DNA of 60,956 nt from Thainema sp. GTDB lineage: Bacteria > Cyanobacteriota > Cyanobacteriia > Phormidesmidales > Phormidesmidaceae. The stretch lies in assembly GCA_052168235.1 (NCBI GenBank), contig JBQLZK010000046.1, positions 1 to 60,956 on the forward strand, given 5' to 3'. A program made the position numbers and the translations under genes. Positions 1 through 60,956 of this stretch are shown one piece after another (positions within the stretch are counted from its first letter, which is position 1; the number at the start of each line of letters is the position of its first letter). The notes under the pieces were generated by a model. That model had not been told where the DNA came from, made no database searches, and saw only the letters and a program-made list of their open reading frames with translations.

Positions 1-110
1 TTTTATCACCTGCTGTTCCACGCTTGCGTCGCTGCTGAGCCATCGGCTTTGGCCTACTGAACTCTCTGTCTCAATTTTAATTCAACACAAACTTGGGTGG
101 AACCAGGAAT
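1..110 (-). mobile_element. Probable insertion-sequence end interrupting the dynamin-like gene; an ORF starts at 43 (MAQQRRKRGTAGDK...) and runs off the window edge
   Basis: The GTPase frame turns into non-homologous-looking sequence just after DMPGLGDTGLGDAERL. A new ATG-initiated ORF begins about 65 bp further on. Its N-terminus resembles cyanobacterial transposase-like proteins from memory; only 14 codons are visible. Confidence 0.4.
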
Positions 111-1019
111 GTTCATTAGCCGTTCGGCATCACCAAGCCCAGTATCGCCTAAACCAGGCATATCAATAAGTGCAATCTTTCCAACATCAGCATTTGGAAA
201 ACCACAAACGATCTTAGCCTCTTGTACGGCAAGGTAGTTAAAGTAAATCCGTTCTCCATCTGGAGTATCTTGAGCAACGTACTCACGAATTTTTTGCTTA
301 GAAATCTTTTGTGGAGATAGCTCCTTTAATAAATGCTTATATTTATCGAAATTCGTATGATACTTACGAAGATGTTCATACATCGCTCCTGGTTGTGCTT
401 GCCCAGAAAAGTGTTTAGGTAATTCTGGTAAGGGGTTTTGAGCGAATTCTTCCAACGTAAATGGTCTGTGGCCTAGCTGTAGTTTTTCATAGTACGGGCT
501 AATGATTTCATTCAAAAACGAACGCTCTGAGTGAAACCAGACTTCTCCATAAGTCTCTACGCCGGGATTATGGTGGATAGTGCTGCGGACTCCGGTACAG
601 TGGGAACGATCACCAGAAGGAATTTCGTCAGTAGACAATCCCGATAGACTTTGAAGCAGTCTACTCTTACCCTGTCCTGCACGTCCAATAACACCAATAT
701 TTAAAGTCTTACGTGAAAAACGAGTCTTTAGTTTACTTAATGCAGCTAATTCAGTATTGATTTTGCTTTGAACTGTTGCAAGGTTGATTTCCTGTAGGCG
801 TCCCCTAGTTTCCACATCATCAGCTTGTGATAATAACTGGGTACGATGTTCATCCAACCCATGTAAAGCAGAGGAAAGAACTTGAAGATTATTTTCTACC
901 TCTTCAACTTTTATTGCGAGAGGTTGCCTTTTTTCAATAATGCTTGCGATCTGAGTCGTTCTATTTCCAATCATGCATTCACCTAAATATCTCTCTATAA
1001 AATCATAGAACTGGCTCAT
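54..1019 (-). pseudogene. Dynamin-like/50S-binding-type GTPase, probably C-terminally truncated
   Basis: N-terminal coiled coil, G1 GRAGQGKS, G2-like CTG and G3 DMPG. The ORF ends about 30 aa after G3 with no G4 motif or helical stalk. AT-rich, no HIP1. Confidence 0.65.
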
Positions 1020-1200
1020 TTGCTTAAGCCACTAAAAGCAATCCCAAGATAGCAATTCCACAGAATATGTCACTACATGTAGATAATTTGTTAGTAATGA
1101 GGAATGTGCTGGAATTTAATGACGTAACTACAGGGTAATTTGTGAAAATCCGGAAAATGGCTCTAGAAATTTATTGCTTACAGTAGGATGCCCACACAGC

Positions 1201-1431
1201 CTAGCTAGATCCCAACTTTACCGACATCAGTTCCGCAAACGCCTTCAGCGCCTTCCCCATTGCCTTCTGCACGGGTTCCTACTCCACCAGTCCCGCCATA
1301 TCTTCAATGCAGCCCTTGAAAAAATCCTTTGTATAATCCTCCAAACTGCCCTTCAGCAGCGGCCAAAGCACCTCTTTCGCCAAACTCGTCAGACCAACTG
1401 CAACAGCAAAGTCATCAAATCCAAAGGCCAT
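1201..1431 (-). pseudogene. Remnant resembling the N-terminal helical domain of cyanobacterial NACHT/HEAT proteins
   Basis: Manual translation: MAFGFDDFAVAVGLTSLAKEVLWPLLKGSLEDYTKDFFKGCIEDMAGLVE*EPVQKAMGKALKAFAELMSVKLGSS*. In-frame TAG at 1279-1281. The KDFFK...EP...GKALKxF pattern recalls NACHT N-termini. Confidence 0.5.
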
Positions 1432-1447
1432 ATCGTTTCACTGCGAT

Positions 1448-1516
1448 CGCACAATTTTCTCCCATCGTAACCTCATCCATTCAGCATGAGATGGCAATGA
1501 GATGCGATCGCACCTT
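1448..1516 (+). repeat. 69-bp direct repeat, copy 1 (contains HIP1)
   Basis: CGCACAATTTTCTCCCATCGTAACCTCATC...GATGCGATCGCACCTT; near-identical to 2069-2137. Confidence 0.9.
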
Positions 1517-1530
1517 TGCCATTAGTGCGA

Positions 1531-2041
<511 letters not shown>

Positions 2042-2068
2042 TCAAACACCATCTCGCTTGCCAGCCAG

Positions 2069-2137
2069 CGCACAATTTTCTCCCATCGTAACCTCATCTA
2101 TCCAGCATGAGATGGTAATGGGATGCGATCGCACCTT
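2069..2137 (+). repeat. 69-bp direct repeat, copy 2 (contains HIP1)
   Basis: Matches 1448-1516 with about 4 mismatches. Confidence 0.9.
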
Positions 2138-2161
2138 CGCACTTTTATTCATTTCATTTGT

Positions 2162-2734
2162 CTAAAAGGTGCCGCGCTCTACGCTTTGCAAAGCTTCGAG
2201 ATACTCAACAGCCGCTTCCAAACGCGACTCATAATTGCAGGCAAACTCGTCAAACCATAGCCCTTCTTGGGAACGGGGGTCGAGCTGCCGAAGCCACTCT
2301 TTTGCATAGTCGGTCAGTTCCGCTCGGCGCTGAGCTTTCAGTGCCTCTAGACGCCGCTGCTTTTCTCGTTCCTGCTGCTGTTGCTGTCGCTCAGCTTCCT
2401 GCTGCTCTTGCTCCTGCCTGAGCTGCTCGGCTCGGCTCTGGGCTTCCTGTTCAGACTTGAGCTTTGCGATTAGTGGATCGACTGCTGGAGGAATATTGGA
2501 CTGAGTGCGAGGGAGTGACGGCTGCGCCGATGAGGTTGGGCGCAGTGGCTTGGGCGGATGTTTCAGTAGCTCTGCCCGCACAGCCTGCTTTTTACCGTCT
2601 GCCAACTGGTTCAAAAGCTGATCCAGTGACTGAGACGGAGCGGCAGGCTGTGGTTCAGGATTATTGGGCTTGGGCGTTGGCTGCTGACGAGGCTCGTTGT
2701 CCAACTTAGCCAGCAAGCGATCGATCTCATCCAT
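2162..2734 (-). CDS. Slr1339-family (salt-stress) protein
   Basis: MDEIDRLLAKL N-terminus, Q/E coiled coil, C-terminal AKEWLRQLDPRSQEGLWFDEFA..YESRLEAAVEYL. Confidence 0.7.
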   Translation of the reverse strand: MDEIDRLLAKLDNEPRQQPTPKPNNPEPQPAAPSQSLDQLLNQLADGKKQAVRAELLKHPPKPLRPTSSAQPSLPRTQSNIPPAVDPLIAKLKSEQEAQSRAEQLRQEQEQQEAERQQQQQEREKQRRLEALKAQRRAELTDYAKEWLRQLDPRSQEGLWFDEFACNYESRLEAAVEYLEALQSVERGTF

Positions 2735-2747
2735 AACTTAAAGGGTG

Positions 2748-3350
2748 CTAATCTGCGATCGCATTCATCAATACTTCAGCCAAACTCAGATCCGCCATGT
2801 CGTCCATTGTGATCGTGTCACAGATGTCGAACTTAGCGCCCACCGAGCTGAGCTGATCATCCAGCGCTTTCAAAAACTTGGTTGCTCCAGCATCATTACC
2901 AACCTGGATAAACGAAATCGCCAGTTCTTCATCTCGATCCATGTGCTGAGTACCCGCAATGATCACTTCCATGACGGCACGACGGTCATCGGGTTCGCCA
3001 TCCGTGACTACTAGAATCGTTTCACCATTGGGCTTGGTTTGTCCGGCTGCTTTGCGCTGAAGATAACTCTGAATGGCATCGTTTAAGACAGCCGCCAGAT
3101 CCGTCGTACCTACCGGATCATTCTCCATAAAGATTTGCTCAACTTTGCTGGAAGTCACGTCATCGTAGCGCTTGAACCGACTAGAGAAGAGATAGACCGT
3201 GATGCCATCTGGGTCGAACTGCTCACACTTGCGAGCCAGCGCCAGCGTTGATTCTTCAGCGGCTTGCCAACGACTTCTGCCGCCAGGTTGATCTGGGGTG
3301 GACATACTGCCGCTTTTATCGAGAATCAGCGTATAGTCACGATCTTTCAT
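2748..3350 (-). CDS. vWA domain protein
   Basis: MIDAS motif DKSGSM, plus GTTDL and VVTDGEP. Confidence 0.9.
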   Translation of the reverse strand: MKDRDYTLILDKSGSMSTPDQPGGRSRWQAAEESTLALARKCEQFDPDGITVYLFSSRFKRYDDVTSSKVEQIFMENDPVGTTDLAAVLNDAIQSYLQRKAAGQTKPNGETILVVTDGEPDDRRAVMEVIIAGTQHMDRDEELAISFIQVGNDAGATKFLKALDDQLSSVGAKFDICDTITMDDMADLSLAEVLMNAIAD

Positions 3351-3488
3351 GGAGGGGCATCCTGTTACCTAAACTGTCCCTAATCTATCTCAAATCGCTG
3401 GGCTTGTTCCGGAAGGTAAAGAATGTAATACGAAGCCCTTTATGACCGACAATGCTCTCAGTGATTCACTAACACGAGGAGAAAACAG

Positions 3489-3779
3489 ATGAGCACTGAT
3501 GCTAAAACCACTGGAGCCGACGCTGTAGACGCTGCGATCGCAAACGGAGTTGACCTTGATGGTTCCCCCATTCCAGCTGAAAAGCTATCGCTGTATAAAG
3601 AAGTAATGGGCTTCGAAGCCAACCGCCAGCGCAGCGGGGTCAGCAACACCATGCGATCGCGAATCGTCCGCATTGGAGCCAAGCACATCGCCCAAGATGA
3701 GCTAAACCAAAAGCTGCTTGATGCTGGCTTTGCCCCGCTCAAGGAAAAAGAAATCGCCTTCTACTACGGTGGCAAGTAA
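3489..3779 (+). CDS. DUF4090 / Ssr1528-family protein
   Basis: GADAVDAAIANGVDLDGSPIP...RQRSGVSNTMRSRIVRIGAKH; GAGGAG RBS. Confidence 0.8.
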   Translation: MSTDAKTTGADAVDAAIANGVDLDGSPIPAEKLSLYKEVMGFEANRQRSGVSNTMRSRIVRIGAKHIAQDELNQKLLDAGFAPLKEKEIAFYYGGK

Positions 3780-3813
3780 ACGGTTTAGCTCAAAGTCCCT
3801 CTTCCACTCTGGG

Positions 3814-3974
3814 CTACTGTGTACACATAAGTCTCTAGACTCCGTTTCAACGTTGAGATCCCCCTAAATCCCCCTTAAAAAGGGGGAACTTTGAGTCAAT
3901 CCCCCCTTTTAAGGGGGGCAAGGGGGGATCATTCGGGGTTGAGAGGCAGTGATCAAGATGTGTGTACACGGTAG
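3814..3974. mobile_element. MITE with terminal inverted repeats and a target-site duplication, inserted into a REP-like repeat
   Basis: TIRs CTACTGTGTACACA / TGTGTACACGGTAG, flanked by duplicated CCACTCTGGG (3804-3813 and 3975-3984). Internal C/G-tract palindrome GATCCCCC...GGGGGGATC. Confidence 0.8.
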
Positions 3975-4246
3975 CCACTCTGGGAGAGGGATTCAGGGTG
4001 AGGGGAAGTAACTTTTGTGACTCTCAATTCAGCTATCTCAAACTGTCTGAAGCATCTACTGAGAGAAGTATTACGGTAGGTGCTTCTTCATGTCGCGCTG
4101 TTAAGAAAACCAAATATTTTATAACAGGAACTTATATGTAAATTCTATTGTCATTTGTGGGAATTATGAATAATGTAGAGACATAGGGTTTACACCAGTT
4201 TTGCTGAGGAGGCTAAACCCTAGGCATAACCTATCGGAGAAGCATC

Positions 4247-4531
4247 ATGGTTTCCACATCAAACTTTTTCAAAACAACTGATACTGCTGTTCATCCTATC
4301 CTGACGCCCGTAGAACCGTCTTTAGATACCCGCATCAGCACCGCTAGAGAGCATGCTCGTCGTCTCACTGCTCTTTATGGGGTCACGTCTCCCGATGTAG
4401 CCGTTGCTTGGGAAGAAGTTGAAGAACTGCTTTCCGTCAAAGCTAAACAAAGAGAGCAAAAAGTTACCGCTTTTGAAGAGTATTGCAGCCTCTATCCCGA
4501 TGCGCCAGAGTGCCGTATATACGACGTTTAG
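4247..4531 (+). CDS. cp12: CP12-domain protein with the C-terminal Cys pair only
   Basis: AWEEVEEL core motif and C-terminal FEEYCSLYPDAPECRIYD. Confidence 0.88.
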   Translation: MVSTSNFFKTTDTAVHPILTPVEPSLDTRISTAREHARRLTALYGVTSPDVAVAWEEVEELLSVKAKQREQKVTAFEEYCSLYPDAPECRIYDV

Positions 4532-4548
4532 AGGGCTTAGCTACTGGA

Positions 4549-4971
4549 TTAGTACTGGATTAATGCTGCATTAACCAAAACGGCTGCTATCGCCAGTAGG
4601 CCAAACAAAATCACAGCGCTGATGATAATCTGACTCGATGAGCGAGAGGAACGACTTAAGTAATTGTTGCGCTCAATAGCTCTAATTTGAATCGGATATT
4701 CCACCACGGCTAAACCTAGTAGAAACAGGCCAAGTGCGATCGCGCTTAAGCCCATCACTGAAGCTACTGTCTGATTAAACCTGGAACTTTGCTCCGGAAA
4801 GACGTTGCTAAATGCGATGTAGATGTGTTCGGTTGCAATACCAAAGCCAATCAGCACAACGCTGCTTTGAATCCAAGCCATAAGTGTGCGTTCAGCCGCT
4901 GCTCGGTTGCGCTCTTTGGCTAACTCGTTCGTGGCGCTGTATGGTCGTTGTGGTGGAGGCTGAGCACTCAT
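4549..4971 (-). CDS. YidH/DUF202 family membrane protein
   Basis: ELAKERNRAAAERTLMAWI followed by 3 TM segments. Confidence 0.85.
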   Translation of the reverse strand: MSAQPPPQRPYSATNELAKERNRAAAERTLMAWIQSSVVLIGFGIATEHIYIAFSNVFPEQSSRFNQTVASVMGLSAIALGLFLLGLAVVEYPIQIRAIERNNYLSRSSRSSSQIIISAVILFGLLAIAAVLVNAALIQY

Positions 4972-4981
4972 AGGAACCAAA

Positions 4982-5410
4982 TTAACCAACCAAACGCAAA
5001 ATTGAGCGGATAAAAATCCCTAGGAAAGCCAGCACACCAATGCCAATCAAGCTAACCGCAACCGTCATGCCCAGCGAACGACGGGGCCGATAGTAATAAT
5101 CAGCATCTTGCTGAATATGCTTTAGTTCCTGTCGATGCTCCCATACGGCTGCCAGCATGGCATAGGTGCCTACTCCAATAAAGCCCAAGCCCAAAATTCG
5201 CGATAGACGCACGGGGTTCACGCTGTCTACAACTTGTAGGCTCAGAATTGCGCTGACCACCGTGTCGATGCCAAAGCCAAAGCTAATCAGGGCAAGGCAA
5301 GTCCGGATCCAGGCCATTAGCGTTCGTTCTGCCGCCGCCCGGTTCCGCTCCTTGGCTAGCTCCGCCTGCATATTCGGCGGCTGACGAGGCGAATTCGCAT
5401 CCATCTGCAT
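4982..5410 (-). CDS. YidH/DUF202 family membrane protein
   Basis: ELAKERNRAAAERTLMAWIRTCLALISFGF followed by 3 TM segments. Confidence 0.9.
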   Translation of the reverse strand: MQMDANSPRQPPNMQAELAKERNRAAAERTLMAWIRTCLALISFGFGIDTVVSAILSLQVVDSVNPVRLSRILGLGFIGVGTYAMLAAVWEHRQELKHIQQDADYYYRPRRSLGMTVAVSLIGIGVLAFLGIFIRSILRLVG

Positions 5411-5490
5411 TCATCTCCTTCCAGAAATATTCCTATCTTGCATCAAGATCAAGCATCCAATTCGTTTTGGGTAGAACGCAGGTCTGATTA

Positions 5491-5570
5491 ATACAGCAAT
5501 CTTAAATTGATTATGAACAGGCCGTTCCGCTGGGGTGGCTTGTTCATAATCAACTCAGTTCACTAGCTAT
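5491..5570. repeat. Hairpin MITE-like repeat (same family as 29020-29086)
   Basis: TTGATTATGAACAGGCC...GGCTTGTTCATAATCAA inverted repeat. Confidence 0.7.
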
Positions 5571-5574
5571 TTAA

Positions 5575-5664
5575 TAGACTTTATTGGAAATAAAGTTTTT
5601 GGGGTTGGAAATTGTTTTGTAGCGCGGCTCCGCCGCGCTACAAAACAATTTCCGATAAGGTCTA
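5575..5664. repeat. MITE-like element with TIRs and a long internal hairpin
   Basis: TAGACTTTATTGGAAAT / ATTTCCGATAAGGTCTA ends; GGAAATTGTTTTGTAGCGCGG...CCGCGCTACAAAACAATTTCC stem. Confidence 0.65.
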
Positions 5665-5690
5665 ATAGAGCTATAGATAGCAAAGATATC

Positions 5691-5721
5691 AAAAGGCACC
5701 CTGCTAGCAGAGTGCCTTTTT
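5691..5721 (-). terminator. Rho-independent terminator (possibly bidirectional)
   Basis: AAAAGGCAC-CCTGCTAGCAGA-GTGCCTTTTT hairpin with A/T tails, just downstream of the 5754-5915 gene. Confidence 0.6.
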
Positions 5722-5753
5722 GCTTGAGCTCTAAAATACCAAAACAGCCAATA

Positions 5754-5915
5754 TTAGTTTTCGCGTTTTAATGCTTTAGTGTAGAGCCACTGTAATCCAC
5801 CTGCATCCAATCGTACCAGTGAATAACCCGGTACAGGCTGTTGCTGAGGATTTACAGTTTCAACCACACCAGATTGATTGTTTGCAGGGCACACAACACG
5901 GGTACCAGGCTCCAT
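5754..5915 (-). CDS. Small hypothetical protein (53 aa, SH3/KOW-like beta pattern)
   Basis: MEPGTRVV...GVVETV...YSLVRLDAGGLQWL; GAGG RBS and a downstream terminator. Confidence 0.55.
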   Translation of the reverse strand: MEPGTRVVCPANNQSGVVETVNPQQQPVPGYSLVRLDAGGLQWLYTKALKREN

Positions 5916-6138
5916 AAAGATCAATCCTCTCGATTCGACAATTCTCACGATTTTTTACTTTACCGTGTTTGCCCCAAAATTCAAACGTTGAAATGTTAAC
6001 GCCTGTAGCGGATTCGATTTACGCCGTTTGTCACTCAAAATCGAGAAGAGGGTATCTCACCGACATATTCATTGGCACATTCATTGGCATATTCATTGGT
6101 TGGTTCAAGGTGCGATCGCAATTTTCTATTGCCCAAAG

Positions 6139-6534
6139 CTACCGTTCAATCGGGGTTCGATCTGGGTAGCGACTGCTCAGCAGTGCCGTTGTGCGGGCCA
6201 GACGAGCTTGGGTTTGAATCATGTACGGCCCACTCAATCGCCAGGCTCCTAACACCATCAACAGCAAGCCAATCAGTAGATCACCGCCCGCCACTGCCAA
6301 AATCGCCATCGGCCAGCTTAGACCCCAATCATAAGCAAACCAAACCGCTAGCACCTGGAGCAAAACAGTTGTCATGGTTAGCAAAACAGCACCTAGCAGC
6401 AGCAGGACTACGCCGACAATAATCCGGCTGCGTTCCTGGCGAGCTTCTTGAGTCGCAATATCCAGGTGCATGTCGATCAGGACGCTGGCTACGCGCCAAA
6501 GACGCTGAATATAGCTGTTTAGGGTATCAACCAA
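6139..6534 (-). CDS. Phage-holin-family (YqjE-like) membrane protein
   Basis: HLDIATQEARQE followed by two TM helices, directly downstream of a YqjD/DUF883-like gene. Start codon uncertain. Confidence 0.7.
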   Translation of the reverse strand: MVDTLNSYIQRLWRVASVLIDMHLDIATQEARQERSRIIVGVVLLLLGAVLLTMTTVLLQVLAVWFAYDWGLSWPMAILAVAGGDLLIGLLLMVLGAWRLSGPYMIQTQARLARTTALLSSRYPDRTPIER

Positions 6535-6538
6535 GCCG

Positions 6539-7054
6539 TTAGCGTCCACGGCCACCTCCGATGATGATGCCGAGTAGGAAACCAATACCCAGAGCCGTGA
6601 GTAAGCTGGTACCAATATTGCTCCGCGCCCGATCGCTGACTTCCGGCAGCACGTCTTTTTTAAACTGGCCGACTAAATCTTCGGTATGTCGCTCTAGAAC
6701 CTGCAAAATTTGGTCAATCTCCGAGGAAAGCCCGCTGCCGTTTGCGTCATTGCTGGTGCTGTGGGTGCTGCTGCCGCTAGGAGCGGGTTTAACCTGGGCT
6801 TCTTTAGCTGCGCGATCGCGAATGGCCAAACTGTTTAACTCGGCTAGCTGGCGTCGGACGAGGGTACGCGTATGCTCAGTCTGATCTGCAATGTAGTCAA
6901 CCACTGCGTCGAAATCGCCTTCCGCTGCCTTAATTACCTCAGTATCCATACTCGGCCACTCGGCCTCAATTAGCGGGATCAGCTCATTCAGATTGTCCTT
7001 AAACGAGTCATCTGACAGTTCAGCCAGTTTACCGGAGTTGTTGCGCGTTGCCAT
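6539..7054 (-). CDS. CsbD-like N-terminus plus YqjD/ElaB (DUF883)-like C-terminal membrane anchor
   Basis: LIEAEWP...AAEGDFDAVVDYIADQT and C-terminal SLLTALGIGFLLGIIIGGGRGR. Confidence 0.65.
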   Translation of the reverse strand: MATRNNSGKLAELSDDSFKDNLNELIPLIEAEWPSMDTEVIKAAEGDFDAVVDYIADQTEHTRTLVRRQLAELNSLAIRDRAAKEAQVKPAPSGSSTHSTSNDANGSGLSSEIDQILQVLERHTEDLVGQFKKDVLPEVSDRARSNIGTSLLTALGIGFLLGIIIGGGRGR

Positions 7055-7098
7055 AATGCTTCACCAAAATGCGATACCACAAGTGCGATCGCAAGCCC

Positions 7099-7176
7099 TA
7101 GTGGTCTGTTTAAGTTTATTTTTGAGGATAAATTTCCGAAGAGTTTAGCTCCAAAAATAAACTTAACGCTGTACTC
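7099..7176. repeat. AT-rich hairpin/MITE-like repeat
   Basis: TTAAGTTTATTTTTGAG...CTCCAAAAATAAACTTAA inverted repeat. Confidence 0.55.
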
Positions 7177-7224
7177 AACGCTATTAGATTAGCGAATAAA
7201 CCCACCTGTTCGCTGACGAGTCGC

Positions 7225-7500
7225 TTACAAAATTTGACAGATCTGCTGAATTAACTGATCCAGGTGCTGGTCACAAAACCGCTCAGCATCCGCTGTTGAA
7301 ATCCCACGTGCGATCGCATAGGTTTCAAATGCGTTATAAATCATTGCCGTTGCAATTTCCCGCTCCTCTTCCGCCACGGCCCACCGCAGCTCAACACAGC
7401 CCCGAATCATCAAGTTCAACAGCTCATGCTCATGCTGCAAATCCACCATCAGCTGCTCAGCAATAGATTGCGATCGCGCCTGAAAACCATCTTCAGCCAT
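7225..7500 (-). CDS. Hypothetical protein (91 aa)
   Basis: Helical, protein-like ORF starting at MAEDGFQ. Confidence 0.6.
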   Translation of the reverse strand: MAEDGFQARSQSIAEQLMVDLQHEHELLNLMIRGCVELRWAVAEEEREIATAMIYNAFETYAIARGISTADAERFCDQHLDQLIQQICQIL

Positions 7501-7597
7501 AGCATCAACTCTCAAACAACCATCACCTTTACAGCCTTTATAATTCTCTAGCTTCTTGCTCCTCACCTCTTCTACCGCTAGCCTAACCGATCTACAA

Positions 7598-7628
7598 GAA
7601 AAAACCCTCAACCGCTGGGATTGAGGGC
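7598..7628 (-). terminator. Rho-independent terminator downstream of the GMC gene
   Basis: CCCTCAA-TCCCAGCGG-TTGAGGG followed by a U-tract on the minus strand. Confidence 0.55.
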
Positions 7629-7849
7629 GCTGGTCATTAGAGATTAGGAAGGATAGAGGAGCTGTCCAGAGAGCAAGAAACGCGACTACCGTATGACTGG
7701 GAATTCATCGTCGGATGCGTAACTCGATGTCTTTAGTATCGAACGAAGGAAGAATTTTCTCCGTGACGCGGATACTTCCCAAACTGTGATTAGCTCAGAG
7801 TTTGAGCGTGATCTTGATCATATCGGCAACCACAGCTGGATAACGTGAA

Positions 7850-9361
7850 TTAACCGAGCCGCTCGATTAGGTGTTCCCCAACTCGCAGCGCATTGGCCAT
7901 AATCGTCAGTGCTGGACTGACGCTTGGACAGGAGGGGAAGAAACTGCTGTCTACTACATAAAGATTGTCAATTTCATGGGTGCGACAGTTCACATCTAGG
8001 ACTGAAGTCATCGCATCGACGCCCATGCGGCAGGTACCAGACTGATAGCCCACCACCTGAACGGGCGCTTCAGCACGAGGAAAGACAGCGCTGCGTTTGG
8101 CGTCTTTGGTATCCCGTTCCATGATTTTTAACACCTCGAGCCAGCGGTAGACCAAACGATCATGGGCTTCCGTATTATTCGGCTCAAACTCATAGCGCAG
8201 CTTGCCGTTGAGCAACCGCACTCGATTATTGGGATCAGGCAAAACGCCCGTTTGCGCCCACCAGCCAATCGAGCGCATTGCTAATTGCTTCAAACCGACT
8301 CCCGGCACGATTTGCGCCAGTACTGAGAGCAGCGGTGGCGATTCCGAAAATACCACATCTTGCAGTAGCCCCCCGCTGTTTTCGATGTGACCCATCGGAT
8401 AGGGATAGTCGCCATTGCCCCAGTAAAAGTCATTGACGCTGACGCTGCGGGGAAACGTGCCGGAGTTGTTGGCTGCGCCTCGCTCCACGATCACCGTCAT
8501 CAGCGGCTTCATCAGGTTCCGTCCTAGTTGGTCAGAGCTGTTCGCTAAGCCATTGGGATGCTTTTCATTAGAGGATTGCAGCATCAGCACTGCCGAGTTG
8601 ACTGCACCGCAGGCCAGCACTACGATATCGCCATTAAATAGAGTTGCCTGCCCTTCAATTTCCGCCTGCACCCCCTTGATGACGGCACCGGAAGGGTTAG
8701 TGTGCAAGCTAACCACCTTCGCACCTGTCTTCAGCGTCACGTTGTCGTGTTTCAGCGCCAGGTTAATACCGAACACCTCGGCATCACCCGTGGGGTCATC
8801 ATCTTGACGGGTCAAACTTAGCGGCAGTGGCGTAGGATGCAACCCTTGATGTGCAATCGCATCTATCATCGGCTGCATGACGGGTTCATGGTCAATAGCC
8901 GGATAGGGATAATCAGCGCTGTGCTTAGGTTCAGTGGGATCATTCTGGCAGTCCCCATGCACCTGGTAAAGCTGCTCGGCGGCGGTGTAGTAGGGTTCAA
9001 AGTCGGCGTACTTGAGTGGCCATTCGGGGGCAAGACCGTCTTGATATTGAACGGCTTCGAAATCGCGATCGCGCATTCGCATTAGGGAAGCCGCGTAGAT
9101 CTTGGTATTGCCGCCAACGGCGTAGTTAGTCTGGGGTGAAAAGGGTTCGCCGCTCTTGTCGTACCACTGTTCCGGTGCGTGATAGCGCTCTTTTTTGAAC
9201 AGGTCAACATCGGCTCGGTTCTGATCTTCTAGCGCCATGCTCAAACCACGCTCCAGAATCAAAATCCGCTTGCCCGTGGGAGCGAGCTTCTGGGCCAAGG
9301 TGCCACCTCCAGCCCCTGTGCCCACAATGATTACGTCATAGTATTGATCATCAATAATCAT
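7850..9361 (-). CDS. GMC family oxidoreductase
   Basis: GTGAGG FAD motif, VGGNTK, LACGAVNS, GTCRMG, NLYVVDSSFFP...PALTIMANA. Confidence 0.92.
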   Translation of the reverse strand: MIIDDQYYDVIIVGTGAGGGTLAQKLAPTGKRILILERGLSMALEDQNRADVDLFKKERYHAPEQWYDKSGEPFSPQTNYAVGGNTKIYAASLMRMRDRDFEAVQYQDGLAPEWPLKYADFEPYYTAAEQLYQVHGDCQNDPTEPKHSADYPYPAIDHEPVMQPMIDAIAHQGLHPTPLPLSLTRQDDDPTGDAEVFGINLALKHDNVTLKTGAKVVSLHTNPSGAVIKGVQAEIEGQATLFNGDIVVLACGAVNSAVLMLQSSNEKHPNGLANSSDQLGRNLMKPLMTVIVERGAANNSGTFPRSVSVNDFYWGNGDYPYPMGHIENSGGLLQDVVFSESPPLLSVLAQIVPGVGLKQLAMRSIGWWAQTGVLPDPNNRVRLLNGKLRYEFEPNNTEAHDRLVYRWLEVLKIMERDTKDAKRSAVFPRAEAPVQVVGYQSGTCRMGVDAMTSVLDVNCRTHEIDNLYVVDSSFFPSCPSVSPALTIMANALRVGEHLIERLG

Positions 9362-9416
9362 GGATTTCTCCTCTGGAGGTTACCGATGCATAACGTCATT
9401 TGAACCAAGTCATTCC

Positions 9417-9483
9417 GTAGGGGCGGGTTTAGCCAATCACTGTTCGGTTTGCATGGAAACTGTTATTCGAAACCCGCCCCTAC
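9417..9483. repeat. GTAG-family REP pair
   Basis: GTAGGGGCGGGTTT...AAACCCGCCCCTAC. Confidence 0.8.
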
Positions 9484-9530
9484 AGGCAACTCAAAAAATA
9501 ACCAAACCCACTCCTGCAAATAGGCAAATC

Positions 9531-10130
9531 CTATTGCCAAACGTAGATTAGGATAAACAACACAATCCAGATTACGTCTACAAAGTGCCAGAAAATCGAG
9601 GTTGCGGCCACGCCATATTCGCCGCCCGCATAGTTATTGGGAATAAATGAGCGACCGAGCATAATCCCCTGCAGCAATACGCCCGTCAAAACGTGTAGGC
9701 CGTGAAAGCCCGTCAGCAGGTAAAACGTGCCGCCAAATAGCCCATCGGTAAAGCCGAAGGGCAGGTGCATCCACTCCACAGCTTGACCGTAGAGGAAGAA
9801 GCTGCCCATCGCCATCGTTAACAGCCAAAAGGCGCGAAAGCCCCACAGATTCTCTTTGTGCAGAAACCGCTCAGCAAAATAGATGACGAAGCTACTGGAT
9901 ACCAAGACGATCGTATTGATTAACGGCTCCCGCACTTCTAGTCCTTCCACACCAACTGGCAGCCAGTCTGTCGCGCCCAATTTATAGACGATATAGCCAA
10001 CAAAAAAGCTGAGGAAGATAACGCTTTCTGACAGCAGAAAAACGATAAAACCGAACATGCGGTTATCTTCATGCTCTTCGCCGTGGGCTGTCTGAGCATT
10101 GAGGGTGGAATCAAGATTAGCTGTGCTCAC
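9531..10130 (-). CDS. ctaE: Heme-copper oxidase subunit III
   Basis: FLLSESVIF, TGFHGLHV, FWHFVDVIW. Confidence 0.93.
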   Translation of the reverse strand: MSTANLDSTLNAQTAHGEEHEDNRMFGFIVFLLSESVIFLSFFVGYIVYKLGATDWLPVGVEGLEVREPLINTIVLVSSSFVIYFAERFLHKENLWGFRAFWLLTMAMGSFFLYGQAVEWMHLPFGFTDGLFGGTFYLLTGFHGLHVLTGVLLQGIMLGRSFIPNNYAGGEYGVAATSIFWHFVDVIWIVLFILIYVWQ

Positions 10131-11799
10131 TGGCTAGCTCCTTTGTCGGATCGTTTGCAACCAAGGGTTCATCGCTGCCGTAGCCATAGGGAGGCGACAC
10201 GATAATTGGAATCTGCTCAAAATTTTCGTGGGGCGGCGGCGAAGACACCAGCCACTCCAGGCCAATGGCGCGCCAGGGATTGTCCCCCGCTTCCTTGCCG
10301 CGTACCCAGGAACTCACCATGTTCAAGATAAAAGGCAGCGTAGAAACGCCCAACAGAAAGCCACCTAGACTAGCCAATACGTTCCAGAACGCGAACTCTG
10401 GGTCATAGGAGGCCACCCGACGCGGCATCCCCATCAGGCCGGCGGGGTGCATGGGCAAAAAGTTGAGATTGGCTCCGATAAACGTCAGCGCAAAGTGCAG
10501 CTTGCCTAAGCCCTCGTAATACATGCGCCCCGTCATCTTGGGGAACCAGTGATAGATAGCGGCGTAGAAGCCCATCACCACTGCCCCGAAAATCACGTAG
10601 TGGAAATGGCCCACCACAAAGTAGGTGTTATTGACGTGAATATCGAAGGGAGCCGAAGCCAGCATCACGCCCGTGATTCCGGCAAATAGCCACATGACCA
10701 GACCACCTAAGGCAAACAGCATCGGCGTATTCAGCCGCAGCTTACCGCCCCAGATCGTTGCTACCCAGGAGAAGACTTTAATTCCGGTTGGGACGGAAAT
10801 GGTCATTGTCGTGATCATAAACAGCATCCGCATCCAGCTGGGAGTGCCGCTAGCGAACATGTGGTGAACCCAGACAATGCCGCTCAGTCCGGTAATGATC
10901 AGAGACGACACGGCAACGGCTCTGTAGCCAAAGAGAGGTTTGCGGGCGTAGACCGGAAAGACTTCCGAAAAAACGCCAAAAATCGGCAGAATGATGACGT
11001 AAACCGCTGGGTGGGAGTAGAACCAGAAGAAGTGCTGATACAGGACTGGGTCGCCGCCCAGTTCAGGGTTGAAGAAGCTAGTGCCGACCGTGAGGTCAAA
11101 CAGCAGCATTACGGCACCTGCGGTCAAAGCGGGTAGACCAAAGAGCTGAATTAGCTGAGCTGAGAGCACTGTCCAGCAGAAAGCAGGCATCTTAAACCAA
11201 CCCATGCCGGGTGCCCGCATCCGGAAAATGGTGGTGACAATGTTGACGGCACCCATGATTGAGGAGATACCCGACAGTGCCACCGCTAAGAGCCAGAGAA
11301 ACTGGCCGTTAATCAAATTGCCCGTTGGGTTCTGCAAGCTGACGGGAGGATAAGCCCACCAGCCGGACTGGGAGGGGCCACCAGGAATGAAAAAACTGGT
11401 AATTAAGATCACGCCAAAGACGGGCACGAGCCAAAAGGCTGCTGCATTCAGCCGAGGAAAGGCCATATCCCGCGCCCCAATCATCAGCGGTACGAGGTAG
11501 TTAGCCAAACCGTTGAGCATGGGAAACGTCCACATGAACAGCATAATTGTGCCGTGCATCGTGAACAGGCCGTTGTAGACCGTGCGGTCAACTAGATCCG
11601 CTTCTGGCGTAATCAACTCGCCCCGCATCACCATCGCCAGCAGTCCGCCAAACAGGAAGAAGACGAAGGCCGTGACAATGTATTGAATACCAATCACTTT
11701 GTGATCGGTGCTGAACGTGAAAAATCTGCGCCAGTTGTCCGGTGCCCCTGGTTGGGGCTGAAGACTGGTTGTTCCAGCCCCCAACGTGGCATTACTCAT
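10117..11799 (-). CDS. ctaD: Heme-copper oxidase subunit I
   Basis: DHKVIG, HGTIM, WFYSHPAVY, WVHHMF, HFHY; start taken at MSNAT. Confidence 0.96.
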   Translation of the reverse strand: MSNATLGAGTTSLQPQPGAPDNWRRFFTFSTDHKVIGIQYIVTAFVFFLFGGLLAMVMRGELITPEADLVDRTVYNGLFTMHGTIMLFMWTFPMLNGLANYLVPLMIGARDMAFPRLNAAAFWLVPVFGVILITSFFIPGGPSQSGWWAYPPVSLQNPTGNLINGQFLWLLAVALSGISSIMGAVNIVTTIFRMRAPGMGWFKMPAFCWTVLSAQLIQLFGLPALTAGAVMLLFDLTVGTSFFNPELGGDPVLYQHFFWFYSHPAVYVIILPIFGVFSEVFPVYARKPLFGYRAVAVSSLIITGLSGIVWVHHMFASGTPSWMRMLFMITTMTISVPTGIKVFSWVATIWGGKLRLNTPMLFALGGLVMWLFAGITGVMLASAPFDIHVNNTYFVVGHFHYVIFGAVVMGFYAAIYHWFPKMTGRMYYEGLGKLHFALTFIGANLNFLPMHPAGLMGMPRRVASYDPEFAFWNVLASLGGFLLGVSTLPFILNMVSSWVRGKEAGDNPWRAIGLEWLVSSPPPHENFEQIPIIVSPPYGYGSDEPLVANDPTKELASEHS

Positions 11800-12709
11800 A
11801 GGAATCCTCCTCTGAACTGGCGTAGTTAACAACAGGTGCTGGGGCAGGTTCTACGGTTGCCCAGCCCAGATCAATGGCAGCTTGCGCTGAGCGGTTAAAT
11901 TCGTCGTAGGCGACGTTGGGCGCAGGCGATGGCGGTGTCTCGGCGGCGGTCGCTAGCCACTGCTGATAGTCTTCCGCCGACTCCACAACTACATTGGTTT
12001 GATTCGCTGCAAAGTAAGTCCCGCTATACTGCGAATCTCGTATCCGATAGCGCCCTTCCCGCACAGGCGTAAACTGAAATTCGATTTCTTCGCCGGGTAC
12101 AACATCTTGCTTGATGCGGAAAGCCGGGATAAATAAACCATGCAGCACATCCTCCGAGGACAGCAGCAGCTTAGCTCGCTGATTCACGGGGACATGTAGC
12201 TCCGTGCTGCTAATGCCGTCGGGATAGCGAAATTCCCAAGCCCACTGCCGTGCATAGACTTTAATGGGTTCATCTGTGGCAGGTTTATCTATGCTTAGAG
12301 CCGCCGCTTCAGCGACAGGCATCCCCATTGCCATCGGTTCAATTGGCCCTAAGATGGCCATCCGCGCATAGGTCTGGTAGCTAAAGGCAGCAATCCAGAT
12401 GACTAACAGAATGGGAATGGCTGTCCAGATTACCTCCAGCGTGACGTTGCCTTCCACCGGGGGGCCATCGCTGAAATCGTATTTGCTGGCCCGCTGAAAC
12501 AGAACGGAGTAGAGCAGTGCGCCAGATACGCCAAAGAAAATAAAGCTGCCGATGGTGGTCATGAAGCTAAACAGATTGTCCACCAGCATAGATTCTGCTG
12601 AGGCTTGGGGCGGCATCCAGTTGTAGGCTTGCTGACCAATCCACAGGCTGAGAACCAGATCTGCGATCGCAAGTCCCACCAGCACCAAAATTGTGCGTCG
12701 TCGATTCAT
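11792..12709 (-). CDS. ctaC: Heme-copper oxidase subunit II lacking CuA ligands (ARTO type)
   Basis: LEVIWTAIP, QWAWEFRY, DVLH; the CuA motif is replaced by DSQYSGTYFAAN. Confidence 0.92.
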   Translation of the reverse strand: MNRRRTILVLVGLAIADLVLSLWIGQQAYNWMPPQASAESMLVDNLFSFMTTIGSFIFFGVSGALLYSVLFQRASKYDFSDGPPVEGNVTLEVIWTAIPILLVIWIAAFSYQTYARMAILGPIEPMAMGMPVAEAAALSIDKPATDEPIKVYARQWAWEFRYPDGISSTELHVPVNQRAKLLLSSEDVLHGLFIPAFRIKQDVVPGEEIEFQFTPVREGRYRIRDSQYSGTYFAANQTNVVVESAEDYQQWLATAAETPPSPAPNVAYDEFNRSAQAAIDLGWATVEPAPAPVVNYASSEEDSYE

Positions 12710-12714
12710 ATCTG

Positions 12715-13344
12715 CTACAGCCTCAAATGCTTGATCAACATATCCAGTTGGGTGTTGGGATTAATCCCTGCCCGAATCAGCCGATCGGCACTGATGTGAA
12801 CCCCAAAATCTGCGCCCAGATGTGCGCCCAATGTGCCCTGGAGAAACATCAGCACGAAAATAAACAGACCCGCGATTAGATAGCTCCACTGCACCTGACG
12901 CGCCCGATCCTGTCGCCAGACATAGCGCTGGAAACCGCGCCAGATGGTCATACCGACAATCAATCCTAACAGGAGGACACCACCTAGACCGTGCCAAATC
13001 ATGGTGTCCAGCGCGTTAAGCCCCCAGGGACTGACCATATCCTGCGGCGGATCGGCTAGCAGGATTTCGTAAAAGCCAGCCGCAACCGTAAAAAAGGTAA
13101 TAATTGCCGCCGCTACCATGTTGAACCAGCCGACATCGTAGAGATCCGAGCTAGTGGTGGTAATCGCCAGAAACTTGAAAATTGGCTTTTCCAGCGGATA
13201 GAGCGCCGCCACGATATCAAATGCGATCGCAACTATGAACAGCCCTAGGGTCAAATGCACTAGGTTGGGGTGAATCGGCAGACCATACGGTAATCCATTA
13301 GCTCCTAAACCCAAAACCATTGTTGGTAATCGTTCATCCATCAT
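12715..13344 (-). CDS. DUF2231 membrane protein
   Basis: PIHPNLVHLTLGLF; translationally coupled (TAATG) to the upstream paralog. Confidence 0.85.
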   Translation of the reverse strand: MMDERLPTMVLGLGANGLPYGLPIHPNLVHLTLGLFIVAIAFDIVAALYPLEKPIFKFLAITTTSSDLYDVGWFNMVAAAIITFFTVAAGFYEILLADPPQDMVSPWGLNALDTMIWHGLGGVLLLGLIVGMTIWRGFQRYVWRQDRARQVQWSYLIAGLFIFVLMFLQGTLGAHLGADFGVHISADRLIRAGINPNTQLDMLIKHLRL

Positions 13345-13844
13345 TACAACAATCCCTTCCGCGCTGCCTCTACTACCGCCTCGGTATGTAGGCCATAAAC
13401 CCACACCAACTTATCGCCGAGGTAAACCTGAAACAGGACAATCACCGTTAGGATAACGTTCATGCCCATATACGCCTTCGGCAGAGAGTCAGGATTTTGC
13501 ACGCGAATGATATAGCGCCAAGCGGTAATGGCCGCCAGAATACCCGATAGCGACCAGCCAATCAGAGTATGTAAATTGAGATCCCCAGCCGCAGCAGCAT
13601 AGGGTGTGGCTAGACCCGCCTCTATTTGACCAAAAATAATGGCGATAAAGATTGAAACGGTCGCAAATACCATGTTCCACCAGCCCACTTCGTACAGGCG
13701 GGGATTTTTGGTGAAATATCCGATGATGTCGCATAAGACGCCAAACAGAACCATCGCAATCACAAAGTGAACGACGATCGGATGAATGGTATCGGGATAG
13801 GGCAAATTATGGTTATTAAGAGGAGGTAGTAAATCTTCAAACAC
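13344..13844 (-). CDS. DUF2231 membrane protein
   Basis: TIHPIVVHFVIAM...LGDKLVWVYG; GTG start with AGGAG RBS. Confidence 0.85.
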   Translation of the reverse strand: MFEDLLPPLNNHNLPYPDTIHPIVVHFVIAMVLFGVLCDIIGYFTKNPRLYEVGWWNMVFATVSIFIAIIFGQIEAGLATPYAAAAGDLNLHTLIGWSLSGILAAITAWRYIIRVQNPDSLPKAYMGMNVILTVIVLFQVYLGDKLVWVYGLHTEAVVEAARKGLL

Positions 13845-13996
13845 AGGTTTCTCCTAAGAGAATCAACAAATCGCTTGAGTTGGCTGTTGATAATTGGATT
13901 GACTAGTTAGATAAATAGCAGCAGCTATTTTGGGACAGGAAATCAAGCCGTTCTAAACGAAATTTGCTTGGATGCCTATTAAATATTTCAATCAAC

Positions 13997-14100
13997 AAGT
14001 AGGTTGGCATAAATAAACACATTCTAGAAACCGGGGGATTGCTCCGGAGGGACACTCCCCCAGTTTTCAGATTTTGCATTTATCCACATGTAGCTACTTA
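13997..14100. mobile_element. MITE-like element (AAGTAGGTTGGCAT...CTACTTA family), copy 1
   Basis: Reverse-complement homologue at 41554-41658; short TIRs and an internal GGGGA...TCCCC hairpin. Confidence 0.75.
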
Positions 14101-14718
14101 CTGTTAAATTGCTACACAAAAACAGTCGATATACCAGCCGACATTAACAACACGTAGGTTGTTTCTGAATAGTGTCAGCTAAGAAACAAACCAAGATTGA
14201 ATACGTAACCTTTTATACATGACCTCCGGGGAATTACGTTCTTATTGTGCCGCAGTTCAACCCTATCCTAAAAAGTTTTCAGCATATCTTCCAGATGGTT
14301 CAATCGGTTGGGTCATTTTATTTTTGGAATGTCGCTACGGTTGTCTTCTATGTCGTAATATTCTTTGATCACTTTTTCAATAAAAATTTAGATTTTTTTC
14401 ACTCTTTTGAGAGAGGCGAATTGGGCGATTTCTTTTTGTCACTCAAATTGTTCATCATGGACAAAGATATACATCCGAAGCTCTCAGGTGAGATACGTAG
14501 GGTGGGCACACCCACCATAACCTTAGACCTGATGCAGAGACGGTGGTGGACGCTGCCCGCCCTACTCTGTGAATAACTCTCTGTGAATAACTCAGGCTCA
14601 ATCATTCATTAGCTGTCTGGTGATGGCAAGGTTGAAGACGGGACAGTTCCGGAAAAAACTCACGCGGATCTGAAGCTATAGAGCATTAATATTTCGCTAT
14701 TAGGCCCCCAGTCGATTC

Positions 14719-15234
14719 ATGGACTTCCTCTTTTTGAGCGTGATCAACCGCTATTTCTGGCTGATTTGCCTACTCGTCACCTGGCTCAATACGGTGATTT
14801 TTAAAGTGCGATCGCAGTCTCATATCCGGGACAATCCAGCACTGGCACCCGGTTACGCGACTTTAATTCGCGGTTTCCTGGTTTGCTCTAGCTTGCCGTG
14901 GTTGGTGATGGGGTTTGGTATTGTGGTGGGTGATGTGCCGACCATTTGGCATTTTCTCTATCCCAACACCAGCGACCCCTACGTGTTGACCTGGTGGGTT
15001 ACGTATTGGCTCACGATTGGGTTTGTTGCCTATTGGGTCATCCTGCGCGGCGGTGCAGAAATCATGGTGAGTCATCCGGGCTTTTTGAGGGGCAATCCCA
15101 CGAATCCTCAGCTAATCAAGCTGTTCTGGTTACTGGCGCTGGCTGTGGCAACAGCTTTTACCGTGATTATGTTTAACCAGCCGTTGCTCGACATTACTAC
15201 AACAGGCACGCCTATTATGCCAAGTCAGTTTTGA
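14719..15234 (+). CDS. Hypothetical membrane protein (4 TM)
   Basis: Four hydrophobic, Trp-rich segments. Confidence 0.7.
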   Translation: MDFLFLSVINRYFWLICLLVTWLNTVIFKVRSQSHIRDNPALAPGYATLIRGFLVCSSLPWLVMGFGIVVGDVPTIWHFLYPNTSDPYVLTWWVTYWLTIGFVAYWVILRGGAEIMVSHPGFLRGNPTNPQLIKLFWLLALAVATAFTVIMFNQPLLDITTTGTPIMPSQF

Positions 15235-15277
15235 TTACTGATGGCCTATCACCCATCAAAACCTTCAAATGCAAGCA

Positions 15278-15583
15278 TCACAATGCTGTATACCAATCAG
15301 CATAGGGCGTGTTCTTGACCAGATGCCGATTGTAATCGGGCATGTCATCATCCCACCACACGGGACCACGTTCACCTAGCGCAACTTTGGCGGCATGCAC
15401 CTGCTGACGAGCCACTTTTAATGCCGTTTCATCACTTGCATGTTTAACAGCTCGCCGGGCTGCCATCAGCTCACGAACGAACTGTTGACGCGTCGCTGCG
15501 TCTAAGTGGGGATTTGTACAGCGCCACAGTCGGCCTTTCACAACAAAATAGCGACCATCAGGAGTCGTTGGATAATCGGCCAT
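15278..15583 (-). CDS. Conserved hypothetical protein
   Basis: TPDGRYFVVKGRLWR...LGERGPVWW..PDYNRH..NTPYADW looks like a conserved small bacterial family. Confidence 0.75.
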   Translation of the reverse strand: MADYPTTPDGRYFVVKGRLWRCTNPHLDAATRQQFVRELMAARRAVKHASDETALKVARQQVHAAKVALGERGPVWWDDDMPDYNRHLVKNTPYADWYTAL

Positions 15584-15749
15584 AGCAAAATCGGAGCATT
15601 ACTGGGTCATACGAAATTCGGTTAAAGCCCGATAATTTATTGTGATACGCGGACTTGATATCATTCGGAAATGATCTGCATGGCATCGCAAGACTGGACT
15701 TACCGTAACAGAAAAATATCGTTAAAATATCGCTACTGGATCACCTGCA

Positions 15750-18700
15750 CTACAGCGTAAACGGCGCAATTGGCTCAATATCTGGATCATGGCCTCCCAC
15801 CTGATTGGTTCGCAGCACCCAAACCGAAGCACCGTGTTCGAGAAAGATTTTGACAATGCGATCGCTAGCCAAGCGGGGCAGCAATGTCCGCCAACTGTTT
15901 AGCCCTGCGGCTAGATTGCGGAACGGTTTATCTTCGAGCGTACTGCCCAGATTATATTCGTTCCGTTCCCAGTCAATTCGAGGACTGCCAAAGGGCTGGA
16001 GCTGCTGTTTGAGTGCCTGCCCAAGCTGCACCAGTTGCTGAAAGCGCTGCCACTGATCGGGATAGTGATCCCGCCACGTTTGCAGCCAATCCGATTGCAG
16101 CTGAATCAAATACTCAATCTGTTGCAGACTGGCAAACAGAGCCTGGTTAGAGTCTTGGGCGCAGTTATTAGCTGGCCCAACGTAAGTGCCTCCCGTACCG
16201 TCGCCAATCCGATAGCGAGCTAGCATGACCTGAAGCTGCGTCAGCATCAAATGCAGCGGTGACTGTTTTCGGCCTGTGGGACTCTCGTAGTCGCCCGTGA
16301 AGGCATCATGCTTGATCAAAATATCCGCGACGGGACGAGAACCCATCCAGCCAAACTGCCGATCGCCCATATAGCGCGACCAGTGCAGCGCTCCGGCGGG
16401 CAAGCCGTCGGTATTGTTGGTGTAGACCTGGTAGTAGCGAATATCAAAGCATAAATTGCCAGTCAGCGGTTCTCGCACCACTTTGGCCAAACCATAGGCA
16501 AAGTGACCAAAGAAGATCGGTGTCGCTGCTGAGGGTTCCTTTTTTCTGCCGCCGATGCCGCCATAGACATGCAGCAGTAGGGCTCGATCACCTTCCTGCC
16601 AATCGTCAACTGCCGCTTGGGGCGAGGCGTGCGATTCCGCAGCAATTAGTACCGACTGAATGCGTCCCTTCTGGGCCGCAGTATCTGACCAGGTTTCTTG
16701 TCGAATAAATTTGTAGCCTGCGGCGGCGTCGCCAATTACCCGTTCAGGCTGGAGCCGCAATAGCGATCGCGGTGCTAAGGACTGAACCACAAACTGCCCA
16801 TGCCGATTTTTTGCGCCATAGATGTACCAGCCTGTTTCATTGAGATAAGAATCCTCAATGTGCTGATTCACGGAAGGAAAGGAACCGTTTTGATCCGCCA
16901 CGACCTGCGGCAGCAGCACCACTTCTTCCTCGCCATCAAACTGACGCGAAGCCGGATTGAAGTGAGTCACGCGATACTGATCCGAATCGTCAACCCTGCT
17001 CTGAAACTGCACCAGGCCATAGTAACGACCCGTAATTACCATCGGCGGCGCATCAATTTGAAGTGAGATCGCACTGTTAATCGCACTGTTAATCGCACCA
17101 TCATAATCCTGCCGATCCTTTGATCGTGCTGCATCCGACTGACCATGAACCACCGTCACCCCATCTTCCGGCAGCGCCACAATCACATCATCAACTGGAT
17201 GCGTCGCCGCTAGCGACTCTAGCGGATCGACCTGCTGCCAATGGTTGAGACGATTGGGATGAACGAGACCACCGAAACGGCTGGTATACACGGCTTCCGC
17301 GCTAAAGTGGACATCCTTGCGGGTTGATTTTACGTAGCGCTGCACCAGCGGATCGCGGCTCCACTGCAGTTTGACGACTTGACCAACCAGTTCAGCCTGT
17401 TCCGCTGGCGCATGATAGACCTTGAACCACACACCGTTCACCTGGCGGCGCTCATCATGTTTGGGCAAAATCAGCCGCCCCATCCAAGATGCGATCGCAC
17501 AATAGTTGGACGAGACGGACTGCTGCGCGGGGTAGTAGGTATAGCGGTTAAACTCGGCTTGCTGATAGAGGCTGTAGTTGCTGGGCTTCCGCTCCGCTAG
17601 TTCTTCATCCTCTAAAATCTCGCCTTTGAGCGCTGCCTGAATCGCGTCAATGGTACGCTCCAATGCCGTGCGGCCATCCTCTAGCTGCAGCTCAGGATCC
17701 ATAATGCCGCCGGGAACTTGGTGCCCCACTGGGCCAAGAGACATAATGCTGATCTTGCCCCGCCGCTTGGCTCGATTCCAATAAGATAAGAAGAACAGCT
17801 TCCAGCGACCCGGAAACATAATTGGGCCAAGCTTTTCCACTCCGTCTTTGTCGCCCACAAAATGGTAGAGGTGTTCGAGTTCCAGAATGTTGCAGTTGCC
17901 GCTGATCACCCCGCCCAGCGAAATCACATCAATCGGCGCACTGACGGCCCGCTTCAAAAACGGCGCACAGGCGGCAGCCATCTGTCCGCCGCCACTGTAG
18001 CCAATCAGCGTAATCGGGATGCCGCTCCTCAGTAGATAACCATTTTTAATGAGACCGTTGTAGACGACCTGGGCGATGCCGCGATTGTAGAGCGGACCAT
18101 AGCGCTTATCGGCAGACACGGACACGATAATCGTATTGCGAATGTTCACCATCAGGCCCAGAACGCTGGCTGGATTGGCAATCCTTACCTTATCTGTCAG
18201 TCGCCATAGAAAAGCTAAGGGACGATCTTCATCCAGCGGGTTATTCAGTACCGAATAGGGCATAATGCCCCGAATCAGCGCTACATTGGAGGGCAGTACC
18301 GGAGTCAGGGCGCTCAGAAAATCCTCCACATCCGGCATGTATTCGAACGTGGACTTGCCGATGCCGTCAAGGTAGACAATATAGCGAGACACGCCATCTG
18401 GCTCAGCAATTGGGGTGGCTAGTTCTCCAGAGTTAATCGTCGTATCCACTTCATCTTCATACCAGCCGGCCCACCAGCCCAGCGTTTCCAGCGGAGCCAG
18501 AAAGCCCGAAACGACAACGGCGACGATGCCAATCCAGGCTAGGTCGATCCCGAACCGCATAAATCCCGGCAAATGTTGGTAGGAACCAAACAACCATTCC
18601 CGTACGGGTTCTAACAGGATGACAATACAAATCGTCGCGAACACAATGCCCAATAGTCCAAAGACTGTTCTGAGCATATGGCGCTGCGGGACAGGTCGAG

Positions 18701-19550
18701 CAGGCTTGGCCTTGGCTGGTTCAGGCGTTTTGGATGCAGAAGTGGTTGGGGTTGGGCTAGATGAAGCTGCGATCGCACTTACTCTACTAGCACTAGCATC
18801 TGTCCTGGTACTGGCCCCAGCCCGTCGCCCCGAGAGGGCTGCATTCCAGTTTTCATTGACGGCGGCACCCGTTGGTGACGTAATCTGGAGCGACGGTTGA
18901 GTGAACGGATTCGCCGCTTGGCTCAGTTCGCCGCGTAGTAACTCCGCCAGTTCCCGCCGACTGCGAGCCAACGACACGCCCGCCGTCCGATCGGCCAGCC
19001 AGCGACCAAAGTTGGCAATGGGCTGACCTACGGTTTGCTGCAAAACCTGGAAGATAAACCAACCAACGGCCAGATAGCCAAAGGCTGCACCAGTGCTAAC
19101 TTGTGCGATCGCAGCAAAACCAACAACCATCGCCAGCAGATGCCAAATCGATAAGCCTGTGAGAATCGGCACCCCCAGATAGGGTAGCGCCCCCAAAAAG
19201 CTAAAGACCAGCGGCGCATAGGCAATCCCGATCACCACCGCTAATTTGACGAGCGGCACATCTGCCGCCCAAGGCAGCAGCGTGATCAGCCAGGTACTCA
19301 ACACGATAAATACAAAGCCTGCCACATACAGCAGCGTATTAATCAGCAGACTGAAGACGAATCGAATCGGCTGCACTCGGTTAATAAACAGGATAATGCT
19401 CTGAGCTACCGCCTGAGCCACGCCTGCCGCAACGACCACGATCAGAGCAGCTATCCATCCCTTGGGTAGAGTAGCGACCCGTTCAAAGACCTTAGGATTA
19501 AGGGTAAAAACCCAGCCGACCAACGTCCAAAATTGATCTAAAGCGCTCAT
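15750..19550 (-). CDS. Large membrane protein: Yip1-like TM domain, alpha/beta-hydrolase-like domain and cyanobacterial 'CAAX protease'-associated domain
   Basis: N-terminal TM bundle; YLDGIG and GYSGGG nucleophile elbow; C-terminal HVYGGIGG, GHFAYG, NCAQDSNQ. Confidence 0.75.
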   Translation of the reverse strand: MSALDQFWTLVGWVFTLNPKVFERVATLPKGWIAALIVVVAAGVAQAVAQSIILFINRVQPIRFVFSLLINTLLYVAGFVFIVLSTWLITLLPWAADVPLVKLAVVIGIAYAPLVFSFLGALPYLGVPILTGLSIWHLLAMVVGFAAIAQVSTGAAFGYLAVGWFIFQVLQQTVGQPIANFGRWLADRTAGVSLARSRRELAELLRGELSQAANPFTQPSLQITSPTGAAVNENWNAALSGRRAGASTRTDASASRVSAIAASSSPTPTTSASKTPEPAKAKPARPVPQRHMLRTVFGLLGIVFATICIVILLEPVREWLFGSYQHLPGFMRFGIDLAWIGIVAVVVSGFLAPLETLGWWAGWYEDEVDTTINSGELATPIAEPDGVSRYIVYLDGIGKSTFEYMPDVEDFLSALTPVLPSNVALIRGIMPYSVLNNPLDEDRPLAFLWRLTDKVRIANPASVLGLMVNIRNTIIVSVSADKRYGPLYNRGIAQVVYNGLIKNGYLLRSGIPITLIGYSGGGQMAAACAPFLKRAVSAPIDVISLGGVISGNCNILELEHLYHFVGDKDGVEKLGPIMFPGRWKLFFLSYWNRAKRRGKISIMSLGPVGHQVPGGIMDPELQLEDGRTALERTIDAIQAALKGEILEDEELAERKPSNYSLYQQAEFNRYTYYPAQQSVSSNYCAIASWMGRLILPKHDERRQVNGVWFKVYHAPAEQAELVGQVVKLQWSRDPLVQRYVKSTRKDVHFSAEAVYTSRFGGLVHPNRLNHWQQVDPLESLAATHPVDDVIVALPEDGVTVVHGQSDAARSKDRQDYDGAINSAINSAISLQIDAPPMVITGRYYGLVQFQSRVDDSDQYRVTHFNPASRQFDGEEEVVLLPQVVADQNGSFPSVNQHIEDSYLNETGWYIYGAKNRHGQFVVQSLAPRSLLRLQPERVIGDAAAGYKFIRQETWSDTAAQKGRIQSVLIAAESHASPQAAVDDWQEGDRALLLHVYGGIGGRKKEPSAATPIFFGHFAYGLAKVVREPLTGNLCFDIRYYQVYTNNTDGLPAGALHWSRYMGDRQFGWMGSRPVADILIKHDAFTGDYESPTGRKQSPLHLMLTQLQVMLARYRIGDGTGGTYVGPANNCAQDSNQALFASLQQIEYLIQLQSDWLQTWRDHYPDQWQRFQQLVQLGQALKQQLQPFGSPRIDWERNEYNLGSTLEDKPFRNLAAGLNSWRTLLPRLASDRIVKIFLEHGASVWVLRTNQVGGHDPDIEPIAPFTL

Positions 19551-19831
19551 GCAGTTCTCTTTAACTTGCTTATGGGGTAGTGGTACATCGGTAATGATTT
19601 GTGGTGGTATGGGCACGATTCACACCACCACAATTTATTAGCTTTTGAGGCAGCTTTTGAGGGCAATTGTTTGTTGTTGTAATTTGCGGTTGCAGAATTG
19701 CGGTGTCGTATTTGATTGTAAAAGTAGAAATGCCGTCAAGCCCAAACTCGAATTTGATAGGATAGCTCTGTTCGACCTTAAAGAAACTACACGTAAAGCT
19801 GGGCCGTCTGTCTTTGACTGCTCATTCTTCT

Positions 19832-20509
19832 ATGACTAGTACCCCGAATCCCATTCAACGACCTGAGCCGGAAACCTACCACGACAACTGGTTTGATCGG
19901 TCATTCATCTGGCTGTTTAGCCGCAAGATGGCGAATGCGGTCGGCAAGCCTGCGCGTCAACCGGGCTATGACGGATTTGTGGATTTGTCCAGGCAGATCA
20001 TGCAGGGACGCAACGCCCAAGAACAGCAGCAGCTGGTTGCTGTCGTGCTCAATTCCCTCATACCAAGTCCCGCCCTGTGGCTAGTGCGCAATCTGTTCTC
20101 CCCAACCCGCTGGGTATGCGAACTCAATGCCTGGTTTGCCACCCTCCTCTTCGAGTGGCTGGTGGGCGAATGCGAAGTCAGAACCGTTGAAATTAGAGAC
20201 GATCATGGCAACATCGTCACCCAAAACAGCGGTGTCCACATCAAAAAGTGCCGCTACCTCGACAACAGCCGCTGCGTCGGCATGTGCATCAATATGTGCA
20301 AGCTACCGACCCAGGATTTCTTTACCAAAGAATTTGGCATCCCCCTAACCATGACGCCCAATTTCGACGACTTTAGCTGCGAGATGGTCTTCGGCCAAAC
20401 CCCACCACCGCTCGAAACCGAAGACGCCTATCACCAACCCTGCCTAATGATGCAGTGTACAACGGCAAAACCAGAAGCCGCTGCTTGCCCAAAGGTTCGT
20501 AATAGTTGA
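19832..20509 (+). CDS. D27-like beta-carotene isomerase (DUF4033)
   Basis: YHDNWFD, FEWLVG.C, KCRYL..S.CVGMCINMCKLPTQDFF, PNFDDFSCEM.FG. Confidence 0.9.
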   Translation: MTSTPNPIQRPEPETYHDNWFDRSFIWLFSRKMANAVGKPARQPGYDGFVDLSRQIMQGRNAQEQQQLVAVVLNSLIPSPALWLVRNLFSPTRWVCELNAWFATLLFEWLVGECEVRTVEIRDDHGNIVTQNSGVHIKKCRYLDNSRCVGMCINMCKLPTQDFFTKEFGIPLTMTPNFDDFSCEMVFGQTPPPLETEDAYHQPCLMMQCTTAKPEAAACPKVRNS

Positions 20510-20533
20510 TTCATTGCAATCTTATTAAGCATG

Positions 20534-20626
20534 TATAGTGATTCCAGTCAAGAGTAAGAAAACGAGAGAGGAGAGTACCTCATCCTGAGGTACCCTCCTC
20601 TCTCGTTCTTATCTAGAACCGCTCTA
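20534..20626. mobile_element. TA-flanked hairpin MITE, copy 1
   Basis: AACGAGAGAGGAGAGTACCTCA-TCC-TGAGGTACCCTCCTCTCTCGTT stem; inverted homologue at 52788-52880. Confidence 0.8.
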
Positions 20627-20847
20627 TGTTAGGTATTCAAAAAATAGAAGGGCATTTTGCTAGCGCACCGCAACGACGAACTGTCCTTTTGCTATGTTGC
20701 GGGTTAGATCAGACACTATAAAATCGGTAAACATGCCACAATAAATCACTCTGCTTTGCTGGGTGAAAAGATGGCCGATGTTCCAATTTACCCCATATCC
20801 AAACACACGCTCCAGTTTAGTTCAGCCGTTTTCAACACCTTGCTGCA

Positions 20848-22110
20848 ATGGCTTCTAGATCCGAGTTTTATCCGCCGCGACTGAATCCATCCTTGGTGCG
20901 TTTTGTCCAAGCGATCGCACCTGCAGTTGCCCGCTGGCTGTACTGGTTCCAAATTGACATCAGCGATGCCGATCTTGAGCGTCTGGAGCAACTGCGAGGT
21001 CAGCGGCTCCTGCTGACGCCGAATCATCCAACGTTTCACGATCCAATGGTGATATTTACGCTATCAGCCAAGATCAAGCAGTCGTTTCACTATTTAGCGG
21101 CCTATGAAACGTTTGAAAATGCTAGTACAGTCTTTTTCATCTCCTCACAAGCGCCGTTTTTAAGTGGGTTTTCCCACAACAAGCTATTTGAGAAGTTTTT
21201 CCAGTGGTGTTTGCAAGGGTTGGGCATGTACTCCGTGCGGCGAGGATTGCCCGATCGACCCAGCATTATGCAAACCATTGAGCTGTTTTGTCAGCCAGCG
21301 ACTCACTTAGTCATCTTTCCAGAGGGAGGCTGCTCGTTTCAGAATGATACGGTGATGCCGTTTCGATCGGGCGGCTTTCAACTGGCATTAAAAGCTTTGG
21401 AGCGATTGTCTAAAGAGGGGCAGGAAATTCCTAACTTATACGTCTTGCCAGTCACGATTAAGTACCACTACACCCAGGATATGCAGCCTGTAATGCGTGA
21501 GACACTAGCGCGACTAGAGCAAGCGCTGGATCTGCCTGTGCAAAATCAGTTAGACAATTACATTCGACTGCGGCAGGTAGCCGCAGCTGTCTTGGCGCGG
21601 ATTGAGGCGGAATACCATTTTGATTCAACAACCGTTGCTGATAAGTCCTGGAATGAACGGATTGCCGCACTCAAGCTACAGGTGATTCAGGCTTATGAAG
21701 CTCAGCTTAACCTGTCTTCAGCCAGCGACAGCATGATTCGCGAGCGGGTGTATCGCATTCAGTACGCACTCAAAACCAAAGTGGATGAAATGAATTTTTC
21801 GGCAGACTTTGACCCGGAACGAATTCAGAAAGGGATGAGTCGGCTGCTGAATTTTGATGCCATCTATGACGGATATGTCGCCAACTGTCCCACGCCAGAG
21901 CGCTTTCTCGACACGCTCATTCGCCTAGAGCGAGAAGTGTTTAACATTGACCAACCACCACCCAAGGGCTTCCGACGCGCTCAGATTCAGCTTGGTGAGC
22001 CAATTAATTTGAAGGATCACTATGAAGCCTATAGCTGCGATCGCAACTCAGTCATCCAGCAAGTTACAACCGCAGCCCACGATGCCGTCCAGTCCAAACT
22101 CGTGCCCTAA
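20848..22110 (+). CDS. 1-acyl-sn-glycerol-3-phosphate acyltransferase family protein
   Basis: NHPTFHD (HX4D) and IFPEGG. Confidence 0.88.
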   Translation: MASRSEFYPPRLNPSLVRFVQAIAPAVARWLYWFQIDISDADLERLEQLRGQRLLLTPNHPTFHDPMVIFTLSAKIKQSFHYLAAYETFENASTVFFISSQAPFLSGFSHNKLFEKFFQWCLQGLGMYSVRRGLPDRPSIMQTIELFCQPATHLVIFPEGGCSFQNDTVMPFRSGGFQLALKALERLSKEGQEIPNLYVLPVTIKYHYTQDMQPVMRETLARLEQALDLPVQNQLDNYIRLRQVAAAVLARIEAEYHFDSTTVADKSWNERIAALKLQVIQAYEAQLNLSSASDSMIRERVYRIQYALKTKVDEMNFSADFDPERIQKGMSRLLNFDAIYDGYVANCPTPERFLDTLIRLEREVFNIDQPPPKGFRRAQIQLGEPINLKDHYEAYSCDRNSVIQQVTTAAHDAVQSKLVP

Positions 22111-22189
22111 CAGCCCTATGCTGATTTGAACCCTTCGACACCCTTTACTTTTCACAGCTTTCTACGACCCCCTACAGATCTCTACAACC

Positions 22190-23569
22190 CTACCAAGGAC
22201 TACTCACCAACGTAAAACTAGCCCAATAATACGGTGCAGACAAATCGCTAACTGCCTCCTCACTCAGTTCCGTTGGTAGCGGCACCGCACCACGGGATAG
22301 CAGCAGCTGATTGCCCTCAACCTGCACTTCACCGCGCAGCATCCGCAGTTGAGCTTGTCTCAGCGCTTCTGCCTTAGTTGTGGTGTGGCCGAGCTGGTTA
22401 TAGAACTCGCTCATTAGCGCTAAAGTGCCCTCGTCGCTGACGTTCCACAGACTAGCCAGCACGGTTTTCACGCCGGAACGTAAAGCCATTCCGGCAAAGC
22501 CCAGTTCGGCCTGATCGTCGCCGATGGCTGTCCGGCAAGCGCTGAGTACCAGGAGTTCTAATGACGGAGAGTTCCAGCCTATGTTTTGGATATCATTGAG
22601 ACCCAGTTGAGTATCCCAAAGCTGAATGTAGGAATTATCTGGCTCACCGGGGCGAAAGACCGCATGAGTCGCTAGATGGACAACGTTGGGCAGGTGAGTC
22701 TCAACGTGCTGCTGGAGATTTGACAGAGTAAACTCTTGATTGAGGAATGAGGCTCCAGTCCACTGGGCTTCGGCGGGGCGGGCATCCCGTAACTCGCGCA
22801 TAACGCTAGACAGCTCCGTTGGCACTGCTGGTAAAGCGTTCAACTCCTGAAACTCAGAGGCTCCCATTGCCAAAACCTGCCCCCGCTGCAGTTCCACATA
22901 GTCTGTTTGAATCAGATTAAAAGCGGGAATGCGGGTGACGCTGTATTTTTCAATCAAAAACTGTTCCCCATCGTGCAGCGCTGCCAGGGGAATGCTCCGG
23001 ACACCGTTGCCCAAGCAGAACAGAATCGTATCAATCCCTTCTGCTTCTAAATAATCGGTGGCATAGGGCCTAATCATCCAGTCATAAAGCTGCTGAGCCG
23101 CCGTCATCTTCACCTCTGTCGGTGAACTGTGCATTTCCAGGTGAAACAAATCCACCGTGCGGCGCAGATTGGCGGATGATACCTCGTATAAGTCTTTGAC
23201 AATCGGCTCACCGCCCGGAGTAATTAATACAAGATGTAGGTGATCTTCACGCGGAATAACCCACAGTACAGCAGGCTTGGTACCTGTCTCTTCTCCAATC
23301 TGAGCCAGGGTTTGGGCGATCGCTTCGGGAGGCTGAGTAACGTCGGCGAGATCTTCGCCAAAGTAATCTTCAAATTCTTGTTCTAATCCCCGTTCCATGT
23401 TCAAAACCTTCTCAGAGAGGGTTTGGGCTTGGACAGGTAAAACACCCATACTCGCCAGTGCCAATGCTGTTCCAACACAGGTCGTGAAACCAAACAGCCG
23501 TGAACGGAGCAATCCTGATAGTCCAGACTGAGCTTGAACAGAACGGATAGTTGTCATGGTGTCCCTCAT
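22190..23569 (-). CDS. CHAT domain (caspase/HetF-like) protein with an N-terminal signal-like segment
   Basis: HLATHA, LVLSACRTA, ASLWNVSD, PYYWASF. Confidence 0.9.
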   Translation of the reverse strand: MRDTMTTIRSVQAQSGLSGLLRSRLFGFTTCVGTALALASMGVLPVQAQTLSEKVLNMERGLEQEFEDYFGEDLADVTQPPEAIAQTLAQIGEETGTKPAVLWVIPREDHLHLVLITPGGEPIVKDLYEVSSANLRRTVDLFHLEMHSSPTEVKMTAAQQLYDWMIRPYATDYLEAEGIDTILFCLGNGVRSIPLAALHDGEQFLIEKYSVTRIPAFNLIQTDYVELQRGQVLAMGASEFQELNALPAVPTELSSVMRELRDARPAEAQWTGASFLNQEFTLSNLQQHVETHLPNVVHLATHAVFRPGEPDNSYIQLWDTQLGLNDIQNIGWNSPSLELLVLSACRTAIGDDQAELGFAGMALRSGVKTVLASLWNVSDEGTLALMSEFYNQLGHTTTKAEALRQAQLRMLRGEVQVEGNQLLLSRGAVPLPTELSEEAVSDLSAPYYWASFTLVSSPW

Positions 23570-23574
23570 TTATA

Positions 23575-23630
23575 TAAGCAGTGTGTAGTAAGCAGTGTGT
23601 TAATAAGTAGTGCGTTCAGTAGTGCGTTAA
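23575..23630. repeat. Short tandem repeats (AAGCAGTGTGT/AGTAGTGCGT, about 4 copies)
   Basis: Directly visible between the CHAT and CHASE2 genes. Confidence 0.6.
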
Positions 23631-23647
23631 ATAGATAGATGAATCGG

Positions 23648-26188
23648 TTATTGCCTTTGCTGTTGGACTTGCTGCTGTAATAGAGCCGTCGCCTCGGCGG
23701 GGGGCAGCGGCTTTGCCCAAAAGTAACCTTGACCAAACTCACACGTTAGCGATCGCAACTGATCAGCGTCCGCTTGAGTTTCCACCCCTTCCGCGATCAA
23801 ATCCATACCCAAGGTATGACCGAGATCGATGATCATGCGGACAATTTCGGCATCTTCTCGGCTCTCTGCCATCTTGAGCACGAAGGATCGATCCACTTTG
23901 AGCGTATCGATTGGAAATCGGCGCAGATAGCTGAGAGACGAGTATCCTGTACCGAAATCGTCCATACTGAGCTTGCAGCCCAGCTCTTTGAGGCGGAGCA
24001 TTAAATCAATGGCTACTTCTACATTGCCCATCACCATGCTTTCTGTAACTTCCAGTTTCAGTGTTTTTGCTGGGATGCCGGCTTCTTGAATCGTGTGGGC
24101 AATTTGATGAACTAAATCTGGCTGCTCAAACTGGCGGCTAGACAGATTAACGCTGATGACGAGAGGTAACATAGGAAACTGTTGAGTCCACTGACGAATT
24201 TGCTCACAGGCAGCTTGACAAATCCAGTGGCCCAGAGGAATGATCAGTCCCGTTTCTTCAGCCAGCGGAATAAATAGCTGGGGAGAAACAAGGCCCAGTT
24301 TGGGATGCTGCCAGCGAATCAAGGCTTCAAAGCCGGAGACGTTGCCCGTATTCAATTCCACAATCGGCTGATAGTACAGAACAAACTCTTGTTCCGCTAT
24401 GGCTCGGCGCAGATCGGCCTCTAACTTCAACTGATGCAACTCTTCTACCTGCATTCCTGCGGCAAATACCTGATAGCGAGCTTTACCCAAAGACTTGGCG
24501 CGATACATGGCCGTATGGGCATCCCGCAGCATATCTTCTGGTGTGTGATGGTAGCCTGCCTGGGTGACGGCAATGCCAATGCTGGCAGTTGTGACAATCT
24601 GCTGCTGCTCAATCCAAAACGGTTCAGCCAGCACGGACTGGAGCTGATCAGCCAGGTCTTCAAGCCGATCGCTTTGATCAGATGGAAGTGCGATCGCAAA
24701 CTTATCGCTGCCAACCCGAGCCAAACGAGATGAATGCGGCAGGATCGCGCACAATCGGTCTACTACCTGACACAAAAAATAATCGCCAATTTTTAACCCC
24801 AAGCTTTTGCTAATCGTCTCAAAGCGATCAATATCCAAAAAGAGAACGCCAACGTGGGCCGAAATATCTAGGTTGGGCAGTTTTTTGGGTAAGAGCTTGA
24901 AATGAGGCCGATGGGTGAGTTGCCAACCCAGATAACGGATAAAAGCGCCTTGATTTAACACCCCAGTCAGCGGATCGCGAGTCGTGACATAAATCAAACG
25001 ATGCGCCATTGCGAGGCCAAATGCGCTTATCAACCCCACAGCCGGTTCCACAACTGGAATCCAAATCAGTTGACCAAACAGCCAAAACCCTACACCGCCA
25101 ATCACGCCTAAGCTCAATAACCCAGCCATTCCAAATCCCAGCGGGTGTCTGAAGCACCAGATCACTGAGCTGCCAACGACACTCCAGCCCATTAACCAGA
25201 ACCACTCAGTCCACTGCGACCAAAATCGAAACTGAGCGGGTTGACCAGCCGCAATATCTAATAGCTGACTGAGAATTTGAGCATGGGCAATCACTCCCGG
25301 CATCTGGAGCGCGTCTGCCTCGCCGCTATAGGGCGTATAGAAAAAGTCTTTCAAGCTAGGTGCAACCGTGCCAATCATGACCACCTTGTCACGGATTAGA
25401 TCGGCTGACACTTCATTGGCTAACACCTGCTGTAGCGTGACGGTTGGAGCAATTTGAGCCCGGGATCGATAATGTATCAACGTCTGATAGCCACGGGTAT
25501 CAGCAATTTGATATGCCCCCGAATTCTTCTCCAGGACATGGATGGCTTGATTCCCGATCCACAACGCCTGATCGGTATATCGAAATGAGCTGTCTTCATC
25601 GGGCAGTGCAGCTAAGGCAACTCGCAAGGCAAATGCATAGTAATCTTGCTCAGAACCCGCAACAAATAGCAATCCCCGGCGCAAAGCTAGATCTGGATCT
25701 AACGTGAGGTCATTAAATCCAACCTGTTCCATCTCAACGGCAGGGGGAGCGATGCCATCTAGAATATTTTCAATCACAACGACGTTGTCAGCCTGGAGCT
25801 GAGCCGATAAGCGCTCTGTTCCAGGTGGCGTCGGCAAATCGCGGTAGAGATCGAGTCCAATCACTCGGGGCTGATAGGTTTGAAGCTGGCGCAGACTATC
25901 GACTAGCACCTGATCCGACAGCGGCCAGCCGTAGCGCTGTAGATCCTGCTCTGTGATGGCAACGACTACAAGACGAGAATCAGGAGGTGCATCGGGCTGT
26001 AGCCGGACAAATTGATCAAACACGGCTAGTTCAAGCTTCTCCAAGCCGCCAAACCACTCCACACCTTGTAAAGCAGCCGTCACGAGTAAACTAGACAGAA
26101 CAACTGAGCGCGTTGCCACGCGAATCCAGTGGGCAGTCGGTAAACGCCACCCATGTAGCTGTCGCAAGCGATTTTGGAGACGCCGCAT
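23648..26188 (-). CDS. CHASE2-GGDEF(degenerate)-EAL protein
   Basis: CHASE2 (VIGLDLYRD, GFNDLTLD, MPGVIAHAQ) and 3 TM; GSDKF in place of GGDEF; FEAL and DDFGTGYSS. Confidence 0.92.
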   Translation of the reverse strand: MRRLQNRLRQLHGWRLPTAHWIRVATRSVVLSSLLVTAALQGVEWFGGLEKLELAVFDQFVRLQPDAPPDSRLVVVAITEQDLQRYGWPLSDQVLVDSLRQLQTYQPRVIGLDLYRDLPTPPGTERLSAQLQADNVVVIENILDGIAPPAVEMEQVGFNDLTLDPDLALRRGLLFVAGSEQDYYAFALRVALAALPDEDSSFRYTDQALWIGNQAIHVLEKNSGAYQIADTRGYQTLIHYRSRAQIAPTVTLQQVLANEVSADLIRDKVVMIGTVAPSLKDFFYTPYSGEADALQMPGVIAHAQILSQLLDIAAGQPAQFRFWSQWTEWFWLMGWSVVGSSVIWCFRHPLGFGMAGLLSLGVIGGVGFWLFGQLIWIPVVEPAVGLISAFGLAMAHRLIYVTTRDPLTGVLNQGAFIRYLGWQLTHRPHFKLLPKKLPNLDISAHVGVLFLDIDRFETISKSLGLKIGDYFLCQVVDRLCAILPHSSRLARVGSDKFAIALPSDQSDRLEDLADQLQSVLAEPFWIEQQQIVTTASIGIAVTQAGYHHTPEDMLRDAHTAMYRAKSLGKARYQVFAAGMQVEELHQLKLEADLRRAIAEQEFVLYYQPIVELNTGNVSGFEALIRWQHPKLGLVSPQLFIPLAEETGLIIPLGHWICQAACEQIRQWTQQFPMLPLVISVNLSSRQFEQPDLVHQIAHTIQEAGIPAKTLKLEVTESMVMGNVEVAIDLMLRLKELGCKLSMDDFGTGYSSLSYLRRFPIDTLKVDRSFVLKMAESREDAEIVRMIIDLGHTLGMDLIAEGVETQADADQLRSLTCEFGQGYFWAKPLPPAEATALLQQQVQQQRQ

Positions 26189-26204
26189 GATGGCTATTCA
26201 GCGA

Positions 26205-26885
26205 TTACTCATCTGTCTCTGGGTCGAGGACGGTATCCAGTTCGAGATCTTGGAGAAGCTCGCTCCACTGCTGCTCAACCTCGCTGTTCTCAGGCTGGGT
26301 TTGGCGCAGCTCAACCAGGGTTGAGATCGCATCTCCCCATAAGCCAGCGGCTTCGTAGGTGGCAGCTAACTCAAGACTGGTCGGTAGCTCAGAGGTTTCT
26401 TCTATCGGCAATGCAGCGGGAGATGTGCGCCGCAGCCATCCTTCTAACACCATATTCTGCGAGCGATCAAGCGGATCGCAGACGACAGAAAAATACCATT
26501 GATAGTCTTGCTCTAGTGCCAAAACCCCGTTGGGTACGGTAATGCCAACAATTTCAGCGGTCTCACCTGCCTCAAAAGCGGTTTCATAGACAAAATTGCC
26601 GTCAGTATCGCGGAGGAAGAACTCCATCTGATGCGATTTTGCCAGCGAGGAAATGGAGAAATAGACCGTTGGCTCCTCGCTAGCGGTCAAAGCCAGATTG
26701 CTAGCTGGGTTCAGCGCAACGAGTGGCTGGGCTGGCATACATTCACCGCGTGTACCACCTCCCACACGCCGCCCCGGAAACTCACTGCGATCGCTGGTTT
26801 GTGCAACTGCGGGCACTGCTACTAATACGGATAGAAAACCAATGAGTATACTGAATGACCTAATCATATTGTTATACAAATGCAC
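26205..26885 (-). CDS. DUF928 domain secreted protein
   Basis: Signal peptide, PGRRVGGGTRG.C, YQWYFSVVCDP, YEAAGLW.DA. The true start may be a few codons downstream. Confidence 0.88.
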   Translation of the reverse strand: MHLYNNMIRSFSILIGFLSVLVAVPAVAQTSDRSEFPGRRVGGGTRGECMPAQPLVALNPASNLALTASEEPTVYFSISSLAKSHQMEFFLRDTDGNFVYETAFEAGETAEIVGITVPNGVLALEQDYQWYFSVVCDPLDRSQNMVLEGWLRRTSPAALPIEETSELPTSLELAATYEAAGLWGDAISTLVELRQTQPENSEVEQQWSELLQDLELDTVLDPETDE

Positions 26886-28095
26886 TACTTAACTAATCTT
26901 TGTGTCGGAAATGAGACCAAGGAGCAAGTATGCAGCTCAATGGCTGTAGATGCTTATTTATGGGTTTAAAGAGCCCCTAGAGTTACCTAGAAGCCAATTC
27001 AACATATCTCGATCCAGCTCTTAATCTGATCAAATCCAGCAGGATATGTTTCTTAGTCACAGATATAACATAGCAATAATTTATCGCTACATTAAAATAC
27101 TTAATGTGTCATTCATGACCTGCTGAAAATACGCTTTTACCCTCTTTCACAACAGACCCTGCCGTAAATCACTGATCTCGCCAAACTTGGCGGATCAGAA
27201 CTTTGTAAAACAAAATTGGCTTTTATTTATTTTTCAGTATATTTATTATTCGACCGTTTGATTAAGCCAATCAACCGTCAAACCACGCACGGCTTAACCC
27301 ACAGCAACTTTACAATGAGCGCGATATCTTAAGGGAAAAATGAAGTTCTCGTGAAGCTTTTGTGCTGAGCGATGCTAATCTGCTGATACCCAATTGCCAT
27401 GCAAAACTTTGGTTGTTCTCTGCAAAATACCTGCTGCAAAACACCTTGTACGGGCACTTTACAAAAAATATCATCATTTAGCTATCAAATTTTATATCTA
27501 TATTTCTATCTATAGTTTTATACTATTTCTCAGACTATTCCGCAGAACTGTGCCTGTTTCTTCTTAATCCTCAAGGCCTAAAGCAGGGAGTCGCTAAGCG
27601 TGAGATATAAAGCAAATTTTGTGCGCTCAACACTCAATATTCAATCCTCAGCATTTGCCAATCTACATTCCCACTTTTTAGAACCTATAGTCCCCAGTTG
27701 ACTAACAGTATTTTGCGCATTTCTTGATGAAGAGAAGTAGATATCTGTTCAACTATAAGTATTTACGCTTAACTAATTTGTTCAATTTAGACTATTAAAA
27801 TATCCGTGTGATTAACTAACTGCTGATGGGAGTCCTGATTTGCAAGGTGCCAAATATGGGATAACATACCTTAAACTTTCCTAAAGATTTAGGGTAACGA
27901 CCAAAGCACGGGACTGGATCAACTGGAATCAGCTTGAACCCATGCGGAAACATCTCTGTCTCTATCCAGTCATACAACGCAGGCAAAATTTGGTTTTAAC
28001 ATCCAAACTGTTTCACCGACTCGATCTCACTCACTGCTCTCCTGAGAGAGTTTTCACTCTGGTTCGCTGTTGTGTCTTGGTTTTTGAAGCAATTT

Positions 28096-29016
28096 ATGCA
28101 GAATTCCTTACTCCGCTTGAATGTCGTTCCTGCTATGGTAATGACATCTGTTCTAACCACAAGTCTCGCCTTCGGTGCGGCTATGCCTCGATCTGCGATC
28201 GCGCAATCGGCACCGTCCAGAAATGTAACTACATCGACCCTATCGATGGATGCCGAAGCCGAAGCATTTCAGGTTGCCCAGTCCTACACGGCGGCGCGAC
28301 TGTGTCCGGCAGATCTCGGTGCTGTGATTGATTCGGTAATTAATCAGCCATCCTTTGCCTCGGCACAGTGGGGCATCTTAGTAAAATCCCTCAACTCCGG
28401 TGAGGTGCTGTATAGCCACAATGCCGATGAGTACTTTATTCCGGCCTCAAATATCAAGTTGCTGACAACGGCAACGGCGCTGCAGTTATTTGACCAGCGC
28501 AATTTTGGTGCTTACACTAGCTGGCTGGACGAGATTCGCACAATTAATCGTGATAGTGATAATTACTTAGCGGATTCACTATTCCGTAATCTGGGCGGAC
28601 AGCCACGGATACAAACGGTCATGGAAACGCTTGGGGTTGATCCCTATGGTTTCCGCCAGGTGGATGGTTCCGGCCTGTCACGCTACAACATGGTGCAGCC
28701 GACTACGCTAGTGGCTCTGTTGGAAGCGATGCAGACGGTAGAAAATCGGGATTTATTTTACCAGTCGCTGCCTGTGGCCGGTATGACGGGCACACTGCGA
28801 TCGCGGTTTTCGGGCACAGTGGCCCAAGGGCGCGTGCGGGCAAAAACCGGAACGCTACGCGGCGTTCGAGCTTTATCGGGATATATGGATGCGCCCAGTG
28901 GTGAATCAGTGGTGTTTAGTATTTTGATCAATCAGCCTGGTCAATCGGGATCGGTGATGCTAGATGCGATCGATACAATTGTGATGCGGATGACGCAGCT
29001 AGAAGCCTGCGAGTAA
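28096..29016 (+). CDS. dacB: D-Ala-D-Ala carboxypeptidase/endopeptidase (PBP4, peptidase S13), compact form
   Basis: PASNIK (SxxK), SDN, DGSGLSRYN, AKTGTL. Start uncertain. Confidence 0.88.
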   Translation: MQNSLLRLNVVPAMVMTSVLTTSLAFGAAMPRSAIAQSAPSRNVTTSTLSMDAEAEAFQVAQSYTAARLCPADLGAVIDSVINQPSFASAQWGILVKSLNSGEVLYSHNADEYFIPASNIKLLTTATALQLFDQRNFGAYTSWLDEIRTINRDSDNYLADSLFRNLGGQPRIQTVMETLGVDPYGFRQVDGSGLSRYNMVQPTTLVALLEAMQTVENRDLFYQSLPVAGMTGTLRSRFSGTVAQGRVRAKTGTLRGVRALSGYMDAPSGESVVFSILINQPGQSGSVMLDAIDTIVMRMTQLEACE

Positions 29017-29019
29017 GCG

Positions 29020-29086
29020 ATGTTGACTATGAACAGGTCGCCCCGCTGGGACGGCCTGTTCATAGTCAACGTAAAAATTGCCGTAT
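29020..29086. repeat. Hairpin MITE-like repeat (same family as 5491-5570), between convergent genes
   Basis: GTTGACTATGAACAGG...CCTGTTCATAGTCAAC. Confidence 0.7.
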
Positions 29087-30780
29087 TAGGTTGCCGCCGC
29101 AGACGGTTCGGGAACGGTGGGCAATAGCTGAATCGTGTCAGCATCGTAGTTCGACTGCCGATTGAGCGCGGTGCGGGGCAGGACTCGCAGCACTTCATCG
29201 ACAGTTGTAATCCCCATTAAGACTTTTTCAATTGCCGCGTTGCGGAACGACATAAAATCAATCTTGTTAAGGTAGCGGTGAAGCTGAGTGATCGTGCCGT
29301 CATACATGATTTCACGAATGCGATCGTCTACCTCCAGCAGTTCCACAGTTGCCTCACGGCCCAAATAGCCCGACTGCAAACAGTGGCTACAGCCTTTCCC
29401 CTGCTGCCAGTTGGCCTGACTCACCTGCTTTTTATCCAGCCCCAGCAGCTTCAATCCTTGGGGATTAGGTCGGGCAGGTTCGCTGCAGTGGGGGCAAATA
29501 CGGCGCACAAGTCGCTGAGCAACAACTCCTAACAGCGCATCACTAATCAAACCTGGATCGGGGCCAATGTCTTTGATGCGGGGGATGGCTCCCACTGCAT
29601 CGTTCGTGTGCAGTGTCGTAAACACCAGGTGACCTGTCAGAGCAGCTCGCACAGCGGTTTCAGCGGTGGCGTGGTCGCGCACCTCCCCCACCATAATGAT
29701 GTCGGGATCTTGGCGCAGAATTGCTCGCAGCCCTGCCGCAAACGTCATGCCTGCGGCCTCATTGACTTGCGTTTGAGTAATACAGGGTAAGACGTACTCA
29801 ACCGGGTCTTCCACCGTCACCACATTGACATCTTCAGTTGCGATCGCTTGTAGGCTGGTGTACAAAGTACTGGTTTTACCTGAACCCGTAGGGCCGGTAA
29901 ACACAATCAGGCCTTGGGGTTGCCGCAGCCAAGACTTATAGGTAGTCAAAGACTTGGCCGAAAAGCCTAATTTATCGATGGTGGAGAAGGGGTTTTTACG
30001 GGGCAGCAGCCGCACAACGGCCTTTTCGCCGCCGACGCAGGGCAGCGTACTCACCCGCATATCCATCTCCAGGCCTGCATCCTGACCGAGGGCATACTGC
30101 TCACCGATGCGGCCATCTTGGGGACGGCGACTGTCAGCAATGTCCATATTGGCCATTACTTTGAGCGCCACGACCACCCGCCGACTCACCTCCAGCGGTA
30201 GCGTTGTGATGTTACGCAGTACGCCGTCAATCCGGTAGCGCACCCGTAAGCCGGCTTCGGTTGGCTCCAGGTGAATATCGCTGGCTCGGTAGCGTAAGGC
30301 ACTGGAGATAATGGCTTTGATCCGTTCCCGCTGGCCTTCTGCCTTAGCCAGAAAGAGCTCAGTCGTTTCTCCGGCATCTTCCTGTAGGTGTTCTCCAGAC
30401 AGCGGATCGAGCAGTGGGCCAGCTTGAATTTGATTGAGATCAATGGTGCGACTGTGGTGCCAAGCTCGATAGCTCTTGGCCGTAATCGACACGATTTGAA
30501 TAGTTGTGAGTGTGCGATCGCTAAGTTGCGTCAAAATCTCTGGCGCGATTTCGCTGGGACTGCCTAGATAGAAGCAGTTTTGCCAAAGCAATAGCGGAAC
30601 TACTGGCGGTAGCTGCTGCCCTGGAAAATGCTGAAAGAAGCGACTGCACACTTCCTCATCTAGCACCTCCAAATTGAGGCTACCCTGCTCATTGCACAGA
30701 AGCCTAAGCGCCATCTCACAGGTGATTTCGCCTCGCTTGAGCTGTTTCCAAGCAGAAACGGACCAAGATATTGTCTGCAT
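29086..30780 (-). CDS. GspE/PulE/PilB family secretion ATPase
   Basis: ASDIHLEP, PQDGR, Walker A GPTGSGKT, EDPVE, LRQDPD, TGH..HTND, CPHC/CSHC Zn motif. Confidence 0.93.
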   Translation of the reverse strand: MQTISWSVSAWKQLKRGEITCEMALRLLCNEQGSLNLEVLDEEVCSRFFQHFPGQQLPPVVPLLLWQNCFYLGSPSEIAPEILTQLSDRTLTTIQIVSITAKSYRAWHHSRTIDLNQIQAGPLLDPLSGEHLQEDAGETTELFLAKAEGQRERIKAIISSALRYRASDIHLEPTEAGLRVRYRIDGVLRNITTLPLEVSRRVVVALKVMANMDIADSRRPQDGRIGEQYALGQDAGLEMDMRVSTLPCVGGEKAVVRLLPRKNPFSTIDKLGFSAKSLTTYKSWLRQPQGLIVFTGPTGSGKTSTLYTSLQAIATEDVNVVTVEDPVEYVLPCITQTQVNEAAGMTFAAGLRAILRQDPDIIMVGEVRDHATAETAVRAALTGHLVFTTLHTNDAVGAIPRIKDIGPDPGLISDALLGVVAQRLVRRICPHCSEPARPNPQGLKLLGLDKKQVSQANWQQGKGCSHCLQSGYLGREATVELLEVDDRIREIMYDGTITQLHRYLNKIDFMSFRNAAIEKVLMGITTVDEVLRVLPRTALNRQSNYDADTIQLLPTVPEPSAAAT

Positions 30781-30983
30781 GCGGTTTTTAAGATGTGAAT
30801 TACTAGGTCAGCTGGTTTGCGTGGTTTGTATAGTTTGCGTGGTTTGCGATCGCACCCAAAATCTAGCTTCCGCCATTTGTATTCTGACTGGAACATCTGT
30901 GTGGAGCGGCTTAAAGCCACTTCACACAGATGTTTCTACCTAACTAGCTGGGGCTGTAGCTGCAATCTTATCGAAATTAAGCG

Positions 30984-32486
30984 CTATCGAGTGAAACCTC
31001 TCAGAGCAACTGGGCGATTATCCGTCCGCCAGATGGCATAAGTGATGCCTGCTCCTTGAGAATTAACGTACATGTACTGACCATTGGGTGAGAAGCAGGC
31101 ACCTGCAAACTCACTGGTGTTGCCTGGGATGATGTTTTGGGCGAAGTTAAACAGACCACCCGAAGCATCTACACCAACAACCCGCTGGCTGTAGTTCGGT
31201 TCACCAAAGGTGCCGCTGCTGCCATCTTCACAGAGATAGATCGTGCCATCACGGGCAACAGTGATATTGTCTGGGCCATCTAGCAGGTTTTCGTCGGTCG
31301 ATTCGACGATCAGAGTAACCGTCTCGGTTGCGGGATCATAAGCCCAAACTTGGCCTTCTCCTTCATCACCTGCATTGCTGCAAACCCAGTAGTGCTTGCC
31401 TTGGTGATACCAAGCGCCCTCACCGCGATACCAAACGGCTGCACCCTTAGCTTGTGCTTCAAACCGCAGAGTATCTTCTTCAGGATCAACGTCTTCTAGC
31501 TTGACCCACTCGACTGCAAGCGGTTGACCCAAGAACGCCAAGATGCTGCCGGACGCGCCACCTTCAAGTCCACGCGTATCTACAACCTCTGTACCGTTTA
31601 AGATGCTGGTTGGTAAAGGCTCGCCCGTGCAGTTAGAGGTTTGATCTTTTTTGATCACCATTGCATAAAGGTCACCACCCTCTTGCAAATCGCCAAAGCG
31701 ACGAGACTTTCGCTTGGGTACAAATTTGTAATAGATACTGTCGCCACGGTCTTCCGTTTCGTAGACATAGCCACTCTGCGGGTCAACTGAAACAGCTTCA
31801 TGATTCATCCGACCCATATCGATCAAAGGAATCGCTTCAACAGCTTCACCCAGTTGAGAGGGGACCTCGAAGTTATATCCATGCTTCTTCGTAGCCATCG
31901 GATCTCCAGAAGGAGTTGTTGTATTCTCCTCGCAAGTAATCCAGGAACCCCAGTAGGTAGGACCACCAGCACAGTTGCGGATGGTGCCACTTAGAGAAAC
32001 ATAATCTCTAACGACTCTACCGTTACGGTCAACTTCAACGGTAGAAGTGCCACCTGCAGCAGATCCATTAAACGAATCATACCGCTTACCATTTTGAGCG
32101 ATAGTTGCACCACCAATACTTTGCTCATGGTTACGAACCAAAATGTAGTTGCCCTGGCGTCCCTGAAAAGCAGCCATACCATCATGATTACCCGGAACTA
32201 TTCCGCCATCGGACATTGGTTGTCCCTCAATGGAAATAGCAGTGTACTGAAACTTATCAGGTAAGCTCAGCAAGGGAACATTTCGAATGTCGCTAGGCAG
32301 CTCCATCGTATTCAAAGGCAACTTAGGACTAATTGGGCCAAAGCCGTTAACACTGAAGCTGGCCAAGTCACAGCTACCCTGAGCCATTGCTCTGCGGGCA
32401 TTTAGCATACCCATAGGAGCCAATGCAGTGCCTGCCGCTGCGGCTGACATCAACGCGACAAACTGTCGACGTGAAAGCTTAGACAT
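30984..32486 (-). CDS. phoX: PhoX-family alkaline phosphatase (DUF839), Tat-exported
   Basis: SRRQFV Tat motif; HDGMAAF, NCAGG..WGSWITCEE, HEA, PDN, CED, EFAG. Confidence 0.88.
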   Translation of the reverse strand: MSKLSRRQFVALMSAAAAGTALAPMGMLNARRAMAQGSCDLASFSVNGFGPISPKLPLNTMELPSDIRNVPLLSLPDKFQYTAISIEGQPMSDGGIVPGNHDGMAAFQGRQGNYILVRNHEQSIGGATIAQNGKRYDSFNGSAAGGTSTVEVDRNGRVVRDYVSLSGTIRNCAGGPTYWGSWITCEENTTTPSGDPMATKKHGYNFEVPSQLGEAVEAIPLIDMGRMNHEAVSVDPQSGYVYETEDRGDSIYYKFVPKRKSRRFGDLQEGGDLYAMVIKKDQTSNCTGEPLPTSILNGTEVVDTRGLEGGASGSILAFLGQPLAVEWVKLEDVDPEEDTLRFEAQAKGAAVWYRGEGAWYHQGKHYWVCSNAGDEGEGQVWAYDPATETVTLIVESTDENLLDGPDNITVARDGTIYLCEDGSSGTFGEPNYSQRVVGVDASGGLFNFAQNIIPGNTSEFAGACFSPNGQYMYVNSQGAGITYAIWRTDNRPVALRGFTR

Positions 32487-33017
32487 GATGTTCTCAACCC
32501 TCTAGGAATAATCAACACGTACCGTCGCTAAATAATTTTTAGAGCGACTATATCTCGGAATCGGCAATAGTAATGGGTAAAAAATTCGACTTTGATCGGA
32601 ACAAGGCGTTCTACTAATTCTCTGAAAGTTTAGAAAAAAGATTTACCCTGGAATCTCTGTTCCGATTTGCACTATATCAGAGAATTAAAATCACGATCAC
32701 AAACTATCATCTATTAGAAATTAGAAAGCAAATTTATGGTTAAAATTAGTTTATTGTTTGACAAAATTGAGAATTAAAATAACGCATTATCCTGCCAATA
32801 AGCAGGAAGTATAATAATATTTCTTTTAGATTCGACAGTTACTTAATCAGCGATCGCCTAAATTGAATTTAAGCGAATATAAAGCCTGCGATTCATGAAA
32901 TTAATTATGTTCTGCATCTAACTCGTTTTTCAGTAAGCGCTGCTGACAAAAGAAGCATGAAAGTTAAGTTGAGCTTCCATGAAGAGTGGAATTGGAATGA
33001 ACAATAGGAAGCTTATT

Positions 33018-33058
33018 ACATCAGGTTTATTATTTTTTAGCAAATAATAAACCTGATG
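33018..33058. terminator. Hairpin downstream of the 33094-33678 gene
   Basis: CATCAGGTTTATTATTT...AAATAATAAACCTGATG perfect stem. Confidence 0.5.
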
Positions 33059-33093
33059 CAGTGGTATCGACAGAACAATACTTTAAAGATCAA

Positions 33094-33678
33094 TTAGTCT
33101 AAAGCATCAACAGACTGCTGATATTCCTCTCGCGTCAGTAGACCATCTCTAAAGGCTGACTCAACCTGAACCCTGGCCTCTGCTTCATCAACAAACTCTT
33201 GTGACTGCGATTGGGGATTGACGCCGCTCGCACTTCTAGAGGAGCGCGCTATCCGATTATCAGTTTCATTACTGTCCTCATCATGGCGACTGAGTAATGC
33301 ATAAGTTGCGCTGTAGTAGCTGCCCCATCTATCAACCTGAGGCGAAGATTGCCATTGCTCACGGGAAACATTAACGATTAGAAGAGGGACAATATCGCCA
33401 ACGTAATGTCCTAGTACAACAACTTGAACTTCATTTAGACCAGGATTAAGATTGAACTGCTTGGTGATTTCAGATCTTGCCAGTAGCTCAGCCTGCTGAA
33501 TTGCACTGGTGTATCTTAATTGATTTGGGATTTCCAAATCTACGGTGAAAGAATTCGCGCCAACTTGAGCTGCTGAGGCGCTAGATACACCGATACTCGA
33601 CAGCGCTATTGAAGCAGCAATAGCAGCCACAAAAAACCGCTGAGTTGAACAACGAAAACCAAGGCATTTACTGAGCAT
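33094..33678 (-). CDS. Hypothetical secreted protein
   Basis: Signal peptide (ASA-A) followed by a globular domain. Confidence 0.65.
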   Translation of the reverse strand: MLSKCLGFRCSTQRFFVAAIAASIALSSIGVSSASAAQVGANSFTVDLEIPNQLRYTSAIQQAELLARSEITKQFNLNPGLNEVQVVVLGHYVGDIVPLLIVNVSREQWQSSPQVDRWGSYYSATYALLSRHDEDSNETDNRIARSSRSASGVNPQSQSQEFVDEAEARVQVESAFRDGLLTREEYQQSVDALD

Positions 33679-34078
33679 TTTTTCTTTGATTATCTCTAAA
33701 CATTCAATTGATTTAGAATCTAGAAAATTTTGGAGGATTCAATGGATTTTCTAAATCAAGCTATGAAAGGACAGTTTGAGCTAAACACTGCGAGACAAAA
33801 AATGCCGCTGAAATGCTACACCCAAATTCAGGGTTTTTACTCAGTGAAATACTCTCACATCAATGCTAAGCAATGGGTAAAGCCGGGGTTAAATAAAGTT
33901 CAATTATGATTAACTGGGGTTAAAGGACGAGGCAACTGTTGGCTCTAATGCCGCAGCACGATGGGCTTTGGGAAACTTATAAATAGTTGTTTAAGTTACA
34001 GATTTGGAGCGGACTCTTTGATCCCCATCGCTTCTCTGACGCTCGTCAACGGTATTTACGCGGTATTGTGCTTAACAC

Positions 34079-34110
34079 TTGACTCTCTACCTAACTAGAG
34101 GGTTCATCAT
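34079..34110 (+). promoter_or_regulatory. MerR/CueR-type promoter-operator
   Basis: TTGACT -35, 20-bp spacer, CATCAT -10; dyad ACTCTCTA-N6-TAGAGGGT overlapping the spacer; directly upstream of the Cu-ATPase. Confidence 0.75.
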
Positions 34111-34140
34111 AGGAATAGCCCTTCTCGCAGGAGCTCACCT

Positions 34141-36420
34141 ATGGAACAGGCAACCTTAAAACTTCAGGGCATGAGCTGTGCAGGCTGTGCCAACGCCATC
34201 GAAAATGCAATTCGCTCTGTATCGGGAGTTGATGAATGCAGCGTCAACTTTGGCATGGAGCAGGCCTCGATTCAGTATCACTCCGGCCAAACAAATTTAA
34301 AGCAGATTCAAGCTGCGATCGCAGATGCTGGCTACAGTGCTTTTCCGCTGGAGGATGAGCGCAGCAGCGAGGCAGCGGAAGAGGCGGCTCAGGAAAAGCT
34401 GCAGCAGTTGCAGCGGCGGGTGATCGTTGGTGGCGTGATTAGCGCCATTTTGGTGTTTGGCTCAATCCCGATGATGACAGGTCTGGAGATTGGCTGGATT
34501 CCCGCGTGGCTGCATCATCCCTGGGTGCAGTTGGTGCTGACGCTGCCTGTGCAGTTTTGGTGCGGCTATCAGTTCTATATCAATAGCTGGAAGTCGTTCT
34601 GGCGGCACACGGCGACGATGGATACGCTAATTGCGCTCGGTACTAGCGCAGCGTTTTTCTATTCGGTTGTCGTAACGCTAATTTTGACGCTGTTCCCTAA
34701 CTTTTTTGTTCGCCAAGGACTGTCGCCTGCGGTCTATTACGAATCGGCAGCCGTTGTGATTACGCTGATTCTGCTGGGTCGGCTGTTGGAGCAGCGGGCC
34801 AAGGGGCAAACCTCGGAGGCCATTCGCAAGCTGATTGGTCTACAGGCCAAAACGGCGCGGCTGGTGCGGGATGGCCAAACCGTTGATGTGCCGATCGAAT
34901 CAGTACAGGTCGGCGATATCGTGCTGGTGCGTCCGGGTGAAAAGATTCCGGTGGATGGCGTCGTCACCGAAGGTTCCTCGACGATTGATGAGTCGATGGT
35001 GACGGGGGAAAGCATTCCGGTGCAGAAGCAGTCAGGCGATGAAGTGATTGGCGCAACGATTAATAAGACGGGCAGTTTCCAGTTCCAGGCAACCCGAATT
35101 GGCCGTGATACGGTGCTGGCGCAAATCGTGCAACTGGTGCAGCAGGCTCAAAGCGCAAAGGCTCCCATTCAGCGATTGGCGGATCAGGTGACGGGCTGGT
35201 TCGTGCCCGTGGTGATTGCGATCGCACTTTTGACGTTCATCATTTGGTTTAACGTCATGGGCAATCTCACGCTGGCGCTGGTGACGATGGTGGGCGTGCT
35301 GATTATTGCCTGTCCCTGCGCGCTGGGCTTGGCGACTCCGACATCAGTGATGGTCGGCACGGGTAAAGGCGCAGAAAACGGCATTTTGATTAAGGGAGCC
35401 GATAGCCTAGAAGTGGCACATAAGATTGAAACGATTGTGCTGGATAAAACGGGCACGCTGACGCAGGGACAGCCCACAGTGACCGACTTTATGACGGTGC
35501 AGGGAACAGCCAATCAGAACGAGCTGAAGCTGATCCGACTCGCCGCTTCAGTCGAGCAGAACTCCGAGCATCCCCTGGCCGAAGCGCTGGTGCAGTATGC
35601 GCGATCGCAAGAAGTGGATTTGACGGCTGCTCAAGATTTTGACGCATTAGCAGGTAGCGGCGTGCAGGCGATTGTGTCAGATCGAATGGTACGCATCGGC
35701 ACCGCCCGCTGGTTGAGAGAGCTGGGCTTAGACACTGCGGCTCTTCAGGTGCAGGCAGAGCGGATTGAGGCTGAGGGTAAGACGGTGGTGTGGCTCGCTG
35801 TTGATCAGGATGTAGAAGCGATCTTTGGCATTGCTGATGCCCTGAAACCCTCTTCGGCTGAGGCCGTGCGCCGCCTGCGCCGCATGGGACTAGACGTGGT
35901 GATGCTGACGGGCGACAATCGCGCCACGGCAGAAGCGATCGCACGAGAAGCCGGGATTCATCGCGTTTTTGCCGAAGTGCGTCCCGATCAGAAAGCGGAG
36001 CAAATCCTAAAGCTCCAGAGAGAAGGTAAGCGTGGAGAACCCAAGCGAGTGGCAATGGTGGGTGACGGCATCAACGATGCGCCCGCACTTGCCCAAGCCG
36101 ATGTCGGCATTGCCATTGGCACAGGTACCGACGTTGCGATCGCAGCTAGCGATATTACCCTAATCTCCGGTGACCTGCAGGGAATCGTGACCGCCATTCA
36201 GCTCAGTCGCGCCACCATGCAGAACATTCGCCAAAATTTGTTCTTTGCCTTCATCTACAACGTCTTGGGTATTCCCATCGCCGCAGGCGTCCTCTTCCCC
36301 CTCACAGGCTGGCTGTTAAACCCCATCATCGCCGGAGCCGCAATGGCCTTCAGCTCCGTCTCCGTCGTCACCAATGCCCTCCGACTCCGCCGCTTCCAAC
36401 CCAAATCCATTCGCCCCTAG
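34141..36420 (+). CDS. pacS: Copper-translocating P1B-type ATPase (PacS/CopA-like)
   Basis: GMSCAGC HMA domain, [32 protein letters not shown] and MAFSS. Confidence 0.9.
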
Positions 36421-36469
36421 CAGCCCTACATCTCCCCATCTCCCCATCTCCCAAACTCCCCACAACCCC

Positions 36470-36877
36470 ATGAACCACTCCCCCCAACCACCTAACAACC
36501 AATCCAATAAAACTGCGATCGCATCTCCCCAATCCGCGCTTATCTGGAGTGGCTTGCTAGTTGGGACTTTTCTGACAATCGCTGCACCAACTGTCTCTTC
36601 TACTCCTTATCAGGCCAAAGTCACGGGCTGGGATAGTTCACCAGCTGAACGCTATATGGCCCAGCCGATGACAGATTCTATGCTGGGTTCTATGCCACAC
36701 TCAATGCCCGATTCTATGCCCAACTCAATGACAGACCCCACGACCGATCCGGATACCTCATTTCAACCTATCGATCAGCCACTGGGCGTGAAAGCACTAG
36801 TGACAATTGGCGGACTCGCTTTGATGGCTGGCGAACTGTGGTGGTTTCTTGGCAATCGCGTGAGGTCGGATGGCTAG
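36470..36877 (+). CDS. Met-rich membrane protein associated with the Cu-ATPase (cupredoxin-accessory N-terminal-like)
   Basis: Signal/TM segment, MxxS repeats, C-terminal FQPIDQPLGVKALVTIGGLALMAGELWWFL. Confidence 0.6.
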   Translation: MNHSPQPPNNQSNKTAIASPQSALIWSGLLVGTFLTIAAPTVSSTPYQAKVTGWDSSPAERYMAQPMTDSMLGSMPHSMPDSMPNSMTDPTTDPDTSFQPIDQPLGVKALVTIGGLALMAGELWWFLGNRVRSDG

Positions 36878-36911
36878 TGCCCTTACTCGCATAGGCATCT
36901 TACAAATCGAG

Positions 36912-36968
36912 AACCCGGAGAGGTTAGTTGATGGCTGTGTTGCAGTGACAGACTAACCTCTTCGGGTT
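36912..36968. repeat. REP-like hairpin/terminator
   Basis: AACCCGGAGAGGTTAGT...ACTAACCTCTTCGGGTT. Confidence 0.6.
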
Positions 36969-37110
36969 TTGGTGCAATGAGTTCTTTGTCATTTCGTATA
37001 CCAAATTCAACTTTTGTTTAGATTTTAAACTTCTCAAAATTTAGCGGGCAATCCTAAGGGTAGACAGCACAACTAACTTCTCAGATCGCGCTTATCACGC
37101 TGCTACTGCT

Positions 37111-40100
37111 ATGAACTGCGATCGCACAACTACTCAAGTAAGTAGGAAACCAATGGCCCAGTCTTTCGTGCCGGGATTTCAACCATTAGCCCTTGCTATG
37201 CTCGACAATTTGGCCGATACCGTGATTCTCACCACCGAAGCGGGTGAGTTTCAGTTTATTAGCGCCTCCATCCAAGCATTGCTGGGATATTCCGTGCAGC
37301 AAGTTGAGCAGATGGGCAACATTCGTCACTTGCTGGGCAGCGGCTTGTTTTCGCTAGAAGAGCTAGCGCAGCAGGGTGAGTTGCGAAATTTGCCAGTTGA
37401 AACAGTTGATCAAGCGGGTCAACTGCGGCATCTCATTATGCACGTCAAGCGGCTAACTGGTGAAGAGCATCCTGTCCCCGTCCTGTGCTATACCTGCTTC
37501 GACCAAACTGAACAGGTACAGGCCATTGCCCAAATCCACCAGCAGCAGCGACAGTTCACAATGTTGCTATCGGCTCTATCAGATGCCGTACTCATCGTTA
37601 ATCATCAGGGTCATTGTGTGGAAGCCAATCCTGCGGCCAGCCAACTGCTCGGCTACTCGCGGGCTTATCTGCTGGGCTGTTGCCTATCGGATTTGCTAGA
37701 GTCGGGTTCAACTCCTGTTACCCTACCCTGGCTATTTCAGCAGGATAATCCAGAGCCAAATTTATCTGCAAGAGGGCGAAATGGTGTTCTTCTGCCCGTC
37801 ACCTGTACGCTGCTGCCTGATTATCGTCCCCAGCATCATCTGCTCGTCCTGCGAGAAAATCGCGATCGCAGTTATCGCGTTGACAGCCAAGAACAGCTGC
37901 AGCAGCTCAATCAACTGCTGGAAGTGCGAGTGCAGCAGCGTACTCACGAACTACAACAGGCCCATCAGCAGGAATCACTGATCCGTAAGATGACGGAGCG
38001 CATCCGCCAGTCGCTTCAGTTAGAGGATATCCTGAATACCACCGTGGCTGAGGTAAAAGAGTTTTTTAACTGCGATCGCGTATTAGCTTACTGCCTCGAT
38101 CCAGCTGTGGGTGGCCGAGTCGTCGCTGAAGCGGTTGGCAAAGATTGGCAGTCGGTTCTCGGTCGAGAAATTAACGACTGCTACTTTAACGATATCTACG
38201 CCGAGCTGTATCGCCAGGGTCGGGTTCACGCCGTCACCGACATTTACGCCGCTCAGCTAACCCCCTGCCACGTGGAGCTACTTGCCCGGTTGCAAGTCCG
38301 CGCTAATCTAGCCGTGCCCATCGTGGCGGATGAAAAGTTGTGGGGATTGTTGGTGGTGCAGCAGTGTCGCTCAGTGCGCGAGTGGCAGCGGCTGGAGATT
38401 CAACTGCTGCAACAGCTTGCCACCCAAGTTGCGATCGCAATTCACCAGTCAGAGCTGTATCGACAAGTCCAGGTCGAGCTAACAGAACGTCAGCGAGCCG
38501 AAGCTCGTCTGCAGGAGCAGGAGCAGTTCCTCCGCTGCATCTATGACAACATTCAGGAAGGCATTTTTGTGCTTGACGTTCTCGCCGATGGCACGATTCA
38601 GTACGCTGGACTGAATCCGGTCTATGAGCAGCTTTTCGCCATTTCTACAGACGTTATCCAGGGCCAGAAACCAGAAGAGGTATTATCACCAGCGCTGGCC
38701 CGCTCCATTCAAGAGCGCTGCCAGCGCTGTCTACGCAGCGGCAACACCATCATCTCCGAAGAAATGATTCCGTTCCAGGAGCAGTCGCTCTGGTGGTTAA
38801 CCAGCCTGGCACCGCTGCACAATGCTGACGGATACATTGATCGCATTATTGGCACCAGTACAAATATTACAGAACTCAAACAGGCTGAAGCAGAACTGCG
38901 TCAGCAAGCGGCATGGGAGCAGATGCTAAATGCTCAGCTAGAACGGCGGGTGAAAGCTCGTACGGCTGAGCTGGAGCTAGCCTATGAGTTTGAAGCCATG
39001 CTGAAGCGCATTACGGACAAGGTGCGCCAAAGTCTGGACGAAGATCAAATTATTCAAACCGCCGTGCAGGAGCTAGCCCAAGCGATTGGCACTCACGGCT
39101 GCAACGCTTCACTTTATAATCTCAGTGAACGAGTGGCCCATGTCCGCTACGAGCACACCACGCTGTCCGGCTCCTATCTAGGACGCACGCTGCCAATGCA
39201 GAATGCGCCGGAAATTTACGAGCAGCTCCTCCAGGGACAAGCCTCTCAGTTTTGCTCTCTGATGCCCAATTCAGATCGAGGACGGGTGGCCTTGCTGGCT
39301 TACCCCATCATGGATAACCAAACCGTTTTGGGCGATCTGTGGCTGGTCAGCCGATCGGGGCACGCCTTCACAGAGCATGATATTCAGCTAGTGCAGCAGG
39401 TCGCTAACCAGTGCGGCATTGCCCTGCGCCAAGCCAATCTGTACCGAGCTGCCCAAGCCCAAGTCGTGGAACTAGAGCGCTTGAATCGGCTGAAGGATGA
39501 CTTCCTCAGCACGGTATCGCATGAGCTACGTACGCCAATGGCCAACATTCGCATGGCCACCGAAATGCTAGAGATGCAGCTGCAAGGATTGTTGAGGTGC
39601 CAACAATTTCACCAGGGAGTAGAAAAGCCAGGATGCGATCGCATTCCCAGTTACATCTCCATGCTCAAAATCGAATGTCAGCGTGAATCTCAACTAATTG
39701 ATGACTTATTAGATCTCTGCCGTTTAGATGCCGAGGTCGAACCGTTGTCCATGATTGAGATTAAGCCTGAAATTTGGCTCAGGCATATTGCTGAACCCTT
39801 CGAAGAGCGGATTCGGCAGCAGCAACAGCAGCTCTGCTTCGAAATCCCTGCTGCTTTACCGTCCATTGTGACAGATTTGTACTACCTAGAACGGATCATT
39901 AGTGAGTTACTCAACAACGCCTGCAAATACACGCCACCAGGTGAAACGGTTACCATTGCAGCGCAAACTAGCTTGGATCAAACCACGCTGAATATTCAAA
40001 TTAAGAACACAGGTGTCAGCATCCCACCCGCTGAGCAGGCGCGCATTTTCGAGAAGTTCTATCGCATACCCAACAGTGATCCTTGGAAATATGGCGGCAC

Positions 40101-40266
40101 CGGACTCGGCCTAGCCCTTGTCAAGAAGTTAGTCGCTACACTGAATGGCACAATCCAAGTCACCAGCCAATCAACAGAAACATGCTTCCTGATTAAGCTG
40201 CCTCTTCATACCAGGTCTACGAGTTCCGTTACTGATTCCGTGACTGATGTAGCACCACACCCGTAG
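37111..40266 (+). CDS. Multi-sensor histidine kinase PAS-PAS-GAF(CBCR-like)-PAS-GAF-HisKA-HATPase
   Basis: SHELRTP, ELLNNACKY, GGTGLGL; first GAF has DCYF...PCHVELL. The start may be 37153. Confidence 0.9.
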   Translation: MNCDRTTTQVSRKPMAQSFVPGFQPLALAMLDNLADTVILTTEAGEFQFISASIQALLGYSVQQVEQMGNIRHLLGSGLFSLEELAQQGELRNLPVETVDQAGQLRHLIMHVKRLTGEEHPVPVLCYTCFDQTEQVQAIAQIHQQQRQFTMLLSALSDAVLIVNHQGHCVEANPAASQLLGYSRAYLLGCCLSDLLESGSTPVTLPWLFQQDNPEPNLSARGRNGVLLPVTCTLLPDYRPQHHLLVLRENRDRSYRVDSQEQLQQLNQLLEVRVQQRTHELQQAHQQESLIRKMTERIRQSLQLEDILNTTVAEVKEFFNCDRVLAYCLDPAVGGRVVAEAVGKDWQSVLGREINDCYFNDIYAELYRQGRVHAVTDIYAAQLTPCHVELLARLQVRANLAVPIVADEKLWGLLVVQQCRSVREWQRLEIQLLQQLATQVAIAIHQSELYRQVQVELTERQRAEARLQEQEQFLRCIYDNIQEGIFVLDVLADGTIQYAGLNPVYEQLFAISTDVIQGQKPEEVLSPALARSIQERCQRCLRSGNTIISEEMIPFQEQSLWWLTSLAPLHNADGYIDRIIGTSTNITELKQAEAELRQQAAWEQMLNAQLERRVKARTAELELAYEFEAMLKRITDKVRQSLDEDQIIQTAVQELAQAIGTHGCNASLYNLSERVAHVRYEHTTLSGSYLGRTLPMQNAPEIYEQLLQGQASQFCSLMPNSDRGRVALLAYPIMDNQTVLGDLWLVSRSGHAFTEHDIQLVQQVANQCGIALRQANLYRAAQAQVVELERLNRLKDDFLSTVSHELRTPMANIRMATEMLEMQLQGLLRCQQFHQGVEKPGCDRIPSYISMLKIECQRESQLIDDLLDLCRLDAEVEPLSMIEIKPEIWLRHIAEPFEERIRQQQQQLCFEIPAALPSIVTDLYYLERIISELLNNACKYTPPGETVTIAAQTSLDQTTLNIQIKNTGVSIPPAEQARIFEKFYRIPNSDPWKYGGTGLGLALVKKLVATLNGTIQVTSQSTETCFLIKLPLHTRSTSSVTDSVTDVAPHP

Positions 40267-40268
40267 AC

Positions 40269-40320
40269 TAGGACATATATTTTGGGGAAAGCCACGCGGC
40301 GCGTGGCTTTCCCCAAAATG
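40269..40320. repeat. TAGGACA-headed hairpin repeat
   Basis: TAGGACATATATTTTGGGGAAAGCCACGCG-GCGCGTGGCTTTCCCCAAAAT; inverted homologue at 45591-45644. Confidence 0.7.
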
Positions 40321-40349
40321 TTGTTTTACTTAGATGCGTCGCGCATCTC

Positions 40350-41189
40350 TTAAGCCGTCTCTTTCTCTAGCTGGCTCATAATAGCGTCACCAGCTTTGAG
40401 GTTCTCCAGCATATCCTGAGCTTTACCCAACAATCCGCGATAAGCCGTACTACGCGCCGTGCGGCCCTTATACTTACGCTGAATCACTGTTGCAATTCGA
40501 TTCAGGTAGTTCGAGCCGAGAGACGATTCATCAGTGATTTCTTTCAGATACACCAGCCGATCCTCGAAATCCTCTGGCAGCAGCTTGTCCAGCGTAGGAC
40601 CATAGCGATTTGAAACCTGCTGGCTAAATCCTTTGGGTAACTTCAATTCACTCAGCTTCGTCTCAGTCTTTGGTGCAGGTGCTTTAGTTTTTGCTTCAGG
40701 CTTCGATTCAGGCTTCGATTCAACCTTTACCTCTGGCTCCGCTTCAGGCTTTGCCTCTGGTTGGGGTTCCGGATTGGCTTCTGCTTCCGGTTGGGGTTCT
40801 GGCTTAGCCGCTGACTTGGCCGCTGGCTTTGCTGCTGCTGCCCCGTTCTGTTCAGCCTTAGCGGTTTTCTTAGACTTGGATGCAGCCTTTGGCGTGGGTT
40901 CAGCTACCGTGTCAGTGACCTCAACTGGAGTAACGCTGCCGTTGGCGCTAGAGATAGCAACTGTACCACCTTGATGAAGCTTGGCCTTGATATCAGCCGC
41001 CCACCGATCAACCAGTGGATCAACAACATCTGAAGGAACCAGAACAATCCCTTGGAAATTAAACGCTGGAACATCAAGGGTTTTCACCTGCTCTTTGACC
41101 TGTCGTTGTGACATGCCAGTCAAACTAGCAATATCTTTAATCAAATCATCAAGCTGACGAAGAGTTTGGGTTGAAGATGAAGAACTCAT
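40350..41189 (-). CDS. Hypothetical protein with a central K/A- and P/E-rich low-complexity linker
   Basis: Long ORF with AAKP and KPEPQPEA repeats between two globular-looking segments. Confidence 0.7.
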   Translation of the reverse strand: MSSSSSTQTLRQLDDLIKDIASLTGMSQRQVKEQVKTLDVPAFNFQGIVLVPSDVVDPLVDRWAADIKAKLHQGGTVAISSANGSVTPVEVTDTVAEPTPKAASKSKKTAKAEQNGAAAAKPAAKSAAKPEPQPEAEANPEPQPEAKPEAEPEVKVESKPESKPEAKTKAPAPKTETKLSELKLPKGFSQQVSNRYGPTLDKLLPEDFEDRLVYLKEITDESSLGSNYLNRIATVIQRKYKGRTARSTAYRGLLGKAQDMLENLKAGDAIMSQLEKETA

Positions 41190-41553
41190 AGGGACAGACC
41201 GTTAGAAAAAACAACAAAAAACAAAACGAACCATCAGGCTGTGAAATAGCCGTTTGTATAACCGCTTATATCGATTAGTTCAACGAACTGCGAATTTAAG
41301 CGTTCATCAAAATACAGTTGTAAATAGGAAAACAGGAAAATCATCCAGAAAAAGCACTTAAAACATTCAATTAAGATTGCAACTACCATCAGTCTTCGAC
41401 AAAGCTGCCCCAGACTGCCACTATGCTACAGCTATCCACTCGATGCTATCACTGTGAAAGCAGTCAACATCAGCATTAATTACTGCAGATAAAGCAGCCA
41501 TTAACCGCCTATAGGCTCTATCCCTCTGCAAGAAACTAAACTCTACCCGAAGC

Positions 41554-41658
41554 TAAGTACCTGCATATAAGTAAATGCATCTCTACAAACCCGGGGGAGT
41601 GCCCCGGCGGGGCACTCCCCCGGGTTTGTAGATGCGTTTATTTATGCCAACCTACTTA
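41554..41658. mobile_element. MITE-like element, copy 2 of the 13997-14100 family
   Basis: TAAGTAC...CTACAAACCCGGGGGAGTGCCCC-GGC-GGGGCACTCCCCCGGGTTTGTAG...TTTATGCCAACCTACTTA. Confidence 0.78.
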
Positions 41659-42004
41659 ATACGCAGGATTAGAGCCAAGAGCAAGAGCGAAGAGCAAACG
41701 CTTAATCTATTTCGGAGCTCAATCTACCCATTGCTGGAATGAATAGACGAAGGAAATAATCAAACAAGTAACTCTGCTAGAATTTGCTCTGTGAAACTAT
41801 AGCCAAGAAACCATAGTCAACTGATAGCATTGCCGATGTGCGATCGCAGCTAGTAAAGCTTAGCTAAAGTCAATCAGCAGATTAGAGAGAGGATAGCAGA
41901 TGACCTTTCCTAATTAATAGTAAGTTAAATATTACTAAATGAACAGCTCCAAGCTACATTAGACTTTGTTTTCAAATCCTACAGCATGTAAAATCAGGAT
42001 CTGA

Positions 42005-42481
42005 CTAAGAATCAGACGATGGTAACTTGTCAGACGATAGTCGTACAGGTAGCAATGTACCTAAGCTACAGACGGCGGCAAACCCGCCCATACCGATGAC
42101 CAACCAAGGAATTAAACCTGCTAGCGGATCAATTACTTTTGCAGTCGTAGCTGGCTCATCTGCATCATATCGAACAGCGACAACGCGACCGTTACTCCAG
42201 CGATAGGATTCATACCAACCTGTAAACCGAACCGACTGACCATTAGCTTGAAATTCAATCACTGGGGCATAGGTCAATTTATCTTGATTACGAGTCGTAT
42301 CGCGCTCACGACGACTGACGCTATCAACAACAACGCCTTGAGTTTCCCTCATGGTTTCCTGCTCGTACAAGTCCCTACGCTGCGCCCAAGCTGCAACTGC
42401 TATCAGCGTCAGTGCCAGTGCTAGACCAATAATGGCACTGAGCTTTTCTTCAAAAGTAGGTTGATAGCGTTTAAGTTTCAT
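42005..42481 (-). CDS. DUF3592 domain membrane protein
   Basis: TM, TQGVVVD, YAPVIEF, VAVRYD, TM. Confidence 0.8.
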   Translation of the reverse strand: MKLKRYQPTFEEKLSAIIGLALALTLIAVAAWAQRRDLYEQETMRETQGVVVDSVSRRERDTTRNQDKLTYAPVIEFQANGQSVRFTGWYESYRWSNGRVVAVRYDADEPATTAKVIDPLAGLIPWLVIGMGGFAAVCSLGTLLPVRLSSDKLPSSDS

Positions 42482-42652
42482 ACATTTGATTCAGGAATAG
42501 GAATTCAAGCATAGAATCCAGGGATAGTCCTATTCAGACAGTAATTTTTAGACTGTGGCGGCAGCCTTATACTCAAAAAATTTTGACCTTTTGAGGGGCG
42601 ATTGAGTCAAAGACTACAATAGAATTCACAATCACCCTATCTTCTTCGGCGT

Positions 42653-42889
42653 ATGTCTCAACCTGCCACCCTCGGGTCTACTCCCTCTGATGCAGGTGAG
42701 GTACAGTGCCCACCGAGTCATCTATGGAGTGACGAACCACCATTGGAAAGCGATTTTCATCGGGATCAAATTGACTTGCTCATTCGGATTTTGCGATGGT
42801 GGTGGCGCGAGCGCATGGTTTACGTTTGGGCTGCTGGGGTAGAAGGTGCGATCGCAAGTTGGCCTGATTGTCGCCGCTGTCAGTGGTAA
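42653..42889 (+). pseudogene. Truncated Uma2-family endonuclease (N-terminal fragment)
   Basis: PPSHLWSDEPPLESDFHRDQIDLLIRIL.WWWR is the typical Uma2 N-terminus; similarity is lost after about aa 53. Confidence 0.75.
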
Positions 42890-43148
42890 TTCTTCCCGAT
42901 TCAGTGAGTGGTAGTTGAAGCATTAACCGGGGAACTTTAAGCAGAGAATTCAGCTCTTTAGCTTACAGCAATACGCTTAAAGTGCTCTTGCTTATTCTCA
43001 GATCTTGTATCAAAACCCAGAAGAGTTAGTTTGCTACTGCATCGCGGCAGCAAACTAGCGCCTTCGGGTTCTTGCTTGGCAAAGTGCAAGATATGCGAAC
43101 TACATCGTTTACGACTTCATTCACGTTTATTCACCACGTTCATTCACT

Positions 43149-45458
43149 ATGAAACAACTACCGCTTCGGATTGGGATTGCCGTAACTACAGTCATGATGT
43201 CCACGATGGCAGGCGTCAATGCGCTTGCCCTGGAAGAGGTGGAACATCAAAGCACGGTGGACGCAAGCTTAACCGCTCAATCATTGCCGTCCATTGACAG
43301 CCTTTGGCAACAGATTATTCTGGCTCAAGCCGTCGGGAACTACGAGGAGGCGATTACCTTTTTAGATCAGCTTCTGAACCTACAGCCTGAAATGGCAACA
43401 GCCTGGTTTTGGCGAGGCTTAAGTTTTAACCAGCTCGGTCAATATGCAGAGGCAGTAGACTCTTTTGCCCAAGCCGCAGAGGTTAATCCGCTCTACCTAC
43501 AAGCATTCTATGAACAGGGCAATGCGCTCTACAACCTAGAGCGATATGAAGAAGCGGTAGCGGTTTGGCAACAAACACTGGTGTTAGACGCAGATTCAAG
43601 CTATGAGCAAGAGCTGATTCAAACTGTTATTCCTCGACGGATTAGCGATACCCTGCTGTATGAGCTAGAGGAGTATGAAGAAGCCCTGATTGTTTATGAC
43701 CAATTGGTGACGAGTTCATCCTCAGCTTCTCTGCTGGTGAGTCAAGCAACAGCTTTTTACAAGTTAGAACGCTATCGGGATGCTATTACCGCCTGTGATC
43801 GAGCGATTGCCGTCGATGCGACTTATGCAGAGGCGTGGAAACTGAAAGGGTTTGCCCTGCTGCAGCTAGAAGAGTATGAAGAGGCGATCGTTGCATTGAG
43901 CCGGGCATCTGATCTGGAGCCAGATGATATTGAGGTGTCGGGATTATTAGCGCTGCTTCAGACCACTGAAGATGGCGAATTTGCAGTTGAACAAGCTCGA
44001 TTGCTGGCCCTTCAGTCGGAAATTGAAACGACGGAGACTCAACTCGCACAGCTTCGCCTGGAAAACTCAGCCGCACTTGATCAGCAAGAAGCCATTCAAA
44101 TTGACATTGAAGCCGCTCAAGCTCAACTGGTAACCATTCAAACTGAGATTGAAGCGACGGAAGCCGAACTGGCAGCCCTAAGTCTAGAGCGCGAGAGTTT
44201 AACAGCTGAACTGGTTGAAGTGCAGGCAGAACTGACTGCAACTCAGTCCGAAGTTGAGGAGTATCGCGCTGAGCTTGTAGCAGTACAGGCTGAGATTGAA
44301 ACGGCTGAGCAGCGACTGGTGACCCTGCGGAATGAGCAAGAAACGCTGGAGGTGCAGTTAGTCAGTCTACAAACGGAGATTGAAACAGCTCAGTCACAGC
44401 TCGTTGTCATCCGGGCTGACATCGAAGAGTCAGAAGAACGGCTGGCTGAGATCGCGGTAGAAATTGAATCGACAGAAACTGAACTTGTTGCTCTCACGGC
44501 TGAGCAGGAGACTCTTGAAGCTGAATTAGTGTCACTGCGGGCAGAAATCGATGAGTCGCACAGTATTTTGGTCAGCTCTCAAAGTGAAGTTGAGGAAGTT
44601 GAAGCCCGCTTGGTGTCCCTTGAGACCGAATATGAAGAGACAGAGACCAGGTTAGCAGCACTCCGCATCGAGATTGAAACAGCCAACTCGTCGCTGGAAA
44701 CGCTTGAGGCAGAGCGATTAAGTTTAGAAGATGCGATCGCAGTTTTGCGTACTGACATCACCAGCTTGGAAGCCCAACGGGAAACAACTCGGTTAGAAGT
44801 CAGCCAGCTAGAGGAGCGCGAACAACTGGTGGCGGCAGAACTCCGATCTAATCAAATTGCCTACTGCGGACTGCAAGCCCGCCTGAGCGAAATGGAAGTT
44901 GCCATCCGGGAACTCCGAGGCACTCGCTTAGCCTCTGATACGGTGCAGCAGTGTCCTTTCGAGCAAATTCAAGAAGCCTCAAATTCTGACGATGTCTCAG
45001 CTGAACTCGTCTCATACTCGGAATCTGAGGTTGAAGCAACCGATGAGACCAATGAGACCGATGATGAAATCGCGGCAACCAGTGGTGATGTAGTTACTCT
45101 GTCTAATGGGTATCGTGTCACCTTCTTGGATGTGTCTTACAGCAGCACCACCTCCACCTGGAGCTACCGGGTTGAGGAACTGCCAACTGCTCAAGATTTG
45201 AGTAACTGGGTGTTGGAGTTGCCAAGCTGCGCCAGTGTTGTCAGCGCCTCACCCAATGGTGAGATGGTCAACCCTGACCCCAATGCTGGTTTGAACGGCA
45301 TCAAATGGCAGCCAGGCGGTGGATTCGTCGATGGCGTGTTCTCTGTAACGCTGTCAGGTGATGTGACCGAAGGCAACATTGACGTGGCTGTAAAAGGCCC
45401 GGATGTGGCACTTGGTGAATTAACTGGTCCAGTTTGCGGCTTGTTGGGAAATGAGTAG
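43149..45458 (+). CDS. Secreted TPR plus long acidic coiled-coil protein with a C-terminal beta-rich domain
   Basis: Signal peptide, about 6 TPRs, about 310 aa of E/Q-rich heptads, C-terminal Cys-containing beta domain. Confidence 0.8.
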   Translation: MKQLPLRIGIAVTTVMMSTMAGVNALALEEVEHQSTVDASLTAQSLPSIDSLWQQIILAQAVGNYEEAITFLDQLLNLQPEMATAWFWRGLSFNQLGQYAEAVDSFAQAAEVNPLYLQAFYEQGNALYNLERYEEAVAVWQQTLVLDADSSYEQELIQTVIPRRISDTLLYELEEYEEALIVYDQLVTSSSSASLLVSQATAFYKLERYRDAITACDRAIAVDATYAEAWKLKGFALLQLEEYEEAIVALSRASDLEPDDIEVSGLLALLQTTEDGEFAVEQARLLALQSEIETTETQLAQLRLENSAALDQQEAIQIDIEAAQAQLVTIQTEIEATEAELAALSLERESLTAELVEVQAELTATQSEVEEYRAELVAVQAEIETAEQRLVTLRNEQETLEVQLVSLQTEIETAQSQLVVIRADIEESEERLAEIAVEIESTETELVALTAEQETLEAELVSLRAEIDESHSILVSSQSEVEEVEARLVSLETEYEETETRLAALRIEIETANSSLETLEAERLSLEDAIAVLRTDITSLEAQRETTRLEVSQLEEREQLVAAELRSNQIAYCGLQARLSEMEVAIRELRGTRLASDTVQQCPFEQIQEASNSDDVSAELVSYSESEVEATDETNETDDEIAATSGDVVTLSNGYRVTFLDVSYSSTTSTWSYRVEELPTAQDLSNWVLELPSCASVVSASPNGEMVNPDPNAGLNGIKWQPGGGFVDGVFSVTLSGDVTEGNIDVAVKGPDVALGELTGPVCGLLGNE

Positions 45459-45501
45459 CAGCACTTTAATCTGCTAACTTTTACCTGATGAGGTGAGAGC
45501 G

Positions 45502-45644
45502 TTTTTGTGGCGTGGCTTCCCACGTCACAGAAATGTCCGTGTCCTAACAGAGCTGACTACAGCTATAGCGCCACGCGCTTAAGCAAAGCCAATATTATTG
45601 GGAAAGCCGCGCTTTGCGCAGCTTTCCCAATAATATATGTCCTA
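45502..45644. repeat. Two TAGGAC-headed hairpin repeats between convergent genes
   Basis: Hairpins ending in GTCCTAA at 45546 and 45645; the second is homologous to 40269-40320. Confidence 0.65.
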
Positions 45645-45670
45645 ACCGATCGGAGTATTGCCATACAATA

Positions 45671-48600
45671 CTATTCACGAATACCGAGCCAAGCGCTCGC
45701 CTGCTGCGTATCAAGGGGAGGACTATACCAGTAGCCCTGACCAAGTTCACAGCCCAGTTGCTGGAGGATGGCTAGCTCGGCTTCGGTTTCAATGCCTTCT
45801 GCGACCACATCCATATTGAGACTGTGGGCCAGGGTAATAACCATCTGCACGGTTTCCAGCGAGTTTTGATTGAGGCGTTGCACAAAGGAACGATCGATTT
45901 TCAGCGTATCAATGGGAAACTCATGCAGGCGGCTGAGAGATGAGTAGCCAGTACCAAAGTCGTCAATGCAGAGCCGAATACCCAGAGCCTTGAGCTGTTT
46001 TAGGGCTTGGGCTTCTGAGGTAAAGGTTTCGAGAATGCAGCTCTCCGTAATTTCGATTTTCAAATACTCTTGCGGCACCTGGGTCGTCTGCAAAATCTTG
46101 ACTAACCGTTCCATCAGGTTCGACTGCTTGAGCTGGATGGCCGACAGGTTTATGTTAATGGTTAGTGGTTGGGATACCTGTGCTAACCAACGGGTCAGCT
46201 GTTGGCAGGCTGCTTCCATGACCCATTCACCAATCTGACAAATCAGTCCCGTCTCTTCTGCGATCGCAATAAATTCATTGGGCGAGACCAGTCCACGGGT
46301 GGGGTGCTGCCAGCGCACCAGGGCTTCAAAACCGCGAGTTTGTCCGGTGGAGAGGGCCATAATTGGCTGATAGTAAAGACAAAATTCCTGATTTGCGATC
46401 GCACGTCGCAGTTCTCCTTCGATTTGTAAGCGGCGCGTCACCTGTCTTTGCATGGCCGGATCAAACAGCACGCATTGATTGCGGCCTCTGGCTTTTGCCT
46501 GGTACAGCGCCACGTCCGCATCCCGCAGCACATGAGTGGCCTTCTGATACTTCAACAGACTGTAGGTAATGCCGATGCTAGCGGTGGAAAACACTTCGTA
46601 GTCCCGTGTGCGGAAGGCCAGCCCAAACTGATCCTGGATGCGCTGGGCAACCGCTATGGCATCCTGAATCCCCGACAAATCTTCCAGCAAAACGGCAAAC
46701 TCATCGCCGCCAAAGCGGGCAACCACATCGGCAGGGCGCACACAGCTCTGTAGCCGCTGAGCCGCCAGTTTCAGGAACTCATCCCCAATCAGGTGCCCCA
46801 GGCTATCGTTGATATTTTTAAACCGATCGAGGTCAATGAACAGGACGGCATAAAACCGCTCGGGATGGCGATGGTTGACCTGAATTGTGTGATTCAGGAT
46901 CTGCATGAAGCAGGTACGATTGGGCAAGTTGGTCAGAGCGTCGTGCAGGGCATCATGCTGCAGTTTTTGGGTCGCCTGCAGCAGTTGGGACTGGGTTAAC
47001 TGCAATGCTTCCAGCGACTGCTGCAGGTTATCATTGGTGGCCTGTAGGCTCTTGTAGAGATTGGCATTGTCGAAGGAAATCGCTGCCTGAGTGCAGAGAA
47101 TTTTGAGCACGTGGATGCGATCGCAGGTGAACGCCCCAGTAGTCAGGCTATTTTCCAGATAGAGAACCCCCATAAGCTGATTTTTATGGATCAGCGGCAG
47201 TCCCAAAACCGACTTCGGAGCCTGCTGCTGAATGTAGGGATCGGCAGCAAAACGCAGCTCGGCCTGCATATTGTCGATTACCAGCGCTTCCGCCGTGCGC
47301 GATACCCGCTGGATCAGGCTAATGGGCAAGCTGTCACTGGCTTCCAGCAGCGACTTCTGCACCGTACAGGTTTCGCCGTTGATACACTGAGCCACCACCA
47401 CCAGCTGCTCATCCTGCCGCAAGATCAGCGACCCTTTCTCTGCGCCTGCATTCTCCAGCACCAGCTGCATTAAGGTCACAATCAGCTGATCCGGCAGCAG
47501 TTCCTTCGAGATCGCCTGCGAAGCGCGAATGACAGCAGCCAAATCCAGGTGAGCCGTATCCGTGGTGCTGCTGGTGATATCGGCCAAGGCGGATCGCACC
47601 TGCTCAGACGTAGCCAGGGAGGCGGGGGCCAGTATTGCCTGTAGCAATTCAGGATAGAGTCGCTCTAGCTGCTCCACTTTGGCCTTCGCGCCCCAGTGGG
47701 CATAGCAATAGTAGGCTTCATGCATATAGGGCTGAGCCAATTTGGGTCGGTTGCAACTGAGATAGAACCGGGCGGCCAGCTCATTGGCCAGTCCTTTATC
47801 CTGTAGGAATCCATGCCTATCGGCGGTGGCAATCGCCTGATCGTAGGCGTCCATTGCCTCTAGCGTATGACCTTTGATGCGAGCTTTTTCGGCCTCAATT
47901 AGCTGCCAGCGGTGCTGATGGTTGGACGGCGCGAAGTCAGCCCAGTTGCGCAGTTGGATCTCTTGCTGTTCAATCTGTTCCCAGATGGCAGGCTGCTGCT
48001 CTGGCGGCAGATCTGCATAGCGAGCGAGCTGAATCAGCGCTGTGTAGAAGGCAAACAGGGCAATTGGAAACTGGGCCCGACCGCCATCTAAATAAGCATT
48101 GACCTGTTCAGCCTGCTGTGCTGCCTGCTCATACTGGCCAAACCAGTAGTAAAGAACGGTTTGGTTGAAGTGGTAGTGAAACAGCGAAGTGCGATCGCAA
48201 TGTTCCTCGTGGAATCGTACTGAGCTTATCGCGTCATAGACTGACCCGGTCAGCAGCCAGGGCGTATCTCCTTCCCCAACCAGGTTTAGCACCGCCTGCT
48301 GCACAATTTCCAGACACTTCAGCGATACCTGCTTGAACTGCCGCAGGGTTTGACGATAAGCCGCCATTTCCGTCACCAAATCGGCTAGGGGCTGTCCAGC
48401 AAAATAAGCATAGTGGCAATAGGCTTGGGCATTCAGCACCACGCACTCCAAATCGCCCGTCTCCAGACCGCTCTCGTAGGCTTGTACAAAGGCGGACAAG
48501 CTGGTGCGAATCGGGTCTTTCCAGTGGGAGACGAAGTTATGCACCAGGTATCCGGCTCGACTCTCAGCCGTCTTGGCCTGAAGCTGTGCCAGTAGACCGA

Positions 48601-51600
48601 GGGCAAGTTGGCCAAACCCATAGCCCGCCTCAATCTCACCCATGCTGCACAGCGATAATCCGTAGCCCGCGTAGGAAAAAATCGAGATTGGGCAGTTGCC
48701 ATAGCGAATGGAAAATTCCACCTGCTTGGTCATAAGCAGGGGCATTAAGGTCGGCAGCGCTCGATAGGTGGGAGCCGTCAGCTTGGTCATAATCTGCATG
48801 GCCGCTAGCCGTTGGCTGTCGGTCATTGGCGGCAGCGTCAGCAGGCTCAGCGGCTCCCGCCCTGCCCAGAGCTGGTGCGTCTCGGCAAAGGCATGCTGAA
48901 TTTCGGAGCCTGTCGGCAGGTCAGGAAATTCCACCCCCAGCGTTTGCAGCACCTGTCGCCCCGTCTGCACAGCGGCTAAGTAATTGCCCTGCGCTCGATC
49001 CGCCAGCAGCTTCGTTTCGTAAATCGGCACCGTCTCTAGCAGCGTATGGGCTTGTTCTAGAACAATGGCGGCCCACTGTTCCATTTGCTGGAAGTCGGTG
49101 CTGAGGTAAGTGGCCTCGGTGATCTCCTGATGCAGCGCCAGCGTCAGCTCATATTGATGTTCCCAGGGGTCTGCCGCCAGCAGGTCAATGCCCTGGCTGA
49201 GATAGTCAACCGCCGCCCGATAGGCCGTTGCAGCTTTAGCTTTCTGGCCAGCCTGGAGGTTGAGCTGGGCTAGTTCTGAACGCTCAGCCGCATCAGTAAT
49301 CAGCGCTCGGCCCATATTCAAGTGATTAACAATGGCAAATAAATGCCCTTGCCGCTGACTGGGAGACGATTTATGGAGCAGCAGTTGACCGATCGTCAGG
49401 TGGGTCTGCTGTTTCTGATCGGCGGGAATCAGGGAGTAAGCAGCCTGCTGAATCCGGTCGTGCAAAAACTTATAGGTCAAATCCGGGGCGCTCAGCGGCG
49501 GCAAATCCCGGTTCCAGGCTTCGGCTTGATCGCAGTAGAAGGCGTAAATATCACTTTCGGGTAGCACCAAGCCCATTTCTAACGCAGGCCAAAGTGCGAT
49601 CGCAGTTTCGGTTTCAGTTTGCTCGGATACAATCGCCAACGTTGCTAAGTCAAACTGACTGCCAATGCAGGCCGCCAGCTTCAGCATCGTTTGCGTGTGG
49701 GGTGCCAGCTTCTGGAGCTGCTGCGCCATAAATGCCACAACATTCTCGGTCAGTGCCGCTTCCCGCACCCGCACCAGGTCGCATTGCCAGTAGCCTTGAT
49801 TTGGCTCGAAGGTAATGGCCTGATCCTGGTAGAGGGCTTGCAAAAACTGGGTAGCAAAGAAGGGATTGCCCTGGGTCTTTTGGTGAATCAGGGCGGCTAA
49901 CGGCTCGGCCAGCTCCAAGCTACAGGACAGCGTATCGCCAACGAGCTGATTGAGGCTAGTGATCGACAGGGGAGCCAGCTTAATCGTATTGACGGTGGCT
50001 CCGCCTTGCTGCAGATTTTCCAGCTTCAGCATCAGCGGGTGAACGGCAGATACTTCATGATCGCGATATGCGCCAATCAGCAGCAGGTGGTGACAGCGCA
50101 TATCCCCCATCAGCAGATTAATTAGTTCGAGCGAGGCCAAATCCGCCCACTGCAAGTCATCCAAAAAGATCACCAGCGGATGATTCGCCGCCGCAAAGAC
50201 CTGTAGAAACTTTTGAAACACCAGGTTAAAGCGATTTTGGGCGGCATTGCCGGCTAAGGCAACCACGGGCGGTTGGGAACCAATTACCTGCTCCAATTCA
50301 GGAATCACCTCAATGAGTAGCTGACCACTGTGGCCCACGGCTTGCAGGATCTCCCTGCGCCATCGCTGGAGCTGCGGTTCGGATTCGCTGAGTAACTGCC
50401 CCATCAGGTCACGCAGCGCTGCCAAAAAGCCCGAAAACGGGATATTACGGTTGAACTGGTCAAACTTGCCCTGAATGAAGTAGCCGCGCTGCCGCACAAT
50501 CGGCTTCTGCACTTCGTTGACCACCGCTGTCTTGCCAACGCCGGAGTAGCCCGTGACTAGGATCAGCTCAGTATGGGCAGCGGTAGCCAAATCCCCAGCT
50601 TGGCGCGTCGTTGCAGAACGCTCAGCCTGGGCAGACGCGGGTGCAAAGTCGAGACTTTGAGCTGTCGATTGAGCGGCAAATGGTGATGGCGCATTCATCA
50701 CCGACAACTCAACTGGCTGTTCGACCAATGCCTCAGAAGACTCGACCAGCGTTTGCCCACTTTCTGCCACACGGTCAAATGCAGCTAGCAGAGCAGCAAC
50801 TTCCGCTTCCCGCCCGTACAGCTTTTCCGGAATCAAAAAGCGATCGCTAATGTCGCGCTGGCCGAGGGTAAACGGCACAATCGTCCCCATCGTTGCCAGT
50901 TGCGATCGGCAGATCTCCAGGTCATGCTTCAATCCCAATGCGCTTTGGTAGCGATCTTCGGGATTTTTAGCCATCAGCTTATAGACAATGGCGGCCAGAG
51001 CCTCCGGAACCGCTGGATTAAACTGCTGGATTGGCGGCGGCTGTTTGGCCATGTGGCAGTACACCATCTCCATTGCCGTACTGGCGGTAAACGGCAGATG
51101 GCCTGTCAGCAGCTCATAGAGGGTCACGCCCAGAGAATAATAGTCCGTGCGGTAGTCAATCCCCCGATTCATCCGTCCGGTTTGCTCCGGCGACAGATAG
51201 GCCAGCGTGCCTTCCATCCGACCCGCCGTTTTCACCACTGTGGTTTCCCGTGGCAGACGAGAGGCAATGCTGAAATCCGTCAGCTTCACCTGCTGGGTGG
51301 CGGTATGGATCAAAATATTGCTGGGCTTCAGGTCTTTGTGAATAACGCGACTGTGGAATAACCCATTCAGCGCCTCGGTGAGCTGAAGTGCGATCGCAAG
51401 TATCTCGTTCAAGGAAATTGGCTCTGGGTCACTGGTGCGGCGGTGTTCTATCCATTCCTTCAAAGAAACACCGCCGAAATGCTCCATAACCAGCGCATAG
51501 CCGTTGCCATAGGGCAGCAACTGATGGGGTTGAACGACCTCCGGCAGGTTTAATAAGCGGGCGATCACAAACTGATTGCGAAACTGCACTAGGTCGCTGA

Positions 51601-51733
51601 ACGATGGGCGCTCATTGCGCAGAATTTTAATCGCAACTACCTGAGAGTTGGAAACGCACTCACCCCGGTAAACCACGCTTTTGAGGCCAGCATGGAGTTG
51701 TTCGAAGATACGATATCCTGGAAGCTCAATCAT
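45671..51733 (-). CDS. Ser/Thr kinase-AAA ATPase-GAF-GGDEF-EAL protein
   Basis: HKDLKPSN, SPEQTGRMN, Walker A GYSGVGKT, LDDLQWAD, GAF, RPAD I-site plus GGDEF, FEAL, DDFGTGYSS. Confidence 0.93.
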   Translation of the reverse strand: MIELPGYRIFEQLHAGLKSVVYRGECVSNSQVVAIKILRNERPSFSDLVQFRNQFVIARLLNLPEVVQPHQLLPYGNGYALVMEHFGGVSLKEWIEHRRTSDPEPISLNEILAIALQLTEALNGLFHSRVIHKDLKPSNILIHTATQQVKLTDFSIASRLPRETTVVKTAGRMEGTLAYLSPEQTGRMNRGIDYRTDYYSLGVTLYELLTGHLPFTASTAMEMVYCHMAKQPPPIQQFNPAVPEALAAIVYKLMAKNPEDRYQSALGLKHDLEICRSQLATMGTIVPFTLGQRDISDRFLIPEKLYGREAEVAALLAAFDRVAESGQTLVESSEALVEQPVELSVMNAPSPFAAQSTAQSLDFAPASAQAERSATTRQAGDLATAAHTELILVTGYSGVGKTAVVNEVQKPIVRQRGYFIQGKFDQFNRNIPFSGFLAALRDLMGQLLSESEPQLQRWRREILQAVGHSGQLLIEVIPELEQVIGSQPPVVALAGNAAQNRFNLVFQKFLQVFAAANHPLVIFLDDLQWADLASLELINLLMGDMRCHHLLLIGAYRDHEVSAVHPLMLKLENLQQGGATVNTIKLAPLSITSLNQLVGDTLSCSLELAEPLAALIHQKTQGNPFFATQFLQALYQDQAITFEPNQGYWQCDLVRVREAALTENVVAFMAQQLQKLAPHTQTMLKLAACIGSQFDLATLAIVSEQTETETAIALWPALEMGLVLPESDIYAFYCDQAEAWNRDLPPLSAPDLTYKFLHDRIQQAAYSLIPADQKQQTHLTIGQLLLHKSSPSQRQGHLFAIVNHLNMGRALITDAAERSELAQLNLQAGQKAKAATAYRAAVDYLSQGIDLLAADPWEHQYELTLALHQEITEATYLSTDFQQMEQWAAIVLEQAHTLLETVPIYETKLLADRAQGNYLAAVQTGRQVLQTLGVEFPDLPTGSEIQHAFAETHQLWAGREPLSLLTLPPMTDSQRLAAMQIMTKLTAPTYRALPTLMPLLMTKQVEFSIRYGNCPISIFSYAGYGLSLCSMGEIEAGYGFGQLALGLLAQLQAKTAESRAGYLVHNFVSHWKDPIRTSLSAFVQAYESGLETGDLECVVLNAQAYCHYAYFAGQPLADLVTEMAAYRQTLRQFKQVSLKCLEIVQQAVLNLVGEGDTPWLLTGSVYDAISSVRFHEEHCDRTSLFHYHFNQTVLYYWFGQYEQAAQQAEQVNAYLDGGRAQFPIALFAFYTALIQLARYADLPPEQQPAIWEQIEQQEIQLRNWADFAPSNHQHRWQLIEAEKARIKGHTLEAMDAYDQAIATADRHGFLQDKGLANELAARFYLSCNRPKLAQPYMHEAYYCYAHWGAKAKVEQLERLYPELLQAILAPASLATSEQVRSALADITSSTTDTAHLDLAAVIRASQAISKELLPDQLIVTLMQLVLENAGAEKGSLILRQDEQLVVVAQCINGETCTVQKSLLEASDSLPISLIQRVSRTAEALVIDNMQAELRFAADPYIQQQAPKSVLGLPLIHKNQLMGVLYLENSLTTGAFTCDRIHVLKILCTQAAISFDNANLYKSLQATNDNLQQSLEALQLTQSQLLQATQKLQHDALHDALTNLPNRTCFMQILNHTIQVNHRHPERFYAVLFIDLDRFKNINDSLGHLIGDEFLKLAAQRLQSCVRPADVVARFGGDEFAVLLEDLSGIQDAIAVAQRIQDQFGLAFRTRDYEVFSTASIGITYSLLKYQKATHVLRDADVALYQAKARGRNQCVLFDPAMQRQVTRRLQIEGELRRAIANQEFCLYYQPIMALSTGQTRGFEALVRWQHPTRGLVSPNEFIAIAEETGLICQIGEWVMEAACQQLTRWLAQVSQPLTININLSAIQLKQSNLMERLVKILQTTQVPQEYLKIEITESCILETFTSEAQALKQLKALGIRLCIDDFGTGYSSLSRLHEFPIDTLKIDRSFVQRLNQNSLETVQMVITLAHSLNMDVVAEGIETEAELAILQQLGCELGQGYWYSPPLDTQQASAWLGIRE

Positions 51734-51875
51734 TCAATCATTGCCGCCAATTGTAGTCAGAGCTCTTTAGTATTATTTACCTACTGAATATAGCGGCTTG
51801 TTTGTGGGACTTCAGTGATATCGGTCTCTATTGATCCTCTATTTAGCGCCAAATTGGAGAATTGGTGGTGAGCGT

Positions 51876-52640
51876 TTATGCCACGTCTAGGCCGATATCA
51901 AAGGTGCTAATATAGCCCTCCTCAGTCGGAGTGAGCTGCAGTGTAAGCTGATCGCCACCGTCTTGGAAAATGCGATCGCGGTTATTTTTAGTATCTTGCT
52001 GTCCCCGATTGTTGTAGGGAGCCTGCGCATAAACCTGATCGCTGAGAGCATCGTCAAAGTAAAGCTGCGATGTAAACTCGAAGCCCTGCTGAGCCGCTGC
52101 ATCACCGCGAATTTTGAAATGGATATGAGCGGTTCGTCCCCGATACCACCCTGGATAGATCGTCACAAATTCAACGGTGCCGTTTGTATCCGTCACCTGC
52201 GAACCGCGCAAAAACGTCTGGCCGACCGTATCGAAACTGCGATCGCGCACATCAGAATACATACCCTCCGCGTCGCAGTGCCAAATATCGACGACGGCTT
52301 CTGGCAGGGGGCTGCAAGCACCCGCATTCACTTGAGATACCCGCAGAACTAGCTTGAGCGGAACGCCCGCTTTACCTGCTCGGATATCGGAGCGGTTCAG
52401 AGCCTCGTCTACAAAATAGGGGCCTTCTGTTTGCTGAGGTTTAACCACACAGGTAGGCAAATCTGTTGCCTGCGCTACGGTCTGGGACTCAGTTTGGGCA
52501 ATGGCAGGTTGTGGGGCAGTGGACTGCTGACGCTGGCAGCCAAGCAGCGATACAACGGCAGTTCCACTGATGAAGCCCAACATTTTTCGGCGCTTGATCG
52601 TAGAGAAAGTAGAACCGACTGAACCGTGATTCTTGTTCAT
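51876..52640 (-). CDS. Intradiol ring-cleavage dioxygenase family protein, Tat/lipoprotein-like
   Basis: KRRKMLG...LLGC; TEGPYF, VDIWHCDAEG.YS, YPGWY.GR..HIHFK. Confidence 0.88.
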   Translation of the reverse strand: MNKNHGSVGSTFSTIKRRKMLGFISGTAVVSLLGCQRQQSTAPQPAIAQTESQTVAQATDLPTCVVKPQQTEGPYFVDEALNRSDIRAGKAGVPLKLVLRVSQVNAGACSPLPEAVVDIWHCDAEGMYSDVRDRSFDTVGQTFLRGSQVTDTNGTVEFVTIYPGWYRGRTAHIHFKIRGDAAAQQGFEFTSQLYFDDALSDQVYAQAPYNNRGQQDTKNNRDRIFQDGGDQLTLQLTPTEEGYISTFDIGLDVA

Positions 52641-52787
52641 AGGGGCTAAATTTCTGATGAATAAGCTTTTCAGCTGTGTGAACTGTTCAAGCTTAGAAAA
52701 TGCACCCCCCGATTGGGAGGCGGCAAAAGTCACGATCGCACCCATGACTTTGGTCATCATCTCTTGTCTTGTGCTGCTCATTGATTG

Positions 52788-52880
52788 TATAGCGGTTCTA
52801 GATAAGAACGAGAGAGGAGAGTGCCTCATCCTGAGGCACTCTCCTCTCTCGCTCTCTCACTCTTAACTGGAATCACTATA
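52788..52880. mobile_element. TA-flanked hairpin MITE, copy 2
   Basis: TATAGCGGTTCTAGATAAGAACGAGAGAGG...CTGGAATCACTATA; inverted homologue of 20534-20626. Confidence 0.8.
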
Positions 52881-52921
52881 TAAGGAACTTGCTATCGGTC
52901 ACTATATAGCTATATAGCTGA

Positions 52922-53164
52922 TTAAACATGCTTGGCCAAGTTGCAACAATGCCTGGTTTGCCACAGTTCTCGTAGTATCTCATCAACACCAGTCGGAAAC
53001 GGATTCGGGCCACAGTCGAACACTTGCAACGATATGACGTTCAACTGATTGGGGCCAATCACTGCACTGGCCCACAAGCGATCAGTGCGCTGTAGCAAAC
53101 ATTTAGCGATCGCACATTTGATGCCCGCGTCGGTACTCGGTTCAAATTTGGCCACCTGACTCAT
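52922..53164 (-). CDS. Small hypothetical protein
   Basis: ATG-initiated 80-aa ORF containing HIP1; no recognised motif. Confidence 0.4.
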   Translation of the reverse strand: MSQVAKFEPSTDAGIKCAIAKCLLQRTDRLWASAVIGPNQLNVISLQVFDCGPNPFPTGVDEILRELWQTRHCCNLAKHV

Positions 53165-53413
53165 TGTTCATTTCATCAAGCTTGATTTACGATGCGTAGC
53201 ATTCTTGTCCCCCGAACGTTTGAGCATCAGACGGTGCCCTCGTACTTCGGCTCACTGCGCTAAGCATACCGATGCGAAATGTAGAGCAGCTTTAAACTAT
53301 ACTTAACTTTCTTCAAAGAATTAACATCTAAATTCCATTGGTATTTATATATACTTTTATCTATACACTTAATTGATTTATGCCGATCAAGCGATTTTGC
53401 TGGAACGACCCAT

Positions 53414-53713
53414 ATGTCTAAACTTCGTATTCTTTCCTGCTCTGCCATTAGTGAATTCAACTTCTTTGCTGATGGAGTGATTTATCGGGGAGCCGTTACG
53501 TCAGATGGGCTGTATAAGTTGATTGCAGAGTATTCATCAGGTGAGCAAGCCAAAGCTTGTGCCCTCGCTTGCGCGCTTGGAGATCTGGGGCATCACTCCA
53601 TCGTTTCAGTGGAGTGGGATGGAGTGCAAAAAGTATGGGCTGAAGTCCGTTCGCTGATTGATCCAGTTCCCCTCATGCGCTTAAACATGTTGTCTTCATG
53701 CTACGCAACATAA
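53414..53713 (+). CDS. Hypothetical protein
   Basis: FNFF.DG.IY.G....LYKLI.EY...KVWAEVRS resembles a small cyanobacterial family. Confidence 0.6.
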   Translation: MSKLRILSCSAISEFNFFADGVIYRGAVTSDGLYKLIAEYSSGEQAKACALACALGDLGHHSIVSVEWDGVQKVWAEVRSLIDPVPLMRLNMLSSCYAT

Positions 53714-53804
53714 ATTTTGCAATTGGGTGTGGGCACAATGAAACCAGAAGAAAGTTTGGACATCCGCTCGCCGCTGCGTGCCATGTGGCGGGCTTTTTTC
53801 TGGC

Positions 53805-53895
53805 AAAAAAACACCCATCATATGATGGGTGCCACTGGGTTTCGGTGCAAGATGGGAGTTAATATCAAGTCTGCGTGTAAGAACCCAATTTTTTT
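53805..53895 (-). ncRNA. Candidate small RNA (possibly PsrR1-like)
   Basis: Minus strand reads ...TAACTCCCATCTTGCACCGAAACCCAGTGG-CACCCATCA-TA-TGATGGGTG-TTTTTTT, i.e. a terminator preceded by a GAAACCC motif. The resemblance to PsrR1 is from memory only. Confidence 0.4.
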
Positions 53896-53979
53896 GTGAA
53901 ATGCTTACAGAGCAAGCGTTTTACAAAAAAACAAATTATGGGTTTCAACCGAACTTGATATAAGTCAGGCAGCGAGGAA

Positions 53980-54195
53980 TTACACCAGGCTGAGCGATGG
54001 GGCTGCTGTATAGCGCTTACCCATAAATCGCATGGTGCGCCAATTGGGATGATCCAAAGTAGCGGCTTTGAATTCGTACCGCTTAGCAGTGGTCGTAACT
54101 CCGCGATAGGTAACGGACATGTCTTGCTCGGCAATGATGGTTGGCAGAACGACAGAAGAGGATTGGTAAGCTTGGCCGCGATAGGTGAGTTGCAT
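53980..54195 (-). CDS. DUF4278 domain protein
   Basis: MQLTYRGQAY...TYRGV...MRFMGKRY; AAGGAG RBS. Confidence 0.85.
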   Translation of the reverse strand: MQLTYRGQAYQSSSVVLPTIIAEQDMSVTYRGVTTTAKRYEFKAATLDHPNWRTMRFMGKRYTAAPSLSLV

Positions 54196-54502
54196 AGTGG
54201 GGGCTCCTTGAAGAAATTGAAGAAATCAGTTGTTTACTTTGCTTTGATATCTATCGTGCCCGGATAGTCTGAACGGCCTCTAAACCTGATCTGAAGGTTG
54301 CTTAAGGTATAGATGAGAAACCTGAGCGCTGTTCTCAGCCAAAATTCAGAAATAACATCAGAAATGACAAAAGCTGTGAGCAGATGCGATCGCACCTTTG
54401 GCATTTGGTAAAAAGATCGCTATGTTTTACGCCTACTGCTTGCCACAATGCCCCCAATCAGGGAATATTTCTATTTATCTTTATAGAGTTGGTTGTTGTT
54501 CC

Positions 54503-54715
54503 ATGAAATTTAGCCAATGGCTAGTTGAAACGTTGAAGGCTAGAGAAATCACTCAAGCTGAGCTAGCACGAAGAATTGGAATTACGAAAGCGGCTGTTAA
54601 TCGCTGGACGCTAGGGCTGTCAGTGCCGACACTCAAAATCCATGAAATGAATCGACTGTGCGATGCGCTCGGTTGCGATCTGGAAGAAATTGCTCAGGTT
54701 GTCGATGAAGATTAA
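54503..54715 (+). CDS. XRE-family helix-turn-helix regulator
   Basis: ITQAELARRIGITKAAVNRW...LCDALGC. Confidence 0.85.
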   Translation: MKFSQWLVETLKAREITQAELARRIGITKAAVNRWTLGLSVPTLKIHEMNRLCDALGCDLEEIAQVVDED

Positions 54716-54884
54716 CCTGCGCGACAGCAAATTTTGTAGGGAACCGTGGCGTGTGATACGGACGTAGTTATTTGCTGGTCGTTATTCGTTGGTTACTCGG
54801 TGGTCGTAAAGTCAGTCGTGATTCGGATTGCTGTCTGACTTCACACCACGCGAGCGGCAGATGATAACGTTGTGAGGTTGGTTT

Positions 54885-55868
54885 ATGCCAATGGAGACGC
54901 AGGGTAATATTCCGCTGATTGACTTTTCGCCGTTTTTGGCGGATGACCCGGCTGGGCAGCAGCGAGTTGCCGCAGAGATTTATCGTGCTGGTCGTGACGT
55001 TGGATTTCTGTATTTAACCCATCACGGCATTCCGCAATCCGCGATTGAGCAAGCCTTTGACCAGTCAAAGCAGTTTTTTGCGCTGCCACTGGCCGAAAAG
55101 CAGCAGATTGCTTGGTCAAGTGAGGTTAGCAATCGGGGCTACGTCGGTATTGAGCGGGAACGTCTGGACGAAACCCAACCTGGAGACCTGAAAGAAGCCT
55201 TTAATATGGGTCGAGAGGTGACGCCAGAGGAGGCCGAGACCACTGGAGCTGAGTTGGTGCTGAATCGCTGGCCAGAGAAGCAAGACAGATTTCGAGCTGT
55301 CATGACTGAGTTTTTTGACAGTTGTGCAGCGGGAGTGGAACGGATCTTTCGCGCCTTTGCGATCGCGCTTTCGATGTCTGCCGAGTTCATGGTCGAGAAG
55401 CACGCTACCCATAATTACACGCTGCGGCTGCTGCACTATCCCCCCCTTGCTGCGCCGCCCAAACCCAGACAGATTCGGGCCGGAGCGCATTCTGATTACG
55501 GCACACTAACCCTACTATTTCAGGACGATGTGGGTGGACTGGAGGTTTTGAACAGCCAGGGTGAGTGGATTTCTGCGCCGTCGGTGCCCGGTGCGATTCT
55601 GATCAATACGGGGGATTTAATGGAGCGCTGGAGCAATGATGTATTTCGCTCCACTAAGCATCGGGTTGGCCTACCATCCGCAGAAAAGGCGATGTGCGAT
55701 CGCTACTCCATTGCCTTCTTCTGTCAGCCGGATGCAGAGGCGGAAATCGTTTGCTTGCCCACCTGTCAGAGTGAGGATAATCCGCCCAAGTATCCACCCG
55801 TAAAGTCAGGCGATTATTTGCTCAGCCGTTTACAGGCCACTTATAAAGTTCAGGTGTTCACCAGGTAA
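54885..55868 (+). CDS. Isopenicillin N synthase-family 2OG-Fe(II) oxygenase
   Basis: IPLIDF, GFLYL..HGI, HSD...H facial triad, RYS motif. Confidence 0.92.
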   Translation: MPMETQGNIPLIDFSPFLADDPAGQQRVAAEIYRAGRDVGFLYLTHHGIPQSAIEQAFDQSKQFFALPLAEKQQIAWSSEVSNRGYVGIERERLDETQPGDLKEAFNMGREVTPEEAETTGAELVLNRWPEKQDRFRAVMTEFFDSCAAGVERIFRAFAIALSMSAEFMVEKHATHNYTLRLLHYPPLAAPPKPRQIRAGAHSDYGTLTLLFQDDVGGLEVLNSQGEWISAPSVPGAILINTGDLMERWSNDVFRSTKHRVGLPSAEKAMCDRYSIAFFCQPDAEAEIVCLPTCQSEDNPPKYPPVKSGDYLLSRLQATYKVQVFTR

Positions 55869-57977
55869 CTGACTTAATTCTGCTGGAGTCCCCGTGAGCT
55901 TTAGTTCGCCATGTTCAAGCAGCACAATCCAGTCGGCTCGCTGAATGACGCGGGGCCGATGGCTGATCATCAGGGTGGTTTTGCCCTGGCGATGCTGCAA
56001 AAGCTGATTGAGTACTTGCGTTTCGCTAATCGGATCGAGTGCGCCCGTCGATTCATCCAGGATCAGAATCGGTGGATCGGTGACAATGGCACGTGCGATC
56101 GCAAGTCGCTGTTTTTGTCCGCCCGATAAATTAGCGCCAAATTCACCCAGGACGGTTTGATATTTATCCGGTAGCTGGCTGATAAACTCGTCCGCTCCGG
56201 CAATTTGGCAGGCGGTGACAATCTGCTCGAAGCTGGCGTAGGGATAGCTGAGCCGGAAGTTTTCCAGAATGGAACGGCTCCAGAAATGCGGCTCCTGCGG
56301 CACCAGTACGACCTGCTGGCGCAGACAATCCAGCGCTAGATCGGCCTGGTTATACAGACCAAAGCGAATATTACCGGACTGGAGCGGATACAAGCTGGCA
56401 ATCAGTTTCGCCAGCGTACTCTTGCCGCAGCCAGACTTACCAATCAGCGCCGTCACCTGACCGCCCGGAATCGTCAAGGAAAAATCCTTCAGTAAATTCA
56501 CCCGTCCCGCATGGTGAAAGTTCAAGTCAGTGCAGACAATATCAGCATCGGCGGCCAGATCGGCCCAGGGTTTAGGGCTATCCTCGGCCACTTCTGGCGT
56601 CGCGTCAATGATATCGCCCAGTCGCTGCATGGCGGTTTTGGCGCGGGCAAACTCATCGACAAAGTTAATCACTGTATTGGTGAACAGCGTGAAGTTGCGA
56701 TACAGGGCATTAAACGCCAAAAGCTGGCCAATCGTGAGCGTCTGCTGAATCACCAGCCAACCGCCAAACCAGAGAATTGCGATCGCACCTACACCCGACA
56801 CTAAGTTGGACGTTACCCCGTTGAGAATCCCAATTTGCACAGTACGAAACGTAACATTGGCTAAGCGCCCAAAGCGTCCCTGTAGCTCATCCCAAGCCTG
56901 TGGTGCGGCGTGGGTGGTTTTCAAGGTCAGTGCCCCCTTAAACGTTTCCACCAAAATGCCCTGATTTTCCGATTCGGTGACGAGGACATCACGGGTCTTG
57001 CGCTGGAGCGTGGGCAGCAGCAGCAGCGTCGGCAGCGAGACAAAAAAGACAATAGCCAGAGCCGCCAGTGTCAACCGCCAGCTATACACCAGCATGATGA
57101 CGAGGGACACCAGCGCAATAAACGTTTCACTCGGTAGGCTAACCACCACCTGCGACACCAGCAGATTCACCTCGCGAATATCCCGCAGCCGACTGACAAT
57201 TTCACCGCTGCGATGGGATTCGTAGTAGCCCAATGGCAAGCGCAGCATCTGACGGCCAAAATCCAGCACCAGTCCCAACTCCAGCCGCTGAGCAAAGTGA
57301 GCAATCAGATTGGACTGGATGGCGCGCAGCACACTGCTAAAGGTAATAAGTGCGATCGCACCTACAGCTACCCTCGTAAGTAGCCGCACATCCCCCTGCA
57401 CCAGCACCTCATCGGTTAGAATCTGCACCACCAGCGGCAGCGCCAGGGAAAGCAGTCCCACAACAAGGTTCAGCAACAGCGCTTCGCCTAAAACACTGCG
57501 ATACGACCAAGCTCGCCGCAGAAAGCGCGTAAAGCCTTTAATCCGATCGCTGGGCTGACTATAAAAGCGCCCCTCATCTGGCACCAACAGCAGCATGACG
57601 CCATTTGCCCAGGCTTCAGTCAATTCCTGGCGCGACAGGTAGCGGATGCCCACGCCCGGATCGGCCACCACATAGCGCTTGCCTTTTCGCCCATGCAGCA
57701 CGACCCAGTGATAGCCTTTCCAGTGGATAACGGCGGGCAAGGGAGCTTCTTCGAGCCGATCAATTAGTTCGGGTGACGCTTTGACCGGACGAGCATCAAA
57801 GCCCAGGCTTTCTGCGCCGCGTCGCAGTCCCAGCAGGGTTGTGCCGAGCTGCCCTGTGCCAACAGCTTCCCGAATGCGGCTAATTGAAAGTGTGCGTCCA
57901 TAGTGCTTAGCGATTGTGGCTAAACAGGCTGCGCCACAGTCTTCTTCACTATGTTGCTGGACACACGTGTATCTCAT
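55830..57977 (-). CDS. C39 peptidase-containing ABC transporter (PCAT)
   Basis: QHSEEDCGAACL, HWVV and ADP catalytic residues; ABC TMD; GKSGCGKS, LSGGQ, LILDE. Confidence 0.95.
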   Translation of the reverse strand: MRYTCVQQHSEEDCGAACLATIAKHYGRTLSISRIREAVGTGQLGTTLLGLRRGAESLGFDARPVKASPELIDRLEEAPLPAVIHWKGYHWVVLHGRKGKRYVVADPGVGIRYLSRQELTEAWANGVMLLLVPDEGRFYSQPSDRIKGFTRFLRRAWSYRSVLGEALLLNLVVGLLSLALPLVVQILTDEVLVQGDVRLLTRVAVGAIALITFSSVLRAIQSNLIAHFAQRLELGLVLDFGRQMLRLPLGYYESHRSGEIVSRLRDIREVNLLVSQVVVSLPSETFIALVSLVIMLVYSWRLTLAALAIVFFVSLPTLLLLPTLQRKTRDVLVTESENQGILVETFKGALTLKTTHAAPQAWDELQGRFGRLANVTFRTVQIGILNGVTSNLVSGVGAIAILWFGGWLVIQQTLTIGQLLAFNALYRNFTLFTNTVINFVDEFARAKTAMQRLGDIIDATPEVAEDSPKPWADLAADADIVCTDLNFHHAGRVNLLKDFSLTIPGGQVTALIGKSGCGKSTLAKLIASLYPLQSGNIRFGLYNQADLALDCLRQQVVLVPQEPHFWSRSILENFRLSYPYASFEQIVTACQIAGADEFISQLPDKYQTVLGEFGANLSGGQKQRLAIARAIVTDPPILILDESTGALDPISETQVLNQLLQHRQGKTTLMISHRPRVIQRADWIVLLEHGELKLTGTPAELSQLPGEHLNFISGL

Positions 57978-58062
57978 TGATTTGCTGGCATTGGCTTATT
58001 TGATTAAAGACTACAGCAAAGTTACTTATTCCCTTCATCTGCATAAAAATGCAACAAAAAAT

Positions 58063-58100
58063 AAAGCTTCGAGATCTTTTATCAGACCACCGAAGCTTTA
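58063..58100 (-). terminator. Hairpin between the peptide genes and the PCAT
   Basis: AAAGCTTCG...CGAAGCTTT stem followed by a T-rich tract on the minus strand. Confidence 0.5.
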
Positions 58101-58129
58101 CTTTTCAGCCTAAAATACTTTTACTTAGG

Positions 58130-58282
58130 TCATCGAGCATCAAGCGCTCCTTTGACAAGAATCAACCGCCATATAGGTGATGTTCCAATTCCACTTCCTT
58201 GAAATTGCTCTTGTTGATTGTCCTCTAGTTCTTTCCACAGTTTTTTTGACTTCAATTCAACTTTATCTTTTCTAGTATTCAT
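58130..58282 (-). CDS. Double-glycine-type precursor peptide B (50 aa)
   Basis: AGGAG RBS; leader ...LWKELEDNQQEQFQGS, core GIGTSPIWRLILVKGALDAR. Confidence 0.7.
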   Translation of the reverse strand: MNTRKDKVELKSKKLWKELEDNQQEQFQGSGIGTSPIWRLILVKGALDAR

Positions 58283-58353
58283 GTTTTTCTCCTGGTTTAA
58301 ACTATGCGTCAATTTCTGAATTAATCTTGATCAAAGTAAAGGAGCCTAACCCT

Positions 58354-58560
58354 TTACAAAAGAATATGCTCTCTCGTCACTACTGAAGCTTCGCCTGCTA
58401 GCTTAGGCTTATAGTCAGGAACTTTGACCGACATGAACGATATCAATCCACCAGATAAATTTTCTGCTTTCTGTATACCAATCTCTGAAAATAGTTTAGA
58501 TGGTAGTTCTTTGAGAGACGGCCTGGAAATAGCTCGTTTCATGGCTTGCTCCATATACAT
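58354..58560 (-). CDS. Double-glycine-type precursor peptide A
   Basis: Leader ...LFSEIGIQKAENLSGG, core LISFMSVKVPDYKPKLAGEASVVTREHILL. Start codon uncertain. Confidence 0.7.
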   Translation of the reverse strand: MYMEQAMKRAISRPSLKELPSKLFSEIGIQKAENLSGGLISFMSVKVPDYKPKLAGEASVVTREHILL

Positions 58561-58602
58561 CTATATGTACTAAATTTATAATCTTGAAAAAGGGAAGAAA
58601 TA

Positions 58603-58668
58603 TCTTGCAAGTTCTTGTAGATTTTGCGAGTTGTTGCTGCTGTTGATACATTTCTTGAAGATTATTGC
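58603..58668 (-). promoter_or_regulatory. Tandem boxes upstream of precursor A (putative AraC sites)
   Basis: GCAATAATCTTCAAGA (58653-58668), GCAACAACTCGCAAAA (58622-58637), ACAAGAACTTGCAAGA (58603-58618); the last two are 19 bp apart. Confidence 0.55.
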
Positions 58669-59552
58669 GATCGCAAAAACTGTCTTGGCGTAAGACCCGT
58701 TGTTTTCTTGAAATGGTAGTTTAAGTGGCTCTGATGGGAGAACCCGCTGGCGAGAGCGATTTCGCTAATACTCAGTTTTCCTTCTTGCAGTAGCTGCTTG
58801 GCATAATTCACTCTTTGCTGAATAACGTACTGATAAGGGCTAATTCCCATAGATTGCTTAAACAAGTGACAAAAATAATACCGACTAACTCCTAACTGAT
58901 CTGCGATCGCTTCTAGTGATATGCTCTCATTTAAATGAGCCTGAATATAGTCGATCGCTGTTTGTAGCTTTGATTGCGATAAACCATCAGGATAGATTGA
59001 AATGATTTTCTGTTTGGTAGAGTAATGGCGTAGCAGATGAATACTTAGAAGGGTTGCAACAGCCTCGGCATATAAGCCACTGCCAGTTGGATTGATGGTC
59101 AGTTCTTGGATAAGAGCCAATACTATTTGGTAAATGAGTGGATCAGATTTACCAAAATATGATGTGAGTTCAACTTTATCTGGATCTAATTTTTCATAGG
59201 CAACGTGATGGACATATTCAGGTTCGAGGACTAAATGAATCGTTTCCATCTCTTGTTGCCAGCGATATTGGCGATACATCCCACTAGGAGCAAAGGAAAT
59301 ATCACCAGGGCAAAACTCAGCTGTCTGAATTTTACCTGCCATGATTTCTTCAATCTTGCACCCTTTAGGAAGCGTTATGAGGTGCTGAAGAACGGTACAC
59401 TCCGGTGTTTCAAACGGGGGATGACGATAAACTTCGAGTTTGATTCCGCGCCAATGGCTTTGATGGCTTGAGAGTAAGCACGATCTATCCAGCACACGAG
59501 AGAGTTCCTGTTCGTGGGTGAAATCAAGTTTTAACAGATCTTTGTCGGCCAC
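58662..59552 (-). CDS. AraC-family transcriptional regulator
   Basis: C-terminal double HTH (SRYYFCHLFKQSMG.SPYQY...GFSHQSHLNYHFK); GTG start. Confidence 0.95.
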   Translation of the reverse strand: MADKDLLKLDFTHEQELSRVLDRSCLLSSHQSHWRGIKLEVYRHPPFETPECTVLQHLITLPKGCKIEEIMAGKIQTAEFCPGDISFAPSGMYRQYRWQQEMETIHLVLEPEYVHHVAYEKLDPDKVELTSYFGKSDPLIYQIVLALIQELTINPTGSGLYAEAVATLLSIHLLRHYSTKQKIISIYPDGLSQSKLQTAIDYIQAHLNESISLEAIADQLGVSRYYFCHLFKQSMGISPYQYVIQQRVNYAKQLLQEGKLSISEIALASGFSHQSHLNYHFKKTTGLTPRQFLRSQ

Positions 59553-59584
59553 CGTTGGATTCCACTATTGGAAAAGCGCATACG

Positions 59585-60487
59585 TTATAAATTCAACCAG
59601 GTTTTGGGCGTCATGCCAGTTAAGCGCTTGAAATGACGATTGAGATGACTTTGGTGGGTAAACCCACAGGCTAAAGCTATCTCTGCCAGCGTCATGGAAT
59701 TCTGCTGGACCAGGCGCTTCGCCCGTTCTACCCGCTGTCGGGTAAGGTACTTATGCGGACTCAAGCCAGTTGAGCGCTTGAACGCACGACAGAAATAATA
59801 TTGGCTCAATTGTGCGATCGCAGCTAATTCCTGCAAACCCAGATCCTGCTCCAAATTATCGTTGATATAGTCCGTCACCAGCTTCAGCTTATGTTGCGAT
59901 AAACCTCCCTTGCAGTCTGACGTGCGATCGCGAACAGTTGAATAGTTGCGTAAAAGATGGACGGCTAGGGCGTTAGCCAGCGTTTCGGCATAAATGCGGT
60001 CAGAGCTAGCTTGCCGTTGCAAATCTGCCTGTAGAGCGCGCCCAATCTGATAAATTACTTTATCTCGAATGTTTAAGCTGGGCAGTAGCTCGATGCGATC
60101 GCACCTTAGTAACTCTGTAGCTTGTGAATGCAGCAACTCTGGCTTCAAGTTGAGGCTGAGTACCTGAGCATGGGTATTCAACTCAAGGAAATGAGAACGA
60201 TGAATCGGGCAAATTGATGCCGATCCTGACGAAAACGTAGACTCTTCACACTTGTTGTCAGTAATGCGTCTGAATTGACCACCTTCGGTTGGCCCCAACG
60301 CAATACTCACGACATAGTGATCTAAACAATATTCGGGTGTTGCGCCTGGCGGAATATTGAAAGTTTCTAAAGTGATGCTTCGCCAATCGGCATCATAGCT
60401 AGCAGTATCAGGTTCAAGGTCAATCAGTTCCGCTAGTCGTTTTGATTCATCAGAACCATTAATTTGCGATCGCGATAGAGTCATCAC
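59585..60487 (-). CDS. AraC-family transcriptional regulator
   Basis: SQYYFCRAFKRSTG.SPH...GFTHQSHLNRHFKRLTG.TP. Confidence 0.95.
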   Translation of the reverse strand: MMTLSRSQINGSDESKRLAELIDLEPDTASYDADWRSITLETFNIPPGATPEYCLDHYVVSIALGPTEGGQFRRITDNKCEESTFSSGSASICPIHRSHFLELNTHAQVLSLNLKPELLHSQATELLRCDRIELLPSLNIRDKVIYQIGRALQADLQRQASSDRIYAETLANALAVHLLRNYSTVRDRTSDCKGGLSQHKLKLVTDYINDNLEQDLGLQELAAIAQLSQYYFCRAFKRSTGLSPHKYLTRQRVERAKRLVQQNSMTLAEIALACGFTHQSHLNRHFKRLTGMTPKTWLNL

Positions 60488-60590
60488 TCAATCTCCTGGT
60501 CAATATCGCTTTCAGGTCGCACACATCAATCCTCTTACAGGATTTACCCAAAGCAATCAGACCGTTTTACGCAACGTTTTATTAACTTAT

Positions 60591-60626
60591 CAAAATCTCT
60601 GCCTAAACAGCAAATCTGTGCAAGAC
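60591..60626 (+). promoter_or_regulatory. Tandem boxes upstream of precursor C (putative AraC sites)
   Basis: AAATCTCTGC and AAATCTGTGC 19 bp apart; GCAAATCTGTGCAAGA fits the RCAA-N7-CAARA pattern of 58603-58668. Confidence 0.45.
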
Positions 60627-60709
60627 AGGCCAACGTATCTTCAATAGCCTATTGGTATGCCTATTAATGAATCTAGCCTATTTCACTATCTTTGAGTGGA
60701 GCTAAACAG

Positions 60710-60859
60710 ATGAAATGCCAGCCTTCCAAATCAGCTAATTCAAAATCTAAAAAGAATAAACTTTGCCCTGAAGATCAACTATGGCAACCCCTAGATACTG
60801 ATCAGTCAGAATCTATTTCCGGTGGATTGGTTCTGCTGTTTGCGAATCCTTTTGCCTGA
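60710..60859 (+). CDS. Double-glycine-type precursor peptide C (49 aa; not in the ORF track)
   Basis: Manual translation: MKCQPSKSANSKSKKNKLCPEDQLWQPLDTDQSESISGG-LVLLFANPFA*. GGAG RBS; followed by an AATATGTAG...CTACATATT hairpin. Confidence 0.7.
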   Translation: MKCQPSKSANSKSKKNKLCPEDQLWQPLDTDQSESISGGLVLLFANPFA

Positions 60860-60956
60860 GAATCTACAGTCAATATGTAGGTTGGGTTGAATTCGGCTAC
60901 ATATTATAGCGATTCCTGAATGGGCAAGGTACGATCAATGTAGAGGAAAAGCCACA

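Follow-up and report, generated by a model that had tools for sequence, protein, structure and literature searches.

A candidate AraC-controlled export locus in Thainema for double-glycine peptides that carry segments of housekeeping proteins

Peptides with double-glycine (GG) leaders and the PCAT exporters that serve them are well known, and their cargo is usually taken to be arbitrary and hypervariable. A locus in the cyanobacterium Thainema sp., where three such small genes (pepA, pepB and pepC) lie beside a PCAT gene and two AraC regulator genes, raises the question of what this cargo is and what it might do. The reading that we favor, with a probability of about 0.4, is that we see here half of an export locus under AraC control, with unmodified double-glycine peptides as its cargo. 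Their cores would be mosaics of near-exact copies of the most conserved short stretches of abundant cyanobacterial proteins and would act by mimicry.

Layout of the locus and its cut end

The window (the whole stretch of DNA analyzed, 60,956 bp) comprises a whole contig. An earlier note on this DNA had described a PCAT, two AraC proteins and three double-glycine ORFs, and ORF positions and Pfam domains bear this layout out. All six ORFs are present, in the order PCAT, pepB, pepA, AraC1, AraC2, pepC, among these features:

55830..57977, minus strand: PCAT, 715 aa, with C39 peptidase, ABC membrane and ATPase domains (Pfam)
58055..58099, minus strand: terminator-like hairpin and U-run between pepB and PCAT (RNA fold)
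58130..58282, minus strand: pepB precursor, 50 aa from the ATG at 58282, ORF open to 58312 (ORF and Shine-Dalgarno-like site)
58354..58542, minus strand: pepA precursor, 62 aa from the ATG at 58542, ORF open to 58560 (ORF and Shine-Dalgarno-like site)
58602..58636, minus strand: operator-like direct-repeat box in the interval between the AraC1 stop and pepA (PWM score 17.0)
58662..59552, minus strand: AraC1, 296 aa, cupin-type N-domain and two HTH motifs (Pfam)
59585..60487, minus strand: AraC2, 300 aa, cupin-type N-domain and two HTH motifs (Pfam, AlphaFold model)
60592..60626, plus strand: operator-like direct-repeat box upstream of pepC (PWM score 17.9)
60710..60859, plus strand: pepC precursor, 49 aa from the ATG at 60710, ORF open to 60692 (ORF and Shine-Dalgarno-like site)
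60902..60956, unstranded: terminal IS-like repeat at which the contig breaks off (matched at 18 places in the assembly)

The better starts for the three peptides are the listed ATG codons, each of which follows a Shine-Dalgarno-like GGAG. The hairpin has a folding energy of -27.5 kcal/mol (z = -5.56; none of 200 shuffles was as good), and is absent from the output of a simple terminator scan. GC content is 0.36-0.39 at the locus versus about 0.55 around it. A 2OG-Fe(II) oxygenase gene (Pfam; 54885-55868) is convergent to the PCAT gene. By BLAST of their ORFs we found no such oxygenase in the other six PCAT-type loci, and in a Nodosilinea MAG one lies near an AraC2 ortholog without a PCAT or peptides. 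The view of the earlier note that there is no clear tailoring enzyme holds for the window.

The window ends in the repeat, 97 bp past pepC, so the locus is cut. The repeat occurs at 18 places in the assembly, many of them contig ends. Another contig, C113, ends in a terminal sequence similar to that of the window and carries five more peptides of the same kind and a remnant of an HlyD gene. These probably make up the missing half of the locus, split off by the IS-like element; none of the contigs examined bridges the junction between the window's contig (C46) and C113. The locus looks damaged in this genome, cut by the IS-like repeat and with only a 5' remnant of the adjacent HlyD gene.

The exporter has the Pfam domains PF03412 (Peptidase_C39), PF00664 (ABC_membrane) and PF00005 (ABC_tran) in the order typical of PCATs. 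In an alignment to PCAT1 (4RY2/7N87) and ComA it retains the catalytic Cys column of the C39 domain, which we placed using 7N87, a Cys-to-Ala mutant at this column; the same alignment gives the His and Asp positions. Translations confirm the double-glycine ends (GG, GS and GG) and the cores of 30, 20 and 10 residues without Cys that had been read for pepA, pepB and pepC, respectively. None of the three matches any NCBIfam or Pfam model. A leader regular expression built from them has 359 matches in the 7,542,204-bp genome (0.48 per 10 kb), of which 29 remain after a polar-leader filter, five of them here or on C113, where the locus probably continues. The same leader type, with its GG/GS/GA end, hydrophobic positions and neighboring C39 transporter, precedes dozens of small ORFs adjoining orthologous PCATs in other genomes. 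Because filtered matches cluster here and the leader type recurs beside orthologous PCATs, we consider the pattern to be more than chance. With the active site intact, the earlier proposal of a C39 exporter serving GG-leader precursors stands, and cleavage and export are predicted.

Origin and conservation of the core sequences

The 10-residue core of pepC is identical (10/10) to the last 10 residues of the organism's own ATP synthase subunit c (AtpH). The last 11 residues of the 20-residue pepB core are identical (11/11) to a segment of PsaB (E = 5e-5 by tblastn against the whole genome), and the source ORF belongs to the Pfam family PsaA_PsaB. In pepA, the last seven core residues match an EF-Tu motif (7/7), and positions 4-15 of the core agree with a gp19-like tube protein at 8 of 12 residues, both matches being weak when taken alone (genome-wide E = 0.3-0.4). 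The cores had previously been called unrelated, which is not supported in that form: each of them finishes with a copied conserved segment of a housekeeping protein, the match being weak in pepA.

To see how general this is we used 40 regular-expression matches in six loci, of which 11 were dropped as lying inside larger ORFs or lacking a polar leader. Among the 29 cores kept, 14 match a Thainema protein at E < 0.01, versus 3 of 145 shuffled cores. As a control, 57 cores from 34 PCAT loci without AraC gave five matches at E < 0.01, none of them to these housekeeping proteins. The cores of related loci are mosaics of copies of AtpH, PsaA/B, CpcB, EF-Tu, S10, thioredoxin, pilin and porins. Copies of the N-termini of CpcB and EF-Tu directly follow the GG site, whereas copies of the C-termini of AtpH and porins close the peptide. 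The CpcB-type peptide and the CpcB of its producer disagree at 4 of 18 positions.

Codon comparisons show, at the level of sequence, that the cores are held by selection on their amino acid sequence and that recent copying is not the cause of the resemblance. Between the pepC core and atpH, 7 of 10 codons differ and every change is synonymous; between pepB and psaB, 7 of 11 codons differ, again synonymously. The pepC core and its ortholog in genome G001 have no amino acid change and five synonymous changes, and their leaders have 22 amino acid changes. In seven orthologous pairs, amino acid changes affect 32 of 233 codons in cores versus 66 of 245 in leaders.

Regulators and recurrence in other genomes

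Scanning genomes for AraC, PCAT and small GG ORFs, a check that the earlier note had suggested, identified seven genomes from four cyanobacterial families in which closely related PCATs have GG-peptide arrays and members of this AraC subfamily as neighbors. The PCATs of the loci in G001, G133, G231, G220, G503 and G198 are 73-94% identical to that of the window (94% for the ortholog in the same genus), and the PCAT tree mixes families. Each of these six loci has an AraC of the same subfamily and the AtpH C-terminal motif after a GG leader (twice in G133), and HlyD genes are present in G198, G503 and G220. No AraC was found in 45 other PCAT loci within the stretch examined around each. An array encodes 5-9 different peptides, and the AraC proteins that go with it number one or two. 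Two further genomes, G120 and G519, have the AraC, a box, a multi-segment precursor of 158-181 aa and a PatA/PatG-family protease, without a PCAT. The proteases beside the cargo in G120 and G231 score 751 and 731 bits, above the curated cut-off of 421 for TIGR03895, and related PatA/PatG-type proteases occur in the G133 and G519 loci. Overall, the same segments recur in differing mosaics in nine loci from at least four families.

AraC1 and AraC2 are 37% identical to each other and both have the C-terminal HTH pair (HTH_18/HTH_AraC in Pfam) and N-terminal sensor domain of the AraC/XylS family. AraC1 shares 47% identity with the only AraC in the locus of the same genus and 52% with that of G198, and AraC2 is 63-66% identical to those of G133 and G231. 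The AlphaFold model of AraC2 (pLDDT 89) has a cupin barrel, and its best PDB folds are ToxT, Rns, CsvR, CuxR and AraC. The subfamily itself is generic, occurring in 139 of 173 genomes of the order, in many copies.

A conserved 35-bp direct-repeat box precedes cargo genes in all nine loci, twice in the window (at pepC and pepA). Five loci score 44-54 for this box, and G001 scores 29.9. Searching both strands of the Thainema genome we found just five sites scoring 15 or more, two of them at this locus, and the pepC box is the second best. The box also adjoins AraC paralogs beside unrelated genes. From the position and conservation of the box we infer that the AraC proteins bind it. The earlier suggestion of dedicated AraC proteins agrees with these patterns, the same subfamily accompanying the cargo in nine of nine loci. 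The locus offers a candidate operator for AraC and, for the first time in a cyanobacterial GG-peptide system, candidate regulators.

Possible functions and comparison with known systems

Under the reading that we favor, AraC1 and AraC2, each with a cupin sensor, would occupy the boxes and activate the peptide genes in response to a ligand. The C39 domain would cut the precursors after GG or GS, and the PCAT with its HlyD adaptor would export the cores. These would then compete for the natural partner or assembly position of the segment that they copy, which could be the c-ring/Fo, the PSI core, the insertion signal of outer-membrane proteins (OMPs), the pilin helix or EF-Tu. Neighboring cyanobacteria would be the likely targets of what may be a bacteriocin-like interference cocktail. 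The mode of action is the least certain step, and we propose molecular mimicry by competition with the copied segments only tentatively. Counting for antagonism are the patchy distribution across families, the low GC content, the CpcB mismatch and the precedent of microcin H47, a GG-leader peptide directed at the Fo proton channel of ATP synthase (PMC10233263). Two points count against interference. Identical segments occur in the AtpH and PsaB of the producer itself, which leaves its self-protection to be explained; and EF-Tu, S10, thioredoxin and CpcB are cytoplasmic, so an exported peptide would need uptake.

The tight link to AraC and the match between protein ends and peptide ends would suit a signaling circuit equally well, a sharper form of the pheromone idea in the earlier note. 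Here AraC1 or AraC2 would sense one or more exported peptides, such as the pepC core, through its cupin domain, and the peptide operons would be induced; the sensors would have evolved for breakdown fragments of abundant proteins, a 'danger' signal of stress or lysis, and the genes would be a secreted amplifier. We regard this as unlikely overall. In its favor, AraC, box and cargo stay together in all nine loci even though exporter and protease vary, the box immediately precedes the cargo genes, the pepC core is short and hydrophobic, the AraC model is similar in fold to ToxT and Rns, whose cupin pockets hold hydrophobic ligands, and the PatA/PatG-type proteases beside some arrays could free short fragments. 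It is harder to reconcile with the 5-9 different peptides in each array, with a rare and patchy distribution and horizontal transfer, which would be unusual for a core stress sensor, and with the failure of the CpcB-type peptide to track the producer's own CpcB. We also know of no AraC regulator that binds a peptide.

It is improbable that the peptides or longer precursors are directed at the producer itself, modulating its own complexes (for example ATP synthase, through copies of the c-subunit loop and C-terminus) with export being secondary. Both AtpH copies are kept across 15 aligned precursors of 158-193 aa from several genera, and the longer precursors of G120 and G519 have no adjoining exporter. 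However, this precursor family occurs in just 2 of 401 sampled genomes (E ≤ 1e-6), the GG forms do adjoin a dedicated exporter, and the copies stem from many unrelated proteins.

We give slightly less credence still to an ordinary cyanobacterial GG-bacteriocin cluster in which the housekeeping likeness is a by-product, for instance of gene fragments captured as hydrophobic filler. GG arrays beside PCATs are common in cyanobacteria according to the available part of a 2011 survey (PMC3140520), and the region is low in GC and adjoins an IS-like element, but divergence from the source genes is synonymous without amino acid change, differing mosaics share the same segments, cores are more conserved than leaders, and matches far exceed those of shuffled cores. 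That the small ORFs are not genes is very improbable: pepA and pepB have no homolog in 60 relatives, but pepC has an ortholog in G001 whose changes point to purifying selection, pepB has its PsaB copy in frame after the GS site, and the genes come with a leader consensus, Shine-Dalgarno-like sites, boxes at their promoters and a terminator.

We put it at just short of an even chance that the peptides form a new natural class. Its members would be shuffled mosaics that literally copy the best conserved stretches of essential, abundant proteins (the loop and C-terminus of ATP synthase subunit c, the PSI core with its FX loop, the N-termini of EF-Tu and phycocyanin, the C-terminal signal of porins and a pilin helix), under selection at the protein level, controlled by a dedicated AraC/box module and matured by a PCAT or a PatA/PatG-type protease. 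They would act by mimicry, either as interfering peptides against competitors or as imitations of cell-damage fragments read by AraC. The cargo is here the conserved part, copying core bioenergetic, translational and envelope proteins. We found such cargo described nowhere in print, and to our knowledge there is no natural exported family of literal copies of protein segments. If mimicry is correct, the locus would be a natural precedent for hitting proteins with their own fragments and a new way for phototrophs to compete or communicate, and would provide ready-made peptides with which to probe, in cyanobacteria and plastids, ATP synthase, PSI, the insertion of outer-membrane proteins and the assembly of pili.

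The closest parallels are the class II microcins (H47, ColV), which share the GG/GS leader, C39 cleavage-coupled ABC export, an HlyD-family adaptor and the presence of several unmodified peptides. The Thainema locus differs in that its cores copy host-type protein segments, in its AraC regulators and box, and in its cyanobacterial host; no immunity gene or importer was recognized among its Pfam-annotated neighbors. Within cyanobacteria, the earlier note knew of no characterized system with this layout. This stands for the regulators, since neither of two precedents involves AraC in the text available, and not for GG peptides with a PCAT as such. The EbfG1-4/PteB system of Synechococcus elongatus PCC 7942, which enables biofilm formation, is characterized, the best studied of its kind, and likewise has small unmodified GG-motif proteins in one operon; their secretion requires the catalytic Cys of the PCAT. 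The portions available of its description call its regulation unknown and report neither AraC nor copies of housekeeping proteins (PMC4997328). The 2011 survey by Wang et al. describes 145 bacteriocin clusters in groups I-VII with 290 precursors, similarly pairing C39 transporters with nearby GG precursors, and in its available text 'AraC' and 'regulator' have 0 occurrences; it reports very little conservation of cores, the reverse of the pattern here (PMC3140520).

Cyanobactin loci share the PatA/PatG-type proteases beside cargo in G133, G231, G120 and G519, whereas our cargo also has GG leaders and a PCAT, no heterocyclase was seen, and the window has no PatA/PatG protease among its ORFs (Pfam). 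The AraC2 model has the full-length fold of ToxT/Rns-type regulators (cupin barrel, helical linker and two HTH motifs), at 12-15% sequence identity to proteins whose ligands are fatty acids. Darobactin, a modified RiPP, is a beta-strand mimic that interferes with its target protein. The principle proposed here, a peptide that interferes with a protein by carrying one of its segments, is shared with the synthetic Pept-ins, which the available part of their source presents as designed molecules, unlike the peptides of this locus.

Layout of the locus and of its relatives

The order of genes proposed in the earlier note was confirmed by the ORFs and their Pfam matches: the C39 peptidase/ABC exporter (PCAT), pepB, pepA and two AraC regulators lie on the minus strand, and pepC on the plus strand.

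Genes of the locus
55830-57977, minus: PCAT, 715 aa (Pfam Peptidase_C39, ABC_membrane and ABC_tran)
58130-58312, minus: pepB small ORF; likely start ATG at 58282, with GGAG in front
58354-58560, minus: pepA small ORF; likely start ATG at 58542, with GGAG in front
58662-59552, minus: AraC1 (Pfam HTH_18/HTH_AraC)
59585-60487, minus: AraC2 (Pfam HTH_18/HTH_AraC)
60692-60859, plus: pepC small ORF; likely start ATG at 60710, with GGAG in front

The leaders of the three double-glycine (GG) peptides pepA, pepB and pepC end in GG, GS and GG, and are followed by cores of 30, 20 and 10 residues, respectively. The C39 domain of the exporter retains the catalytic Cys column in an alignment with PCAT1 and ComA, and we infer that it cleaves the precursors and that the peptides are exported. 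GC content falls from ~0.55 in the PCAT gene to 0.36-0.39 across the peptide and AraC1 genes. The leader regular expression matches 359 times (0.48 per 10 kb) in the genome assembly G000, which comprises 7.5 Mb in 205 contigs and in which the window is one entire contig (C46, 60,956 bp); a polar-leader filter reduces these matches to 29, five of which belong to the window locus and contig C113. Searches of 60 relatives gave no significant homologue of pepA or pepB and a single one of pepC, from the same-genus genome G001 (E = 7e-10); in a collection of 5.8 billion proteins, pepC matched only itself. Over positions 57900-60956 in the assembled contigs of four DNA runs, which are short pieces, pepC shows a single difference, the synonymous change 60827 T>C. 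Upstream of the locus are an XRE-type HTH protein (54398-54715, plus) and a Dioxygenase_C-domain protein (51876-52829, minus), for which we saw no link to it.

The earlier note had proposed searching cyanobacterial genomes for AraC and PCAT neighborhoods with small GG-leader ORFs. Related loci were found in G001 and in the more distant genomes G133, G231, G220, G503 and G198; their PCATs are 73-94% identical to that of the window, and each has an AraC from the subfamily found in the window. A related-locus search with the AraC N-domain as query gave two loci only, and 45 PCAT loci that we examined have no AraC within the stretch fetched. The G001 PCAT is 94% identical to the window PCAT. After the single AraC of this locus (47% identical to AraC1, 39% to AraC2) come the pepC orthologue and another GG peptide. 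Synteny between the two congeners is confined to PCAT, whose other neighbor in G001 is an 816-aa CHAT + CHASE2 protein (L033, 7314-9764, minus), in the place taken in the window by an oxygenase.

In a PCAT tree made by a quick method, the AraC-linked exporters form two well-supported groups in which families are mixed; for example, one f1 and one f16 genome are paired by short branches. By the same quick method, the AraC-link label needs three changes on this tree, a number as low in 0 of 500 shuffles. The mixing of families, the low GC content and the IS-like border of the locus point to horizontal spread of AraC-linked PCAT loci.

Cores that copy segments of housekeeping proteins

The full 10-residue core of pepC is the same as the last 10 residues of ATP synthase subunit c (AtpH) of G000. 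Its 8-residue end has one match each in 292 of 401 sampled cyanobacterial genomes (the reversed control had one match in total), and in G000 the second match falls at the C-terminal end of ATP synthase subunit c (81 aa; Pfam ATP-synt_C). By tblastn against the G000 genome, the last 11 residues of pepB match a segment of PsaB at 11/11 positions (residues 535-545 of a 737-aa ORF, E = 5e-5). In pepA, the last seven residues match an EF-Tu motif (7/7, tblastn), and core residues 4-15 match a gp19-like tube protein (8/12), each match being weak alone. The cores had been described as unrelated, which does not hold in that pepC copies the end of AtpH and pepB a segment of PsaB; for pepA the matches are weak. 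Because 7 of 10 codons differ between pepC and atpH, and 7 of 11 between pepB and psaB, with every change synonymous, the copies are not recent duplications. This codon comparison rules out a recent gene-fragment copy or gene conversion from atpH or psaB.

In the related loci, the second match to the AtpH C-terminal motif sits behind a GG leader in G133 (two peptides), G231, G220 and G503, and G198 has a one-residue variant of the motif. These arrays contain 5-9 peptides each, which are mosaics of near-exact segment copies.

Sources of the copied segments
AtpH loop and C-terminus
PsaA/PsaB of photosystem I, including the FX-binding loop (18/18 in G231)
Phycocyanin beta (CpcB) N-terminus
EF-Tu N-terminus
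Ribosomal protein S10
Thioredoxin
Pilin helix
SLH-porins, coiled coil and C-terminal strand
DUF4157-type metalloprotease motif
Proteins of a gp19-type cluster

Copies of N-termini (CpcB, EF-Tu) directly follow the cleavage site, and copies of C-termini (AtpH, porin) lie at the end of the peptide. From 40 leader matches in six loci we excluded 11 that were within larger ORFs or had no polar leader; among the 29 remaining cores, 14 have a G000 protein match at E < 0.01, compared to 3 of 145 shuffled cores. For PCAT loci without AraC (34 loci, 57 cores) the number is five, of which three fall on a single site of a 1556-aa ORF; no housekeeping protein is matched by any of the 57 cores. The mimicry is under protein-level selection: in seven orthologous pairs the cores have 32 amino acid changes in 233 codons, and the leaders 66 in 245. 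Between pepC and its G001 orthologue, the core is unchanged with five synonymous codon changes, and the leader has 22 amino acid changes.

Contig C113 terminates in sequence similar to the end of the window and carries, beside that end, five further GG peptides on one strand (11644-12875), with copies of the CpcB N-terminus, porin coil, FX loop, DUF4157 motif and S10/PsaA-like segments. After the peptides lies an HlyD gene of which only the first ~90 residues are present, and beyond it are kinase genes that are unrelated; a full-length HlyD paralogue is on contig C41. This layout agrees with that in G503, G220 and G198 (AraC, peptides, then HlyD or PCAT), and C113 appears to be the other half of the window locus, across a junction unbridged by the assembled contigs of four DNA runs. 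The window itself ends 97 bp past pepC. The assembly has 18 occurrences of its last 55 bp (60902-60956), with many of them at the ends of contigs, and this sequence is probably a terminal repeat belonging to an IS-like element present in multiple copies.

Contig C29 of G000 (~62865-63800) has a cluster with a T4 gp19-like tube protein (Pfam Phage_T4_gp19), in which stretches of two neighboring genes are similar to parts of pepA and of a peptide from G198, and DUF4157-type proteins bearing the copied metalloprotease motif are on contigs C34, C8 and C59. GG cores at L098, L099, L074, L292 and L291, some of them in AraC-less loci, share a 12-18-residue motif with a segment of the 1556-aa ORF (C25 of G000, ~68404-68457). 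A conserved two-Cys peptide type is first or early in five arrays (L096 5969-6148, L280 6362-6544, L291 7579-7752, L277 5312-5509, L275 1702-1896); no source protein for it was found in G000, and it was not seen in the G000 and G001 arrays, both of which are cut by contig ends. The cyanobacterial genome G332 (1150 contigs) has two separate genes whose ends resemble that of ATP synthase subunit c, one on each of two short contigs (C793, C816), perhaps reflecting a second copy or a mixture of strains. A metagenome scan with the AtpH C-terminal motif (at least 120 stretches) gave no GG-leader context among the 140 matches listed, 20 of which were genome loci; c-subunit genes and chance frames were seen.

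Regulators, operator-like boxes and a delivery form without PCAT

Seven loci have in common a ~35-bp element (box) upstream of the first cargo gene, consisting of two direct repeats with a spacing of about two helical turns. In some loci it is located in the spacer between divergent AraC and peptide genes, and in others right at the AraC stop codon. A PWM built by coordinates from five loci scores 29.9 in G001 and has only five sites at or above 15 in the whole G000 genome, including two in the window.

Boxes in the window (PWM)
60592-60626: upstream of pepC
58602-58636: between the AraC1 stop and pepA

The AraC proteins presumably bind these boxes. AraC2 is divergent from peptides in G133 and G231, and the order AraC1, peptides, PCAT occurs in G198, so the window unites two arrangements found singly elsewhere. 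Between pepB and PCAT is a hairpin with a U-run (-27.5 kcal/mol, z = -5.56 by RNA folding); a simple promoter/terminator scan missed it and found fewer sites than in shuffles.

The AraC2 model (pLDDT 89) has a cupin barrel, a linker and two HTH domains, and resembles ToxT, Rns, CsvR, CuxR and AraC. Because 139 of the order's 173 genomes contain the subfamily, and boxes also occur beside AraC paralogues adjoining other genes, the AraC type is generic; its link to mimic cargo is specific. A box scoring 42.8 upstream of an AraC2 orthologue (L129, G126:C22, ~7580-7613; also L035, 955-5478) points away from that gene, toward a 1507-aa ORF with a zinc-metalloprotease-like motif, and at L132 (G126:C85, 7377-10026) an AraC2-like gene and box are followed by 377-aa and 457-aa ORFs instead of mimic peptides. 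This AraC/box type seems to drive other, non-peptide genes too.

A 2OG-Fe(II) oxygenase (DIOX_N and 2OG-FeII_Oxy; 54885-55868, plus) is convergent with PCAT and overlaps its 3' end. We rejected it as a conserved tailoring part because none of the other six PCAT-type loci has it. A Nodosilinea MAG lacking both PCAT and peptides carries a gene 76% identical to it, at a distance of 5 kb from an AraC2 orthologue, and the oxygenase is probably an old neighbor of AraC2 rather than a tailoring enzyme.

Two cyanobacterial genomes, G120 and G519, have no PCAT but an AraC2-like gene and box ahead of a 158-181-aa protein that combines AtpH-loop, porin-coil and AtpH C-terminal copies in one chain. In G120 this precursor is followed by a protease scoring above the curated PatA/PatG-family cut-off, and G519 has a protease 86% identical to that of G120; the G133 and G231 arrays, too, are flanked by PatA/PatG-type proteases. 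With hits at E ≤ 1e-6 in 2 of the 401 genomes sampled, the precursor family is rare; it comprises 28 clusters in a large protein collection, all annotated as hypothetical and with no Pfam or NCBIfam match, whose members keep the copied motifs. Some GG cores of G220 and G503 correspond to this protein minus its first ~38 residues, so that one cargo occurs with two kinds of leader.

Proposed mode of action and comparison with known systems

We favor, with a probability of about 0.35, a mode of action in which the exported copies would interfere by mimicry with other cyanobacteria. We favor it because the arrays are cocktail-like, the distribution is patchy and weapon-like, the CpcB-type peptide departs at 4 of 18 positions from the CpcB of the producer itself, and a precedent exists in microcin H47, a GG microcin described in PMC10233263 as acting on Fo. 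Signaling through the AraC proteins as sensors, with peptides that possibly imitate protein-breakdown fragments, is nearly as likely as interference. The lack of a recognizable immunity or uptake gene and the signs of decay in G000 count against signaling and interference alike.

The exporter belongs to a familiar type of machinery. A literature search of main texts returned no publication that links GG peptides of cyanobacteria to AraC, and none that contains the AtpH C-terminal motif written as a peptide. Neither AraC/box control nor, more importantly, the cargo principle was met in this search or in passages of PMC3140520, PMC4997328 and PMC10233263. In GG peptides the core usually has "very little sequence conservation" (PMC3140520). 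Compared with the cyanobacterial GG clusters in that paper, the loci described here show the reverse pattern of conservation between core and leader.
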